A stretch of DNA of 64,000 bases from Fidelibacterota bacterium. GTDB taxonomy: Bacteria > Fidelibacterota > UBA2242. The translations under genes were made by a program, and so were the position numbers. The stretch spans positions 9,730 to 73,729 of the forward strand of contig JBAZPZ010000001.1 of the NCBI GenBank assembly GCA_041645495.1. Direction: 5' to 3'. A model generated the notes under the pieces. The model saw only the letters and a list, made by a program, of their open reading frames with translations, was not told the origin of the DNA and did no database searches. Of the stretch, positions 1 to 64,000 are shown piece by piece (position 1 is the stretch's first letter; each line of letters opens with the position of its first letter).

Positions 1-256
1 TGTCGGCGATCTGGCGATGAATTTTCTCAGATGGACCGGCATTCGTTACCGTCCGATTTACTGCGAAAACATCGAACAGGTTTTCCTCAACTGGAAAAAG
101 GTCGTGGATGCGGGAGCATTGACGATCTATCCGTCACACGGTAAACCGTTTCCGGCAGTCAAACTCATCACATCGAAATGGTACAAACTATCCCAGAATC
201 AACCTGATAAAAAGAACGAATCGGCCGAGCAACAGACCGATCCGCTTATCCGGTAG
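1..256 (+). CDS. 3' end of a CDS running in from upstream of the window; possibly the C-terminus of an MBL-fold metallo-hydrolase
   Basis: The reading frame is open from base 2 with no upstream stop. The motif 'TIYPSHGKPF' resembles the C-terminal PxHG metal-ligand motif of MBL-fold proteins. It is partial, so the call is weak. Confidence 0.3.
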   Translation, partial: VGDLAMNFLRWTGIRYRPIYCENIEQVFLNWKKVVDAGALTIYPSHGKPFPAVKLITSKWYKLSQNQPDKKNESAEQQTDPLIR

Positions 257-264
257 ATGAATGA

Positions 265-1473
265 CTAACCTTCAGGATTTTCAGGAAGGAAAACTTTTCC
301 GCCTATAACCGTTTTCCAGACGGATAAGTCCGGATTCAACAAAACAAGGTCGGCGTCTTTTCCGGTTTCGAGTGAACCTTTCCGGTCGCTGATTCCCAGC
401 AATTTCGCCGGCTGGATCGTCACGGTGTCGATCGCCGTCTTCAGGTCGCAACCGGTAAACCGCAGGAATCTCTTCGCGATTTCCAGTACGCTCAGCGAAG
501 TACCGATGAGCGTTCCGTCGGGATAAGCGGCGGCGCCGTTCTTCGAGTCGTATTCTTTGCCATTGTAAATGTATCGGCCGTCCGGCAATCCCATCGCCTG
601 AATTCCGTCGGTGATACATATGCAACGTTCTTTGCCCAGAATTCTGTAGAGCATGTCGATGATTCCCGGGTGCAGATGAACGCCATCGCTGATAATCTGA
701 GCGGTGATGGTGTCAGATTCGAAAATCGCTGCCACCGGACCGGGAAACCGGTGATGCAGTGACGGCATGGCATTGAAAATGTGTGTGACATGGCTAATCC
801 CTATCCTAAATCCCGCCCGGGCTTCATCGTAGCTGGCGTTTGAATGTCCAAACGACGGAATGACGTTCGCGTCTATCAGTTGACAAACGACAGAATGATT
901 GCCTTTTATCTCAGGCGCGATAGTCATCATTTTAAGCGTATTGCCAGTAATGTCGAGAATTTCGTCAAGTGAGCCATCTTTCGGCGGATAAATGTTCTGA
1001 ATCGAAATCCCGCCGCATTTGACCGGATTGATGAATGGTCCTTCGAGATGAATACCGAGGACCATAGCTCCGCCGAGGTCTTTGCCGACTTCTTCGGTAA
1101 CGACGCGCAGGTGACGATTTTTTTCGGCCGGTTTCACGACGGTGGTCGCGAGGAAACCGGTGATTCCCAGCCGCGCTAACGTGTGCGACATCGTCGATAG
1201 CGCTTCTTCGGTTCCGTCCAAAACGTCCGCGCCGCCCGCGCCCTGAATGTGAATGTCGATCAATCCCGGAATCATCGTCCGACCGCCGGCATCGATTTCA
1301 TGCTGGAAACGTTCATTTTCTGAAAAATTACCGATCGACGCGATCTTCCCATCGGCGATGGTAACGTCGGTCATCGCGGCCGGATTTTCCGAGTTGTAAA
1401 GTTTACAATTGCGAATTAAAAGTTGATTTTTCATAATTCCTTGAGGTTTAGAACATTTCGTCGATTCTGACAA
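265..1473 (-). CDS. nagA: N-acetylglucosamine-6-phosphate deacetylase (amidohydrolase family)
   Basis: The 402-aa ORF carries the amidohydrolase metal motifs 'DIHIQGAGG' and 'HLEGPF', and the overall NagA architecture. Confidence 0.8.
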   Translation of the reverse strand: MSESTKCSKPQGIMKNQLLIRNCKLYNSENPAAMTDVTIADGKIASIGNFSENERFQHEIDAGGRTMIPGLIDIHIQGAGGADVLDGTEEALSTMSHTLARLGITGFLATTVVKPAEKNRHLRVVTEEVGKDLGGAMVLGIHLEGPFINPVKCGGISIQNIYPPKDGSLDEILDITGNTLKMMTIAPEIKGNHSVVCQLIDANVIPSFGHSNASYDEARAGFRIGISHVTHIFNAMPSLHHRFPGPVAAIFESDTITAQIISDGVHLHPGIIDMLYRILGKERCICITDGIQAMGLPDGRYIYNGKEYDSKNGAAAYPDGTLIGTSLSVLEIAKRFLRFTGCDLKTAIDTVTIQPAKLLGISDRKGSLETGKDADLVLLNPDLSVWKTVIGGKVFLPENPEG

Positions 1474-2245
1474 AGCGATATCCTTTCGAGATCAGGATAT
1501 CGAGCAATTCGCCGAGACGACGATAGAATTTATCCGTCCGTTCCGGATGCGTTCCGATGTGCGTCAACAGAAAGAAACCGTTCAGCCCGTTCGGATCTTT
1601 TTTCTCATAGTCCAGAATGCTTTGGAAAATGGCTTCGGTCGGTCGGTAATTTCTCTCCGACGGAATGGTATAATCGGCGCTGGAAAGCGTTCCCGGCGTG
1701 TAGTTGATCAACGTGACGTCCATCTGTTTGGCCCAGACAGTCACCGAATCGTTGTACCATTCGTAGGCCGGCATGAAATAGCGGGATTTTTCGTCGATGC
1801 CGAAACGTTTCATTTCCCGGTAATTAGCCAGAAGATCGGATTGAAACTGCGCCCGATCGACCAACAACGAATCGCGCTTTTCCCATGTGCAATAGAGCAA
1901 ATGTTTGTCCGAATGCGGCCCGAGATAATGTTCCGCCTGAACGAGTTTCGGAATTAATTCCAGTGTTCCGGCGTTCCGGTAAAAATCGCCCGTGAAAAAG
2001 AAAGTCGCCCGGATGTTTCGTTCCTTCAGCGTTTTTAAAATAATCTCGCCGCCGTCATAAAAATCGCCGCCGGTAAAAATCAGCGCAATGGTTTTCGCCG
2101 ACCTGTCGCCGCGCACGATTCCGCCGCAGGAGTAAGAATATTTTCCTCCTTTTTCAGGATTCTGTGCCAATAAAAAGGCTAAACTGCTGAGTGATAAGAC
2201 GATCAATCCAAGAGCCGTCAGGAAAATATTTCTGCCGAAATTCAT
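1448..2245 (-). CDS. Polysaccharide deacetylase (NodB/CE4-like) family protein with an N-terminal signal peptide
   Basis: The 265-aa ORF has a hydrophobic signal-like N-terminus. The 'FFFTGDF...HSDKH...LLTHIGTH' pattern is typical of divergent polysaccharide deacetylases. Its 3' end overlaps the nagA start. Confidence 0.65.
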   Translation of the reverse strand: MNFGRNIFLTALGLIVLSLSSLAFLLAQNPEKGGKYSYSCGGIVRGDRSAKTIALIFTGGDFYDGGEIILKTLKERNIRATFFFTGDFYRNAGTLELIPKLVQAEHYLGPHSDKHLLYCTWEKRDSLLVDRAQFQSDLLANYREMKRFGIDEKSRYFMPAYEWYNDSVTVWAKQMDVTLINYTPGTLSSADYTIPSERNYRPTEAIFQSILDYEKKDPNGLNGFFLLTHIGTHPERTDKFYRRLGELLDILISKGYRFVRIDEMF

Positions 2246-2319
2246 CGTTTATCTCTCTTAAATTCTGTTTGTATCGTGTGTGTCAGTGACATGCACATTT
2301 CTGCCAAATGTAATTAGTT

Positions 2320-4950
2320 TTGCGGTTTTTTCCCATCCCAACATCGCGCTCCGTTCGGGGAAAATTCCGTGAGACGGACAAAACCGTTCAGGCCGTTCGG
2401 AAAGACAACGAGCCAATCACGATCGATGGAAAATTGACCGAATCCGCATGGAATCTGGCACCGGAAGGCGAATCGTTCATTCAGCGCGATCCCGATGAAG
2501 GAAAACCAGCCACCGAAAGAACGATTTTCAAAGTGCTCTACGACGACAGGAATTTGTACATCTGCGTTCTGGCATACGATTCGGAACCAACCAAAATCCG
2601 CGGAATGCTGACGAGACGCGATAACGATTCACCCTCGGACTGGATCGGAATTTCGATCGACAGTTACAACGACAAACGGACGGCATTCGAGTTCGGAATA
2701 AACGCCGCCGGCGTCAAATACGACGTTTTGTGGTTCGACGACGATTCTCAGGATTTCAACTGGGATGCGATCTGGGATGGCGCCGTCCATATCGATTCGA
2801 CCGGCTGGATCGCCGAGTTCCGGATTCCATTTAAGGAACTCCGGTTTTCAGACGACAACAGTCACGGCTGGGGCTTCAACGTGACGCGCACAATCTCCCG
2901 AAAAAACGAAGAATCCTACTGGACGCCGATTCCAAAGAACGAACCGGGCTGGGTTTCACATTACGGCAGGTTGAACGGAATTACATTGGTTCCCAAGCAG
3001 AAACGGATTTACGTCGCGCCGTATCTGACCGCCGGATCGATGATATCTCAAGATCTGGTCACGGAAATTCATCCGGAAAAATACGATCGCGCCAGCAATA
3101 TCGGCGCCGACATCAAATATGGATTGACCAACAACCTGACGCTGGACATGACGATAAATCCGGATTTCGGACAGGTAGAAGCCGATCCGGGCGAATTCAA
3201 CCTGACCGCTTTCGAATCCTATCTGTCCGAGAAGCGGCCATTTTTTACCGAAGGTAGCAATATTTTCAATTCCGGTTTGGGTTTTGGAGATGGTGATGAA
3301 TCGATGACTTCTCTCTTTTATTCGCGGCGAATCGGCAGAGCGCCGCACCGCGTCCTCGACGATGAAGATGATAACGACACGACCTGGACTGAGGAGCCGA
3401 AAATGACAAGCATCCTCGGCGCCGCAAAGATCACCGGAAAAACCACGACCGGCTGGTCTATCGGATTGATCGATGCTCTCACCGAAGAGGAAACCGGGAA
3501 ATTCATCTACCAATCCGGACGAATCGAGACGGAAACCGTCGAACCGTTGACAAATTATTCCGTTTTACGGTTTCAAAAAGATTTCCGAAACGGGCAGACG
3601 ACGATCGGCGGAATGGCCACCGCAACACTACGAAAAATCGACGACCCGAATCTCGTATTTCTTCACGACAGGGCGTTGACATCCGGAATCGACCTCACTC
3701 ACCAATTCCTGAACCGCCGGTATATGATCGAAGCCGCGTTTGCCGTTTCCAACGTTCACGGCAGTCGCGAGGCGATTCTGGAAACACAGGAAAGTCCCCG
3801 GCGATATTTCCAGCGACCGGACGCGCGTCATGTGGGCATCGATAGTTCGCTGACTTCGCTGACAGGCACATGCTACAAATTCGTTCTGGAGAAAATCGGT
3901 GGAAAACACTGGGAATGGGCGACGGGTGTTTTATCTTACAGCCCGGAATTCGAGACCAACGACGTCGGTTATGTTCGACAGGTCGATGAAACACTGGAAT
4001 TTCAGTGGATCGGCTATTCCGAACGAACACCGGGCAGTTGGTATCGCAGTTACAACTTGAACACTGCTCATTGGAACATCTGGGATTACGAGCCGAAATA
4101 CTTAGGAAACGGATTCAGCACGAACGTTACTCTCAATTTTTTAAACTATTGGTCAATCCGGGGCGGCGTTCAACATAACAGTCAAGGAATTGCAAACAAT
4201 GTCCTTCGCGGCGGTCCCTCTTTCCAAATGCCGGGCAGAACCAATTTCTGGTGCGGCGTCAATTCCGACTCCCGGAAAAAAATCTTTGGGCAGATAAACC
4301 TTACCGGCTGGAGCAATGCCGACCAGTCGGTCGGAATGATCATCTCGCCTCAACTTCAAATTCGTCCGACGACAAACCTGAAAGTCTCTTTAACCCCGAC
4401 CTTCCGAAACGAATACGATTCATGGGGCTGGGTCGATGATGTCAAGGATGGCACAGGCGGCCATCATTACATTTTCGCGAATGTACACCAAAAGACATTT
4501 TCCTGCATTATCCGACTGGATTTTACATTGACGCCGAATTTATCCATTCAATTCTACGGCGAGCCTTTCCTGACGGCGGGCAAATATCGGCATTTCACCG
4601 AAGCCGCTTATCCGCGTGTCGGACGGTTTCGGGATCAATTCAGAGATTTTTCATCCGGCGAAGTCGATTATTTCCCCGAAAACGAACAATTTGGCGTCGA
4701 TACCAATACGGACGGCTCTTACGAATACTGGTTCGATCAGCCGGATTTCAACTATAAACAATTCCGGAGCAATCTGGTAATCCGCTGGGAATATCTTCCG
4801 GGATCGCTGATCTATTTGGTCTGGTCGAACGGTTATACGGATTCCAACAGCATCGGAACGTTTGATTTCCGGCACGACGTCCGCGACTTGTTTGCCGCTT
4901 CACCGGAAAATGTGCTGATGGTGAAACTGAGCTATTTGTTGAACCGATAA
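2320..4950 (+). CDS. DUF5916-family protein with an N-terminal CBM9-like domain (usually secreted or outer-membrane); here it uses a TTG start and has no signal peptide
   Basis: The 876-aa ORF begins 'ITIDGKLTESAW...RDPDEGKPATE...YDDRNLYI', matching the CBM9-like/DUF5916 N-terminus, and is followed by a long beta-rich region. In-frame stops lie immediately upstream, so the start cannot be extended. Confidence 0.55.
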   Translation: MRFFPIPTSRSVRGKFRETDKTVQAVRKDNEPITIDGKLTESAWNLAPEGESFIQRDPDEGKPATERTIFKVLYDDRNLYICVLAYDSEPTKIRGMLTRRDNDSPSDWIGISIDSYNDKRTAFEFGINAAGVKYDVLWFDDDSQDFNWDAIWDGAVHIDSTGWIAEFRIPFKELRFSDDNSHGWGFNVTRTISRKNEESYWTPIPKNEPGWVSHYGRLNGITLVPKQKRIYVAPYLTAGSMISQDLVTEIHPEKYDRASNIGADIKYGLTNNLTLDMTINPDFGQVEADPGEFNLTAFESYLSEKRPFFTEGSNIFNSGLGFGDGDESMTSLFYSRRIGRAPHRVLDDEDDNDTTWTEEPKMTSILGAAKITGKTTTGWSIGLIDALTEEETGKFIYQSGRIETETVEPLTNYSVLRFQKDFRNGQTTIGGMATATLRKIDDPNLVFLHDRALTSGIDLTHQFLNRRYMIEAAFAVSNVHGSREAILETQESPRRYFQRPDARHVGIDSSLTSLTGTCYKFVLEKIGGKHWEWATGVLSYSPEFETNDVGYVRQVDETLEFQWIGYSERTPGSWYRSYNLNTAHWNIWDYEPKYLGNGFSTNVTLNFLNYWSIRGGVQHNSQGIANNVLRGGPSFQMPGRTNFWCGVNSDSRKKIFGQINLTGWSNADQSVGMIISPQLQIRPTTNLKVSLTPTFRNEYDSWGWVDDVKDGTGGHHYIFANVHQKTFSCIIRLDFTLTPNLSIQFYGEPFLTAGKYRHFTEAAYPRVGRFRDQFRDFSSGEVDYFPENEQFGVDTNTDGSYEYWFDQPDFNYKQFRSNLVIRWEYLPGSLIYLVWSNGYTDSNSIGTFDFRHDVRDLFAASPENVLMVKLSYLLNR

Positions 4951-4975
4951 ACACGACACGACATACATCCCACAC

Positions 4976-5010
4976 TGGGTCCGGAGAAATTCGGACCCAT
5001 TCTACTTTCA
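4976..5010 (+). terminator. Rho-independent terminator downstream of the DUF5916 gene
   Basis: An 8-bp stem tgggtccg/cggaccca (4976-4983 and 4992-4999) is followed by a T-rich tract ttctactttc. Confidence 0.5.
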
Positions 5011-5157
5011 AATCCGGCGTTGTTTTTTTTCTGGAACGATTTTTCCCAAACGATCCGAACATTTGCATTCGGGAATCCGGTTTTTCCTCTTGAATATTTA
5101 TCGAAATATCGGTAGCATAGGCCGGTTCGTTTAAGAAGCCATGAAATCAGGAAAAAT

Positions 5158-6414
5158 ATGAAGATCGTTTCTCCGCTCACACCTCAGCCGCTCAGGCTGG
5201 TCAATTCTATCCAACATTATTCATGGGGCATGCGCGGAGAGTCCGCATTCATTCCGAAACTTCTCGGCATTCCCGCCGAACCGGACACGGCATACGCCGA
5301 ACTCTGGATGGGCGCGCATCCCGGCGCTCCTTCACAAGTTTTGCTGGGCAATTCCCAAATTCCGCTAACGGAGTTGATCCGTCAGCATCCGCAGGAAATT
5401 TTAGGATTGCAGGTGGTTTCGCACTTTGGAAAACAGTTGCCGTTTTTGTTCAAAATCCTTTCCGCCGGAGAGGTTCTGTCGATTCAGGTTCATCCGGATA
5501 AAAAACAGGCGATAGCGCTCCATCAATCCGATCCGAAACATTATCCCGACGAAACGCATAAACCCGAAATCGCCATCGCGCTGGACGAACTGACGGCACT
5601 GGTCGGTTTCAAAGATACGATCGGAACACTCGCTGCACTGAAGGATTACCCGGAAATCACAGATTTCATCGGGAACGAAACCGTATCGTCTTTTCAATCG
5701 AAACCGGACGGAACGAAAGCCAGACAACGGTTTTTTTCCGCCTTCTTCCGTTTTTCCATCAAAAAGCGGGACGAGTTGCAGAATTCGATCGATCGTCTCG
5801 AACGCCGCCTGCTGTCGCTTCCCGCGCCGACCGAAGCCGAATCCCTTTTTCTGGAATTGCGGAAGAAATATCCCGGCCCGGACATTGGATTGTTTGGGCT
5901 GTTTTTCCTGAATCTGATTCACCTGAAAACCGGTGAAGCGATCTTTTTACCGGCTGGCGTTCCGCACGCTTATGTCCATGGAAATATCATTGAATGTATG
6001 GCGAATTCCGACAATGTCGTCCGCGCCGGACTAACACCTAAGTTTCAGGATATTCCGACGCTGATCGACATACTCGATTATTCCGGAGAAAATCTTACGA
6101 TATTGACCGACGATGAAAACGCCGAACGCCTGGTTTACGCGACGGCCGCTGATGAGTTTGTCGTTCAACGGTATCGGCTCTCAGTTAAAAAACCGATGCT
6201 TATCCAAAAGTTCCAAACCCCGGAAATCCTGATCTGCGTCGAAGGTGAAGCCGATCTCATCTATCCGGTTGACGGCTCGACGCAAACGATTCGCCTCCGA
6301 GCCGGGGAATCGGTTCTTGTCCCGGCGATCTCGGAACACTATGAATTAAAGACAGAGGAGCGAGCGGTCGTCTTTTCAGCTTCGACGCCGTATCGATTTA
6401 CTCCGCAGTCATAA
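5158..6414 (+). CDS. manA: Mannose-6-phosphate isomerase, type I
   Basis: The 418-aa ORF carries the conserved 'LSIQVHPDKKQA' and 'KPEIAIALDELTALVGF' PMI type I motifs. Confidence 0.8.
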   Translation: MKIVSPLTPQPLRLVNSIQHYSWGMRGESAFIPKLLGIPAEPDTAYAELWMGAHPGAPSQVLLGNSQIPLTELIRQHPQEILGLQVVSHFGKQLPFLFKILSAGEVLSIQVHPDKKQAIALHQSDPKHYPDETHKPEIAIALDELTALVGFKDTIGTLAALKDYPEITDFIGNETVSSFQSKPDGTKARQRFFSAFFRFSIKKRDELQNSIDRLERRLLSLPAPTEAESLFLELRKKYPGPDIGLFGLFFLNLIHLKTGEAIFLPAGVPHAYVHGNIIECMANSDNVVRAGLTPKFQDIPTLIDILDYSGENLTILTDDENAERLVYATAADEFVVQRYRLSVKKPMLIQKFQTPEILICVEGEADLIYPVDGSTQTIRLRAGESVLVPAISEHYELKTEERAVVFSASTPYRFTPQS

Positions 6415-6425
6415 ATGGAGAAACC

Positions 6426-6716
6426 ATGTCCGCATATTTCATAACCCAGATCACTATCGATGACCCAATCGAATATGAAAAATATCTCGACGGCTTTGAC
6501 GACGTCTTCTCAAAATATCGCGGCGAAGTTCTCGCGGTTGACGACGAACCGGCGCTCCTTGAAGGCGATTTCCGTCATCATCGCGTCGTCCTGATTCGTT
6601 TTCAGGATGAAGCCGAGTTAAAACGCTGGTACGATTCCCCGGAATATCAACAATTAGCCAAATACCGGCATCGGTCTGCACGAGCCGATATTCTCCTGGT
6701 TCACGGATACGACTGA
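6426..6716 (+). CDS. DUF1330 domain protein
   Basis: The 96-aa ORF has the typical DUF1330 length and pattern (Y..Y.......G...A.DD.P..LEG). Confidence 0.6.
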   Translation: MSAYFITQITIDDPIEYEKYLDGFDDVFSKYRGEVLAVDDEPALLEGDFRHHRVVLIRFQDEAELKRWYDSPEYQQLAKYRHRSARADILLVHGYD

Positions 6717-6754
6717 TTCGGATGAATCTATCATAAAAATTCTAAGGATAATTC

Positions 6755-7615
6755 ATGTGGTATTTAATTTCTCTCCTTTCCGGTTTCTTCATGGCGACCG
6801 CGGATGCGTACACCAAAAAGGAATCCACCCGCACACAGGCTATCGTGTTGTCATGGATTCGCGAAGCCTATGCGCTTCCGTTTCTATTACCGATTCTCGC
6901 CTTTATCGATATTCCACCGATTGGCTGGACTTTCATCGGCGCTCTGGCGATTTGCGTCGTCGTCGATCTGATCACGACTTTTTTGTACATGCGCGCTCTT
7001 CAAATCGCTCCGCTTTCTCTGACGGTTCCGTACCTCGGATTATCGCCGTTATTTCTTCTCGTGATTCCAACAATCGTTTTGGGTGAAACTCTCTCGCTGG
7101 CAGGAATTATTGGCGTGATTCTTATCTCGATGGGAACGTATCTGTTACAAATCGACCGCGCAAAGTACGGAATATTCGAACCGTGGCTGGCTATTTTTAA
7201 AAACCGCGGTTCGTTATACATGTTCATCGTCGCAGTGTGCTACGCGGTGACAGCGACATTCGGCAAACTGGCGATCCAGCATTCGTCACCGCTTTTCTTT
7301 GCCATTATTTACTTTTTCCTGTTAGCTGTCGGATTCACGCCGTTCGCGCTGATTTCCACCAAAGGGAAAATCAAACCGTTGTTACAATTTCCGCGCGAGC
7401 GGATACGAATCGGTCTGACGATGGCATTGATGGCTGTCTTTCATTTCACCGCCATCGGAATGATTCAGGTCGCCTACATGATTTCCCTGAAACGACTCTC
7501 GTTGTTGTTCGCAATTTTATACGGATGGTGGTTTTTCCACGAGAAAAACATCCGGGCGCGACTATTCGGAGGGACGATCATTATTGTCGGCGCGGTGTGT
7601 ATCGCATTTGCTTAG
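6755..7615 (+). CDS. EamA/DMT-family transporter
   Basis: The 286-aa ORF has about 10 hydrophobic helices and a two-EamA-repeat organisation. Confidence 0.65.
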   Translation: MWYLISLLSGFFMATADAYTKKESTRTQAIVLSWIREAYALPFLLPILAFIDIPPIGWTFIGALAICVVVDLITTFLYMRALQIAPLSLTVPYLGLSPLFLLVIPTIVLGETLSLAGIIGVILISMGTYLLQIDRAKYGIFEPWLAIFKNRGSLYMFIVAVCYAVTATFGKLAIQHSSPLFFAIIYFFLLAVGFTPFALISTKGKIKPLLQFPRERIRIGLTMALMAVFHFTAIGMIQVAYMISLKRLSLLFAILYGWWFFHEKNIRARLFGGTIIIVGAVCIAFA

Positions 7616-7633
7616 CCGCATCGGAAAATATTT

Positions 7634-8716
7634 TTATATCGAAAAAATCGGAATTCTTCGCCCGACAACGACACTCACACCGAGTTCACGCGCCCGTTCA
7701 ACGAAGCCATGATAGATTTTATGTGAAACGAAGACAAATCCCTTGGCGTTCAGAAGTTTGATCGTTTGCTGAAAGGCTTTTAGTTCCGTGAACGAATCAT
7801 GCGTAATCGGATACGAAAAACACTGGAAAATATAGAGCGAACTTCCTTTCATCAGCGCAATATCGATCAGGCACTCGTTCTTGATCCCTTCCGGAACGGA
7901 GTCTCTGTCGAGCCGCACATCTAACCGGACGTCGTCGTACTGACTCTTGTGCACACGGAGGAAGACCATTTCCCGGAGCCAACCGCCGTTCAGCAGATAT
8001 TCATCAGGATTCGCGACGATTTCGACCATTTTCTGACTGGCGCCGCCGCCGAACTTGAATTTCATTCTGTCCTGTTCTGCTTCATATTCGATCTGGAGTT
8101 TAACCCTTCCGTCGTCATAATTCCATTTCGCGCTTTGTTTGACATTGCCCATTTTATTCCATTCGTCCCGGATTTTGTCGATAAACGGCATCAGATTGTC
8201 CATGTTGACTGCAATGAAATAGGTCAGCGGGCTTCTTCTGCCGATTTCCGGATCGAAGCGGGTTCCGGAGGTCATTTTGATTCCCTGTAGCGCGATGAAC
8301 TCGTTCACCGTCAGCGCAAGCTGGTAATATTTCGATTCACCCTGGCCGATATTGACAATCTTGGAATGATGCGTATCGATGTAGAAAACCTCTTTGTTGG
8401 CTTTTCGGAAAATGTCCACTGCCAAAGCCGCCTGCAGACGATCGCCGCCGGTAACATTCAACAAAATATCGTGTTCGGGATAATCGCGGAGAACGCCCTG
8501 ACAAAGTTTAACAAAGGAATCAACGTCGTCGCCGAGAATTTCACGCGTTTCGAACATGGGCGTCATATAAGTTGCAATGGCCGTTTCGATTTGTTGGGCG
8601 ATCGCTTTCTGCCGCGGCGTCCGAAGCCAGACGACGGCGTCCGGTTTTTTCAGTACCAAACCGAGAAAGCCATTGATCGGCGAATCATCAAGAAGGCAAA
8701 CTTCCAGTAAAGGCAT
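7634..8716 (-). CDS. DUF1887-family protein; candidate CARF domain plus PD-(D/E)xK nuclease (Card1/Can2-like cyclic-oligoadenylate effector), with no CRISPR nearby
   Basis: The N-terminal Rossmann-like region of the 360-aa ORF has a 'LLNVTGGDR' motif that resembles the CARF 'TGGTK' signature. The C-terminal region 'DVRLDRD...ECLIDIALMKG' is compatible with a restriction-endonuclease fold. This assignment is from memory of the family and has not been searched. Confidence 0.4.
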   Translation of the reverse strand: MPLLEVCLLDDSPINGFLGLVLKKPDAVVWLRTPRQKAIAQQIETAIATYMTPMFETREILGDDVDSFVKLCQGVLRDYPEHDILLNVTGGDRLQAALAVDIFRKANKEVFYIDTHHSKIVNIGQGESKYYQLALTVNEFIALQGIKMTSGTRFDPEIGRRSPLTYFIAVNMDNLMPFIDKIRDEWNKMGNVKQSAKWNYDDGRVKLQIEYEAEQDRMKFKFGGGASQKMVEIVANPDEYLLNGGWLREMVFLRVHKSQYDDVRLDVRLDRDSVPEGIKNECLIDIALMKGSSLYIFQCFSYPITHDSFTELKAFQQTIKLLNAKGFVFVSHKIYHGFVERARELGVSVVVGRRIPIFSI

Positions 8717-8897
8717 CTTCGACTCCTTTTTTTCCGTTTTTCATATTGTTCAAACGCCTTAAAACTTATTTACGCTTGAATTTACTAATAAATTTTTCTT
8801 TGTCAAGAACGGAATTTTATTTTTCCGGGAAAAGAAGTAAATAAGCAGTTCCCTAAATTGGAAACCGCTTATTTTGGAAATGATGTAGCCGGGATGT

Positions 8898-9944
8898 TTA
8901 TTTTATCGTCGGTTGCAGATAGTGGAATATCTTTCCTTCGTAATTCTTCAGGACGACTTCGTTTTCGTTGATTTCCTGCAAGTATTCGGGAAGAAGCGGA
9001 ATCTTTCCACCACCGCCAGGTGCATCTATGACAAACTGTGGAACGGCCATGCCGGATGTCCATCCGCGGATCGATTTGATGATCTCTAATCCTTTTTCGA
9101 CGCTGGTCCGAAAGTGTTCCGTCCCGTAAACCATGTCCGCCTGATAAATGTAGTAGGGTTTGACGCGGGCGGCCAGCAATTTCTGCATGAGTTTTTTCAT
9201 CACCACCGGATCATCGTTGACGCCTTTGAGCAGGACGGTCTGATCGCCCAACGGAATTCCTGCGTCGGCAAGTCGTCCCAGCGCCTTCACGGCGACCGGC
9301 GTCAGTTCATCCGGATGATTGAAATGCACGTTCATATAGAGCGGATGATATTTTTTCAGCATCTTGACGAGTTTGCTGGTGATTCGCTGGGGCAGGTAAC
9401 AAGGGACACGCGTGCCGATTCGGAGAATCTCGATGTGTTTGATCTTACGAAGCCTCGATAAGACGCTCTCGATCTGCTTATCGCTGAGAAGCAACGGATC
9501 GCCGCCCGAAATAATCACATCCCGGATTTCCGGATGGCTGGCAATGTACTTGATTCCCTGATCGATGAATTTCAGACTGATCTTGGTCGGGTCGCCGACT
9601 TTTCGCTTGCGGGTGCAAAACCGGCAGTACGAAGCGCAGTCGTGCGAAACCAAAAACAGGCATCTGTCGGGATACCGATGCACGATGCTGGGAACGGGCG
9701 AATCCTTTTCCTCGCAAAGCGGATCGGAAAATAGTTTATCCTGCTGAAGTTCCGCCAAGTCGGGAATGACCTGTTTATAGATCGGATCGCCTTTTTCCTT
9801 GATCAGCGATAAATAATACGGATTGATTTTGATATCGAATACCTTATCCAATCCTTTCAACTCTTCAATCGGAATGTTGAATTTTTCCGAGATTTCCTCG
9901 ATGGTCGTCAGACTTTTCTTTAATATTTTTTGCCACCGCTCCAT
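8898..9944 (-). CDS. Lysine 2,3-aminomutase family radical-SAM enzyme (KamA/AblA/EpmB-like)
   Basis: The 348-aa ORF has the CxxxCxxC radical-SAM motif 'CASYCRFCTRK' and KamA-family sequence throughout. Confidence 0.8.
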   Translation of the reverse strand: MERWQKILKKSLTTIEEISEKFNIPIEELKGLDKVFDIKINPYYLSLIKEKGDPIYKQVIPDLAELQQDKLFSDPLCEEKDSPVPSIVHRYPDRCLFLVSHDCASYCRFCTRKRKVGDPTKISLKFIDQGIKYIASHPEIRDVIISGGDPLLLSDKQIESVLSRLRKIKHIEILRIGTRVPCYLPQRITSKLVKMLKKYHPLYMNVHFNHPDELTPVAVKALGRLADAGIPLGDQTVLLKGVNDDPVVMKKLMQKLLAARVKPYYIYQADMVYGTEHFRTSVEKGLEIIKSIRGWTSGMAVPQFVIDAPGGGGKIPLLPEYLQEINENEVVLKNYEGKIFHYLQPTIK

Positions 9945-9958
9945 GGCTGATTCGACTC

Positions 9959-10453
9959 CTACTCTTTCTCTTTTGGTTTAAAATATTTGACAAAAATAAC
10001 ACGGTCATCGCCTTCACGGTAAAAATCCCTGATCTGCGCGGCGATCGTGTAACCGTTTCGTAAATAGAATCCGCGGGTCGGTAAGTATTTCTCGACCGAG
10101 GATGTTTCGATAATGATCAATCTGCCGACTTTTCGGGAAACCTCACCTTCGACAAATTGAAGCAATTGTTTGCCGATTCCCTGATTTTGGCAAACCACGT
10201 CCACGACGATCCAGTAAAGATCGAAGGTTCCGATTGTCGCCGGGGTCGGTCCGTAGCATACATAACCGACAATAGAATCCGTTTCGTCGGTTGCCACTTG
10301 AATGGTGTAATCCTTTTGTTCTTTTTGATTCAGGCAGACGTCGATGAGTTCCATCGCTACATCCACCTCCGCCGGAGAAAACATGCCAGTCTGCCTGATA
10401 ATCTGAAGGAGAACCGACCGGTCTTCCGGTTTGATTGAACGAATGTTAATCAT
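9959..10453 (-). CDS. GNAT-family N-acetyltransferase (AblB-like by context)
   Basis: The 164-aa ORF has the GNAT acetyl-CoA motif 'QNQGIGKQLL'. It lies 14 nt upstream of the kamA-like gene and overlaps the ATP-grasp stop. Confidence 0.7.
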   Translation of the reverse strand: MINIRSIKPEDRSVLLQIIRQTGMFSPAEVDVAMELIDVCLNQKEQKDYTIQVATDETDSIVGYVCYGPTPATIGTFDLYWIVVDVVCQNQGIGKQLLQFVEGEVSRKVGRLIIIETSSVEKYLPTRGFYLRNGYTIAAQIRDFYREGDDRVIFVKYFKPKEKE

Positions 10454-11468
10454 GATCCTTTCTTTGTAATGCCGTGATGATTTGTGTCGTCACGAATTCA
10501 TCGTATGAAATTCCCGCGGCTTTCAGCGCTTTGACATATCCCGCCGTGGGAGAGATATCGGGATTCGGATTGTATTCAAGAATGTAAATTTCACCGTGCT
10601 TATCCATCCGAAAATCGACTCGCCCATAACCGCTTCCGTTTAGCAATTCGTACACCCGAAGTGCAAGCGATTGGAGGCGGGCTTGCGTGGCGGAATCCAA
10701 CGTCGTCGGACAGACGGAAGGTGTCTTTTGATAAATGGGATCGTCTTCGCACCATTTCGCATCATAACTTGCGATGTGCGGCAAAGCGGCATCGAGCGCA
10801 TCGAACAGGATTTCCGATGGCGGCAGGGCAACCGGCGAACCGTTTTCCAGAATACCGACGGCAAATTCCCGTCCGTCAACAAACTGCTCGACCAAAATTT
10901 CCTGATGATATCGTTGCAATAACCGTTCGACCGAGGTTTTCAGTTCGGTCATATTCCGGATCACGGCGTTCCGGTCGATTCCGATACTTCCGTCTTCTCT
11001 TGAAGGTTTGGCGATCAACGGAAACCGTAAATGTGTTGCCGCCGGTACATCGGAAAAAGTCTCATAATCGGGAGTCGTTAAACCGGTCGCCCGAAGCATC
11101 TGCTTGGTCAGCACCTTATTCTGTGCGGTTCCAATTGTCAGCGCCGAATTCCCGGTGTACGGGATGTTCAGGAGTTCCCAGATTCCGGCAACGAACATTT
11201 CCTGCTGTGTGTTTCCGCGAAATCCTTCACACAGGTTGAAAATGACGTCAGGTTGAAACGAAACAATCATCTGAATATCTGAAGTCAGATTCTTCAACGG
11301 CAGAACGAGAAGTTGATATCCGAGTCGATCCAGCGACTGCGAAACGGCATCCGCCTCATCTTTAACGCCGGCTTCCGATAAAAATTCGGCATTCTCCGGA
11401 CTGGAGACGTCTTCGAAAGAATTATAGACGACTGCAACTTTTTTTCGTTGTTCTTCTTCGGCAGTCAT
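10446..11468 (-). CDS. ATP-grasp ligase, D-Ala-D-Ala ligase family (paralogue 2)
   Basis: The ORF track gives 10446..11663. The likely true start is 'MTAEEEQRKKVAVVYNSF' at 11468, which overlaps the stop of the upstream ATP-grasp gene in an ATGA arrangement. Ddl-like motifs are present. Confidence 0.7.
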   Translation of the reverse strand: MTAEEEQRKKVAVVYNSFEDVSSPENAEFLSEAGVKDEADAVSQSLDRLGYQLLVLPLKNLTSDIQMIVSFQPDVIFNLCEGFRGNTQQEMFVAGIWELLNIPYTGNSALTIGTAQNKVLTKQMLRATGLTTPDYETFSDVPAATHLRFPLIAKPSREDGSIGIDRNAVIRNMTELKTSVERLLQRYHQEILVEQFVDGREFAVGILENGSPVALPPSEILFDALDAALPHIASYDAKWCEDDPIYQKTPSVCPTTLDSATQARLQSLALRVYELLNGSGYGRVDFRMDKHGEIYILEYNPNPDISPTAGYVKALKAAGISYDEFVTTQIITALQRKDHD

Positions 11469-12517
11469 TATCGGAGGCCGCACCTCGCGGCAGATATGTC
11501 GAGGACTCGATTGAGCATTTGTGAATATGAATAGCCGGCTGTTCGCGCGGCTTTGGGGAAGCAGGAATTCTCGCGTGGATCGGGCAAGATTCCCGGAAGC
11601 GGGTTCAGTTCGAGAATATTTGGAACGCCGTCCGCATCCAAACGCACGTCGATCCGGCACCAATCGCGAATGTTCAGAACCTGATATGCGCGCTTGACCG
11701 TTTTTTCGATCGACGCTCTTAATTCAGGAGAAATCTTCGCCGGACAATCAAAAATATCCAGCGGCTTTTCGGTGGTATCCCACACCCATTTTGCTTCGAA
11801 GGAATAAATCGGTTGCGCGTCTTTCGGCAACTGAGAAAAATTCATCGAGATGATCGGCAGAACTTCGACTTCGGCGCCGTTTCCCCAGAGAGCGACGGTG
11901 AACTCGCGCCCCGGTAAAAACTCCTCAATGATCACCGGTTGCTGATATTTGTCGAAGTTTTCCCGCACAATTCGTTTCAACGATTCATAGTCTTTGACAA
12001 CGGAATTGTTAAAAATGCCTTTACTGCTTCCCTCCGAGATCGGCTTGACGATTGACGGAAATGGAGTGCCGCTTTCCGGAACTTCCTGATCGGGAAAAAT
12101 CATCCGGAACCGCGGATTCGGAACATCGTAATAACTTAAAATTTCCTTGGAACGGGCTTTATTCAGGCAAATCGCCAGCGTCAGCGGGCCCGAACCCGTA
12201 TACGGTAAACCTAAACGCTCGCACATCAACGGAACATAAGACTCGCGCAAGTCCCCAAATAATCCTTCGGCTACGTTAAAGACGATTTGCGGCCTGGCTT
12301 TTTCCAACCGCCGCATAATCGCATCATCGCCTTCGAAGCCGACGACCTCGTGCCCGTTTTCTTTGAATGAATTGATGATAGAATGTACCGTCCGAAGACT
12401 ATCGCCTTCGGCGAAAAGGTCGGGAGGAATATCTTCGTCATCCAGCTCGGAGGCGAAGCGTTTTTTATACTCCTTCACTAAACCTTTTTTCGTACTATAA
12501 GTGACAGCGATCTTCAT
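11468..12517 (-). CDS. ATP-grasp ligase, D-Ala-D-Ala ligase family (paralogue 1)
   Basis: The 349-aa ORF starts 'MKIAVTYSTKKG', a Ddl-like N-terminus. The pattern 'E.LPG.E...L.....L..LNP.PG' matches the ATP-grasp C-terminal region. Confidence 0.7.
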   Translation of the reverse strand: MKIAVTYSTKKGLVKEYKKRFASELDDEDIPPDLFAEGDSLRTVHSIINSFKENGHEVVGFEGDDAIMRRLEKARPQIVFNVAEGLFGDLRESYVPLMCERLGLPYTGSGPLTLAICLNKARSKEILSYYDVPNPRFRMIFPDQEVPESGTPFPSIVKPISEGSSKGIFNNSVVKDYESLKRIVRENFDKYQQPVIIEEFLPGREFTVALWGNGAEVEVLPIISMNFSQLPKDAQPIYSFEAKWVWDTTEKPLDIFDCPAKISPELRASIEKTVKRAYQVLNIRDWCRIDVRLDADGVPNILELNPLPGILPDPRENSCFPKAARTAGYSYSQMLNRVLDISAARCGLR

Positions 12518-12621
12518 TTTTGTCGCGGTGAATTTAAGTATATTTTCACAGAATAAAAGAAATATTTTTGGAAATTTTTAAAAAAATTTTGTGGCACTAT
12601 ATATACAACCGGAAGCGCAAA

Positions 12622-13272
12622 TTATTTCAGCGGTACAATATATTTGACCATCAGGATAAAATGGCAAACACTGCCCAGAATCACGAACAAGTGGAAAATT
12701 TCATGAAAACCAAAGACTGGCGGAAAGGGATTCGGCCATTTTTTTGAATAGATGACGGCGCCGATTGTATAAAAGAGTCCACCGGCCAGCAACCAGACCA
12801 ACGCTTCCCACCCAACTGCGCGAACGAGTGGAACCAGTGCGATCACTGCCAGCCAGCCCATCAAAACGTAAATTGCTGTCGCAAGCCGACGAGGCGCTTC
12901 CATCCAAACGGTTTTCAAGATGATTCCAATAAGCGCCGTTGCCCACACCAATCCAAACAAAGTCCAGCCCCATCCGCCCCGAATCGGGATCAGGCAGATG
13001 GGCGTATAGGTCGAGGCAATAAAGATGAAGATCATCATGTGGTCGATCCGTCGGAGTCGAAGCGTATTTTCCTCGGATAAATTTAACCAATGATAGACGG
13101 TGCTCGCTGTATAGGACAACAGCATTCCTGCCCCGTAAATCGAAAAACTGACGATATGCCACGGTTTTGCCGGATGGCTGGAACGAAGGATGAGAATGAC
13201 CAGCGCCGCGACTGACGCTAACACACCGAGAAAATGTATGAATCCGCTGACGGGATCTTTGAACTTTTTCAT
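12622..13272 (-). CDS. Hemolysin III / PAQR-family channel protein
   Basis: The 216-aa ORF has seven TM segments and the conserved HlyIII motifs 'YHW', 'RRIDH' and 'FHEIFH'. Confidence 0.8.
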   Translation of the reverse strand: MKKFKDPVSGFIHFLGVLASVAALVILILRSSHPAKPWHIVSFSIYGAGMLLSYTASTVYHWLNLSEENTLRLRRIDHMMIFIFIASTYTPICLIPIRGGWGWTLFGLVWATALIGIILKTVWMEAPRRLATAIYVLMGWLAVIALVPLVRAVGWEALVWLLAGGLFYTIGAVIYSKKWPNPFPPVFGFHEIFHLFVILGSVCHFILMVKYIVPLK

Positions 13273-13323
13273 TCTAAATATTCTTTCTTACAAGGGATGG
13301 TACCGGTACGCCGGACATCAGAA

Positions 13324-14502
13324 TCATTGTCCGATATTGAATGCCTTTTGCAGAGTGTTGAAATAAGACGGCTCGTCGGCAAACGTATCATAAGAAAAGA
13401 AAACCACATTGCGGAAGCCGCTCGATAGGCTGATCATCGTTTTTGCCATCGCATCGAATTTATTCTGGTTGTAAACGCCGATTCCCATCCAGATTCTACT
13501 TTTCGGGATGGACGGATCGATTTCCCGCGTGATGGTCTCAAACCTGTCGGCGTTTCTGGCATAATTCATCGGAACCGCGAAATCGATCCAATCGTTTTTC
13601 AGCCACGTTTCCCAATCCTGAAAGAAATGATTTTTCGCTTCGACCGGATCGGGTTTGACAGCGGTGCTAAGTTTAACAGGTTTCTGCGTGGCCGTCAGAG
13701 ATTCCCGAATACCGCGAATCAGTTCGTTGATGCCTTCTCTCCGGAATTCACTCCAGTCGTCCATGGTCTGTTCCAGCACCCGATCGTCCCATCCGGCATA
13801 GAACGATTTGTTGGAGATGGACAGAAGAATCGGATCGACACCACTTTTCTGTTTGAATCGAAACCGCGCCTGCTCGTTGAAGTCGTAGGTGTTTTTCGGA
13901 TACCGGACATAATCTAAATGCACACCGTCGATCGGATATTTCTGTACCAATTCGGAGACTATTTGAATGAGATGAAGCCGAACTTCCGGGACGAGCGGTG
14001 AGAGATAAATTCCTTCCGTTCCGTTCTTCCTGAATTCGTTGGCGGAGCGATCGATATCCCGGATTCCATTTGCATCGATCGCACACCATTCCGGATGTTT
14101 CCAAAAAAGATGTTCGCGGTTCTTCGGTCTGTCATCCGAAGACCACAATAAATAAACGTTCAGCCAGACGTGAACTTTCAACCCGTTGGCGTGAGCCATG
14201 ACGAGCGCATAGTCGAGCGGATCGAAATCGCTCCCGTTGAGTCGGTCGGCCATCGGCGCGATTTCCGAACGGTAATACGCATCGCCGCGACCTCTGACCT
14301 GAATGAAGAGATCAGTGAATCCGTTGAGTGACGCAAATTCGACAAAACGATCAATGTTCTTCTTGTCCGTCATCTGGTTGCGGACGATCCACAGACCAAG
14401 ATGGCGTTCCTGCGAAAAGAGTTCGGAGAAATTCATCAGGATAAAAAGAAAGAGGGCAGCGAATATCGCTGCCCAACGGTTATTTCGCCGATCGTTATGC
14501 AA
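13324..14502 (-). CDS. Glycoside-hydrolase-like GHL10 (DUF187/YngK) family protein, secreted
   Basis: The 392-aa ORF has a signal peptide and the motifs 'GFTDLFIQVRGRGDAYY' and 'DGVHLDYVRYP', typical of the GHL10 TIM-barrel family. Confidence 0.55.
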   Translation of the reverse strand: MHNDRRNNRWAAIFAALFLFILMNFSELFSQERHLGLWIVRNQMTDKKNIDRFVEFASLNGFTDLFIQVRGRGDAYYRSEIAPMADRLNGSDFDPLDYALVMAHANGLKVHVWLNVYLLWSSDDRPKNREHLFWKHPEWCAIDANGIRDIDRSANEFRKNGTEGIYLSPLVPEVRLHLIQIVSELVQKYPIDGVHLDYVRYPKNTYDFNEQARFRFKQKSGVDPILLSISNKSFYAGWDDRVLEQTMDDWSEFRREGINELIRGIRESLTATQKPVKLSTAVKPDPVEAKNHFFQDWETWLKNDWIDFAVPMNYARNADRFETITREIDPSIPKSRIWMGIGVYNQNKFDAMAKTMISLSSGFRNVVFFSYDTFADEPSYFNTLQKAFNIGQ

Positions 14503-14516
14503 TCGGAAGTTCGCTT

Positions 14517-15011
14517 TTATTCTCCCTTCTTCTCGGTTTTTGGAGCCGGAGTGGGAGCCTCGGTTTTTCCCTTGGCTTCGGTGGGAACTTCCTTCCCTTT
14601 TTCGGCGGATTCTTTTTTGGAAGGCTTTGCCGGTTTCTTTTCTTCGACCGGTTTTTTATAATCGACAAATTCGATGAGCGAAACCGCGGCGGCGTCGTTA
14701 TCCCGGAATCCTAATTTGACGATTCGCGTATATCCGCCGTTGCGCGTCGCATATTGCGGCGCGATGTGGTCGAATAACTGCTTGACGAGGGTTCTGTCAT
14801 TCAGAACTTTGTAAGCGAGTCTTCTGTGGTGAATCGTGCCTTTTTTCCCAAAGGTGATGAGACGTTCGACGACGCGTCTGAGTTCTTTCGCACGGGCGTC
14901 GGTCGTCTTGATTTTTCCATGTTGGATCAGCGAACCTGCCATATTGGATAACATCGCCTTTCGGTGACTGGCTACCATCCCAAGTTTCGCTACACGTTTC
15001 TGGTGGCGCAT
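14517..15011 (-). CDS. rplQ: 50S ribosomal protein L17 with a 45-aa Lys/Glu/Pro-rich C-terminal extension
   Basis: The L17 core is followed by a 'KKPVEEKKPAKPSKKESAEKGKE...' tail. Confidence 0.9.
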   Translation of the reverse strand: MRHQKRVAKLGMVASHRKAMLSNMAGSLIQHGKIKTTDARAKELRRVVERLITFGKKGTIHHRRLAYKVLNDRTLVKQLFDHIAPQYATRNGGYTRIVKLGFRDNDAAAVSLIEFVDYKKPVEEKKPAKPSKKESAEKGKEVPTEAKGKTEAPTPAPKTEKKGE

Positions 15012-15032
15012 TTCTACAAACTCCTATCGGTG

Positions 15033-16010
15033 TTAATCTTCTTTTTCAATTAAATATTTCTCGACATCGACTCCGAATTCGAGGTTCATGCTTTTGAGTT
15101 TCGCCATCAGCTCGTTCAACGATTTGCGTCCGAAATTCTTGAACTTCAGCATCTCCGACTCTTCTTTCGAAACCAGGTCGGCAATCGTCCTGATATTATT
15201 GGCTTTCAGGCAATTATACGAACGAACGGAAAGTTCCATCTCATCGACACTCTTCTTCAGCAGGTTCCGCACTTTGACGATATCCTCGTTAGGAATATCC
15301 TTCGGGAAATCGACCGGTTTAGATTCCACTTTGGAAAAGAGCGAGAAATATTCTTTCAGCAGATTCGAGGCAATGTCAATGGATTCTTCCGGCGTGATGC
15401 TTCCGTCGGTTTCGATTTCCAGCGTCATCTTTTCCAGAATTTCCCGGGACGTGCCTGGCAGGTTTTCGACCTGGAAAGAAACGTTGGTGATCGGCGAAAA
15501 GATGGAGTCGATGAAAATCGTGCCGATCGGGTAATCAATCGTCTTGTTTTTCTCGGCCGGCACCCAGCCGGTTCCGCGCGATATTTTCAATTCTATCGTG
15601 AAATCTGCTTTTTCGTTCAGCGTACAGATATGAATCTCTGGATTGAGAATCTTGAACTGCGTCGTGTCTTTGCCGATCTCGCCGGCGAGAAGTTCGCCTT
15701 CGCCTTTGCAGTGAAGATGAATTTTGTCCGGTTTCGGATCATACAATTTCAGACGCACCTGTTTGAAGTTGAGGATTATGTCCGCCACATCTTCCTTGAC
15801 GCCTGTAATGGAGGCAAATTCATGAAGAACGCCGTCTATTTTGATCGACGAGATTGCGGCGCCGGGAATCGAAGTCAACAGGACTCGTCGGAGCGCATTT
15901 CCGATCGTCGTTCCAAAACCGCGCTCCAACGGTTGTACGACATAAACGCCGTGCGTGGCTGTGGATTGTTCTTTTACAACTCTGGCTATGATTTGCTCTT
16001 GTGTGGTCAT
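15033..16010 (-). CDS. rpoA: DNA-directed RNA polymerase alpha subunit
   Basis: The 325-aa ORF has the RpoA NTD and CTD. Confidence 0.95.
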   Translation of the reverse strand: MTTQEQIIARVVKEQSTATHGVYVVQPLERGFGTTIGNALRRVLLTSIPGAAISSIKIDGVLHEFASITGVKEDVADIILNFKQVRLKLYDPKPDKIHLHCKGEGELLAGEIGKDTTQFKILNPEIHICTLNEKADFTIELKISRGTGWVPAEKNKTIDYPIGTIFIDSIFSPITNVSFQVENLPGTSREILEKMTLEIETDGSITPEESIDIASNLLKEYFSLFSKVESKPVDFPKDIPNEDIVKVRNLLKKSVDEMELSVRSYNCLKANNIRTIADLVSKEESEMLKFKNFGRKSLNELMAKLKSMNLEFGVDVEKYLIEKED

Positions 16011-16021
16011 TTATCTCCTCA

Positions 16022-16651
16022 CTATTTAGAATAGAGTTCAACGACTAATTGTTCGTTCACGTCCACACCCATTTGGTCTCTTTCGGGAACCTGAACAAAA
16101 ATGCCCTGCAGTTTGGCTTTGTCAAGGATCAGCCAGGAAAGTTCATGGTCGCCGTGAATTCGTTTCATGGATTCATGGATAGCGTCCATTTTCCGGCTTT
16201 TTTCTCTGACCTGAATGACGTCGTTTGATTTAACGAGATAGGAAGGAATGGTGACGATTTTCCCATTGACGGTAAAATGTCTGTGGCTGACCAACTCGCG
16301 CGCCATTTTCCTGGAGGATGCGAATCCAAGCCGATAGACGACATTGTCGAGGCGGGTTTCCAAAAGTTTCATCAGGTTGGTGCCTGTGATGCCTTTCTGT
16401 CCGGTCGCGATCTCGAAATAGCGTCTGAACTGCTTTTCAAATATCCCGTAAATTCTCTTGATTTTTTGTTTCTCTCTCAACTGCAAACCGTAGTTTGACA
16501 GCCGTCTGCGATTGGTCTGTCCATGTTGTCCCGGGACGTAGCTCTTTGTCTCGAAAGAGCATTTGGTGCCGTTGCACCGCTCGCCTTTCAGAAAGAGCTT
16601 CTTGCCTTCTCTGCGGCACAACTTACAAACCGGACCTGTATATCTTCCCAT
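16022..16651 (-). CDS. rpsD: 30S ribosomal protein S4
   Basis: The 209-aa ORF starts with the S4 N-terminus 'MGRYTGPVCKLCRREG'. Confidence 0.95.
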   Translation of the reverse strand: MGRYTGPVCKLCRREGKKLFLKGERCNGTKCSFETKSYVPGQHGQTNRRRLSNYGLQLREKQKIKRIYGIFEKQFRRYFEIATGQKGITGTNLMKLLETRLDNVVYRLGFASSRKMARELVSHRHFTVNGKIVTIPSYLVKSNDVIQVREKSRKMDAIHESMKRIHGDHELSWLILDKAKLQGIFVQVPERDQMGVDVNEQLVVELYSK

Positions 16652-16675
16652 CTATGATACTCCCAAGATTTGACT

Positions 16676-17068
16676 TTATACCCTTCTGCGTTTCGGAGGC
16701 CTGCATCCGTTATGCGGGATGGGCGTGACGTCTTTGATCGACATGATCTGGAGTCCTGCCAGATTCAGCGCGCGTATGGCGGCTTCTCTGCCAGCACCCG
16801 GGCCTTTGACCCGAACTTCGACGCGGCTCAATCCCAGTTCCATCGCTTCCTTTGCGGCTTTCGTGGATGCCAACTGAGCGGCAAACGGAGTGTTTTTCCG
16901 GGAGCCTTTGAAACCGGCGGCTCCCGCCGATGCCCACGAGATCACATTTCCGAAATTATCCGTGAGCGAAATGATTGTATTATTAAAGGTCGCCTTGACG
17001 GTCGCTATACCTTCGGCGTCCGCCCTAATTTTTTTCTTCTTCTTCGTTGCGGCACGTTTTTGTGGCAA
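16676..17068 (-). CDS. rpsK: 30S ribosomal protein S11
   Basis: 130 aa; S11 sequence. Confidence 0.95.
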
Positions 17069-17085
17069 TTCAGATACCTCCTTTA

Positions 17086-17472
17086 TTATCCTTTCTTACC
17101 GACTTTCGTCTTCTTCCTGCTGACCGTCCGTCTCGGACCTTTAGCGGTGCGGGCGTTGGTCTTCGTGCGCTGTCCTCTGACAGGCAATCCACGTCTGTGT
17201 CTAAGGCCCCGATAGCTTCCGATTTCCATCAGACGCTTGATATTCATCTGGTTTTCCGTTCGGAGCGCGCCTTCGACTTTTTCTTCGTTGCTGATCACGT
17301 TTCGTATGTCTTTGACCTGTTCTTCTGTCAGATTTTTCACACGGATTTCGGGATCGACATTCGCTTTCAGCAGAATATTCGTGGCTGTAGTTAGACCTAT
17401 ACCAAAGATATAGGTCAAAGCAATTTTTACTTTTTTATCATTAGGTAAATCTACACCGGCAATTCGAGCCAA
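17086..17472 (-). CDS. rpsM: 30S ribosomal protein S13
   Basis: The ORF starts '[10 protein letters not shown]', as S13 does. Confidence 0.95.
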
Positions 17473-17491
17473 AATTTCCTCCTACTACCTG

Positions 17492-17605
17492 TTAACCCTG
17501 GCGTTGTTTGTGCTTCGGGTTGCTACAAATGACTCTTACCACACCTTTGCGACGAATGATTTTGCATTTATCACAAATTTTCTTGACTGATGATCTCACT
17601 TTCAT
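17492..17605 (-). CDS. rpmJ: 50S ribosomal protein L36 (zinc-ribbon form)
   Basis: This gene is not in the ORF track. My own translation gives [37 protein letters not shown] (37 aa), with the L36 C-x2-C...C-x4-H pattern. Confidence 0.85.
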
Positions 17606-17617
17606 GGTCTGTCCACT

Positions 17618-17836
17618 TTATTTATATCTGTAAGTTATTCTTCCTTTGCTCAGGTCGTACGGCGAGAGCTCCAGCGTCACCTTGTCGCCCGGCAAAATCT
17701 TGATGAAATGCATCCTCATCTTGCCGGAAACATGTGCCAGAACCTCGTGCCCGTTTTCAAGGACAACCCTAAACGAAGCATTGGGCAAGTTCTCTTTGAT
17801 CGTTCCATCCACCTTGATTAGTTTTTCTTTCGTCAT
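17618..17836 (-). CDS. infA: Translation initiation factor IF-1
   Basis: The S1-like IF-1 sequence is present. The likely start is '[11 protein letters not shown]'; the track ORF extends to 17857 and would overlap map. Confidence 0.9.
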
Positions 17837-17849
17837 GCGTTCTGTTCTT

Positions 17850-18599
17850 TCATTCACTCACGGACAGAATAATCGGTCCGTTCTCGGTGATGGCAATTGT
17901 GTGTTCGTAATGTGCCGATGGTTGATGATCGACTGTGACGACCGTCCATCCATCGTTTAAAGCATAAACCTCGAATGTCCCGGCGTTTACCATCGGTTCG
18001 ATCGCCAGACACATTCCCGGTCTGAGAACCGGTCCTCTGCCGGGTTCGCCGTAATTCGGGACTTCCGGACTTTCATGAAGTCTCTGACCGATGCCGTGAC
18101 CGACCATGTCGCGCACGACCGAAAACCCATTCTCTTCGACAAAAAACTGAACGGCGTTTCCGATGTCGGACAGGTGCTTGCCCGGAAGCGCTTTTTCGAT
18201 TCCTTTGTATAAAGATTCCTTTGTGACCTGCATCAGGCGGGCTTTGGTTTCGCTGACTTCGCCGACGGCAAATGTGAAAGCGGCGTCACCGTAGTAACCA
18301 TCTTTCTCGACGCCAACGTCGATCCCGACGATCTGTCCTGCCAGCAGTTCTCTCTTTGACGGAATGCCGTGAACCACCTCTTCGTCGATGCTGATGCAAA
18401 TACTCGCCGGATACCCGCGATAACCCTTGAAGGCCGATTTAGCATGTTGACTATGAATATATTCTTCCGCAATCCTGTCGAGTTTCCTCGTCTGGACTCC
18501 GGGCTTCATCTCCAACCCGAGAACGTGAAGTGTTTCGGACACGATTCGGTTACTCTCGCGCATCTTCTCGATTTCTTCTTCTGAGCGAATATAGATCAT
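17850..18599 (-). CDS. map: Methionine aminopeptidase type I
   Basis: 249 aa; MetAP metal-ligand pattern. Confidence 0.9.
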
Positions 18600-18609
18600 A
18601 TGACGTCTT

Positions 18610-19947
18610 TTAATGACGACCTCTCAATTTGCCGCTTTTCAGAAATCCGTCGTAGTGCCGCATCAGCAAATGCGATTCGATTTGCTGAAGCGTGTCCAGC
18701 GCAACGCCGACAATAATCAACAAACTGGTACCGCCGAAAAAGGACGCCAGATCGTAGTTAATGTCCATGACGTTCATCAGGATATACGGAAAAACGGCGA
18801 TGAATGCGAGGAAAATAGAACCCGGCAGGGTCACTTTCGTCAGGATATTGTCGATGAATTCGGAGGTCTTTTTTCCGGGACGAATGCCGGGAATGAAACC
18901 GCCGTATTTCTTCATATTATCGGCAACCTCGATCGGATTGAAGGCGATCGCCGTATAAAAATAGGTAAAGAACACAATGAACAGGCCGTAAATCAACCAG
19001 TAAACCGGCGATTGCACGCTAAAGAACCGCATCATGCCTTGAATCGCATCGCTCTGCGGGAAAAATGTTGCGATCGTGCTGGGAATGAACATGATAGATT
19101 GCGCAAAAATGATCGGCATGACGCCTGCCGTATTGACCCGCAATGGAATATGCGTCGCCTGACCGCCATAGACTTTTCGTCCGACGACACGTTTGGCATA
19201 CTGAACCGGAATTTTCCGCTGTCCCTGCGTCAACAGTACCACAAATCCGACGATAGCGAACATCAACCCGACCAGGATGACTTCCGTAAATATCCCCCGG
19301 ACATCTTCCTTGATCAACGAGATTTCACTGACAAATACATTGGGCAGACGCGCGATGATACCGATCATGATGATCAGTGAAATTCCATTCCCGATACCGC
19401 GCTCTGTAATTTTCTCGCCGAGCCACATGATCAACACGGTTCCGGCGGTCAGAGTCACCATCGCTATCATCGTAAAACCAAATCCGGGATGCGGAACAAC
19501 CGGTAGAATCTGGTTGCCGATGCGGGCTGACATCTGCGGACTCATCAGGAACTGGGCAATACCGAACGCCTGAAGTGCCGAGATGAGGACCGTTCCGTAA
19601 CGGGTTAGTTGCGTAATTTTTTTCCGCCCCTCTTCGCCTTCCTTTTGAAGCTTCTGAAAATAGGGAATCACAGCGCCGAGTAACTGAATGATGATCGAAG
19701 CACTGATGTACGGCATGATGCCGAGAGCAAAGAGCGTTGCGCGCGAAAATGCACCGCCCGCGAAAAGATCATACAATCCGAACAGAGTATTAGAGAAATT
19801 CCGCATCGCCGCACCCATGACTTCGCTGTCGATGCCGGGGATGGGGATGTGCGAACCGATCCGGATAACGATGAGGATCGCTAAGGTGTAAAAAATACGT
19901 TTTCTTAGTTCGGGAATTCGAAAGATACTCTGGAATTGTTGTTTCAT
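18610..19947 (-). CDS. secY: Preprotein translocase subunit SecY
   Basis: 445 aa; 10 TM segments; SecY sequence. Confidence 0.95.
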   Translation of the reverse strand: MKQQFQSIFRIPELRKRIFYTLAILIVIRIGSHIPIPGIDSEVMGAAMRNFSNTLFGLYDLFAGGAFSRATLFALGIMPYISASIIIQLLGAVIPYFQKLQKEGEEGRKKITQLTRYGTVLISALQAFGIAQFLMSPQMSARIGNQILPVVPHPGFGFTMIAMVTLTAGTVLIMWLGEKITERGIGNGISLIIMIGIIARLPNVFVSEISLIKEDVRGIFTEVILVGLMFAIVGFVVLLTQGQRKIPVQYAKRVVGRKVYGGQATHIPLRVNTAGVMPIIFAQSIMFIPSTIATFFPQSDAIQGMMRFFSVQSPVYWLIYGLFIVFFTYFYTAIAFNPIEVADNMKKYGGFIPGIRPGKKTSEFIDNILTKVTLPGSIFLAFIAVFPYILMNVMDINYDLASFFGGTSLLIIVGVALDTLQQIESHLLMRHYDGFLKSGKLRGRH

Positions 19948-20381
19948 ATGATCTCAGCCTTTCCCCCAGACGCTTCGATTTTTGCTTTTGCAGTCTTGCT
20001 GAATGCGTTGGCGACGACGCGAACGGGTTCCGTAATCTCGCCATTTCCAAGAATCTTGACCGGTTTTGCCGATGTCTTGATATATCCTTTTTGAAGAAGG
20101 GTTTCGATGGTCACTTCCGGCAGTTGCAGACGCGCGATCACATCCAAATTGACGATCTGGACATCTTCTTTGAAAATATTGGTGAATCCGCGTTTCGGAA
20201 GCCTTCTGTAAATCGGCATCTGCCCGCCTTCGTGCCACGGACGAAATTTATTGCCGGCCCGGGAGCCTGCGCCTTTATTTCCGCGTCCGCTGGTGCCGCC
20301 GGTTCCGGAGGCGTTTCCTCTGCCCACTCTTTTTTCATTCTGTTTTGCGCCCTGCGCATATTTGAGGGAACCTAAATTCAT
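19944..20381 (-). CDS. rplO: 50S ribosomal protein L15
   Basis: 145 aa; Gly-rich L15 N-terminal region. Confidence 0.9.
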   Translation of the reverse strand: MNLGSLKYAQGAKQNEKRVGRGNASGTGGTSGRGNKGAGSRAGNKFRPWHEGGQMPIYRRLPKRGFTNIFKEDVQIVNLDVIARLQLPEVTIETLLQKGYIKTSAKPVKILGNGEITEPVRVVANAFSKTAKAKIEASGGKAEII

Positions 20382-20383
20382 AA

Positions 20384-20587
20384 CTATTCCTTGACTTCTT
20401 CAATTTTTAATAAATGTGAAATCGAATTGATCATGCCGCGAATCGCGGGATTGTCCTGCTGAACGACCGTCTGGTGCATCCGATGAAGTCCCAGTGCTTC
20501 CAGGGTCCGTTTGGTGCGCGCCCGATAATCGATTCCGCTTCTGATCTGGGTAATCTTCAACATTGTTTTTGCGCTTTCTTTTTTCAT
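20384..20587 (-). CDS. rpmD: 50S ribosomal protein L30
   Basis: The core '[10 protein letters not shown]...' is L30. Confidence 0.85.
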
Positions 20588-21090
20588 AATCCAAATATCT
20601 CCTGAATCGTCTTCTCGCGTTTATGAGCGATGAAATAAGGATCTCTCAGCTTTTCGAGAGCGACCATCGTCGCTTTCACGACATTGTGGGTGTTGTTGCT
20701 ACCGATCGATTTGGATAAAATATCTTTGATTCCCGCCTGCTCCATGATCGCACGAATTGCGCCGCCTGCGATGATCCCTGTTCCGGGCGTTGCCGGTTTG
20801 AGGAACACTTTCGACGCACCGAATTTAGCGGTGACCATGTGAGGAATGGTGCCGTTGATAACGGGTACTTTAACGATACTTTTTTTGGCGCTTTCTTTTC
20901 CTTTCGCCACGGCGGTTGTCACTTCCAGCGCCTTTCCGAGTCCGATTCCGACATGACCTTTTCCGTCGCCAACTGCAACGATGGCATTGAATCTGAACCG
21001 GCGACCTCCTGTGACCACCTTTGAGACTCTATTGATCTTTACGACTTTTTCTTCAAGCAGCTCAAGCTGTGTAGCATCGACTGTTTTCAA
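20584..21090 (-). CDS. rpsE: 30S ribosomal protein S5
   Basis: S5 sequence. The track ORF (to 21165) overlaps rplR by 55 nt. The likely start is the TTG at 21088-21090, preceded by the RBS GGGAGGAG. Confidence 0.85.
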
Positions 21091-21109
21091 ATCTTGACTC
21101 CTCCCGAGT

Positions 21110-21484
21110 TTAGAATTCCAATCCGGCTTTTCTGGCGGCGTCGGCCAAGGCTTTGACGCGACCATGGTATTTGTATCCGCCCCGGTCGAAAACTACTTTC
21201 GTTATTTTTTTCGATATTGCCTTTTCGGCTAAATACTGTCCGACGAGCGCACTCTTATCGATCTTCTTGGTATCCTTGGCGATCTTTTCTTTGACTTCGG
21301 GCGTCAGGTCCGAAACCGAGAAAAAAGATGTGTGGTTCGTATCGTCGATCAATTGCGCATAGATGTGGGTCAGACTGCGAAACACGGCGAGCCGGGGTCT
21401 TTCCGGAGTGCCATGGACATTTTTTCTGATCCGACGTCTTCTTTTATTCCGAGCGAATTCTTTTTCTTTCTTGATATTTTCCAT
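21110..21484 (-). CDS. rplR: 50S ribosomal protein L18
   Basis: 124 aa; L18. Confidence 0.9.
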
Positions 21485-21494
21485 TCCGTTACCC

Positions 21495-22037
21495 CTATTT
21501 CACTCCAACTTTCTTGCCGGCTTTTCTCCGGATATGTTCACCTTGATAACGAATACCAAAACCCTTGTACGGTTCCGGCGGGCAGATAAGGCGCAGTTTG
21601 GCGGCTACCTGTCCGACTTTTTGTTTATTGATGCCGGAAATCAGAATGTTGAGGTTTTTGGGCACCGAAAGCGTGATTTCTTCCGGAGGCGTAAACAAGA
21701 TCGGATGAGAAAGTCCGACGTTCATAAAGAGCGATTTTCCTCTTAATTCGACGGAGAAACCGATGCCTTCGATCTCCAGCAATTTCGTAAATCCGTTAGA
21801 AACGCCTTCGACCATGTTGGCGATCAGCATGCGAGTCAGGCCGTGTAAAGCCTTATGCGTCTTGCTGTCGCTGGAGCGGGTCACGACGATTTCATTTCCG
21901 GTTTTCGTTACGGTCATGTCCGTCGGGTATTGCCAATGCAGTTGTCCTTTCGGCCCCTTGACATCGACGGTGTTATTTTGAATTGAGATATCTACGCCTT
22001 TAGATATTTCAATAGGTTTTTTTCCGATTCGAGACAC
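21495..22037 (-). CDS. rplF: 50S ribosomal protein L6
   Basis: 180 aa; L6. Confidence 0.95.
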
Positions 22038-22060
22038 TGTTTACTCCTTACTACCTATCG

Positions 22061-22459
22061 TTACCATATATAGCAAAGCACTTCGCCGCCGACGTTGTTT
22101 CTCCGGGCGACTTTATCGGTGATGACGCCCAGCGGCGTGGAGAGGATGGCTATGCCTAATCCTCCGACAACGCGGGGAACCTTCGATGACGGCACATAGA
22201 AGCGTCTGCCGGGACGGCTGATTCTCTCAAGCCCTTCGATGACCGGTTCGCCCGTCTTCTGATATTTGAGATAGATACGAATCAGTCCCTGTCTGCCGTC
22301 TTTGACCAGAATAAAGTCCTTGATATAGTTCTCATATTTTAGGACCAGAGCGATTTTCTTCTTCAAATTGGACGCGGGAATATCCACCCAGCGATGATTG
22401 GCAACCTGAGCGTTTCTGACTCGTGTTAAAAAATCTGCTATTGGATCGGTTACTGGCAT
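22061..22459 (-). CDS. rpsH: 30S ribosomal protein S8
   Basis: 132 aa; S8. Confidence 0.95.
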   Translation of the reverse strand: MPVTDPIADFLTRVRNAQVANHRWVDIPASNLKKKIALVLKYENYIKDFILVKDGRQGLIRIYLKYQKTGEPVIEGLERISRPGRRFYVPSSKVPRVVGGLGIAILSTPLGVITDKVARRNNVGGEVLCYIW

Positions 22460-22477
22460 ATTAAAAATACTCCTGTT

Positions 22478-22663
22478 TTACCAGCTGGCTTTTGTGATAC
22501 CCGGAATCTCGCCCTTGAGCGCCAATTCCCTGAAACATAAGCGGCAAAGACCAAATTTGCGATAATATCCTCTCGGACGGCCGCAGATCGAGCACCGGTT
22601 GACGCTTCTTGTTGAAAACTTCGGTTTACGTTTTGCTTTCGCAATCAAAGATTTCTTTGCCAT
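22478..22663 (-). CDS. rpsZ: 30S ribosomal protein S14 type Z (zinc-binding, 61 aa)
   Basis: '[46 protein letters not shown]' carries four Cys. The track ORF is over-extended at its 5' end. Confidence 0.9.
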
Positions 22664-22664
22664 A

Positions 22665-23264
22665 TCAATTTCTCTCCCCAGAAGTCGATGCGGCGGCACG
22701 CTTCTTGAATGGGAAACCGAAGCAGGCCAAGAGTTCGTATGCCTCGGCATCCGTCTTTGCACTTGTCGTTATCGTTATATTCATTCCACGGACCTTGTCG
22801 ACTTTATCGTAGTCGATTTCCGGGAAAATGATCTGTTCTTTCAACCCCATCGAATAATTTCCGCGCCCGTCAAACGATTTGTCGGACAATCCCGAAAAAT
22901 CGCGAACGCGCGGGATGGCGGTCGAGATCAATCTATCTAAAAATTCGTACATTCTTTCGTGTCTGAGCGTCACACAGCATCCGACGGGGTCTCCGATGCG
23001 AATCTTGAAGTTCGAGATCGCTTTCTTCGCGCGGGTCGTGACCGGTTGCTGACCTGATATCGTGCGGATGTCCTCGATGGAACTCTTTAGGCTCGCCGGG
23101 TCTTCCTTGCTCTTGCCGATACCGACGTTGATCGTAATCTTGGTGAGTTTGGGAACCTGCATGATATTTTTGTACTCGAACTTTTTAACCAATGCCGGAA
23201 CGACCTCTTTTCCGTACAATTCGAGTAATCTGGATTTATATTCTGACTTTTTCGTCACTGACAA
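22665..23264 (-). CDS. rplE: 50S ribosomal protein L5
   Basis: The 199-aa ORF is L5 with a short C-terminal extension. Confidence 0.9.
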
Positions 23265-23268
23265 CTCC

Positions 23269-23586
23269 TTATGATATGCTGTCGATTACTTCGTCTGTTT
23301 TCTTGGAATAGCGCACTTTTTTGCCGTCCTTGAGGAAGCGGTAGCCAACCTTGGTAGGTTCGTCCGTATGAACCAGGACGACCTTGGAAACGTTGATCGC
23401 CGCCTCTTTTTCGATGATTCCGCCCTGCGGATTTTTCTGGCTCTTGCGCATGTGTCTCTTGATAAAATTGACGCCTTCAATGATGACCGTATTTTTATCG
23501 CGGAAAACCTTCAGCACTTTTCCGGTCTTTCCGCGGGATTCTCCTGTCGTCACTTTTACCATATCATTTTTCCGAATACGAAACAT
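23269..23586 (-). CDS. rplX: 50S ribosomal protein L24
   Basis: 105 aa; KOW motif. Confidence 0.9.
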
Positions 23587-23598
23587 TCTGATTCTCCT

Positions 23599-23967
23599 TT
23601 AAATCACTTCGGGCGCCATCGAGACGATTTTCATATAATTCTTTTCTCGCAGTTCTCTGGCGACGGGACCAAAAATGCGGGTGCCTTTTGGCTCTAAATT
23701 ATTGTCGATGAGGACGACCGCGTTGTCATCAAAGCGAATATAGGAACCGTCTTTTCGGCGAATTTCTTTCGTCGTGCGAACGACGACGGCCCGCGATTTG
23801 TCGCCTTTTTTCACCATTCCGCCGGGCGCCGCCTGCTTGACCGTTACGACAAGAACGTCGCCGACCGATCCGAATTTCCTTCCGGAACCGCCCAAAACCT
23901 GAATGCAAAGTACCTTTTTAGCACCGGTATTGTCTGCAACATTCAACCTTGTTTCTTGTTGTATCAT
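23599..23967 (-). CDS. rplN: 50S ribosomal protein L14
   Basis: 122 aa; the start '[17 protein letters not shown]' is L14. Confidence 0.95.
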
Positions 23968-23979
23968 TGGATCTTCACC

Positions 23980-24243
23980 CTACTCTTTCTCAGCGGATTT
24001 GACGATTTCCAACAAAGTCCATCTCTTCAGTCGGCTCAGCGGACGGGATTCCACGACTTTGACGACGTCGCCGATGGTGCATTTGTTTTCCGGATCATTG
24101 GCATAGAACTTGGATGTCCGTCTGACGTATTTTCCATAGGTCGCATGTTTTACGGTTCTTTCTACGGAAATGACGATTGTCTTGTCCATTTTATTGCTCA
24201 CCACAGTACCGATGAGAACTTTTCTTTTCTCTTGTGTCGTCAT
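23980..24243 (-). CDS. rpsQ: 30S ribosomal protein S17
   Basis: 87 aa; S17. Confidence 0.9.
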
Positions 24244-24479
24244 TTTTCACTTTCCTGCGTTTGTTTGCTCTTTTCGTCGGTTACTCGTTTGCCCAGTTCG
24301 AATTCGCGAAGAACCGTCTTGATTTGCGCGATCTCTTTCCGGACTTCCTTGATTTTCAGGGGATTCTCCAACTGCTGAAGCGCTTTTTGGAAACGAAGGT
24401 TTTCGAGAGCCGATATGTCGTCTTTCAGTTTCGTTTCCAGCTCGGCGACGGATAATTCCGATAGTTTATTTTTCTTCAC
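24240..24479 (-). CDS. rpmC: 50S ribosomal protein L29
   Basis: 79 aa; L29. Confidence 0.85.
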
Positions 24480-24480
24480 G

Positions 24481-24900
24481 TTACGCTCCTACCTCTCGTC
24501 GTGCGACAATCTTCGTCTTGATGGGCAATTTAAAAGCACCCGTCTCGAACGCCTCTTTGGCTTCCGCTTCATTGCCGACTTCTACTTCAAATAAAATTCT
24601 GCCCGGTTTGATAACGGCGACCCAAAACTCGGGTGCGCCTTTTCCTTTTCCCATACGGGTTTCTGCCGGTTTTTTAGTAACAGGTTTGTCGGGAAATATC
24701 CGAATCCACATCTTTCCGTGTTTTCTGACCTTTCTGGCGATTGCTACGCGGACGGCTTCGATCTGACGGGCGTCGATCCAACCACATTCCAGCGCTTTTA
24801 GACCGTAATGTCCGAAGCATACTTCACTGCCGCGGCTCGCGACGCCTTTCATTCTACCCCTGTGCTGTTTTCTATGTTTAGTTTTTCGAGGTGCCAGCAT
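24481..24900 (-). CDS. rplP: 50S ribosomal protein L16
   Basis: 139 aa; L16. Confidence 0.95.
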
Positions 24901-24912
24901 TGTTCAATTCCT

Positions 24913-25548
24913 TTATTGCTTTTTCTTAAAAGTTTCTCCGTTACAAATCCAAACCTTGATGCCAATACATCCATAAGTCGTATGAGCCGTAATCGAAGCA
25001 AAATCTATGTCGGCGCGTATTGTATGCAACGGAACGCGACCTTCTCGGGCTGTTTCCCTTCGCGCGATTTCCGAGCCACCGAGTCGTCCACTACACTGAA
25101 TACGAATGCCTTCCGCGCCCATCCGCATGGTTGCCTGAATGGCTTTTTTCATCGCTCTTCTGTAAGATACTTTCTTGACGATCTGTGCGGATATATTGTT
25201 GCCGACTAACACAGCGTTCAATTCAGGTCTCTTGATCTCATTGACATTGATCTGAACGTCCGTCTTGGTAATCTTTTGGAGTTCCAGCTTCAGCAGATCG
25301 ACTTCCTCGCCCTTCTTGCCGATAACGATGCCGGGGCGAGACGTATTGATCGTGATCGTGATCTTTTTCGAAGTCCGGTGAATGTCGATACTGGCGATTC
25401 CGGCGTTCGGGATCCTTTTTAATAAATACCGGCGAAGCGTTATATCTTCCGTCAGTTTGGCTGTAAAGTTTTTCTCATCGAACCAGTTACTGCTCCAATC
25501 TTTATTAAACCCCAGACGAAAACCTATTGGATGAGTTTTTTGACCCAA
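24913..25548 (-). CDS. rpsC: 30S ribosomal protein S3
   Basis: The start 'MGQKTHPIGFRLG' is the S3 N-terminus. Confidence 0.95.
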   Translation of the reverse strand: MGQKTHPIGFRLGFNKDWSSNWFDEKNFTAKLTEDITLRRYLLKRIPNAGIASIDIHRTSKKITITINTSRPGIVIGKKGEEVDLLKLELQKITKTDVQINVNEIKRPELNAVLVGNNISAQIVKKVSYRRAMKKAIQATMRMGAEGIRIQCSGRLGGSEIARRETAREGRVPLHTIRADIDFASITAHTTYGCIGIKVWICNGETFKKKQ

Positions 25549-25559
25549 GAAACCTCCGA

Positions 25560-25934
25560 TTATTTTTTCTTTTGATTCTTGCCGACTTTGTCTTTTTTCT
25601 CGGCAATGGTTACAGAAATGTGACTACTGCGCTTGCGGATGATCGACGCGCGCCCCATCGAACCGGCGCGAAAACGCTTGACCGTTGCGCCTGCATCGAC
25701 TAATATAGTTTTCACGAATAAATCTTCCGGATTGACGCTGGCTCCGCCTTCCAGTGTCATGAGATTTGAAACGGCGGATCGAACGGTTTTTTCAACCCAT
25801 TCCGACGCTTTCTTGTTGCTAAAATGCAACTGGTTCAGCGCCGTCTCGACGTCTTTCCCGCGAACAAGGTCTGCAACCATGCGAACTTTTCGCGGAGATT
25901 GTTTGATATGTCTGCTGATGGCTTTTGCTTCCAT
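25560..25934 (-). CDS. rplV: 50S ribosomal protein L22
   Basis: 124 aa; L22. Confidence 0.9.
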   Translation of the reverse strand: MEAKAISRHIKQSPRKVRMVADLVRGKDVETALNQLHFSNKKASEWVEKTVRSAVSNLMTLEGGASVNPEDLFVKTILVDAGATVKRFRAGSMGRASIIRKRSSHISVTIAEKKDKVGKNQKKK

Positions 25935-25939
25935 ATTCG

Positions 25940-26218
25940 TTACTTCGCACCCTTCTTTTCTGCTCCGGCATGTCCGCGGAATATTCTCGTGTGCGAAAAC
26001 TCGCCGAGTTTATGTCCTACCATGTTCTCCGTGACAAACACCGGGATAAACTTATTACCGTTATGAACGGCGATGGTTTGGCCGACAAATTCGGGAGAAA
26101 TCGTCGATCTTCTGGCCCAGGTCTTGATGACCTTTTTCTTGCCCGAAGCATTCATCTGCTCAATTTTCACCAGCAATTTGGCGTCAATGTATGGTCCTTT
26201 CTTCAGCGAACGACTCAT
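25940..26218 (-). CDS. rpsS: 30S ribosomal protein S19
   Basis: 92 aa; S19. Confidence 0.95.
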
Positions 26219-26230
26219 TCGTCTCTCTCC

Positions 26231-27058
26231 CTATTTAGCCCGTCTTTTTACAATGAATTTACTGCTCGGATTCCGTTTCTTACGCGTCCGGTATCCTTTT
26301 GTCGGTTTTCCCCAAGGCGTACAGGGATGTCTGCCGCCGGAACTCTTTCCTTCACCACCACCCATCGGATGATCGATCGGGTTCATCGCGACTCCTCTGA
26401 CCTTGGGTCTGCGACCTAACCAGCGGTTTCTTCCCGCTTTGCCTAAAGAAATATTCTCGTGCGTCTTGTTTCCTACGACGCCGACCGTGGCGTAACATTC
26501 TTCGAAAATCAAGCGCATCTCGCCGGAGGGCATTTTCAGCGTAACGTACTTGCCTTCCTTCGCCATGATCTGAGCGGAGGTACCGGCGCCGCGTGCGATC
26601 TGTCCGCCTGCTTTCGGTTTCATTTCGATATTGTGAATGAATGTGCCCGCCGGAATATTTTTCAACTGAAGCGTATTGCCGACTTTGATCGGTGCTTCGG
26701 AGCCGGATAAAATGACATTGCCGACTTCCAGTCCGTCCGGCGCGATGATATACCGTTTCTCGCCGTCTTTATAGCAGACCAAAGCGATACGCGAACTGCG
26801 GTTCGGATCGTATTCGATCGTTTTCACGGTGGCTTCGATGCCGTATTTATCGCGCTTGAAATCGATGATACGATAAGCGCGTTTGACGCCGCCGCCACGC
26901 CGACGCGAGGTCACGCGTCCCCGGTTATTTCTTCCGCCTGAACTCAGTTGCACGGCCAGTAAATTTTTTTCCGGCTTGGTCGTCGTGATCTCTTCGAACG
27001 TATCGACCGTTTTAAAGCGCTGTCCAGGTGTATTCGGTTTGATCTTTTTTATACCCAT
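26231..27058 (-). CDS. rplB: 50S ribosomal protein L2
   Basis: 275 aa; L2. Confidence 0.95.
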
Positions 27059-27062
27059 AGCT

Positions 27063-27386
27063 TTATACCGCGGTTACTCCCTGATAAAAATCTATTTTTT
27101 CACCTTCCTTAAGCGTCACGATGGCTTTCTTCCAGTTCGCACGTCTTCCGTTCGTCCGGATGACTCTGCCGCCGCTTCTGACCGTCATCTGTTTTTGCTT
27201 GCCGCCCATTTGAATGGTCGCAACCTTCTCGACTTTCACGCCGAAACGGTCTTCGACGGCTTTCTTGACTTCGATCTTGTTCGCTTTCGGATGGATGACG
27301 AAACCATATTTCCGTTCCTTTTCCTGAAGCGCATTCATCTTCTCTGTCAGGAGCGGTTTGATGATGATAATTTCCTTGATAGACAT
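27063..27386 (-). CDS. rplW: 50S ribosomal protein L23
   Basis: 107 aa; L23. Confidence 0.9.
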
Positions 27387-27396
27387 CGTTGATCCC

Positions 27397-28038
27397 TTAT
27401 TTATTCGCGAGGAGACGATTGTTTAATTTCTCGAAGCCTGCCCGGTCGATTAGCAAGACTTCGCAGTCCAATAAATCATAAGTGGATGCGCGTTCGGCTT
27501 CGACCAGCAGAACGTTGTAAAAATTGCGCGCCGCCAGCGAAAGGTTCTCGGTAATTTCCGTCGCCAGCATCGTGATTCGCTTTTCGGAGATATTGAACTT
27601 GTCCAGCAATTCACGGACATTTTTGGCTTTCGGATCGCTGAAATTGAAATCCTCAACGACGATGATGCCGCCGTTCTGATATTTATAAGCGAGAGCGCTC
27701 TGTCTGGCCAGACGTTTGACCTTCTGGTTTATCTTCACTCCATAAATTTTCGGTTTCGGTCCGAACGCCCTTCCACCGCCAACCCAGACCGGGCTGGTGT
27801 TGGAACCGGCGCGTGCTGTGCCGCGGCCTTTTTGCTTCCATGGTTTTCTACCGCCGCCGCGCACTTCCGCGCGCGTCTTGGTGGAAGCGGTTCCCTGACG
27901 GCTGTTTGTCATTTCCGCTTTCACAGCCAGCCAGATCGAGTGATCGTGCGGTTCGACGGTAAAAGAAGGTTGGTCAAATACCATCTTCTCGCCGGATTCC
28001 GATCCGTCTTTCTTAAAAATGGTGAATTCTATACTCAA
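27397..28038 (-). CDS. rplD: 50S ribosomal protein L4
   Basis: 213 aa; L4. Confidence 0.9.
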   Translation of the reverse strand: MSIEFTIFKKDGSESGEKMVFDQPSFTVEPHDHSIWLAVKAEMTNSRQGTASTKTRAEVRGGGRKPWKQKGRGTARAGSNTSPVWVGGGRAFGPKPKIYGVKINQKVKRLARQSALAYKYQNGGIIVVEDFNFSDPKAKNVRELLDKFNISEKRITMLATEITENLSLAARNFYNVLLVEAERASTYDLLDCEVLLIDRAGFEKLNNRLLANK

Positions 28039-28661
28039 CGTTCCTGCCTCCGAATAGTTACGATACCGCCGGTCGCTCCGGGAATGGCACCTTTTATATA
28101 CAATAAGTTATTGGCGGCGTCTATTTTGGCAATCTTGAGATTCCGAATCGTCGATTGTGTTCCGCCCATTCTGCCCGCCATCTTGACTCCCTTGATGACG
28201 CGCGACGGATAAGCCGACGCGCCAATCGCACCCGGCGCTCTCAATCGATCGCTCTGACCGTGCGTCTTCGGACCGCCTTTAAAACCATGGCGTTTGACGG
28301 TTCCCTGAAATCCTTTTCCTTTCGAGGTGCCGGTGACCTTGACGATATCGCCTTCCTTGAAAATTTCGACGGTAATGCTCTCGCCGGCTTTCGCAGTTGT
28401 CGGACCGAAATCCCGAATTTCCGCGACATAGCGAAGCGGCTCGACCTTGACGGCTTTAAAGCGACCGAGATCGGGTTTTTTCATCAGGCGTTCGACTTTT
28501 TTCTCGAACCCCAACTGCACCGCGACATATCCATCCGTCTTCTTCGACTTGACCTGAATGACCGGACAAGGACCGGCTTGAACGACCGTGACCGGCACGA
28601 TCTCGCCCGATTCCTTGAAAATCTGGCTCATTCCCAATTTTTTACCAATAATTCCAATCAT
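28035..28661 (-). CDS. rplC: 50S ribosomal protein L3
   Basis: 208 aa; L3. Confidence 0.95.
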   Translation of the reverse strand: MIGIIGKKLGMSQIFKESGEIVPVTVVQAGPCPVIQVKSKKTDGYVAVQLGFEKKVERLMKKPDLGRFKAVKVEPLRYVAEIRDFGPTTAKAGESITVEIFKEGDIVKVTGTSKGKGFQGTVKRHGFKGGPKTHGQSDRLRAPGAIGASAYPSRVIKGVKMAGRMGGTQSTIRNLKIAKIDAANNLLYIKGAIPGATGGIVTIRRQER

Positions 28662-28674
28662 AACCGTGTTTCCG

Positions 28675-28983
28675 TTATACCTTAATCTCGATATCGACGC
28701 CCGCCGGAAGGTCTAATTTCATCAAAGCATCGACCGTTTTCGACGTGGAATTCAAAATATCAATGAGTCTTTTATGGATTTTTGTTTGAAACTGTTCTCT
28801 GGACTTTTTATCCACGTGCGGCGACCGCAAAACGGTGTAAACCGTTCTCTGCGTGGGCAGTGGAATCGGACCCGAAACAAGGGCGCCTGTCGATTTCGCC
28901 GTTGCCACGATCTTCTTGGTACTCTTGTCCAAAAGATTGTGATCGTACGCTTTCAAACTGATTCTTATTCTTTGTCCTGGCAC
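28675..28983 (-). CDS. rpsJ: 30S ribosomal protein S10
   Basis: 102 aa; S10. Confidence 0.95.
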
Positions 28984-28994
28984 AGAATGCTCCT

Positions 28995-30185
28995 TTATTC
29001 CAATATTTCGGTTACGACGCCGGCACCGACCGTCCGTCCGCCTTCTCGAATCGCAAACCGCAACTCTTTTTCCATCGCGATCTCCGTGATCAATTCTACC
29101 GTCACGTTCACATTGTCACCCGGCATCACCATCTCGATGCCTTCCGGCAAGGTCACGACGCCCGTCACGTCGGTCGTCCGAAAGTAAAACTGCGGACGAT
29201 ATCCCTTGAAAAACGGCGTGTGGCGGCCGCCTTCTTCCTTCGTCAATACATAAACTTTACCCAAGAATTTCTTGTGGGGCGTGATGCTCTTCGGCGCCGC
29301 GACTACCATGCCTCTCTGCAGCCAATCTTTTTCGATTCCGCGCAGAAGCAAACCAACATTGTCCCCCGCTTGGCCGCGATCCAACAACTTGCGGAACATT
29401 TCAACGCCCGTCACGACCGTCTTCTTGTAGCCGCCCAGACCGATAATCTCAACTTCTTCACCAACCTTGATGACGCCCCGGTCGATTCTGCCCGTGCCTA
29501 CCGTTCCGCGTCCCGTGATCGAAAAGACGTCTTCGATCGGCATCAGAAACGGCTTCTCGATGTCGCGCTTCGGTTCCGGTATGAAACTGTCAACCGCATC
29601 GATCAATTCCATGATGCACTTCGTCTTCTCCGGATCATCCGGATTGTTCAACGCTTCCAATGCGCTTCCCCGAATGATCGGCGTTGTGTCGCCCGGAAAA
29701 TTGTACTTGTTCAGCAAGTCCCTTAATTCCATCTCCACCAAATCTATCAATTCAGGATCATCTACCAGATCTATCTTGTTCAAAAATACTACCATGCTCG
29801 GTACATTCACCTGGCGTGCCAATAATACGTGCTCTCGCGTCTGGGGCATCGGGCCGTCAAATGCCGACACAACCAATATCGCGCCGTCCATCTGTGCCGC
29901 ACCCGTAATCATGTTCTTGATGTAATCCGCGTGTCCCGGACAATCCACGTGCGCATAATGCCGCTTCGGCGACTCGTATTCCACGTGCGCCGTATTGATC
30001 GTGATCCCGCGCGCTTTCTCTTCCGGCGCGTTGTCAATACTGTCAAATGTCCGTACATCCGCAAATCCTTGCTTATGCAAAACAAATGTCATCGCCGCCG
30101 TCAACGTCGTCTTCCCGTGATCCACGTGGCCGATCGTCCCTACGTTTACATGCGGTTTCGTCCGCTTAAATTGTTGCTTTGCCAT
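28995..30185 (-). CDS. tuf: Elongation factor Tu, str-operon copy (tufA position)
   Basis: The 396-aa ORF has the GTPase G1-G4 motifs and is identical in sequence to the copy at 44543..45733. Confidence 0.97.
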
Positions 30186-30202
30186 CGGTGCTCCTTAAGT
30201 TT
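28996..30202. repeat. 1207-bp perfect direct repeat, copy A (tuf plus 17 bp of 5' leader)
   Basis: The sequence matches 44544..45750 exactly, judged from identical ORFs in all frames and identical flanks. The flanking sequences diverge at 28995/44543 and at 30203/45751. Confidence 0.85.
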
Positions 30203-32291
30203 TAAAAAAGTCCGGCACGAAGCCTCTGGTTTTCTCGATAATCGTTTTCTGAACCTTCTTATCACAAAAATCGTGATTCGAAAATTTCATCGTAAAATTC
30301 GCTCTGCCCTGTGTGATCGAGCGAAGATCTGTTGCATAACCGAACATCTCTCTGAGCGGCGTGGATGCGTCCACGATGTTGATGTTTCCGCGCTTGTTCA
30401 TACCCGTCACGTTGGCGCGCCGGGAGTTTAAATCGTTGATGACGTCGCCGAGATAAGTATCCGGAACGGTGACTTCGAGCGACATAATCGGTTCCAAAAT
30501 CGCCGGTTCGGTTTTCATCAGCGCCTCTTCCAGCGCCATCGAACCTGCGACTTCAAACGCCAGTTCGGTGGATTCGTCTTCGCGGTATTCGCCGCCGGTG
30601 ATCGTCACTTTGAGTTTCTGCAGCGGGTAACCGGCTAAGATTCCGCTTTTCAATCTATTGATAACGCCGCGCTTGATGGCGGGTATAAATTCTTTGGGTA
30701 AAACGTCGCCATTGAGTCGGTTCTCGACGATCGCGTCCTGAATGTTTCCGGCGGGTTCGACGAGCAATTCAACTTTGGCATACTGTCCTTTTCCGGTCGT
30801 TTGGCGATCGAACGTTGCGATTCCGACGGCAGATTTGGTAACGGTTTCACGATACGAAACCTGTGGTTTGCCGATATGCGCCTTGACGTTGAATTCGCGA
30901 AGCAGACGATCGATAAAAATTTCCAGATGAAGTTCACCCATTCCGGAAATGATTGTCTGTCCGCTCTCTTCGTCTATCTCAACGCGGAAGGTCGGATCTT
31001 CCGTCACCAATTTTTCCAGAGAAGCCTGTAATTGTTCCGAATCGGCTTTGCTTTTCGGCTCGATGGAAACGTGAACGACCGGTTCCGGAAAGACCATGGA
31101 TTCGAGGATGATCGGATTCTTGGAGTCACAAAGCGTATGACCCGTGATGCTGTCTTTCAAGCCGACGACCGCGCCGATTTCTCCCACAGTCAGCACGTCC
31201 TTTTCTTCGCGTTTGTTCGCGTGCATTAGCAAAAGTTTGGAAATCCGCTCTTTTTTCTGGATCGTCGAGTTGTAAACCAGCGTGCCTTTTTCGAGCATTC
31301 CCGAATAGACGCGGATAAAACTCAGACGTCCGACGTGCGGATCGGTCATGATTTTAAAAATGAGTGCCGAAAACGGATCGTCGATACTGGCCTTGCGCTC
31401 GATCGGCGTACCTTTCAGATTTATTCCCTGAATTGGCGGGACGTCAAAAGGTGAAGGCAGGTATTCCACGACGGCATTTAACAGCGGCTGAACGCCTTTG
31501 TTTTTGAAGGCGGAGCCACAAAAAACCGGAACGATCTTGTTTTGGAGCGTCCCGGTACGAATCGCGCGTCGGATTTCTTCGGGCTTAATCTCTTCGCCGT
31601 TCAGATATTTGGCAAAGACGACGTCGTCAAAGTTCGCGGCTTCTTCGATAAGAAGGCCTCTATATTTTTCCGCTTCTTCTTTTAAATCGTTCGGGATTTC
31701 GCCGTCGTAATAAACGGTTCCGAGTCCGTTGTGATCGTAAACGACGCTTTTTTTCTCGATGAGGTCGATGACGCCGTTGAACAGTTCGCCGGTTCCCAGC
31801 GGCAGATTGATCGCCACCGGTTTAGCTTTCAGCCGGTCTTTCATCATTTCGAGAACATTGAAAAAGTCCGCACCGGCTCTGTCCATTTTGTTGACAAACG
31901 CGATGCGCGGAATATGGTATTTGTCGGCTTGTCTCCAGACGGTTTCGCTCTGCGGTTCGACGCCGCCGACGGCGCAAAAGACGGCGATAGCGCCATCCAG
32001 AACTCTCAGCGAGCGTTCGACTTCCGCGGTAAAATCCACGTGTCCCGGCGTATCGATAATATTGATGCGATGTTCGTCCCAGTAACAGGTCGTTGCCGCT
32101 GAAGTAATCGTAATGCCGCGTTCTTTTTCCTGCGCCATCCAATCCATCGTCGCCGAGCCATCATGAACTTCGCCCATCCGATGAACCTTGCCGGTATAAA
32201 AGAGAATTCTCTCAGTCGTAGTGGTCTTTCCGGCGTCGATGTGCGCCATGATACCAATATTCCTTACGTTGCTGAGAGTTTCCTGCTTCAC
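30195..32291 (-). CDS. fusA: Elongation factor G
   Basis: 698 aa; EF-G. Confidence 0.97.
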
Positions 32292-32303
32292 AAATTTCCT
32301 GAT

Positions 32304-32774
32304 TTATTTGTAATGGGCAAACGCCTTGTTGGCTTCTGCCATTCGATGTGTATCTTCTTTTTTCTTGATGGAGCCGCCTTCGTTTCCGGCGGCGGCAATG
32401 ATTTCTGCAGAGAGTTTTTCCGCCATCGATTTTCCCGGTCTGGCTTTGGCAAACGTAATGATCCAGCGGGAAGCTAACGCAAACCGGCGTGAGGGTTTGA
32501 CTTCGATCGGGACCTGATATGTCGCGCCGCCGATGCGTCTGGATTTCACTTCCATGACCGGCGAAACGTTGTTGACGGCTTTGCGGAACACATCCAGACC
32601 ATTGGTTTTTTTCGTCTCTTCCACGATCTCGATCGCTTCGTAGAAAACGTTTTCGGCAATCGACTTTTTTCCTTTTCTCAGAAGATAACTAATGAACCGC
32701 GCCGCATCGATCGAATTATATTTCGGATCCGGCAATGTGTGACGAGTAATGACTTTTTTCCTACGAGACATACA
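32304..32774 (-). CDS. rpsG: 30S ribosomal protein S7
   Basis: S7. The likely start is 'MSRRKKVITRH'; the track ORF is over-extended to 32852. Confidence 0.9.
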   Translation of the reverse strand, partial: CMSRRKKVITRHTLPDPKYNSIDAARFISYLLRKGKKSIAENVFYEAIEIVEETKKTNGLDVFRKAVNNVSPVMEVKSRRIGGATYQVPIEVKPSRRFALASRWIITFAKARPGKSMAEKLSAEIIAAAGNEGGSIKKKEDTHRMAEANKAFAHYK

Positions 32775-32784
32775 TGAACCCCTA

Positions 32785-33156
32785 TTATGACGGACGCTTG
32801 GTGCCGTATCTGGATCGGCTATTTTTTCTATCGTTGACGCCGCTTGCATCAAGTGTGCCGCGGATAATGTGATAACGAACTCCCGGAAGGTCTTTTACAC
32901 GTCCGCCCTGCACGAGCACGATGGAATGCTCCTGAAGGTTATGACCTTCGCCCGGGATGTAGGCTGTTACTTCTATCCCGTTCGATAAACGGACACGAGC
33001 AACTTTTCGCAAGGCTGAGTTCGGTTTCTTGGGCGTTGTAGTATAAACGCGCGTGCATACACCTCTCTTCTGAGGGCAACTGCGAAGCGCGGGCGCCTTC
33101 TCCTTCTTGCTAACGATGTCTCTTCCTTTTCGAACTAACTGATTTATTGTCGGCAT
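32785..33156 (-). CDS. rpsL: 30S ribosomal protein S12
   Basis: S12. The likely start is '[12 protein letters not shown]'; the track ORF is over-extended to 33213. Confidence 0.9.
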
Positions 33157-33231
33157 ACTCTCTCCATTATAAAAGCCTGCAAAAATACAAAAAATTAATT
33201 TTTTAAACAACACCTTTCATAAAACGGAACG

Positions 33232-36200
33232 CTATTTTTGCAAAGCCGCGAGTTCATTTTCCTTGTTTCTTTCCTTTTCGCGGATGTTATCCCATTCCTG
33301 CAATTCTTCTTCCGGCTCCGTCACGAGGATGTTGTTGTACTTGCGTAAACCGGTTCCAGCGGGAATCAAACGTCCCATGATTACATTTTCTTTCAGACCG
33401 CGCAAATAATCGACTTTTCCGGCAACGGCCGCATCGGTCAAAACGCGTGTGGTTTCCTGGAACGACGCCGCCGAGATGAACGATTCCGTGTTCAGAGAAG
33501 CGCGGGTGATGCCCAGCAACATTTCGGTAAATTGAGCCGAATGCGCCGGCCGGGCTTTCGCAGGATTTTTTTCTTCTTCCTTCAACAACCGGTTGAACTT
33601 GGCGAATTCCTTCTTGGAAACGACATCGCCTTCATCCCAGTCGGAATCGCCGACGTTGGTAATGACGACGAAGCCTTTCATCCGCTCGTTCTCTTCGATC
33701 AGTTCGTTGCGGTTGACGCGATCTTTTTCCAGCAGGTTTGTATCGCCGGAGTCTTCGATGCGGACTTTCTGCATCATCTGCCGAACGATGACTTCGATGT
33801 GTTTATCGTTGATGCGAACGCCCTGGAGTCGATAGACTTCCTGTATCTCGTTCACGAGATATTCCTGAACTTTGCGCGGATCCTGAACGGTCAAGATGTC
33901 TTGAGGGGCGACCGGTCCTTCGCAGAGTCTGTCGCCGGCCTTTACGTCATCGCCCTGATTGACGAGTACGAAACGACCGTACGGAATTTTATATTTCTTG
34001 TTGGTGGAACCGTCATAACCGGAGACGATCATCTCGCGAACGCCTTTTTCGGTTTTCCCGAACGTGACGCGTCCGTCGATTTCCGTGATGACCGCCGGGT
34101 CTTTCGGTCTTCTCGCTTCAAAGAGTTCCGCAACGCGCGGCAGACCGCCGGTAATATCACTGGTCTTTCCGGTTTCTTTCGGAATCTTCGCAAGCACGTC
34201 GCCCTGCGCAACCTTGTCGCCGTCTTTGACGACCAGAATCGCGCGAATCGGCAGGACAAATCCCGGATAGACGACCTCTTTGCCGTTCTCTTTACCGACA
34301 ATATCGATCCTCGGTTCTTTATTGCGGTCTTTCGATTCGATGACCGTTACGGACTTGTGACCGGATTCATCGGCTTCGATGCTGTACGTCTGATTTTCGT
34401 CCAGATCGTGGAACTGTACCTTACCGGTCTCCAGCGCTAAAATCTGGTCCATGTAAACATCCCACTTGAACAACGTGTCGCCGATGGTGACGTAATCGCC
34501 CTCTTTGACGAACATCAGAGCGCCGTACGGAACGTTGTAGGTGGAAGTGACGCGATTGTTGTCATCGACAATGCTCATTAGGGAATTGCGGGACAGGACG
34601 ACCCAGTGTTCGCCGGATTTGTGCGGCACCGCATGATATTTCCCTTCTTCAAACTTGATCCGACCTTTGCTCTTCGCTTCGGTCTCGGACTCTTCGACAA
34701 TTCTTGCCGCAGTACCACCGTAGTGGAAGGTTCTCAGTGTCAGCTGAGTGCCCGGCTCGCCGATAGATTGCGCCGCCATGATTCCGACCGATTCGCCGAT
34801 CGTGACGAGGCGCCCGTTGGCAAGGTTTCTTCCGTAACACATCGCGCACAAACCGCGATGCGATTCGCAGGTCAAAACGGAGCGGATACGGACTTTTTCA
34901 ATGCCTGATTCCTGAATCCGTTTCGCCATCTTATCAGTAATTTCCCGTCCGGACTCAACGAGAATCTCGTTTTCGTCATCCGGGTTATAAATATCTTCCT
35001 GCGCGGTACGACCGACGATACGATCCGACAGGTTCTCGATCACGTTTTCCTCTTTTTTCAGAGCCGTGACTTCGATGCCGTTGATCGTATGGCAATCCAG
35101 TTCGGTAATGACCATGTCGTGCGCAACATCAACCAATCTGCGCGTTAAATATCCGGCGTCGGCGGTTTTGAGAGCCGTATCAGCCAAACCTTTACGTGCG
35201 CCGTGCGTGGAAATGAAGTATTCGAGTACTGTCAAACCTTCCTTGAAGTTTGACGTGATCGGCGTTTCGATAATTTCGCCGACCTGACCGGTCATCGATT
35301 TCTGTGGCTTCGCCATTAGACCGCGCATGGCGGCTAATTGTTTGATCTGCTCACTGCTTCCTCTTGCGCCGGAGTCAGCCATGATGTAAACCGGATTGAA
35401 TCCCTGACGATCCTGCGACAGGTGTTCGATCATTTCCTTGGTCAGTTCGTTCGTTGTATGCGTCCATTCGTCGATCACTTTATTATAGCGCTCGCCTTCC
35501 GTCAAAATTCCGTTCTGGAATTTCTTCTGGATTTCTTCGACGCGGTCGAATGACTGACTGAGAATTTCGCCTTTCCTTTCCGGAATCTGGATGTCGGAAA
35601 GTGAAATGGATACGCCGGCTTTCGTCGCAAAGTAAAAGCCGAGGTCTTTCAGAGCATCGAGAAATTTTACCGTTTCGTAGTTACCGACGTCCTGGAACAC
35701 GGTTGAAACGATTCGTTCGACGCTTTTTTTGCTGATTAGTTCGTTGATATAAGGCATCTTCTCTGGCAGAAGCGAATTGAAAAGTGCCCGGCCGATCGTC
35801 GTATCGTGTTTCGCGCCTTTCATCCGAATCTTGACTTTGGCGTGAATGTCCACTTCGCCGATTTCGTAGGCCAGCATCGCTTCGCGGAACGAACTGAATG
35901 ACTTTCCTTCGCCCGGAACGCCTGTTTTCTGGCGGGTGATGTAATAAACGCCGAGCACCATGTCCTGTGAAGGAATGGAGATCGGGAATCCGTGGGCAGG
36001 ATGTAAAATATTATGGCTGGAAAGTGCGAGAATCCGGCATTCCATTTGCGCTTCGAACGAAAGCGGGACGTGGACAGCCATCTGGTCGCCGTCGAAGTCC
36101 GCGTTAAAAGCGGCGCAAACCAGCGGATGAATTTGAATCGCCTTTCCATTAATCAGGACAGGTTGAAAGGCCTGAATGCCGAGTCGATGCAGCGTCGGCG

Positions 36201-37512
36201 CACGGTTGAGGAGAATAGGATGATCTTTCACCACATATTCCAGAACGCGATAAACTTCGTTGTCCTTGCGTTCGACCATCATCTTAGCGGATTTCGGCGT
36301 CTTTGCAAGACGACGACGGATGAGTTGATGGATGATATGCGGTTTGAACAGTTCGATCGCCATTTCTTTCGGTAATCCGCATTGATTCAGTTTCAATGTC
36401 GGGCCAACGACGATTACCGAACGACCGCTGTAATCGACGCGTTTTCCAAGCAGGTTCTGCCGGAAGCGCCCTTCCTTGCCTTTCAGCATGTCGCTGAGGC
36501 TCTTGAGCGGACGACGCGTGCCACTTCGGACTTCCGTTCGTCTGCGACTGTTGTCGAACAACGAATCGACGGCTTCCTGCAACATTCTCTTTTCGTTCCG
36601 AAGAATGACGTCAGGCGCCTTGATCTCGATCAGCTGTTTCAGGCGGTTGTTTCGAATAATGACGCGCCGGTAGAGATCGTTCAGATCGCTCGCGGCAAAT
36701 CGACCGCCTTCCAACGGCACCAACGGTCTCAAATCCGGGGGAATGACCGGCAGGACGGTGATAATCATCCATTCCGGTTTATTCACGGGTTTCGCTTCGC
36801 TGGGCAGGAATGCCTGAACGACTTTGAGACGTTTCAGGATTTCCGCCTTTTGTGTCGCGGATTTCTTAGATTTCAGTTCCGCTTTCAGGTCGCGGACCAG
36901 GACTTCTGTATCGACTTTCTGCAGGAGTTCGCGAATCGCTTCACCGCCGGTTTTGGCGATGAAGTAGCCCTGCGCTTCATCCTCGTCAAAAAGTTCAGCT
37001 TTCGGTCCGAATTTTATCGTGTTCTCGAAAAATTCCTCTTCGGAGATGACCGACTTGTACGGCAGTTTCGACTGTCCCTGATTGAGGACGACGTACTTCT
37101 CGTAATAGACGATCTCTTCAAGGTTTTTCGTCGGAATGTTTAGCAGGTAGTACAGTTTGCTGGGAATCGAGCGAAGAAACCAGATATGAACGACGGGAAC
37201 GGCTAACGTGATGTGTCCCATGCGCTCGCGTCTGACCTTTTTCCGGGCGACTTCGACGCCGCACCGGTCGCAGATGATTCCTTTGTAGCGAATGCGTTTG
37301 TACTTTCCGCAATGACATTCCCAGTCCTTGATCGGGCCGAAAATCTTCTCACAGAACAACCCGTCTTTCTCCGGCTTGTAACTGCGGTAGTTGATGGTTT
37401 CCGGTTTGAGAACCTCGCCATGCGACCGGGTTAAAATATTTTCAGGAGAAGAGACATGTATTGTGATCTTTTCAAACTCTGTACGATGACTAAAAGGTTT
37501 TGAAAAATTCAT
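33232..37512 (-). CDS. rpoC: DNA-directed RNA polymerase beta' subunit
   Basis: The 1426-aa ORF has the zinc-binding CHCGKY...CDRCGVEV motif and the NADFDGD catalytic motif. Confidence 0.97.
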
Positions 37513-37547
37513 ATTGACCTTTATTCCTCCAGTCCCGGAATTCGGGG

Positions 37548-40500
37548 CTAACTAATATCCATTTCTATACAAAGACCTTGTAATTCCTTGAGGAGAACGT
37601 TGAAAGATTCCGGCACGCCGAAATCAGAAAAGTTCTCGCCTTTTACAATGGCATTGTACACTTTCGCGCGGCCATCGACGTCATCGGACTTAACGGTCAG
37701 GATTTCCTGAAGAGTATAGGCGGCGCCATAGGCTTCAAGCGCCCATACTTCCATTTCTCCGAATCGCTGTCCGCCGAACTGCGCTTTTCCGCCGAGCGGC
37801 TGTTGCGTGACCAAAGAGTAAGGTCCAGTGGATCGGGCATGCATCTTGTCTTCGACTAAATGCGACAATTTCATCATATAGATGCATCCAACCGTAACAG
37901 GATTATCGAACGCTTCGCCGGTTCGGCCATCGTACAACGAGACTTTTCCGGTCTGCGGTAAACCGGCGACACGAAGTTCTTCCGTGACTTCCTTTTCGGT
38001 TGCGCCGTTAAAAACCGGCGTTTCGTAATAAACACCGAGTTCTTTACCCGCCCATCCAAGCATCGTTTCGTACAATTGTCCGAGGTTCATACGTGAAGGA
38101 ACGCCCAGCGGATTCAGGACGATGTCCACCGGCGTGCCGTCTTCGAGGAACGGCATGTCTTCCTGTGGAACGATAATAGAAACGACGCCTTTGTTTCCGT
38201 GGCGTCCTGCCATTTTATCGCCGACCTGAACCTTGCGTTTGTTCGCAACGTAAACCTTAGCGAGTTGAAGAACGCCAGGCTGAAGATCGTCGCCGACCTT
38301 GATCTTGTAGATGCTTTGTTCCAGATCCTCGTCGATCTTTTGGGACAGCAGGATAAAATCCTTGATGACCATTTCGATCTTGACGTTGGTTTCCGGATCG
38401 GTCGTCCACGATTCCTCGACGCTCAGCGTGTCGAATTTTAGTTCAGCAATCTTCTCTTCGGTTAAAACGGTGCCCGCCTTGAGAACTGTCTTGTTTTTGG
38501 ACATTTCCTTCATAACGGCAACGGTCTTGTCTTTCAGGAATCTTGCCAAAAGCGCATCGCGCCGTTCTCTCAATGAACGGTGTTTCTGGATGCTAAGACT
38601 CGTTTCCTCGTCGATGTGGCGTTTTTCCTCGAGTTTGCTGGTCTTGTTCTTTCTCTGGAAAAGTTTCGTCTCCACGGCGACGCCCTTGATGCCGGGGTCT
38701 GCGCGTTTGGAGGCGTCTTTCACGTCGCTGGCTTTCTCGCCGAAAATCGCCCGTAGCAATTTCTCTTCGGGTGTCGGATCGGTTTCGCCTTTCGGTGTGA
38801 CTTTACCGATCAAAATGTCGCCGGTTTCAACTTCGGCGCCGACGCGAATGATACCATTGGCGTCTAAATTACGAGTCGCTTCTTCGCTGACATTCGGAAT
38901 TTCACGCGTCAATTCTTCGTTGCCGCGTTTGGTGTCCCGAACTTCGAGTTCAAATTCTTTGATATGAACCGACGTGAAGACGTCGTCGCGTACGACGCGT
39001 TCGTTGAGGATGATCGCGTCTTCAAAATTATATCCACGCCATGGCATGAATGCGACCATGACATTTCGTCCCAGCGCCAATTCGCCCTTGTCCGTCGAAC
39101 AACCGTCGGCGATGGGCTCGCCCGTCTTGACGACGTCGCCCTTATTGACCAGCGGTCGCTGATTGATGGCGGTATCCTGATTGGTGCGTAAAAACTTGGC
39201 CAGATCGACGCGGATTTTGCCTTGATTTTCGTCCAAAAGAATCTCTTTTTCCGTATCGGTGCGAACGACGATGTATTCCGAACAGACCTCATCAATCACG
39301 CCGTCTGCGGGTGAAAGAACGGTCGAGCGTGAATCTCTCGCCACCGCTTTTTCCAATCCCGTGCCGACGATCGGCACTTCCGGTTTCAACAGCGGCACAG
39401 ATTGCCTCTGCATGTTGGAACCCATCAGGGCGCGGTTAGCGTCGTCATGTTCCAGGAACGGAATCAACGCGGCGGATACCGAAACGATCTGATCCGGCGA
39501 AAAATCCATGTAGCGGATTTGCGATGGTGGTGCAATCGGAAATTCACCTCTGATCCGGGCGCGAACGCGCGGCATGGTGAAATGACCGGCTTCATCGATA
39601 GCGGCGTTTGCCTGCGCGATGAGTTCGCGGTCTTCATCGTCAGCCGACAGAAAATCCACTTTGTTGGTAACTGTTGGAAGACCTTCGATTATTTCGACGC
39701 GGCGATACGGCGTCTCGATAAATCCTAATTTATTGACGTAAGCATAGGTCGCGAGCGAGGCGATCAATCCGATGTTCGGACCTTCCGGCGTCTCGATCGG
39801 GCACAGGCGTCCGTAGTGCGTATAATGCACGTCGCGGACTTCGAATCCTGCCCGGTCGCGTGTCAAACCGCCGGGTCCCAAAGATGAGACGCGCCGTTTG
39901 TGCGTGATCTCCGCCAGCGGATTCGTCTGATCCATGAACTGAGACAGCTGGCTGGTACCGTAAAACGAATTGATGACCGACGTGATGATTCGCGAATTGA
40001 TCAGGTCCTGAGGTGTTAGATTTTCCGACTCCCGCAGGTTCATGCGTTCCTTGATCGTGCGCGACATCCGGGTGAAAGCGAGATTGAACTGATTCGTCAG
40101 CTGTTCGCCGACGGTTCTCACGCGCCGGTTTCCCAGATGATCGATATCGTCCGGGCCGATCAGACCTTTTTTCATCTGGACGATGCGTTTCATCAACTCG
40201 ACGATGTCTTCCTTCGTCAGGACGGTCAGTTCCAACGGCACTTTCAGATTGAATTTCTTATTGATGCGGTAGCGACCGACCCGTCCCAGATCGTATTTCT
40301 TGGGACTGAAGAAAAGCCGTTCGACGAATTTTTTCGCCGTATCCAGATTCGGCGGCTCTCCGGTGCGTAGGCTTCGGTACAGAAAATAGAGCGCGGATTC
40401 TTCGTCCGAGGTTGCCGTATCTTTGCGGAAAGTATTCAGGAAAATATTTCTCTCGATTTCGTCCTCGGTTGTAAAGACCAAGAGCGAATTAATCTTGTGC

Positions 40501-41330
40501 TTTTTCAGTTCCTGAAGCATTTCTTTATCGACGACGAGTTGGTCTTTGAGCTCGTGTAGAACTTCGCCGGTTTCCGGATCGATGATGTTCTCGGCCACGA
40601 TTTTGCCCATGGCTTCTTTGGCGGAGCCGGGAAATGTATATCGTGTGCCGATGCCGAAGAGGTTTAGAATATTTTCGTTCGTCGGATAGCCGAATGCTCT
40701 CAGCAGGATAGTAGCGGGGAATTTACGTCTCCGGTCCACAACGGCGCTGAGGACATCGCGCGTATCGATGATAAAGTCAACCCACGAACCGCGAAATGGA
40801 ATAACACGCGCCGTGTATATTTTCATTCCGTTGGTATGTTCGCTTTCGTCGAAGAAAACGCCCGGTGAACGCTGGAGTTGACTGACGATGACCCTTTCGG
40901 CGCCATTGATGATAAAGGTGCCTTTCTCGGTCATGTACGGTATATTTCCGAAGAAAATATCCTGTTCGATACCCGCGGAATAATCTCCCTTGTTCGCGCC
41001 CTCTTCACTGATATGAAGAACCAGACGGACTTTTAACGGAACGGCATAGCTGACGCCGCGCTCGAGACATTCCTTGATAGTATAGCGCGGTTCGCCGACC
41101 GTATAATATTTGTATTCCAGAAGATAATTGCCATGTGTGTCTTCTACTGGAAAAATATTGCGGAAAGCCGATTCGAGCCCTTTGTTCTCCCGCTTGTCAG
41201 GTAAAACGTTCTTCTGCAGGAATTCTTCAAACGACTTAGTCTGAACTTCCAGCAGATTCGGCATTGCCTGAATGGAAATAACCTTTGCGAATGTTTTTCG
41301 CGCAATGATTTTAGGGGGAGTATTACTCAA
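37548..41330 (-). CDS. rpoB: DNA-directed RNA polymerase beta subunit
   Basis: 1260 aa; RpoB. Confidence 0.97.
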   Translation of the reverse strand: MSNTPPKIIARKTFAKVISIQAMPNLLEVQTKSFEEFLQKNVLPDKRENKGLESAFRNIFPVEDTHGNYLLEYKYYTVGEPRYTIKECLERGVSYAVPLKVRLVLHISEEGANKGDYSAGIEQDIFFGNIPYMTEKGTFIINGAERVIVSQLQRSPGVFFDESEHTNGMKIYTARVIPFRGSWVDFIIDTRDVLSAVVDRRRKFPATILLRAFGYPTNENILNLFGIGTRYTFPGSAKEAMGKIVAENIIDPETGEVLHELKDQLVVDKEMLQELKKHKINSLLVFTTEDEIERNIFLNTFRKDTATSDEESALYFLYRSLRTGEPPNLDTAKKFVERLFFSPKKYDLGRVGRYRINKKFNLKVPLELTVLTKEDIVELMKRIVQMKKGLIGPDDIDHLGNRRVRTVGEQLTNQFNLAFTRMSRTIKERMNLRESENLTPQDLINSRIITSVINSFYGTSQLSQFMDQTNPLAEITHKRRVSSLGPGGLTRDRAGFEVRDVHYTHYGRLCPIETPEGPNIGLIASLATYAYVNKLGFIETPYRRVEIIEGLPTVTNKVDFLSADDEDRELIAQANAAIDEAGHFTMPRVRARIRGEFPIAPPSQIRYMDFSPDQIVSVSAALIPFLEHDDANRALMGSNMQRQSVPLLKPEVPIVGTGLEKAVARDSRSTVLSPADGVIDEVCSEYIVVRTDTEKEILLDENQGKIRVDLAKFLRTNQDTAINQRPLVNKGDVVKTGEPIADGCSTDKGELALGRNVMVAFMPWRGYNFEDAIILNERVVRDDVFTSVHIKEFELEVRDTKRGNEELTREIPNVSEEATRNLDANGIIRVGAEVETGDILIGKVTPKGETDPTPEEKLLRAIFGEKASDVKDASKRADPGIKGVAVETKLFQRKNKTSKLEEKRHIDEETSLSIQKHRSLRERRDALLARFLKDKTVAVMKEMSKNKTVLKAGTVLTEEKIAELKFDTLSVEESWTTDPETNVKIEMVIKDFILLSQKIDEDLEQSIYKIKVGDDLQPGVLQLAKVYVANKRKVQVGDKMAGRHGNKGVVSIIVPQEDMPFLEDGTPVDIVLNPLGVPSRMNLGQLYETMLGWAGKELGVYYETPVFNGATEKEVTEELRVAGLPQTGKVSLYDGRTGEAFDNPVTVGCIYMMKLSHLVEDKMHARSTGPYSLVTQQPLGGKAQFGGQRFGEMEVWALEAYGAAYTLQEILTVKSDDVDGRAKVYNAIVKGENFSDFGVPESFNVLLKELQGLCIEMDIS

Positions 41331-41440
41331 AAGTATCCCTCCTTTTCACGTTTTTGCAGCTTCCCAATAATTAGGGAAGCTTTGAATTGTTGAAAAAGCG
41401 CTGTCATGCACGTTGTAAGCGAGAATTGAATAGCGGAAGG

Positions 41441-41833
41441 CTATTTAATTTCGACTTTAGCCCCTGCTTCTTCCAATTGCTTCTTCAGGCTTTCTGCGTC
41501 TTCCTTCGATATGCCTTCTTTAACTGTGCTCGGTGCACCGTCAACTAAATCTTTCGCTTCTTTCAGTCCGAGATTGGTGACGGCTCTGACGACTTTGATG
41601 ACATTGATCTTCTGGGCGCCGATTTCTTTCAGTACGACGTCAAATTCGGTCTGTTCTTCTACTTTGGGCGCTTCGGCGACTTCGGCGGCTACTGCCACGG
41701 CGGCAACGGGTGCGGCGGCCTTGACATCAAATTTCTTTTCGATCTCTTTGATGAGCTCGGAGATCTCCAGCATATTTGCTTTTTCTAAATATTCGAGAAC
41801 GTCTGCTCTTGTTATGTCTGCCATTTCTAACAT
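41441..41833 (-). CDS. rplL: 50S ribosomal protein L7/L12
   Basis: The 130-aa ORF has the Ala-rich hinge and the conserved CTD. Confidence 0.95.
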
Positions 41834-41853
41834 ACCTCCTTGTTATATAACTA

Positions 41854-42375
41854 TTATGTTTTTGTTTCGTTAAGTGATTTGAGCGTCCCGACCAGCTGTC
41901 CCATCGCGGCATTCAAAACGCCGACGAGGTTGCTCATGGGAATCGCAAGTGTGCCAACAAAACTGGCGATCAGATCTTTCTTCGACGGTAGATTGATGAT
42001 GGTTTCGATGCTTTCGGCGCCATACGCTTCTCCTTCGAAGATACAACCGGTGATGCTCAGTTTTTCTAATTTATTCTTTTTAATAAACGCGCTGATGATT
42101 TTGCCCGGAGCCGCGGGATCTCCGTATGAAAACGCCATTCCTATCTGCCCTTCGAGTAGCCGATCGATGGCGGGTTTGCCCGTCTCCTTCGCGGCGATTT
42201 TGGCAAGCGTCTTCTTGGCGATTTTGTAATCGATATTTGCCTCGAACAGTTCCCTGCGTAACGTGTTCATTTGCTGAACGGTCATTCCTTTGTAATTGGT
42301 AAAGAAAATGCCCTTGGCTCGGGAAAATTTATCCGTTACGTCTTGAACTATTTCGGTTTTCTTCAGATTCGGCAT
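41854..42375 (-). CDS. rplJ: 50S ribosomal protein L10
   Basis: 173 aa; L10. Confidence 0.9.
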   Translation of the reverse strand: MPNLKKTEIVQDVTDKFSRAKGIFFTNYKGMTVQQMNTLRRELFEANIDYKIAKKTLAKIAAKETGKPAIDRLLEGQIGMAFSYGDPAAPGKIISAFIKKNKLEKLSITGCIFEGEAYGAESIETIINLPSKKDLIASFVGTLAIPMSNLVGVLNAAMGQLVGTLKSLNETKT

Positions 42376-42390
42376 GCTTTCTCCTATTCC

Positions 42391-43077
42391 TTATATAACC
42401 GTAGATTTATCGACGCGGATGCCGGGACCCATCGTCGTGGTGAGGGTCATTTTCTGGAAATAGATGCCTTTGGCTGACGTCGGACGCAAACGCATGAGCG
42501 TGCTCATCAACGCCTTGATATTCTCTTCCAGACTTTCTTGCGCGAAACTCCGCTTGCCGACCGGCGAGTGAATCAGTCCGTTCTTATCGACGCGTACTTC
42601 AACGCGCCCGGCTTTGACTTCCCTGACCGCGGAGGCAACATCGTTGGTAACTGTTCCGCTCTTAGGATTCGGCATCAGGCCTTTAGGACCGAGAATTTTA
42701 CCGAGTTTTCCAACTTGTGCCATGACATCCGGTGTGGAAATGATCACATCCACGTCCGTCCAGCCGCCCTGAATTTTGGCTACGTATTCTTCAAGTCCAA
42801 CGAATTCGGCGCCGGCTTGCATGGCCTCATCGACTTTCGATTTTGTCAAAACGAGAACCCGAATCTTCTTGCCCGTTCCAAACGGATAAAGGACGGTTCC
42901 GCGGATATTTTGATCGGCGTGTCTCGGATCGACGCCCAGATTGATATGAGCCTCAACCGTCTCGTCGAATTTCGCGCCTTGAATATCTTTCAGGATGGAA
43001 ACCGCTTCTTTAAGAGAATATTCCTTTCTCCGATCGATTTTTGAATAGTTTGTTTCTACCCGTTTTGAGATTTTCAT
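42391..43077 (-). CDS. rplA: 50S ribosomal protein L1
   Basis: 228 aa; L1. Confidence 0.95.
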   Translation of the reverse strand: MKISKRVETNYSKIDRRKEYSLKEAVSILKDIQGAKFDETVEAHINLGVDPRHADQNIRGTVLYPFGTGKKIRVLVLTKSKVDEAMQAGAEFVGLEEYVAKIQGGWTDVDVIISTPDVMAQVGKLGKILGPKGLMPNPKSGTVTNDVASAVREVKAGRVEVRVDKNGLIHSPVGKRSFAQESLEENIKALMSTLMRLRPTSAKGIYFQKMTLTTTMGPGIRVDKSTVI

Positions 43078-43090
43078 AAAACTGAATCCT

Positions 43091-43516
43091 CTATTCTTTT
43101 ACCGTGATGCCCATGCTTTGGGCGGTTCCTTTGATCATGGCCATTGCTTGTTCGACCGTGTGCGCGTTCAGGTCCGGCATTTTCATTTTGGCAATCTCTC
43201 TGACCTGATCGATCGTGATTATTGCTACTTTCGTTTTATTCGGTTCACCGGAGCCTTTTTCTAGCTTCGCGGCTTTGAGCAGAAGCACGGATGCCGGCGG
43301 CGTCTTGGTGATAAATGTAAACGATCTGTCGGAATAGATCGTGATGACGACTGGAATCAGATAACCGATTTTGTCCTGTGTGCGCGCATTGAACGCCTTG
43401 CAGAATTCCATTATATTTACGCCATGCTGTCCTAAAGCCGGTCCAACCGGCGGGGACGGATTTGCTTTTCCGGCCTCAATATGTAACTTTACCGATGCTA
43501 AAACTTTTTTTGCCAT
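43091..43516 (-). CDS. rplK: 50S ribosomal protein L11
   Basis: 141 aa; L11. Confidence 0.95.
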
Positions 43517-43523
43517 TGTTCAC

Positions 43524-44051
43524 CTATTTTTCCAATTCAACTTGTAAAATATCTAACTCTACGGGAGTCGGACGGCCAAAAATGCTGACCATGACTTTCA
43601 ATTTCTTCTTGTCTTCATTGATTTCCTGAACGATTCCTCTGAAATCGATAAACGGTCCATCAGCTACCTTGACCGGATCGCCCAACTTGAACGGAATCGC
43701 AAGTACTTCCCGACCGTCTTTTTTCTCGACTTCGCCCAAAACCCGTTTCACCTCTTCCGGTTTCAGCGGAATCGGCTTTCCCAACGCACCGACAAAACTC
43801 ATGACACCGGGGACATTTTCAACGAGATATTGAGATTCTTTGGTTATCTCCATCTTCACCAACACGTAACCGGGAAAAAATACTTTGTTACGCACGCGTT
43901 TCTTCCCCTCGCGCATCTCCATGATGTTTTCCGATGGAACGAGAACATCCTCGATGTACTTCTGCATACCGGCATGTTCAGCCTCGTGCATGATAGCCTC
44001 TCGGATCTTTTTTTCCTTGCCGGAAAATATTTTTAAAACATACCATTCCAT
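43524..44051 (-). CDS. nusG: Transcription termination/antitermination factor NusG
   Basis: NGN and KOW domains are present. The likely start is 'MEWYVLKIFSGKEKK'; the track ORF extends to 44105 and would overlap secE. Confidence 0.9.
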   Translation of the reverse strand: MEWYVLKIFSGKEKKIREAIMHEAEHAGMQKYIEDVLVPSENIMEMREGKKRVRNKVFFPGYVLVKMEITKESQYLVENVPGVMSFVGALGKPIPLKPEEVKRVLGEVEKKDGREVLAIPFKLGDPVKVADGPFIDFRGIVQEINEDKKKLKVMVSIFGRPTPVELDILQVELEK

Positions 44052-44058
44052 AGCGGCA

Positions 44059-44241
44059 CTACAATATGAGGTTGACGATTTTCGATAACAGCAAATCGAC
44101 GACAAACAGAAAGATCGACAAGATGAGCGAAAGCGCTAAAACGATGACCGTCGAACCTTTCAGCTCGTTCCAGGACGGCCAGGAGACTTTCTTCATCTCG
44201 AAAACGACCCCGTCGATGAATTCCCTGATCTTCTTAAACAT
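44059..44241 (-). CDS. secE: Preprotein translocase subunit SecE
   Basis: The 60-aa ORF has a single C-terminal TM segment; the SecE position between tRNA-Trp and nusG is conserved. Confidence 0.85.
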   Translation of the reverse strand: MFKKIREFIDGVVFEMKKVSWPSWNELKGSTVIVLALSLILSIFLFVVDLLLSKIVNLIL

Positions 44242-44294
44242 ACTCTATTCCCCTTTGTGAGGTGACATAAGCGATTCTGTCCAAAATTCGATTG

Positions 44295-44367
44295 CAGGTG
44301 AGGCAGGAATTGAACCCGCAACCCCCGGTTTTGGAGACCGGTGCTCTACCAATTGAGCTACTCACCT
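44295..44367 (-). tRNA. trpT: tRNA-Trp (anticodon CCA)
   Basis: Folded by hand. The acceptor is AGGTGAG/CTCACCT, the anticodon loop is CTCCAAA, the T-loop is TTCAATT, and the length is 73 nt. Confidence 0.85.
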
Positions 44368-44377
44368 TCATTGCCAT

Positions 44378-44527
44378 CTATCTGGTTTCCTTATGGACCG
44401 TATGTTTCTTACACCAACGACAATATTTCTTGTGTTCGACACGGTTCGGATGCAGTTTCTTATTCTTATCGGTCGAATAATTCCGCCGCTTGCAAACCGT
44501 ACATTCAAGGGTGATAATATCACGCAT
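44378..44527 (-). CDS. rpmG: 50S ribosomal protein L33 (zinc-ribbon form)
   Basis: This gene is not in the ORF track. My own translation gives [49 protein letters not shown] (49 aa), with four Cys. Confidence 0.85.
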
Positions 44528-44542
44528 CTTCGTTACCTTTGT

Positions 44543-45733
44543 CTATTCCAATATTTCGGTTACGACGCCGGCACCGACCGTCCGTCCGCCTTCTCGAATC
44601 GCAAACCGCAACTCTTTTTCCATCGCGATCTCCGTGATCAATTCTACCGTCACGTTCACATTGTCACCCGGCATCACCATCTCGATGCCTTCCGGCAAGG
44701 TCACGACGCCCGTCACGTCGGTCGTCCGAAAGTAAAACTGCGGACGATATCCCTTGAAAAACGGCGTGTGGCGGCCGCCTTCTTCCTTCGTCAATACATA
44801 AACTTTACCCAAGAATTTCTTGTGGGGCGTGATGCTCTTCGGCGCCGCGACTACCATGCCTCTCTGCAGCCAATCTTTTTCGATTCCGCGCAGAAGCAAA
44901 CCAACATTGTCCCCCGCTTGGCCGCGATCCAACAACTTGCGGAACATTTCAACGCCCGTCACGACCGTCTTCTTGTAGCCGCCCAGACCGATAATCTCAA
45001 CTTCTTCACCAACCTTGATGACGCCCCGGTCGATTCTGCCCGTGCCTACCGTTCCGCGTCCCGTGATCGAAAAGACGTCTTCGATCGGCATCAGAAACGG
45101 CTTCTCGATGTCGCGCTTCGGTTCCGGTATGAAACTGTCAACCGCATCGATCAATTCCATGATGCACTTCGTCTTCTCCGGATCATCCGGATTGTTCAAC
45201 GCTTCCAATGCGCTTCCCCGAATGATCGGCGTTGTGTCGCCCGGAAAATTGTACTTGTTCAGCAAGTCCCTTAATTCCATCTCCACCAAATCTATCAATT
45301 CAGGATCATCTACCAGATCTATCTTGTTCAAAAATACTACCATGCTCGGTACATTCACCTGGCGTGCCAATAATACGTGCTCTCGCGTCTGGGGCATCGG
45401 GCCGTCAAATGCCGACACAACCAATATCGCGCCGTCCATCTGTGCCGCACCCGTAATCATGTTCTTGATGTAATCCGCGTGTCCCGGACAATCCACGTGC
45501 GCATAATGCCGCTTCGGCGACTCGTATTCCACGTGCGCCGTATTGATCGTGATCCCGCGCGCTTTCTCTTCCGGCGCGTTGTCAATACTGTCAAATGTCC
45601 GTACATCCGCAAATCCTTGCTTATGCAAAACAAATGTCATCGCCGCCGTCAACGTCGTCTTCCCGTGATCCACGTGGCCGATCGTCCCTACGTTTACATG
45701 CGGTTTCGTCCGCTTAAATTGTTGCTTTGCCAT
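44543..45733 (-). CDS. tuf: Elongation factor Tu, second copy (tufB position, downstream of the tRNA array)
   Basis: The 396-aa ORF is 100% identical to the 28995..30185 copy. The antisense frames are identical too, so the nucleotide sequences are identical. Confidence 0.97.
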
Positions 45734-45750
45734 CGGTGCTCCTTAAGTTT
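44544..45750. repeat. 1207-bp perfect direct repeat, copy B
   Basis: See copy A; the offset between copies is 15548 bp. Confidence 0.85.
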
Positions 45751-45799
45751 TTATTTCTTCTCATTTTTTCTATTTGACGATTACTCCAAGTTTTCCATG

Positions 45800-45872
<73 letters not shown>

Positions 45873-45906
45873 ATTCAGTCTCAAATTCTCTCGTTTTCAA
45901 TGACCT

Positions 45907-45948
45907 TCCCGAAGCCTCGGGACGCTCTACCAACTGAGCTACTTGGGC
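45907..45948 (-). pseudogene. Truncated duplicate of the tRNA-Thr(GGT) 5' half (26 nt identical), followed by a GC-rich tetraloop hairpin; not a functional tRNA
   Basis: On the minus strand, GCCCAAGTAGCTCAGTTGGTAGAGCG is identical to nt 1-26 of thrT. It is followed by TCCCGAGGCTTCGGGA (a 6-bp stem with a GGCT loop). There is no anticodon arm or T-arm. Confidence 0.7.
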
Positions 45949-46027
45949 AACGAGTTCCAAGTTTTGGGTTTTGGATTCGGATAAAATCAGTGAACCTAAT
46001 CAACCATTCAACCCAATTTCTCAATCA

Positions 46028-46098
46028 ACTTTTTTGACCAGGCTGAGCGGGTGAAGGGGATCGGACCCTCGTAGCCAGCTTGGAAGGCTGGAGCTTTA
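46028..46098 (-). tRNA. glyT: tRNA-Gly (anticodon TCC)
   Basis: The acceptor is GCGGGTG/CACCCGC, the anticodon loop is CTTCCAA, and the length is 71 nt. Confidence 0.85.
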
Positions 46099-46106
46099 CC
46101 ACTAAG

Positions 46107-46189
46107 CTACACCCGCAAAAGAAGAGTGGGCCGGGATGGGTTCGAACCACCGTAGGCATTCACCGGCAGATTTACAGTCTGCTGCCATT
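46107..46189 (-). tRNA. tyrU: tRNA-Tyr (anticodon GTA), with a long variable arm
   Basis: The acceptor is GGGTCGG/CCGGCCC, the anticodon loop is CTGTAAA, and there is a 13-nt variable arm. The length is 83 nt. Confidence 0.85.
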
Positions 46190-46370
46190 AACCACTCGGC
46201 CACCGACCCACTAAGTATTTTTTGTTGATTTTTTTAGAAGAGGATTTTGAAAATTGTTTGAATCTTCAATCTGACACCTTCGAAAGCGTTTACTCTCTCC
46301 CAAAAAACCCGTCAGTCACGAGCATTGGTAACCGTCAAATCTCTATTTCAAATATCTTCATTTCAAACGT

Positions 46371-46443
46371 CGAGCCACCAGTAGGATTTGAACCCACGAC
46401 CCGCTGATTACAAATCAGCTGCTCTACCAACTGAGCTATGGTG
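46371..46443 (-). tRNA. thrU: tRNA-Thr (anticodon TGT)
   Basis: The acceptor is GCCACCA/TGGTGGC, the anticodon loop is TTTGTAA, and the length is 73 nt. Confidence 0.85.
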
Positions 46444-46740
46444 GCATTCATTTGTCAAACATTTCACCCGTCAGTTCCATCGGTCGCATCTCAACTGTCC
46501 GCGCTTTCCGGGCTACGGTAGCTATCAGTCTGCATTTAAAAAAGCCACGAAATTTACAAATAATTTTTCCCATAACAACAATATTTTTTCACTTCAAGAT
46601 CATTTTTTTGAGGACTTAACCGTCTCCAAACAATTTTTCAGTTCATTTTACTGATTACTGTCTATCGCTGAATCTTGATAATCCGCACGCCTTTGCTTTG
46701 ATGCCGCTGTCTATGCGTTTGAGAATATTTTCGATGGTTA

Positions 46741-47223
46741 TTAAAACGATTCCTTCCAAATCAAACGTGCCAGGAAATTGGCTATGTGTCCTTTAGTTTC
46801 GATTCCACGGTAATCATCGCGAAATCCGACTTGAATATTGACTGCATTACTCTGGTCTGGAGTGATGGAACCGATATACGTTGGGCTGAGCGAGTGCCAA
46901 AAGTTCAGATAGAATAATCGTTCGGATTGTCGCCCGCAAATCATTTTATCTGTCCTCAAACCGAGTTGGCGGAACAGTTCGCTGAACAGAATTCCGGTAC
47001 AGAAAACCTTGCTTTGTTTGCAGGTTTTGTACAAATCCTTGTAAGAACGGGAAAGTTTTGTTTTGACTTCATCCAGACGAAAGTCGGATTGATCGAAAAC
47101 AAATGCGAGCGCTTTTTCGTATCCCATCACTCCCAGCGGTTCAAGTTCAAACAATGCCCGAGTTCGATCAGTCTCGGTTTTCAGACTTTCAATCATCGTC
47201 CGAAAAAGAAGCCCGATTTCCAT
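46741..47223 (-). CDS. Hypothetical 160-aa protein; a standalone paralogue of the C-terminal domain of the REC-fusion protein at 50111..51652
   Basis: The motifs 'MGYEKALAFVF', 'LFYLNFWHSLSP', 'NIQ' and 'FLARLIWKESF' align with 'MPYEKMLATLF', 'RYFYQNLWHSIFP', 'NIQ' and 'FLARLIWNESFT' of the 513-aa protein. Confidence 0.6.
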   Translation of the reverse strand: MEIGLLFRTMIESLKTETDRTRALFELEPLGVMGYEKALAFVFDQSDFRLDEVKTKLSRSYKDLYKTCKQSKVFCTGILFSELFRQLGLRTDKMICGRQSERLFYLNFWHSLSPTYIGSITPDQSNAVNIQVGFRDDYRGIETKGHIANFLARLIWKESF

Positions 47224-47241
47224 GCTTAAACCCGATTAACC

Positions 47242-49542
47242 TTACCCGAGTCTTACATCTTCCATCTGGATTTGATAATACTCAAGAAACCGTCTCGCTT
47301 TATCCGCAAGAAACGCCCATTCTGATTCGAACTCTTCGAAGCGTTCTTCGAGAATCTTTAGCGCGATTGCTGTTGCGACGATATCTTTTGCATTTACCAA
47401 ACGCTCATGGATTTCATGGATGGCGGTCAGAACTGTTGCCGTGTCAATTTTTGAAATAACTAGCAGATCATTATTCAACTCCCAGTGCCCGTCGGCTTTC
47501 TGAGACTGAATAAGTCTCATCATTTCCTCGTGGTTTTCATTAACAATTGAAGGAGTAGGAGATGCCATTCGTTTTCTTGAAAATTTTGGTATATCGGGTG
47601 TATGTGAGCACAGATTACTTATCGCGTCGAAAGCGACATCGTGGTCTTCTATTACTAATGGACGATAAACAGATTCCATTTTTTTTCTAATGAATGTGGG
47701 CATTTTTGTTTCCTCGACTGCTCCATAGTTTTTTGTCAGTTCTATGGGAACTCGGCGGAGTTCAGGTTGAGTCGAGGCAACTGCGGCTTTACGCCTCTCG
47801 ATGCCAATAAAACTAGTTAGCGAATTGACTAAATTGTACTGACGTCCAAGTTCTATAATTTGTTGGTTGATCATCTTATCCGTTCTATCAGATTGGCTTG
47901 AGCCTCGATGCGCAGAAGCAGGATTTTCCTCCAAATCCCGGACTAGTCGGCGCGCCATCAAAGTCGGAACCGCTGAGTGTTCTTGGACAGTATCCGGTGA
48001 GATGGTGAACTGCCAGTCAAAAGTACATTCTCCGGATTTTGCCTGCAGATGAACATCAGCCTCAATAAGTTCGTTCAATCTGGCAAACATGGTTAGGCGG
48101 TCACCTGAGAAAAGATTGTCGATCTGAGTTGGTGTCTGGCGTATAGGTTCCATCGGGGACCAATCAAGTTTGATAGATTCAAAATGAGGCGAACGGGTTC
48201 GTTGAAAATGGCGCAGGATTTTCGGTTCAATGCGTTCACCCGGAAAAATAAACTCAGCGAAATCACCGGTGGATCGTGCCAACCCTTTAAGGAAATATTG
48301 ATTCACACCGCGACCGATACCGACCGGAAACAGATGACATGAATTCCGATATTTATTGACAAGACTGATGACTTCCGGCTCATTTCCGATCTCACCATCG
48401 GTAATCAGCAAGATCGCTTTGGATGCGTCGCTTTCCTTCTTCAATATATGCTCCAAGGGGGAGAATACTTCTGTGCCGCCCAGGTCCGCCTTAATACTCT
48501 GTGTATGCGAAATTGCCATATCGAGATTTTTCTGAGTATAATCAACCGCTGAATGAAACAATGACCGATAGGAACTCCCGAACTCGATCACTTGGAACCG
48601 GTCACCTTCCCGCAAAGAATGCAGACAGATTTGAAGCGCGTTTTGTGCTTGAGCGATACTTTCGCCAATCATCGACCCGGAACAATCGAGCAGAAAAATG
48701 ACTGTCCGGTTTGCTTTGAGCAGTACGTCGATCTGAGGGGTAAAATTCATCATCGCGACGAAGCCGGAATCGACGTCTTTCGCTAAAACGACAGAAGGCT
48801 CCTCTGGATCCTTTTTTCTGAGAACCAACACAAAATCCTGATTCAACTGAGTCGTTTCAGTTCCAAGAGAAATGACGGCTTCGTTATGAATCGTTTCAAT
48901 ACATATTGGATGTGAGGGTGACTGAAAGGACTGGAATTTATCTGCCTGCCGGACATGAATCTTCAGTTTCAAACCATAAGGCAATTCGCCAGCCACTGTT
49001 GGCGGGGATATATGGTCGATGAGCGCCGGGTCGCTTTCCGAAAGGGTTTTAGTCGGGAGATAACGCGGTGATATAGTTGTTGGCAAGAAAAAGCGAATGC
49101 CATCTCCTTCGGAATCTAATTCCATGACGTATTTGATTTTAACGAGCACAGATTGTTTCGGTAACAAATTGCCGATGCTGGCGGTGAAAATGTTCGGCCT
49201 GTCCTGGTCCAGTAAAAATGCACCCCAGCCTTTGGAAATTGATTCGTCGTATTTTTCAAATGCCGCTTCTTTCTCATCGACTTTTGCGACGATAGTCTTA
49301 TCGTCGGTTTCCACATCGAAACCGCAGACGGCGGCAGATTCGGGAAGTGGAAACGAATACACTGCTTCAATCGCTTTTTCTTCGATGTTCTGATAGCGCT
49401 GCTGTACCTCGACTTCTGCGGAAAAGTCGTCGATATGCGCTTCGACACTGACACCGCGCAGGGGAACTGGTGTCGCGTTATCTGCCTGAAACACGCCGAA
49501 ATACTTTTCATCGTTGGAAAGATGAGAACTCTTATTCAACAC
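47242..49542 (-). CDS. Cytoplasmic VIT (vault/inter-alpha-trypsin) plus von Willebrand factor A domain protein, with a ~300-aa C-terminal region of unknown function
   Basis: The 766-aa ORF has no signal peptide. It has an N-terminal VIT pattern, and a vWA domain with the MIDAS motif 'LLDCSGSM' and 'LITDGE'. Confidence 0.7.
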   Translation of the reverse strand: MLNKSSHLSNDEKYFGVFQADNATPVPLRGVSVEAHIDDFSAEVEVQQRYQNIEEKAIEAVYSFPLPESAAVCGFDVETDDKTIVAKVDEKEAAFEKYDESISKGWGAFLLDQDRPNIFTASIGNLLPKQSVLVKIKYVMELDSEGDGIRFFLPTTISPRYLPTKTLSESDPALIDHISPPTVAGELPYGLKLKIHVRQADKFQSFQSPSHPICIETIHNEAVISLGTETTQLNQDFVLVLRKKDPEEPSVVLAKDVDSGFVAMMNFTPQIDVLLKANRTVIFLLDCSGSMIGESIAQAQNALQICLHSLREGDRFQVIEFGSSYRSLFHSAVDYTQKNLDMAISHTQSIKADLGGTEVFSPLEHILKKESDASKAILLITDGEIGNEPEVISLVNKYRNSCHLFPVGIGRGVNQYFLKGLARSTGDFAEFIFPGERIEPKILRHFQRTRSPHFESIKLDWSPMEPIRQTPTQIDNLFSGDRLTMFARLNELIEADVHLQAKSGECTFDWQFTISPDTVQEHSAVPTLMARRLVRDLEENPASAHRGSSQSDRTDKMINQQIIELGRQYNLVNSLTSFIGIERRKAAVASTQPELRRVPIELTKNYGAVEETKMPTFIRKKMESVYRPLVIEDHDVAFDAISNLCSHTPDIPKFSRKRMASPTPSIVNENHEEMMRLIQSQKADGHWELNNDLLVISKIDTATVLTAIHEIHERLVNAKDIVATAIALKILEERFEEFESEWAFLADKARRFLEYYQIQMEDVRLG

Positions 49543-49993
49543 GGTTTTTCTCCTTTATTGGGTTTATAAATATTATTCCTAATTGATTCTTGAGATAGGT
49601 TGAGATTTCAATCAACACCGACGGCGCTGGGACTTTGACAGGGTGCGAAAATTCCAGTGTGAGTCCTTCGGTGATGCGGACACGCGTGACGATTTCCCGC
49701 GTCGGAGTTTCGATAATTGGTTCCGGCTGTTCCGAATTCAAATGCACGGCCTGTCGGAGCAAAATTCCCTGCTTCTGAAGATCGCGCAAGCGGGCGATCT
49801 GCGTCAAATGCTCGTCTGTGTAATAACTACCCCGTCCAAGTCCAACCGGGGGTGACATCAAGGCGTTCTGCACGTAAAAACGCACGGTGCGGCGACTGAC
49901 TCCCGCCAGCTCCGCCAATTCTCCGATCTTGTACTGTTTTTCTTCTTTCATGGCTTGAATATAACACTTGACTGTCGCATTGTCAAGTGTCAT
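49532..49993 (-). CDS. MerR-family transcriptional regulator
   Basis: The 153-aa ORF has the N-terminal HTH 'YKIGELAELAGVSRRTVRFY'. It overlaps the start of the VIT-vWA gene by 11 nt. Confidence 0.7.
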   Translation of the reverse strand: MTLDNATVKCYIQAMKEEKQYKIGELAELAGVSRRTVRFYVQNALMSPPVGLGRGSYYTDEHLTQIARLRDLQKQGILLRQAVHLNSEQPEPIIETPTREIVTRVRITEGLTLEFSHPVKVPAPSVLIEISTYLKNQLGIIFINPIKEKNRVE

Positions 49994-50110
49994 ATTAAAA
50001 ATATTTATTTGTGGATACTGGCTTAGGAGAATTCTTAGTGAGGATATTTAATTGTACTGGCGGTTTGTCCAGATCGCTGGTATTGATGAGTTTGAGAATA
50101 CCGTTGTCGG

Positions 50111-51652
50111 TTACGTAAACGATTCGTTCCAAATCAAACGTGCCAGAAAATAGGGAAACGAATTGTCCTGTATATTTACCCGTTCGAATTTAACAAGCAT
50201 CAGAATCGAATCTTTTCCTTCCATCGGATCTTTCACACATAGCTTAGCAGGGAAAATGCTGTGCCAAAGATTTTGATAGAAATATCTCTTTGCGTTTTGG
50301 GCGACAATATTTTTTAAATCCGGATCGGATTCTCTTCTCAAAGAGTTACCAATACCCTCAAGCAATTGATTGAAAAAGTTACCGTCCGGATAAATTTTAT
50401 TATCTTCTAAAAAACGTTTTAAATCACAATATGATTGCAGAATGGCTTTTCTGATTTGGTTATCATCAAGAACTTCAACAGGTTCAAAGAGCGTAGCCAA
50501 CATTTTTTCATAAGGCATTCTTTGGTTGAATTCAAGATTGAACCAGGCGCGCATCGCAATCATAAAAAAGAACGCTGCGTCCTTCGGACACAAATCGTCC
50601 GCGATCTGGCCATGAGACGACCAGTTTCGCAATAATTTCATCTGCCGCTCATAGTTGTTCTTGAAACGGTATTCAATGTCAAAGTTTGATAAATGCTCAA
50701 TAAAATGACCGGCGCTCATTTCCCATTCGGCGGATAGTTCTTTGATGAACTGATAATAGAGTGACTCAGCGTTTTCCGGCGGATTCAGCGGGAAAAAATT
50801 CTCCAGCTTTGACAGATAATCGCGGATATATTCCTTTTCAATTTTTGAATCTGTTGTTCTGTTGAAAAGAATCCACTCAGCGATTTCTTTTTCCAGCCGG
50901 TCTTTTAAATAACGGCAGGCATTGATGATTCCCCTTCTCAGTGCAATGTACGGAAAGTGCGCTCCGCGTTTAGTCAGGCGATTGTCGAGCCAGGCATGGA
51001 AATTCGCGACGTCGCTCTTGTGAATCGAAGGTGCCAATTCGGATAAAGCATCACAAAATTTTTCCTCAAAACGGTCATAAAGGTCTTTATTGGTTTCTCC
51101 GGCTTTCATCTTCCGAATGACTTCGGTTAGAAACTCATTTATCCGCTGAATATTGCCCATCGTCTGATATTCCTGCAATATTTCATCAAACGCCTCGTTG
51201 TCCGGGTCAGAAAGCAACTCTCTGATTTTTGCGATAATACCTATAAAATGCTCGGGATTTTTTGTTTCCAGCAGACGGTCTTTATAGGTTTTGACCCGGT
51301 AACCATTGGAAGCATGTCCTGTCAGGAAAACAATCCGGTCGTTATGAAATCCTTGCCGTATTAGCTGCTGATAGAGATAAAATCCGGACTCCTCGAGAAA
51401 CTCTGTATTTTTTCGCCCAAATTCATGGGCAATTTTTCTCACCAATTCCGTTTCCGGAAAATCTTTCAGATTAAGGTCGAATACGACAAGATCATATTCC
51501 GAAGTCGCTCTATGAATAGCGGCGTAACAGTCATCAAAATTGCGGGGAATATCCAGCCGGTTTACTTCGTCGGTGAAAAAACCGCTTTCCTGAAAGAGGA
51601 TACGGTCTCTTTGATCACCCTGCGGGGCGTCTTCGATCCAGAGAATGTTCAT
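50111..51652 (-). CDS. Response-regulator receiver (REC) domain protein fused to a ~400-aa domain of unknown function
   Basis: The N-terminus 'MNILWIEDA...DLVVFDLNLKD' is a CheY-like acidic pocket and phospho-acceptor Asp pattern. Its start overlaps the upstream kinase gene in an ATGA arrangement. Its C-terminus is paralogous to the 160-aa protein. Confidence 0.6.
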   Translation of the reverse strand: MNILWIEDAPQGDQRDRILFQESGFFTDEVNRLDIPRNFDDCYAAIHRATSEYDLVVFDLNLKDFPETELVRKIAHEFGRKNTEFLEESGFYLYQQLIRQGFHNDRIVFLTGHASNGYRVKTYKDRLLETKNPEHFIGIIAKIRELLSDPDNEAFDEILQEYQTMGNIQRINEFLTEVIRKMKAGETNKDLYDRFEEKFCDALSELAPSIHKSDVANFHAWLDNRLTKRGAHFPYIALRRGIINACRYLKDRLEKEIAEWILFNRTTDSKIEKEYIRDYLSKLENFFPLNPPENAESLYYQFIKELSAEWEMSAGHFIEHLSNFDIEYRFKNNYERQMKLLRNWSSHGQIADDLCPKDAAFFFMIAMRAWFNLEFNQRMPYEKMLATLFEPVEVLDDNQIRKAILQSYCDLKRFLEDNKIYPDGNFFNQLLEGIGNSLRRESDPDLKNIVAQNAKRYFYQNLWHSIFPAKLCVKDPMEGKDSILMLVKFERVNIQDNSFPYFLARLIWNESFT

Positions 51653-54153
51653 TGCTCTTTCTCCTTGTTGAGTTGTTTTGCCAGAAGCTCAAAATCCAAT
51701 TCCGTTTTTGGTTTATATGGCACGAAAATATCTTTCAGAAAACGAAACGTCACCTGGAATTTTCCGTTTTCTTCACGCCAGGTAAAGACTTTGTCTTTTT
51801 CCCGAATGTCATTCAGCATTTCAAGGTCGTTTTGAATTCCCTCCAACCCTTTTCCAGTACTAATCGATACGTTTTGTGTGTAGGGATTTTCCCACTCGCA
51901 TACCAGGAACGTCCGGTTTTCGATTTCCTCTTCGTGAAATCTAACATCAATCCAGATATCTTGTTCAATATCACGGTATTTCAGCGCATTGAACAGCAAT
52001 TCCTGAAAATAGCCCTGAAGCAAGGCTTCCGAGTAGCCGTCACGCCGCAGACGAATCGCATTCCAGAGCGGACTCAGCGTACAATCAATCCTGCCAATGT
52101 TGGCACTCGCCCATTCGATGGCACTGCGGTTGGGATTGAAGAAGACGTTCTCTTCAAAATCCACTCTTAGCTGGTCTAAAGTTGTTCCCCGCCGGGCGCA
52201 GATTTGCGTGCGAATTGGGTCTAATTTCCGGTAATCCGCATTCAGGAAGCGGGCGACGATGCGTTGAACAGAACTATTCAGGATTTCCTTTATGCTGATT
52301 GCCTTTTCCGTCATGTCTTCTGGCAGACGATCACCGCGGATCAACTGCTGAAATTCCGCTGGATTGCCGGTATTACGTGCCTGCAGAAGCAAACCCTGAT
52401 TTCGAATAATCGTCTCGGCGAGGTAAGCGTCGGTCAATATCCGAGCATCGCGACGGAATTCGATGTGACTCTTGAGGCGATTGGCAACCTCGTAAATCGC
52501 ATTCGGATAAAGCGTATTCGCTAACGTATGCGAATACTGTTGGATCATGCGCTCTTTTTCGCGACGATGATGCTCTGCTTGCCGTGCTAATTCTTCTTTT
52601 TTTTCATCCTCATCAGACCTTCTCTTTTCCTCCGTAATCTGAAAAATTCGTTCATTCAGTTTCACTAAAATACCGATATATAATTTAGACTTTAGAATAA
52701 CATCTGAAGTGTTCGCACTTTTAGGTTTTTGATATTCGTATATAGTATTGTCCACCCCATCCGGTAGAACTTCATTTCCAGATCGATCAAGTTCTCCCGC
52801 TGGTTCAAGCTTAGACGGAATTATTGAGTCGCCGAAGAAATTTTCCAGAATGAGTGATTTAATATTAAGCGTATAGAGTTCTCGTCCCTTGTTACCAAAG
52901 TGCTGAAGATACTCATCCAGGATAAAATCCAAATTTTGGCTGAATTTATATTGTGGGAATTTCAACTCTAATAGAAAATCCAGTTCTCCAAAATCTTCGG
53001 TTGGTTTTAACTCACCACCAGGGTTAACTAAATATTTAATAATGCTGTCTTCATCTCCGAGTCCTTGAACTTCCAAAGATGAAAAACCGAATATTTTGTT
53101 GCATATCGAATAGAACTGTTCAAGCGAAGCGAACAAACAAGAGTCACCAATGGCTCCAATTATATCAGGTAATATTTGTGGCAATGGTGAGATAAAATTT
53201 TCCGAAAATAAAGCAACCTCAATAGATAAAAAATCTTTAGGCTTATTAGGTATATTGCTGATAAAAGCCTTCAAATTATTTTCATAGAGATCTTTTTCTC
53301 TGTTTCGCAAATAAATGTATGAAAGGTAAGCAGGAACAGCCCACTTGACATACATCATATAAACTTGGGGCATACTTTCTGCTACCTTTAAATCTTTTAG
53401 AAAGGATTGCAATTGCAGAAAATCACTTAAGGCTAAGTTGAAATTTTCTGCTTTCAAATAGCACTTGGCTCGATTATAGAGAACTTCTGGTTTAAATTTA
53501 TCCTTTAAAATTATTGAAAAATCTTTACCGGCTTTTTCATACTCATCTAAAATAAAAAATAATTTTGCTCTTTTTTCATAGGAAATTGAATCAGGTTCAA
53601 TTTCAATAGCTTTTGTGTAGGCTTCCACCGCCTTGCTATATTCTCCTCTAATTCTATTTTGATCTCCAAGTTTTATCCAACCGGATTTCAATTTTGGATC
53701 AATTTTTACAGCATTAGAAAAATCATTTAATATCTCATTATCTGGCATTTCCATCGGATCCAGCAAAGCATTTCTGACACTTCCTCGAAAGTAATAGTAT
53801 TTGGCAACATTCGGATTCAATTCTATTGCCTTATTAAAACTATTTATCATACAGCCATATTCATCCTTATCCCTCCAAAGCCAAAACAAATCCTTTGGTC
53901 TATCACACCAAAGGATCAATCCTTTTAAAAAGTAATATTCTGCATAATTGGGATTTAAACTGATAGCCTGATCTATATCTCCATGCGCCTCATCAAACAT
54001 TCCTTTATCTTTGTAAGCAATCGCCCTCATGTAATAGTTGTCAGGATTTTTACTGTCTTTTTCAATGAGTTTGCTCAATTCCTCAATTGAAAGATTTTTC
54101 ATGCCATCACTTTTCATTTTTTTATCTCCGCCATTGGATTGCAATTTTCCCAC
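51649..54153 (-). CDS. Cytoplasmic TPR-repeat protein fused to an atypical histidine-kinase-like (GHKL) ATPase domain
   Basis: The 834-aa ORF has ~400 aa of N-terminal TPR repeats and a coiled coil. It has a candidate H-box 'QQYSHTLANTLY', an N-box 'ELLFNALKY' and a G-box 'STGKGLEG'. No TM segments are present. The TPR-encoding half is AT-rich. Confidence 0.55.
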   Translation of the reverse strand: MGKLQSNGGDKKMKSDGMKNLSIEELSKLIEKDSKNPDNYYMRAIAYKDKGMFDEAHGDIDQAISLNPNYAEYYFLKGLILWCDRPKDLFWLWRDKDEYGCMINSFNKAIELNPNVAKYYYFRGSVRNALLDPMEMPDNEILNDFSNAVKIDPKLKSGWIKLGDQNRIRGEYSKAVEAYTKAIEIEPDSISYEKRAKLFFILDEYEKAGKDFSIILKDKFKPEVLYNRAKCYLKAENFNLALSDFLQLQSFLKDLKVAESMPQVYMMYVKWAVPAYLSYIYLRNREKDLYENNLKAFISNIPNKPKDFLSIEVALFSENFISPLPQILPDIIGAIGDSCLFASLEQFYSICNKIFGFSSLEVQGLGDEDSIIKYLVNPGGELKPTEDFGELDFLLELKFPQYKFSQNLDFILDEYLQHFGNKGRELYTLNIKSLILENFFGDSIIPSKLEPAGELDRSGNEVLPDGVDNTIYEYQKPKSANTSDVILKSKLYIGILVKLNERIFQITEEKRRSDEDEKKEELARQAEHHRREKERMIQQYSHTLANTLYPNAIYEVANRLKSHIEFRRDARILTDAYLAETIIRNQGLLLQARNTGNPAEFQQLIRGDRLPEDMTEKAISIKEILNSSVQRIVARFLNADYRKLDPIRTQICARRGTTLDQLRVDFEENVFFNPNRSAIEWASANIGRIDCTLSPLWNAIRLRRDGYSEALLQGYFQELLFNALKYRDIEQDIWIDVRFHEEEIENRTFLVCEWENPYTQNVSISTGKGLEGIQNDLEMLNDIREKDKVFTWREENGKFQVTFRFLKDIFVPYKPKTELDFELLAKQLNKEKEQ

Positions 54154-54320
54154 CTAACCAGCACAACACCGACTTCGAAAGATGTGATGCCGGCACTTAA
54201 TGTAATCCTTACCCCAAATAAATAGTTTATAATCAAAGCAAAATAGAGAAAACCGAAAATTCTGAGTTCTCCCGACCAGGTCGTTTCTGTCTGTTCTGTT
54301 TCAATTTTCAGGATTTTCAT
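54114..54320 (-). CDS. Possible small membrane protein (68 aa) upstream of the TPR-kinase gene; could be spurious
   Basis: It has one hydrophobic segment. It overlaps the annotated kinase start by 40 nt, but does not overlap if the kinase starts at the internal Met codons at 54117 or 54102. Confidence 0.2.
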   Translation of the reverse strand: MKILKIETEQTETTWSGELRIFGFLYFALIINYLFGVRITLSAGITSFEVGVVLVRWENCNPMAEIKK

Positions 54321-54540
54321 GTTTTCTTCTTTTTGCTACTTTTGCTTCATGTTTTCAAATGTCGATCTCACTTATGCAATTAATAAACCAAAACCAAATT
54401 TCATGTCCCTGACGTACAATTTTCCCGATTCGCCCGATAGAAAAAATGAAATGTAATGGTTATATCCAAGAAGTCGGTAGTTCTGAACCGGTAAAAATCT
54501 TTACTTTCATCTGTCAAAATTTTTTCAACCCAAATTGTCT

Positions 54541-55701
54541 TTATCTTTCCTCCACTATCTTCCCAATTTCCTCCACCGGTAGTGCTATAACCTGCTCACT
54601 AACCGGATAGGTTTCTTTACCGGGATAGACGACGAAACCACGTTTGCATTCAAGGTCAGCGAAGCCGGTATGGAAACCACGCGAGAGTTGCGGGGTGGAA
54701 GTGAATTTAACTTCAATAGCGATCCGTTCGCCGGATGATTTAACGATGACCAAATCTATTTCAACTCCGGTGTTGGTACGGTAAAAATATTTTTCCCAAT
54801 GAGCAGGTAGAAGATTGATAATTTGCTCGATAACGAATCCTTCCCATGAATGACAAAGAATTGGATGTCCATAAAGTTCATCAGACGTGGACAAATTGAG
54901 AAGCGCATGAAGCAAACCGGTATCGCGAAAATAAATCTTCGGAGACTTAATTAGTCGCTTTTTCAAATTGAGATGATATGGTTGAATCTGCCGAACAACA
55001 AATGCGCTTTCCAGAATATTCAAATAATGAACTGCGGTCGGTTGTGAAATTCCGAGACTGGAAGCGATTTGGCTACCATTCCACAGTTGTCCATGCGTGT
55101 GGGCAATCATTTGCCAGAATTTACGAAGCTGAAGAGCAGGAATTCGAATACCTAACTGAGGAATATCTCTTTCTAAAAAAGTTCGGATATAAGCGCTGCG
55201 CCAAATCAGACTATTAGAATCTGAATCCGCCAGAAAGCTATCAGGCAACCCTCCGCGAAACCATAATCTTTGGATAGAATCGGTTTGATTACCGATTTCT
55301 TCCGTCTGAAACGACGGTAATTCATGATAGATAATCCGGCCGGCTAAACTTTCGGAAGATTGTTTTAGCAGGGCGGGCGAAGCCGAACCAAGAATGAGGA
55401 AACGTCCCGGAACCCGATTTTGGTCAACGAGCGTGCGGAGAATTGCGAAGAGTTCAGGAAATTTCTGGACCTCATCAATAATCACGAGCGAATTTTGATA
55501 TTGGTTCAAATAGAGTTCCGGATCCGTAAGTTTGGCGAAATCCGACGGTAATTCTAAGTCAAGGTAGCAAGCGCCAGTGTAATTTTTGAAAATTTTGCGT
55601 GCCAAAGTTGTCTTTCCAACCTGCCGGGCGCCAAGGATTCCCACGACCGGGAACTGTTTGAGAGAATCCAACACGATGTTTTGTAGTTTACGCTGTATCA
55701 T
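54541..55701 (-). CDS. AAA+ ATPase with a DUF4143 C-terminal domain (AAA_14/DUF4143 family)
   Basis: The 386-aa ORF has the Walker A motif 'GARQVGKTTL'. Its architecture is typical of the DUF4143 ATPases common in variable regions. Confidence 0.7.
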   Translation of the reverse strand: MIQRKLQNIVLDSLKQFPVVGILGARQVGKTTLARKIFKNYTGACYLDLELPSDFAKLTDPELYLNQYQNSLVIIDEVQKFPELFAILRTLVDQNRVPGRFLILGSASPALLKQSSESLAGRIIYHELPSFQTEEIGNQTDSIQRLWFRGGLPDSFLADSDSNSLIWRSAYIRTFLERDIPQLGIRIPALQLRKFWQMIAHTHGQLWNGSQIASSLGISQPTAVHYLNILESAFVVRQIQPYHLNLKKRLIKSPKIYFRDTGLLHALLNLSTSDELYGHPILCHSWEGFVIEQIINLLPAHWEKYFYRTNTGVEIDLVIVKSSGERIAIEVKFTSTPQLSRGFHTGFADLECKRGFVVYPGKETYPVSEQVIALPVEEIGKIVEER

Positions 55702-55801
55702 GGTTGCAAATTAAAAGATAGCCTTTCAATTTGCAAGGTTAATTTTTATTGTGGTCATACCGGTAATACCGTATATTACCACCAATGAAAATGGAGCCAA
55801 T

Positions 55802-56017
55802 ATGAAACCTGTAACATTCAAAATTGACGATGAATTGATTAACGAAATCGATGCGCTCGCGCAAGAACTGCATGAAAACCGGAGTTCATTGATTAAAAAA
55901 GCGTTGAACTTTTACCTTGACAATTATGACGGTATTGTTGCCAAGACTCGGCAGGATGACCCGGAAAGAGTCATGATTCCGCATGAAGACGTGTTAAAAG
56001 AATATGGCCTCTTGTAA
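55802..56017 (+). CDS. Ribbon-helix-helix (CopG/RelB/ParD-like) antitoxin
   Basis: The start is 'MKPVTFKIDDELINEIDALA...RSSLIKKALNFYL'. A GGAG RBS lies upstream. It overlaps the toxin gene by 14 nt. Confidence 0.7.
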   Translation: MKPVTFKIDDELINEIDALAQELHENRSSLIKKALNFYLDNYDGIVAKTRQDDPERVMIPHEDVLKEYGLL

Positions 56018-56264
56018 AATCCAGTGGGATACTCGCGCGCTTAAAGAATTGCGCAAAATTCCCAAAGAATCAGCCACTCGTATTCTCATCGCCGTCAAAT
56101 CTTTAGCGGAAAATCCTTTACTAGGACAACCGCTCAAAGGTGCATTTCAAGGATTTCGAAAATTACGCGTTGGTGAATTCCGCGTGATCTATTCGTTTCT
56201 TAAGGACATTGCAATAATTCAAATATTGCGGGTAGCCCACCGACGTGAGGTCTATCGTTCCTGA
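56004..56264 (+). CDS. RelE/ParE-family type II toxin
   Basis: The 86-aa ORF has the RelE/ParE signature 'LRVGEFRVIYSF...IIQILRVAHRREVY'. Confidence 0.8.
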   Translation: MASCKIQWDTRALKELRKIPKESATRILIAVKSLAENPLLGQPLKGAFQGFRKLRVGEFRVIYSFLKDIAIIQILRVAHRREVYRS

Positions 56265-56299
56265 TTACAAAATAGTCTAAATGACAACAACCGGGGAAA

Positions 56300-57760
56300 T
56301 TAATTTCCTGTCATTCCCAGTTTTCTTAATCTTGCCCGGAAGGTTGCTGACGGAATGTTCAGTAATTGCGCCGCGGCGCCTGCATTGCCATTGGTCTGTT
56401 TGAGCGCCGCGCGGTAATAGTCCGGAATTAATCCATTATCGAAATCGATTCCCTCGGCAGGAATGACAATTCCCGTAGGTGAATCCGTCAGTTCGACGAT
56501 GTGCAAATGTTCGGCGGTTATTTCTTCGCCGGGATAGACGAACGCGGCGGAGATGGAACTTTTCAACTGCCGGACATTTCCAGGCCAATGATAGCACTGA
56601 ATCTTGGCAATTGCCGACTGTGTCAGGCTTTTGCGCTTGTCCTGCAGGTGATTGAGCAAATCCACGAGGTGTTGGGTGATCAATATTCTGTCTTCGCCGC
56701 GTTCGCGCAAAGGCGGAAGATAAATTTCCGTCTGAACCAACCGAAAGAACAGGTCTTTGCGGAATTGACGGTCTTTGACCAATTGACGAAGGTCGCGATT
56801 GGTAGCAGATATGATACGAACGTCCACCTTTTCTTCTTTTCCACCGACGACCTGAATCGTTCCTTGGTCCAAAAAGCGGAGCAGTTTGACCTGCATATCC
56901 GGTGGCAGGTCGCCGATTTCATCGAGGAAAATGGAACCACCGTCGGCGAGTTTGAATTTGCCTTCTTTATCCGAAATTGCACCGGTAAAACTGCCTTTTT
57001 TGTGTCCGAAAAACTCGCTCTCAAACAACTGCGGACTGATCGCTCCACAATTGATTTGGATGAAAGGCTGTTGGTTACGCAGGCTGGTAAAATGAATCGC
57101 GCTGGCGACAAGCTCTTTGCCGACGCCGGTCTCACCGCTGATAAAAATCGGCAGATCGCTTTCGGCAAACAGGCGAATTTTCTCTTTAACATTTCGGATA
57201 GCTGCAGATTCGCCGATGATCGCATCCAAACTGGTTGAAACCTGCTGGCGAAGCAGTTTGTTTTCGCGGGAAAGTTGGGTTAACGCGGCTTTCGCTTCGC
57301 TGACGTTTTGGATTTTCGGAAAGTCATCTAAGTTAAAATTGATTTCTGAGAGGCCGGTCTCGCGGTGGATTTGAATCAATTTTGCATTGATGACGCCGCC
57401 CTGTCGCAGAAAAATCCAGCAGGCGTGCATGGTTGGCGTCCCGGACGTGACGGAAATGGTAAATTTTGCATTCGAGTTCTCTTTGATGATCGTCTTGACT
57501 GCCTGATACATTGCTGGATAAACAGTGTTATAGTCAGTTGGATTGGCGGAAAGCGCTGGTTGATAACGAACCTGCAAAGTGGGAAAATTTAGACGACAAT
57601 ATTCCAGAATGGCAGAAGCTGGTTTTAAATAGGATTCGTCATTGTACAGCAGATAGAGGCGATCGAAAACGCGCTGATGCAGAGCGGCGATGATCGCGCC
57701 GGGCTTTTCGGGCAACTGGCAGTCATTGTTACCAACGAAGGATAGAAGGACACGATTCAT
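56300..57760 (-). CDS. RtcR-like sigma-54-dependent transcriptional activator (N-terminal CARF-like domain, AAA+ sigma-54 interaction domain, Fis-type HTH)
   Basis: The 486-aa ORF has the GAFTGA-type motif 'GSFTGA' and the Walker A 'GETGVGKE'. The N-terminal 'KFTISVTSGTPTMHACWIFL' is similar to E. coli RtcR 'HITTGTHVAQICWFLL'. The C-terminal HTH is 'AAAQLLNIPSATFRARLRKLG'. Confidence 0.7.
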   Translation of the reverse strand: MNRVLLSFVGNNDCQLPEKPGAIIAALHQRVFDRLYLLYNDESYLKPASAILEYCRLNFPTLQVRYQPALSANPTDYNTVYPAMYQAVKTIIKENSNAKFTISVTSGTPTMHACWIFLRQGGVINAKLIQIHRETGLSEINFNLDDFPKIQNVSEAKAALTQLSRENKLLRQQVSTSLDAIIGESAAIRNVKEKIRLFAESDLPIFISGETGVGKELVASAIHFTSLRNQQPFIQINCGAISPQLFESEFFGHKKGSFTGAISDKEGKFKLADGGSIFLDEIGDLPPDMQVKLLRFLDQGTIQVVGGKEEKVDVRIISATNRDLRQLVKDRQFRKDLFFRLVQTEIYLPPLRERGEDRILITQHLVDLLNHLQDKRKSLTQSAIAKIQCYHWPGNVRQLKSSISAAFVYPGEEITAEHLHIVELTDSPTGIVIPAEGIDFDNGLIPDYYRAALKQTNGNAGAAAQLLNIPSATFRARLRKLGMTGN

Positions 57761-57921
57761 GCCGAAAATTACGGCAAATCGGCGTTTGGGAAAAGATGAT
57801 TTATCTGGATCTTTCCATTTGATTCCTGATTCTGCGGCTGGCTTCTTTTAATTTCCCCTACATTCTTGCCGCTCTGCAAAATTTACATTAAGTTTCTTCC
57901 GATTATTTTTCAGGAGAAGGA

Positions 57922-58875
57922 ATGGCAATTTTAGTCACCGGCGCCGCCGGATTCATCGGTTTTCATCTTGCAAAATACCTGCTCGACGACGGACAAGAAG
58001 TCGTTGGCTACGACAACGTCAACGATTACTACGATCCCGCTCTCAAGCACGCGCGGCTCGAAATCCTGAAAAAATCCGACCGGTTTCACTTCTCTCACTC
58101 CGACCTCTGCGATTTACCAGCATTAGAATCGGTTTTTCAGCGTCACTCGATTCAAAAGGTTGTCCATTTGGCGGCGCAAGCGGGCGTCCGTTACTCGCTC
58201 ATCAATCCGTTTGCCTATCAAAAATCCAATCTGGAAGGTTTCCTGAACATTATCGAATGCGCCAAACGTGCTTCCGTTAAAAATTTCATCTACGCCTCGA
58301 GTTCCAGCGTTTACGGTAATAACACGAAACTGCCATTCGCCGTCGAAGATAATGTCGATCATCCGATTTCACTTTACGCCGCCACGAAAAAAGCCGACGA
58401 ACTCATCGCACATACTTACGCGCATCTGTACAAATTACCATGTACAGGATTCCGCTTTTTCACGGTTTACGGTCCGTACGGCAGACCAGACATGGCGCTG
58501 TTCATTTTTACGAAAAATATTCTCGAAGGAAAACCGATCGACGTCTATAACTTCGGTAAGATGAAACGCGATTTTACTTATATCGACGACATCGTTTCCG
58601 GGTTGATATCCGCTCTGAACAAGCCCTTTTCCTATGAAGTTTTCAATCTCGGCAATCACAAGAGCGAAGACCTGATGGACTTTATTCGACTGATCGAAGA
58701 TTATCTTGGGAAAAGAGCGATTATTAATTTTCAACCAATCCAGCCGGGCGACGTGCCGGAAACCTTTGCAGATATTTCCGCCACGACCGAAAAACTTGGA
58801 TTTTTCCCGACAACTTCGATCGATGTCGGCGTTCGGAAGTTTTTAGATTGGTATATGGATTTTTATCGAATATAA
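57922..58875 (+). CDS. NAD-dependent epimerase/dehydratase (UDP-glucuronate 4-epimerase-like)
   Basis: The 317-aa ORF has the Rossmann motif 'GAAGFIGFHL' and a YxxxK catalytic dyad. Confidence 0.75.
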   Translation: MAILVTGAAGFIGFHLAKYLLDDGQEVVGYDNVNDYYDPALKHARLEILKKSDRFHFSHSDLCDLPALESVFQRHSIQKVVHLAAQAGVRYSLINPFAYQKSNLEGFLNIIECAKRASVKNFIYASSSSVYGNNTKLPFAVEDNVDHPISLYAATKKADELIAHTYAHLYKLPCTGFRFFTVYGPYGRPDMALFIFTKNILEGKPIDVYNFGKMKRDFTYIDDIVSGLISALNKPFSYEVFNLGNHKSEDLMDFIRLIEDYLGKRAIINFQPIQPGDVPETFADISATTEKLGFFPTTSIDVGVRKFLDWYMDFYRI

Positions 58876-58884
58876 TCGGAAAAT

Positions 58885-59850
58885 ATGACTATGAAAGAAC
58901 TCTTTCAAAATTTTAAAAACCTCAACATTCTCGTCGTCGGCGACCTGATCCTCGACAACTATATCTGGGGAAACGTCAAGCGGATTTCGCCCGAAGCGCC
59001 GGTGCCGGTCGTCAGCGTCAATCACCGGGAAAATCGAATCGGCGGCGCGGGAAACGTCGCGGCAAATCTCGCTTCGCTGAATGTCAACGTGACGATCGCC
59101 GGTGTTTGCGGCGAAGATAAAAACGCCGAACTTCTTTCGGATCTATTCGACCGGGGAAAAATCCAGCAGTTCCTGATTCAAACACCGAGCCGGAAAACGA
59201 CGACGAAATCCCGCATTATCGCCCAGCGTCAGCAATTGCTCCGCATCGACGAAGAAGATACGGAACCTGTAAAGAAAGATGTTGCCCGGAAACTGATTTC
59301 ACAGATTTCTTCGGCAAAAGAGATTTTCGACGGCGTTATCCTTTCCGATTATGCCAAAGGATTGTTGTCGGAAGATTTTATTCAGGAAATGCTGACATTG
59401 TTCAGCGGCAAGCCGGTCATCATCGATCCGAAAGGCTTTAATTATCGGAAATATCACGGCGCAACGACGATCAAACCGAATTTCCGGGAATTCGCCGCCG
59501 CCGTCCGCCATCCCGAACTGACAAAAGACGAGATGGATGATTATGCGCGAAAACTTGTGAAAGATCTCGGTTTGAAAGGAATAGTCGTCACGCTTGGCGA
59601 AGACGGCGTTTACATTTTGAACGATAAATCGGAAAGCCTCCGGATTCCAACGAAGGCCAAAGAAGTCTATGATGTCAGCGGCGCAGGCGACACGTTCATC
59701 GCCTCTTTCACCGCCGGGCTTATTCTATCCGGCGATTGGTTCGTCGCCGCCAAAGCAGGCAACCTCGCTTCCGGGATTGTCGTCGGAAAAATCGGCACCG
59801 CGACGGCCACGATCGAAGAAATGTTCAATCACATCGATTTACACGGTTAG
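58885..59850 (+). CDS. D-glycero-beta-D-manno-heptose-7-phosphate kinase (HldE domain I / RfaE-like, pfkB family)
   Basis: The 321-aa ORF has the pfkB carbohydrate-kinase motifs, including 'DVSGAGDTF'. Confidence 0.7.
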   Translation: MTMKELFQNFKNLNILVVGDLILDNYIWGNVKRISPEAPVPVVSVNHRENRIGGAGNVAANLASLNVNVTIAGVCGEDKNAELLSDLFDRGKIQQFLIQTPSRKTTTKSRIIAQRQQLLRIDEEDTEPVKKDVARKLISQISSAKEIFDGVILSDYAKGLLSEDFIQEMLTLFSGKPVIIDPKGFNYRKYHGATTIKPNFREFAAAVRHPELTKDEMDDYARKLVKDLGLKGIVVTLGEDGVYILNDKSESLRIPTKAKEVYDVSGAGDTFIASFTAGLILSGDWFVAAKAGNLASGIVVGKIGTATATIEEMFNHIDLHG

Positions 59851-59872
59851 GATTCGGTGTTTACCGACGCCG

Positions 59873-61333
59873 TCAGGTTTTTAGAAGATCTTCGTACACT
59901 TTCAGATATTCATCCGCGGATTTGTCCCATGAGAAATCCTCAACCATTCCGTTCGTCATGAGCGTTTTCCAGTCGGGCTTATTCCTAAAAACGTTGAACG
60001 CATTTCCGAGTGACGCCAACAGCGAATCGATCGAATAATTGTCGAATAAGAATCCATTTCCTGTCTGACCATCCCATTGCCTGACGGTATCGACAAGCCC
60101 GCCGGTTTTGTGAACGACCGGAACCGCTCCGTATTTGAGCGCCAGCATCTGAGTAATACCGCAAGGTTCATAACGGGACGGCATGAGAAAAATATCGGCG
60201 CCCGCGAGAATTTTATGACACATCGGATTGTTGTATCCGAAATTGACTGACACTCTGCCGGAAAATCGCGCCGCGATGTCTTTGAACGCGGTATGATATT
60301 TTTCCTCGCCGCTTCCCAGCAGGATCAATCCGACATCCATTGCCATCATCCGGTCGATGCCTTCAAGAATCAGGTCGATGCCTTTCTGCTCGACGAGCCG
60401 CGAGACAATGCCGATCAACGGCTTTTCGATAATGAAATCCTTTAAATCCGTTCCGAGAATCAGCGCCTGTTTGTTCTTCCGCTTTCCGGCAAGATTTTCA
60501 GGACTGTAATTGATGGCGATTTCAGGATCCGATGCAGGATTCCATTTCGAATAATCTACGCCATTCAGAATGCCGATGACCGGTTTCTTTCGATTTATCA
60601 TCACGCCTTTTAATCCGGCGCTGATGGCGGTATTCGTCGTCAATTCCTGAGCGTGCGTTTTGCTGACCGTTGTGACGACGTCGGCAAAGATGATCCCGGC
60701 TTTCAACGGATTGATCTGGTCGTACCACTCCATCGGCTCGGTCGGCGCAAAGAGATAACTCGGAAGACCGAAAACATATTTTTTATCGAAAGATGTGACG
60801 CTTTGGTAAGCGATATTGTGAATCGTCAGAACGGTTTTAATGGATTTATAAATCGGTTCGTCCGCGTAGGTAGTTTTTAGATAGACGGGAATCAGCGCGG
60901 CGTGATTATCGTGACAGTGAATGATGTCCGGAATCCAGTTCAGTTCGGCAATAAGTTTCAATGCGCATTTTTGCAGAAGCACGAATCTTTCCGGATTATT
61001 GATGTAAGGATTTCCGCGCTTATCGGTATAGACGCCTTTGCAGGAGTAAAATTCATCGTTTTCGATAAAATAGATTTCGAGATTTTCTTGCTCCGGAAGA
61101 GTCCATTTCAGCAACGAACATTTCGTCGGGATGCCGCCGATTTCGATTTCAAAGGCCAGCGACGTTTCCTGAAAAACGAATTTTGTTCGGTCGATAGCGC
61201 CGTAAGCAGGCGTGATGATTTTCACCGAGACGCCTTTTTTGACTAATGCCGCCGGCAACGCGCCAATGACATCGCCGAGCCCGCCAACTTTCGAGAACGG
61301 ACTGACTTCCGCCGCAACAAACAGAACGTTCAT
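59873..61333 (-). CDS. glgA: Glycogen synthase (ADP-glucose type)
   Basis: The 486-aa ORF has the GlgA N-terminus 'EVSPFSKVGGLGDV'. Confidence 0.85.
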   Translation of the reverse strand: MNVLFVAAEVSPFSKVGGLGDVIGALPAALVKKGVSVKIITPAYGAIDRTKFVFQETSLAFEIEIGGIPTKCSLLKWTLPEQENLEIYFIENDEFYSCKGVYTDKRGNPYINNPERFVLLQKCALKLIAELNWIPDIIHCHDNHAALIPVYLKTTYADEPIYKSIKTVLTIHNIAYQSVTSFDKKYVFGLPSYLFAPTEPMEWYDQINPLKAGIIFADVVTTVSKTHAQELTTNTAISAGLKGVMINRKKPVIGILNGVDYSKWNPASDPEIAINYSPENLAGKRKNKQALILGTDLKDFIIEKPLIGIVSRLVEQKGIDLILEGIDRMMAMDVGLILLGSGEEKYHTAFKDIAARFSGRVSVNFGYNNPMCHKILAGADIFLMPSRYEPCGITQMLALKYGAVPVVHKTGGLVDTVRQWDGQTGNGFLFDNYSIDSLLASLGNAFNVFRNKPDWKTLMTNGMVEDFSWDKSADEYLKVYEDLLKT

Positions 61334-61350
61334 CGTTACCTTCTAATTCT

Positions 61351-63084
61351 CTATTTCACGACTTCCGTTTCCCGGGGTTTCAGCGAGCGCCAATAAGTAA
61401 AATCGATATCTGGAAAAACGTCGTCAACCTCTTCGATCTTCGCCAGATAAACCTGCTCTCGTTCGGTCAGGAGTTTGTTGTGATCGTAGCTGATTAAAAT
61501 TTTCGCGAGGCGTTTGATATGTTCGGCATGAACCGTCAGACGGCTTTCGGCGTAATCGCGCGCACTCCACGTGCTGATCAGGAATTGCCAATCGGAACTC
61601 TCGATGAGTAAAACCTCGCGCGCCAACTGATTCAAAATGCGGCGAATGACGTCGTCTTTGGTTTCGGCATACTTATTTGCCAGTTCGACCATTTGATCTT
61701 CGGCGGCATAGACATGCTTCCAAGTCCATTCGGTCCATTCGTTGAGCCAGATGTAATGAAATCCGCCCTGTCCCCACGAACCTTCGGGCATCGAAATAAC
61801 CGTTTGTGGGCGGCTTTTTTCCAAATGGTTTCCGAGCGTAATGACCTGAACGCCGCCATTTTTGTTCAATTTCCTCAACACTTTCCCGATGAAGCGCGGC
61901 CCTTCATGCCACCAGTGACCGAACAACTCCGTATCGAACGGCGCGGTCAGGATTCCGACCTTTCCACTTTCGCGGTGGTAATTGTCAATGTAGGAACCCA
62001 ACAGTTCGACGAAGTGAGTCGCCTGATTTTCCAGCGCGTCTTCGACGTCTTCGGGATAATATTCCTGTTTGTCGGCGAGATCGGCTTTCGCGCTGGTCAC
62101 CTTCCAGTAGCGATGACCGCCCGGAAAATGCTTCTTGTGAAAATCCAGATAACGACCGTCGCCGGGATAACCATACTCGCCGCTCCAAACCTGCAGCGAG
62201 GATTCTTCGTGCCGTCCGTACACGACTGCCGCGCGGCTGGTTCCTGTCGATGACACGAGATAATTTTCGTAGATCGATCGCTCTTTTTCTTCGTCGAGCG
62301 GTTTCCAGTTCTTCTCGAATTGTTTCCAGAGCGCCTTGAGCGAGTCGAACCGGTCTAAATAGACACCGCGGTTTTTCCCGCCGAGAATCAAATGTTTATC
62401 GACAATAAAATACTGGATATCGTATTTAAACAGGAATTCTTCGACGCCTCTTCTGTAAATTTTCTTCGGATATTCCGCAATCGGCGAAGTCCATTCATAG
62501 CTCGGACGGTAGGCGCATTCCGGCAACCAGATTCCTTTCGGATCGCGTCCGAAATGTCTGCGGTAAGTTTCCTTTCCGACATGAACCTGTGCGTCGATGG
62601 ATTCGTCCGTTCCCAGCAAAGGAAAATAACCATGCGTCGCGGCGCAAGTGATGATTTCCAGATGTCCGCCGTCCTGCATTTTTTTAAAGGCCATAACGAT
62701 GTTTCGGTCAATTTGCGATAGAAAATAGGATTTGGTCCGGCTGTACTTGCCTTTCCACATGTCAGCCAACTGCTTGAGATGTTCCTGCCCCTGATTTTCA
62801 AATTCGGCGAGATTTTCCTCGGCGGCAGCGATTTTCTGATCGAGATAATGAACGAAACCGTGCTTGAACTTCTCGGATGCCAGTTGTTCCGTTAATATCG
62901 GCGTCAGTCCGATTGTGACATTGGGAGAAATTCCTTCGGAAATGAGCGATTGAAATTCGCTCAACAGGGGAATGTAGGTTTCTGCGGCGGCTTCATACAA
63001 CCAGTCCATTCCGTGCGGCCATTCACCGTGATTGATGACATACGGCAAGTGACTGTGAAGGACTAAACTAAAGTATCCTTTCAT
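61351..63084 (-). CDS. GH57-family 1,4-alpha-glucan branching enzyme
   Basis: The 577-aa ORF starts 'LVLHSHLPYV', the GH57 N-terminal signature, and has the branching-enzyme-like C-terminal domain. Confidence 0.75.
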   Translation of the reverse strand: MKGYFSLVLHSHLPYVINHGEWPHGMDWLYEAAAETYIPLLSEFQSLISEGISPNVTIGLTPILTEQLASEKFKHGFVHYLDQKIAAAEENLAEFENQGQEHLKQLADMWKGKYSRTKSYFLSQIDRNIVMAFKKMQDGGHLEIITCAATHGYFPLLGTDESIDAQVHVGKETYRRHFGRDPKGIWLPECAYRPSYEWTSPIAEYPKKIYRRGVEEFLFKYDIQYFIVDKHLILGGKNRGVYLDRFDSLKALWKQFEKNWKPLDEEKERSIYENYLVSSTGTSRAAVVYGRHEESSLQVWSGEYGYPGDGRYLDFHKKHFPGGHRYWKVTSAKADLADKQEYYPEDVEDALENQATHFVELLGSYIDNYHRESGKVGILTAPFDTELFGHWWHEGPRFIGKVLRKLNKNGGVQVITLGNHLEKSRPQTVISMPEGSWGQGGFHYIWLNEWTEWTWKHVYAAEDQMVELANKYAETKDDVIRRILNQLAREVLLIESSDWQFLISTWSARDYAESRLTVHAEHIKRLAKILISYDHNKLLTEREQVYLAKIEEVDDVFPDIDFTYWRSLKPRETEVVK

Positions 63085-63245
63085 ATCTGAATCCTTTTAT
63101 TATTTTCTCTTGAATACACATGAACAAAATACGACACCGCGGGAAAATTTCAAACGCTTATGAAAAAAATATGGCTGGAATCGTCGTGGCTCTGATGATT
63201 AAATATTTAACATCAGATAGAATTATTCGACCGATTTTAAAACTC

Positions 63246-63277
63246 AAACGGGACAGTCCCTAAGGAGTGTCCCGTTT
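63246..63277 (-). terminator. Rho-independent terminator of the RRM gene (minus strand)
   Basis: The near-perfect 32-nt palindrome aaacgggaca...tgtcccgttt is followed, on the minus strand, by TTTGAGTTTTAAAAT. Confidence 0.55.
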
Positions 63278-63311
63278 AGTTTATATGGACGTTTATTTCG
63301 TCGAAAACGAC

Positions 63312-63671
63312 TTAGAAACGGCCGCCGCGTCTGGGCCCGCTGGAGTTTCTGCTGCCGCCGCCGCCACCGGGACGACCACCGCCGAAACCACCGCCAAAAC
63401 TTCTGCCACCGCCGCTATGACCGCCTTCACTGCGCGGACGAGCTTCATTGACAGAAAGAGCGCGATTGCTGAACTCTTTACCATTCATATTGCTGATTGC
63501 CGCTTGCGCTTCGCCAGTCGTCGGCATTTCAACAAATGCAAATCCTCTCGGATCTCCGGAAAATTTGTCTTTAATGATAGAAACGGTTGAGACCTGTCCA
63601 AACGCTTCGAAAGCGCTTCTCAGTTCTTCTTCACTGACATTGGGTGATAAGTTCCCTACATAGATATTCAT
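63312..63671 (-). CDS. RRM-domain RNA-binding protein with a Gly/Arg-rich C-terminal tail
   Basis: The 119-aa ORF has RNP-2 'IYVGNL' and RNP-1 'RGFAFVEM', followed by a GGGRSFGGGFGGGRPGGGGG tail. Confidence 0.85.
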   Translation of the reverse strand: MNIYVGNLSPNVSEEELRSAFEAFGQVSTVSIIKDKFSGDPRGFAFVEMPTTGEAQAAISNMNGKEFSNRALSVNEARPRSEGGHSGGGRSFGGGFGGGRPGGGGGSRNSSGPRRGGRF

Positions 63672-64000
63672 GTTGACCTCCTTTTGTGATCTTGAACATT
63701 TTACTTCTTCTTACTAAAACCTGGGCTAAATTGCCAATCGCCATCCGGGCTCCATGTCCAACACCAAAAAGAAAGTCCTACACATCGCCGACCTGATTCA
63801 GAGAATCAAGTGGCCTTTCGGATTTCTCAGGCGGAATGTTTCCTTGTCGATTAGTTTCCACTGGTTAAGTCACTTATCAAATAACTGTGAAATAACCTAC
63901 TGGTACTTTTCCACATAAACAAGATTTAATTTCCGGGCGGTTTTAATTTTAATCATTCAGTTTGTTGATTTTCATTATTTACAAATTTAAACCTAACAGC

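Follow-up and report, generated by a model that had tools for sequence, protein, structure and literature searches.

The VIT-vWA protein encoded on the minus strand at positions 47242–49542 of the window (the whole 64,000-nucleotide stretch of DNA that was analysed) is the product of the second gene of a two-gene cassette. The first gene, at 49532–49951 on the same strand, encodes a short MerR-type helix-turn-helix (HTH) protein, and the pair recurs over many bacterial phyla with a shared promoter/repeat architecture. Our preferred reading, which may well be right but which we hold tentatively, is that the cassette is autorepressed and that the VIT-vWA protein serves both as the partner of the regulator and as the output of the cassette.

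Of 33 loci, 27 have a MerR-type ORF directly 5′ of the VIT-vWA gene and in the same orientation, among them all 15 close homologues with upstream DNA; such an ORF also lies upstream in 5 of 7 long contigs and in 14 of 24 distant relatives on IMG/VR contigs. When the search was reversed and only the MerR protein was used as a query, a VIT-vWA gene followed in 3 of 3 MerR homologues. The pairing is therefore not peculiar to the genome in which the first-pass annotation pointed it out. Apart from antisense shadow ORFs, all-against-all clustering of the flanking ORFs in the 33 loci recovered only the two cassette genes and no third conserved gene; an AAA+ ATPase partner (MoxR-type, BatA/ViaA-like) was not conserved in these loci, and none is adjacent in the window. 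Three neighbours in the window, p513, p834 and p160, were considered as parts of the system and rejected because none of the related loci encodes a homologue of them. A Gloeomargaritales homologue (P0019) and the near-identical P0020 are encoded without any MerR gene, indicating that the scaffold can function without the regulator. A literature search with thin coverage of subscription journals found no published description of a MerR and VIT/vWA pairing, an absence that is not proof.

The longest ORF for the MerR-type gene (49532–49993) would encode 153 aa. NCBI annotates an identical protein of 139 aa and, because it calls the start at ATG 49951, this codon is probably the true start rather than the one at 49993. 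In the 139-aa numbering, the protein comprises an HTH and wing at aa 7–70 (Pfam MerR_1, 55.9 bits compared to a cut-off of 21.6), a variable proline-rich linker that ranges from ~10 to >100 aa in an alignment of 27 partner proteins, and a conserved C-terminal region of ~50 aa, whose sequence suggests a strand-strand-helix arrangement. Alignment to CueR covers residues 3–66 only and stops ahead of the dimerisation helix, matches to solved MerR proteins all stop near residue 66–73, and the protein appears from its sequence to lack the long antiparallel coiled-coil dimerisation helix. It has no cysteine and no conserved metal ligands, and searches of Pfam and NCBIfam identified no domain past the HTH and no effector site. 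Weak NCBIfam similarities were to the ZntR, CadR, CueR, TnrA and HspR models, those to ZntR, CadR and CueR being restricted to the HTH and far under the model cut-offs.

The MerR gene is preceded by a sigma-70-type promoter (49958–49986, minus strand) that matches the consensus at 11 of 12 positions and consists of TTGACA at 49981–49986, a 17-nt spacer and a TG-extended TATATT at 49958–49963. The ATG at 49951 comes 6 nt past the −10 element. An ATG 6–7 nt past a −10 element implies a leaderless mRNA, which we predict here, and the NCBI call of a 139-aa gene is consistent with a leaderless start. The segment from 49952 to 49993, read earlier as coding, contains the promoter and the candidate operator. 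This layout of promoter and repeats recurs across phyla: the sigma-70 match is at least 10 of 12 in 22 of 27 homologous loci, the spacer is mostly 17 nt (16–18 nt where homologues have a clear promoter), an in-frame start lies 6–7 nt past the best-scoring −10 match in 18 of 27 loci, and the repeats fall within the spacer in most loci. The position between −35 and −10 is the hallmark of MerR operators.

Within the candidate operator (49955–49999, minus strand), ACACTTGAC-N9-GTCAAGTGT at 49964–49990 forms a perfect 9-N9-9 inverted repeat, for which 0.01 occurrences are expected by chance and whose arms are extendable to 18 nt. Half-sites of the form GACA(G/C)T occur at 49986–49991 and 49971–49976, with an inverted one at 49964–49969, and the candidate is the sole composite site within the 64 kb. 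The density of GACAGT/ACTGTC was 16.2 per kb in promoters compared to 0.36 per kb in the background (45-fold, P 5e-45). The exact geometry of the operator is uncertain, since the window carries an imperfect spacer repeat, GACAGT-CA-AGTGTT, and its best inverted repeat joins half-sites other than those paired in most loci. An operator had previously been sought in a palindrome farther upstream, flanked by CTTAG direct repeats. These elements are present (AGAATTCT at 50028–50035; CTTAG at 50022–50026 and 50034–50038), but a role as operator did not hold up: the window has 243 perfect 8-bp palindromes, corresponding to 0.44 expected per 117 nt, so that AGAATTCT is at chance level, and it is not conserved, with GAATTC found upstream of none of 13 close homologous loci.

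At the gene junction (49532–49555, minus strand), the MerR stop codon TAA (49532–49534) lies 8 nt past the VIT-vWA GTG start (49540–49542), giving an 11-nt overlap, and a perfect AAGGAG at 49550–49555, 7 nt ahead of the GTG, provides the VIT-vWA gene with its own ribosome-binding site. The genes are operonic and probably translationally coupled, in agreement with the first-pass annotation. Among 8 homologous pairs with called genes, 5 overlap, by 4, 4, 7, 8 and 17 nt, and the other 3 are separated by 23, 46 and 54 nt; coupling is not universal, because gaps of 23–54 nt occur in 2 of 5 long-contig pairs.

The 766-aa product of the second gene contains a VIT domain at aa 29–138 (49129–49458; Pfam VIT, E 1.3e-33) and a vWA domain at aa 281–430 (48253–48702; Pfam VWA_3 and VWA, E 8.7e-17 for VWA_3). 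The MIDAS motif, described as intact on first inspection, has all five of its residues (D286, S288 and S290 in DCSGS 286–290, T357 and D382), and these columns are invariant in 32 homologues (alignment A1). No enzymatic domain was found on this scaffold. What had been called an unknown 300-aa C-terminal extension is the standard arrangement of a described clade: a post-vWA fold, a linker and a helical domain, encoded on the minus strand like the domains before them. The post-vWA module (aa 431–601, 47740–48252) is predicted to form a beta sandwich, helices at 524–569 and final strands that, by the secondary structure of the model, go back to the VIT sheet; it is covered by TIGR03788 (to aa 602), by PARP4 (to profile position 581) and by a structural match to ITIH1, and this architecture has been named previously (PMC10539598). 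The linker (aa 602–663, 47554–47739) is disordered and poorly conserved, with pLDDT <50 over residues 602–666 and gappy, variable columns in alignment A1. The helical C-terminal domain (aa 664–755, 47278–47553) is conserved among homologues and carries the motifs Q-x-x-D-G-x-W and E-W...K-A..W-L.

The full-length model had a pLDDT of 80 and a pTM of 0.80, the latter being only suggestive of docking of the C-terminal domain on the vWA domain. A Pfam search matched the C-terminal domain to no family; a weak match to the vault-binding MINT domain of PARP4 was seen, and Foldseek gave nothing significant. Among short proteins that might carry the C-terminal domain alone, Pfam scans of six revealed a partial vWA domain in three, which are gene fragments, and no informative match in the other three. 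Exact-sequence look-ups of P0001 and P0121 returned no record. Some relatives have FHA or kinase-like extensions.

Several lines of evidence support a cytoplasmic location for the VIT-vWA protein, as the first-pass annotation had concluded from the missing signal peptide. An in-frame TAA lies 5 codons 5′ of the GTG, and this stop just upstream makes a signal peptide impossible at any alternative start; the N-terminus is hydrophilic, and the highest 19-residue Kyte–Doolittle score over the whole protein is 1.28. Scans for a lipobox, an LPXTG motif and the ITIH DPHF site found none of these in the protein, and the N-termini ahead of the VIT domain are short in all 32 aligned homologues. A hydrophobic N-terminal segment was present in 0 of 27 MerR-linked VIT-vWA genes compared to 34 of 46 unlinked ones (Fisher 6e-11). 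Thus, linkage to MerR tracks the cytoplasmic form and is exclusive to VIT-vWA forms without a signal sequence.

Such a location is less unusual than first supposed, since an intracellular VIT-vWA clade comprising PARP4, VWA5A, Dictyostelium Vwa1 and some bacterial proteins has already been described (PMC10539598). By sequence comparison, with PARP4 as the member compared, the protein is one of this VWA5A/PARP4 clade: the PARP4 match (E 3.6e-117, 396 bits) is far better than those to ITIH4 (1.3e-39) and ITIH1 (3.9e-36). Its architecture is identical to that of DdVwa1/VWA5A, including the disordered loop and the helical C-terminal domain, and for those proteins autoinhibition by the C-terminal domain on the vWA domain has been proposed (PMC10539598). 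Eukaryotic members act with the ubiquitin-ligase receptors FbxwD and SPSB1 (PMC10539598). Unlike the bacterial protein, VWA5A/BCSC-1 and Dictyostelium Vwa1 have no paired DNA-binding protein; PMC10539598 mentions neither the MerR partner nor the shared operon nor the promoter/operator, all of them bacterial features. The human vault poly-ADP-ribose polymerase PARP4 also differs in having BRCT and PARP catalytic domains, neither of which is found in the bacterial protein, and no major vault protein is known for the bacterial cassette or lies next to it.

In our tentatively preferred autorepression scheme, the cassette would be a self-contained, horizontally spread two-gene unit. The product of gene 1 is a DNA-binding protein of the MerR type in which a small cassette-specific C-terminal domain replaces the usual coiled-coil/effector region, and we infer that it binds the GACAGT-type repeats and represses its own promoter. 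Because the hexamers and their spacing are already optimal, a protein lodged in the spacer is expected to block RNA polymerase rather than to activate by DNA twisting. Gene 2 is translated from the internal Shine–Dalgarno sequence overlapping the end of gene 1, yielding a VWA5A/PARP4-type scaffold whose MIDAS is a working one and whose helical C-terminal domain is tethered. This scaffold would double as the output of the cassette and as a protein 'ligand' for the regulator: when free, it may bind the C-terminal domain of the regulator and keep the promoter repressed, and the signal, we infer, would be the capture of a target protein via the MIDAS face, or the release of the tethered domain, altering this contact and raising expression. 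Against this mechanism, the only known target of the cassette is the cassette itself, which gives no clue to a physiological output.

The scheme has parallels in other members of the MerR type whose activity depends on a partner protein. TnrA/GlnR (with glutamine synthetase) and HspR (with DnaK) are short MerR-type factors in which a protein docks at the C-terminal tail and alters DNA binding. Their partners, enzymes or chaperones, come from genes located elsewhere, whereas the partner in the cassette is encoded in the same operon, and outside the HTH they share no sequence similarity with the cassette MerR protein, so that the likeness is one of analogy only.

Classical MerR proteins activate transcription by twisting DNA at 19–20-nt spacers, and the cassette protein would, on one account, be such an activator, sensing a metal, oxidant or drug and untwisting the promoter of the VIT-vWA gene. 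Its HTH and wing are homologous to those of CueR, ZntR and BmrR, its repeats likewise lie between −35 and −10, and the weak NCBIfam similarity to ZntR, CadR and CueR points the same way. We nonetheless consider this very improbable: that similarity is sub-cut-off and HTH-only, the spacer is 17 nt (16–18 in homologues), and the protein has none of the long dimerisation helix, effector pocket or cysteines, metal ligands and 19–20-nt spacing of the classical group; its likely mode is repression, and its partner is a protein from the same operon. A role for the VIT-vWA protein as an adhesin, secreted or at the surface in the manner of ITIH or sortase targets and next to an unrelated MerR gene, is extremely unlikely and already contradicted. 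The sortase-target model TIGR03788 does match aa 33–602 with 332 bits, and homologues carry the JGI label 'Ca-activated chloride channel family'. The TIGR03788 score is, however, below the cut-off of 551.65. ITIH heavy chains and marine sortase-target proteins have the VIT-vWA fold in common with the cassette protein (Foldseek to ITIH1 over 604 columns, E 7e-34), but they are secreted, carry a signal peptide and a covalent-attachment signal and are not MerR-linked, whereas the upstream stop, the missing hydrophobic segment, LPXTG, lipobox and DPHF site, the short N-termini of the homologues and the restriction of MerR linkage to signal-less forms all separate the cassette protein from them.

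Two further readings turn on function and neighbourhood. It is possible, though unlikely, that MerR is an ordinary autoregulator or activator that merely sets the level of the scaffold without any physical link to it, the scaffold being a housekeeping protein such as an assembly factor, adaptor or metal-dependent chaperone. Autoregulated operons of a regulator plus its cargo are common, other bacterial cytoplasmic vWA proteins are assembly factors, and the Gloeomargaritales homologues do without a MerR gene. In addition, among 7 loci found via VIT-vWA homologues, 4 neighbourhoods are housekeeping. The MerR subfamily is, however, dedicated to its VIT-vWA partner in the reciprocal search (3 of 3) and has lost its effector/dimerisation region for a cassette-specific domain, the frequent start/stop overlap suggests matched synthesis, and the spread over unrelated phyla is patchy, with a portable promoter, a pattern unlike that of a housekeeping gene. 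The remaining 3 of 7 neighbourhoods are defence- or mobile-element-like, with NERD, a Schlafen-type helicase, PemK, a caspase, an AAA_15+DUF4276 pair or IS elements. A DEAD/YjiV helicase and a PDDEXK nuclease adjoin one further locus. These loci, together with the sporadic occurrence over phyla, a near-consensus leaderless promoter that would suit many hosts, and distant MerR-linked pairs on IMG/VR contigs, favour an unrecognised anti-phage or conflict system, which we judge rather unlikely; here the regulator would silence the cassette, the VIT-vWA protein would sense or trap an invader protein via its MIDAS, and the C-terminal domain may recruit host factors. The location of the cassette in the window, in a variable block by a tRNA cluster, and the FHA or kinase-like extensions of some relatives would also fit. 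Against such a system, PADLOC-DB 2.0 gave no match to the VIT-vWA protein and matched the MerR protein only to the HTH of mad1 (E 5.5e-9), the scaffold lacks any effector domain, toxic or enzymatic, the majority of neighbourhoods are unremarkable, and Pfam scans of two IMG/VR loci turned up no phage hallmark genes. The relatives on viral (IMG/VR) contigs are all distant (22–29% identity), a plasmid search returned only secreted sortase-target relatives (25–28% identity), and PHROGs gave no informative result.

A broader interpretation, which we think improbable as a whole, is that the cassette is both a widespread, unnamed prokaryotic sensor or immune module and the bacterial forerunner of VWA5A and of the VIT-vWA-MINT part of PARP4; as a sensor, a scaffold bearing a MIDAS and a tethered docking domain could detect foreign or damaged protein and report to its DNA-binding partner. 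VWA5A is a tumour-suppressor candidate, and the compact bacterial version, which brings a dedicated regulator, a candidate operator and thousands of natural variants, could be tractable for identifying binding partners of the scaffold and could also show how the tethered C-terminal domain controls it. For bacterial genomics, these results define a recurrent two-gene cassette, and its promoter/operator signature, approximately GACAC-TTGACA-N5-GACAGT-N2-4-A(C/G)TGT-TATAAT-N6-ATG, is usable for fixing MerR start codons and for locating more members.

The cassette comprises two head-to-tail ORFs on the minus strand. The upstream ORF (49532–49993, −; 153 aa in its longest reading) carries a MerR_1 helix-turn-helix whose score of 55.9 bits exceeds the 21.6-bit threshold, and the downstream ORF (47242–49542, −; GTG start) encodes a 766-aa protein with a VIT domain at residues 29–138 (E = 1.3e-33) and a vWA domain at residues 281–430. 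The TAA stop codon of the MerR ORF (49532–49534, −) falls within the start of the VIT-vWA ORF, giving an 11-nt overlap, and a perfect AAGGAG (49550–49555, −) lies 7 nt ahead of the GTG, making operonic expression and translational coupling plausible, as the first-pass annotation had proposed. Where genes were called in homologues, the two overlap in five cases (by 4, 4, 7, 8, and 17 nt) and are separated in three (by 23, 46, and 54 nt).

Of 80 genome loci encoding relatives of the VIT-vWA protein, 27 have a MerR homologue immediately upstream in the same orientation. For close homologues (30–45% identity) with upstream DNA this was the case in 15 of 15, placing the pair well beyond a single genome, and a MerR gene was called upstream in 5 of 7 long contigs. 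Among distant relatives (22–29% identity) on IMG/VR contigs the frequency was 14 of 24, and in a reverse search with the MerR protein only, all three MerR homologues were followed by a VIT-vWA gene. Comparison of flanking genes across loci revealed none shared besides the MerR gene. Hydrophobic N-terminal segments were encoded by none of the 27 MerR-linked but by 34 of the 46 unlinked VIT-vWA genes (Fisher P = 6e-11); thus, MerR linkage is a mark of cytoplasmic VIT-vWA forms. No MerR gene accompanies P0019, a homologue from Gloeomargaritales, or P0020, which is closely related to it. At two loci with close homologues of the VIT-vWA gene, L081 (a Gloeomargaritales genome) and L084 (a JGI metagenome contig), the VIT-vWA proteins align almost identically, and both the MerR gene and the GACAGT promoter are absent upstream of the VIT-vWA gene; the regulator seems to have been lost from the cassette in this lineage. 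IS elements surround the VIT-vWA gene at L081. Two distant IMG/VR pairs, L093 (3134–9697) and L097 (5421–12049), have three more size-matched ORFs after the VIT-vWA gene (~270–286, 400–412, and 400–406 aa), in which Pfam detected no domains, and may represent a subfamily with extra partners.

Absence of a signal peptide and an intact MIDAS, both claimed earlier for the VIT-vWA protein, were borne out. An in-frame TAA five codons 5′ of the GTG makes a longer N-terminus impossible, the N-terminus is hydrophilic (Kyte-Doolittle ≤1.28 in every 19-residue window), and no lipobox, LPXTG, or ITIH-type DPHF site was found in the protein; a role as a secreted adhesin is contradicted. MIDAS residues D286, S288, S290, T357, and D382 are all present and are invariant in 32 aligned homologues. 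A database search returned >1,400 relatives, the best 120 of which are ~740–850 aa long, share 35–45% identity over 76–100% of the query, and come from Acidobacteriota, Desulfobacterota, Planctomycetota, Myxococcota, Gammaproteobacteria, Cyanobacteria, and candidate phyla. Conservation extends from the VIT domain as far as ELRRVP..LT.GWG, a motif near residue 600, and is followed by a variable linker and a conserved ~100-aa domain (Q-x-A-D-G-S-W ... E-W...K-A..W-L). In a search of all solved structures with the family profile, PARP4 residues 607–1185 (E = 3.6e-117) scored far better than the secreted proteins ITIH4 (E = 1e-39) and ITIH1 (E = 4e-36). The AlphaFold model (pLDDT 80, pTM 0.80) contains a VIT sandwich, a vWA fold, a post-vWA sandwich with helices, a disordered stretch (602–666), and a helical domain (664–755). 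In Foldseek alignments it spans ~600 columns with ITIH1 and 871 with an axonemal VWFA protein from Trypanosoma. The same architecture characterizes an intracellular clade that includes Dictyostelium Vwa1, human VWA5A, and some bacteria, down to the disordered loop and the helical bundle at the C-terminus, for which docking onto the vWA domain has been proposed (PMC10539598). A cytoplasmic location thus does not by itself make a VIT-vWA protein new, contrary to its initial description as unusual, and what had been called an unknown 300-aa extension is the standard C-terminal half of this VWA5A-type clade. From the lack of a catalytic domain, the intact MIDAS, and the tethered docking domain, we infer that the protein is a binding scaffold.

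A profile of the C-terminal domain only had as its top PDB match PARP4 1574–1642 (E = 0.0038), which falls within the MINT domain, PARP4's anchor to the major vault protein. The domain is modeled confidently (pLDDT 92.5), and Foldseek alone gave no significant match for it; a relationship to MINT is likely but weak, and would be an interesting by-product of this analysis. The domain is abundant (5,004 representative clusters at E ≤ 0.001) and is also found repeated in tandem (P0161–P0170, from the representative library), with a maximum of 18 copies, in a protein of 2,589 aa; Pfam scans of the array proteins examined found no recognisable domain. Of six short proteins scanned, three are gene fragments with part of a vWA domain, and matches for the remaining three were uninformative. 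Among MerR-linked or related VIT-vWA proteins, P0064 has a C-terminal FHA domain (Pfam match), and one encoded at L075 (5944–9135) has a C-terminal region with a resemblance, judged by eye, to a protein-kinase C-lobe motif, modules that hint at a link to phospho-signalling.

The regulator has the DNA-binding head of MerR proteins without their usual sensor or dimerisation body. Homology to solved MerR structures such as CueR covers residues 8–71 only, ending where their dimerisation helix starts. Beyond the helix-turn-helix are a proline-rich linker of highly variable length among homologues and a conserved C-terminal region of ~50 aa (W.R..l.pGvEL.v......l..l....l), whose pattern suggests a strand-strand-helix fold. 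The sequence contains no cysteines.

NCBI annotates the identical MerR protein from ATG 49951, as 139 aa. The stretch upstream of this ATG, initially read as coding, holds a predicted promoter with an 11/12 match, in which TTGACA (−35; 49981–49986, −) is followed after a 17-nt spacer by a TG-extended TATATT (−10; 49958–49963, −). The ATG comes 6 nt past the −10 element. Across homologous loci, sigma-70 matches of at least 10/12 were found in 22 of 27, with spacers of mostly 17 nt, and an in-frame start lies 6–7 nt past the best-scoring −10 in 18 of 27. Such spacing implies that the cassette mRNAs are leaderless. The spacers contain GACAGT..ACTGTC-type inverted repeats, often with another GACA(G/C)T abutting the −35, and GACAGT/ACTGTC density is 16.2 per kb in the 80-nt promoter regions vs 0.36 per kb in surrounding DNA (Poisson P = 5e-45). 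The cross-locus consensus is gacaC-TTGACA-tTA.gACAGt..AgTGT-TATAaT-....CC-ATG. In the 64-kb window the composite motif occurs once, at 49976, and the best inverted repeat is a perfect ACACTTGAC-N9-GTCAAGTGT (49964–49990, −; 0.01 expected by chance), extendable to 18-nt arms (49955–49999). The palindrome originally proposed as operator, AGAATTCT (50028–50035) with CTTAG repeats, is present; we rejected it because perfect 8-bp palindromes are abundant (243 in the window, or 0.44 expected per 117 nt) and GAATTC is found upstream of the cassette in none of 13 close loci.

We propose that the regulator binds the GACAGT-type repeats and represses its own leaderless operon. Classical MerR proteins activate by distorting DNA with 19–20-nt spacers, whereas the hexamers and spacing here are already optimal, which argues for repression and against activation by distortion. 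A classical small-molecule-responsive activator is unlikely given the 17-nt spacer and the absence of cysteines and an effector domain. The scaffold would probably be the regulator's protein ligand, as suggested by the dedicated regulator subfamily, the cassette-specific domain in place of a sensor, and the frequent translational coupling; it would complete a feedback loop in which binding of a target by the scaffold elicits the response. Control by a partner protein has precedents in TnrA/GlnR with glutamine synthetase and HspR with DnaK, MerR-type factors to which the cassette regulator may be analogous.

The regulator might instead be a plain autoregulator of a housekeeping scaffold, a reading favored by the Gloeomargaritales VIT-vWA genes that lack MerR and by unremarkable surroundings in 4 of 7 looked-up neighbourhoods. 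The other three, and one further locus, have defence- or mobile-element-like neighbours. These neighbours, the patchy distribution, the portable promoter, and the tRNA-adjacent placement in the window would fit an unrecognised defence or conflict module, but PADLOC gives no match for the VIT-vWA protein and there is no toxic domain. Neither the protein clade nor MerR autoregulation is of a new kind; within the literature that could be searched, the novel elements are the dedicated MerR/VIT-vWA pairing, its restriction to cytoplasmic forms, and a promoter, operator, and leaderless design conserved across phyla.

A 160-aa ORF (46741–47223, −) follows the VIT-vWA gene after 18 nt, and a 513-aa ORF (50111–51652, −) lies just upstream of the MerR promoter. 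The former shares 32% identity with the last 145 aa of the latter (E = 6e-17), and both end in FLARLIW(K/N)ESF. The cassette is thus flanked by a full-length gene on one side and a paralogue of its C-terminal part on the other, an arrangement that resembles insertion into a tandem duplicate or replacement of part of one. The 513-aa gene, whose product has a receiver-like N-terminus, is overlapped by 4 nt by the gene for an 834-aa protein with N-terminal TPR repeats (Pfam) and a C-terminus that by eye looks like a degenerate histidine kinase; together the two genes span 50111–54153 (−). Neither the 834-aa C-terminus nor the 513-aa N-terminus had a Pfam, NCBIfam, or PADLOC match; the two may form an uncharacterised two-component-like pair, and no homologues of either were found near other cassettes. 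GC content dips to 0.33–0.36 at 52500–54500, vs 0.42–0.50 in the flanks; this stretch takes in the 5′ half of the gene for the 834-aa protein and the DNA upstream of it. The block 46741–54153 adjoins five clustered tRNA genes (44294–46445), and tRNA clusters are typical variable or insertion-prone sites. A 396-aa ORF there (44543–45733, −) reads as EF-Tu in a tRNA-tuf-secE-nusG cluster, and an ORF of identical length at 28995–30185, beside a 698-aa ORF, is probably a second tuf copy.
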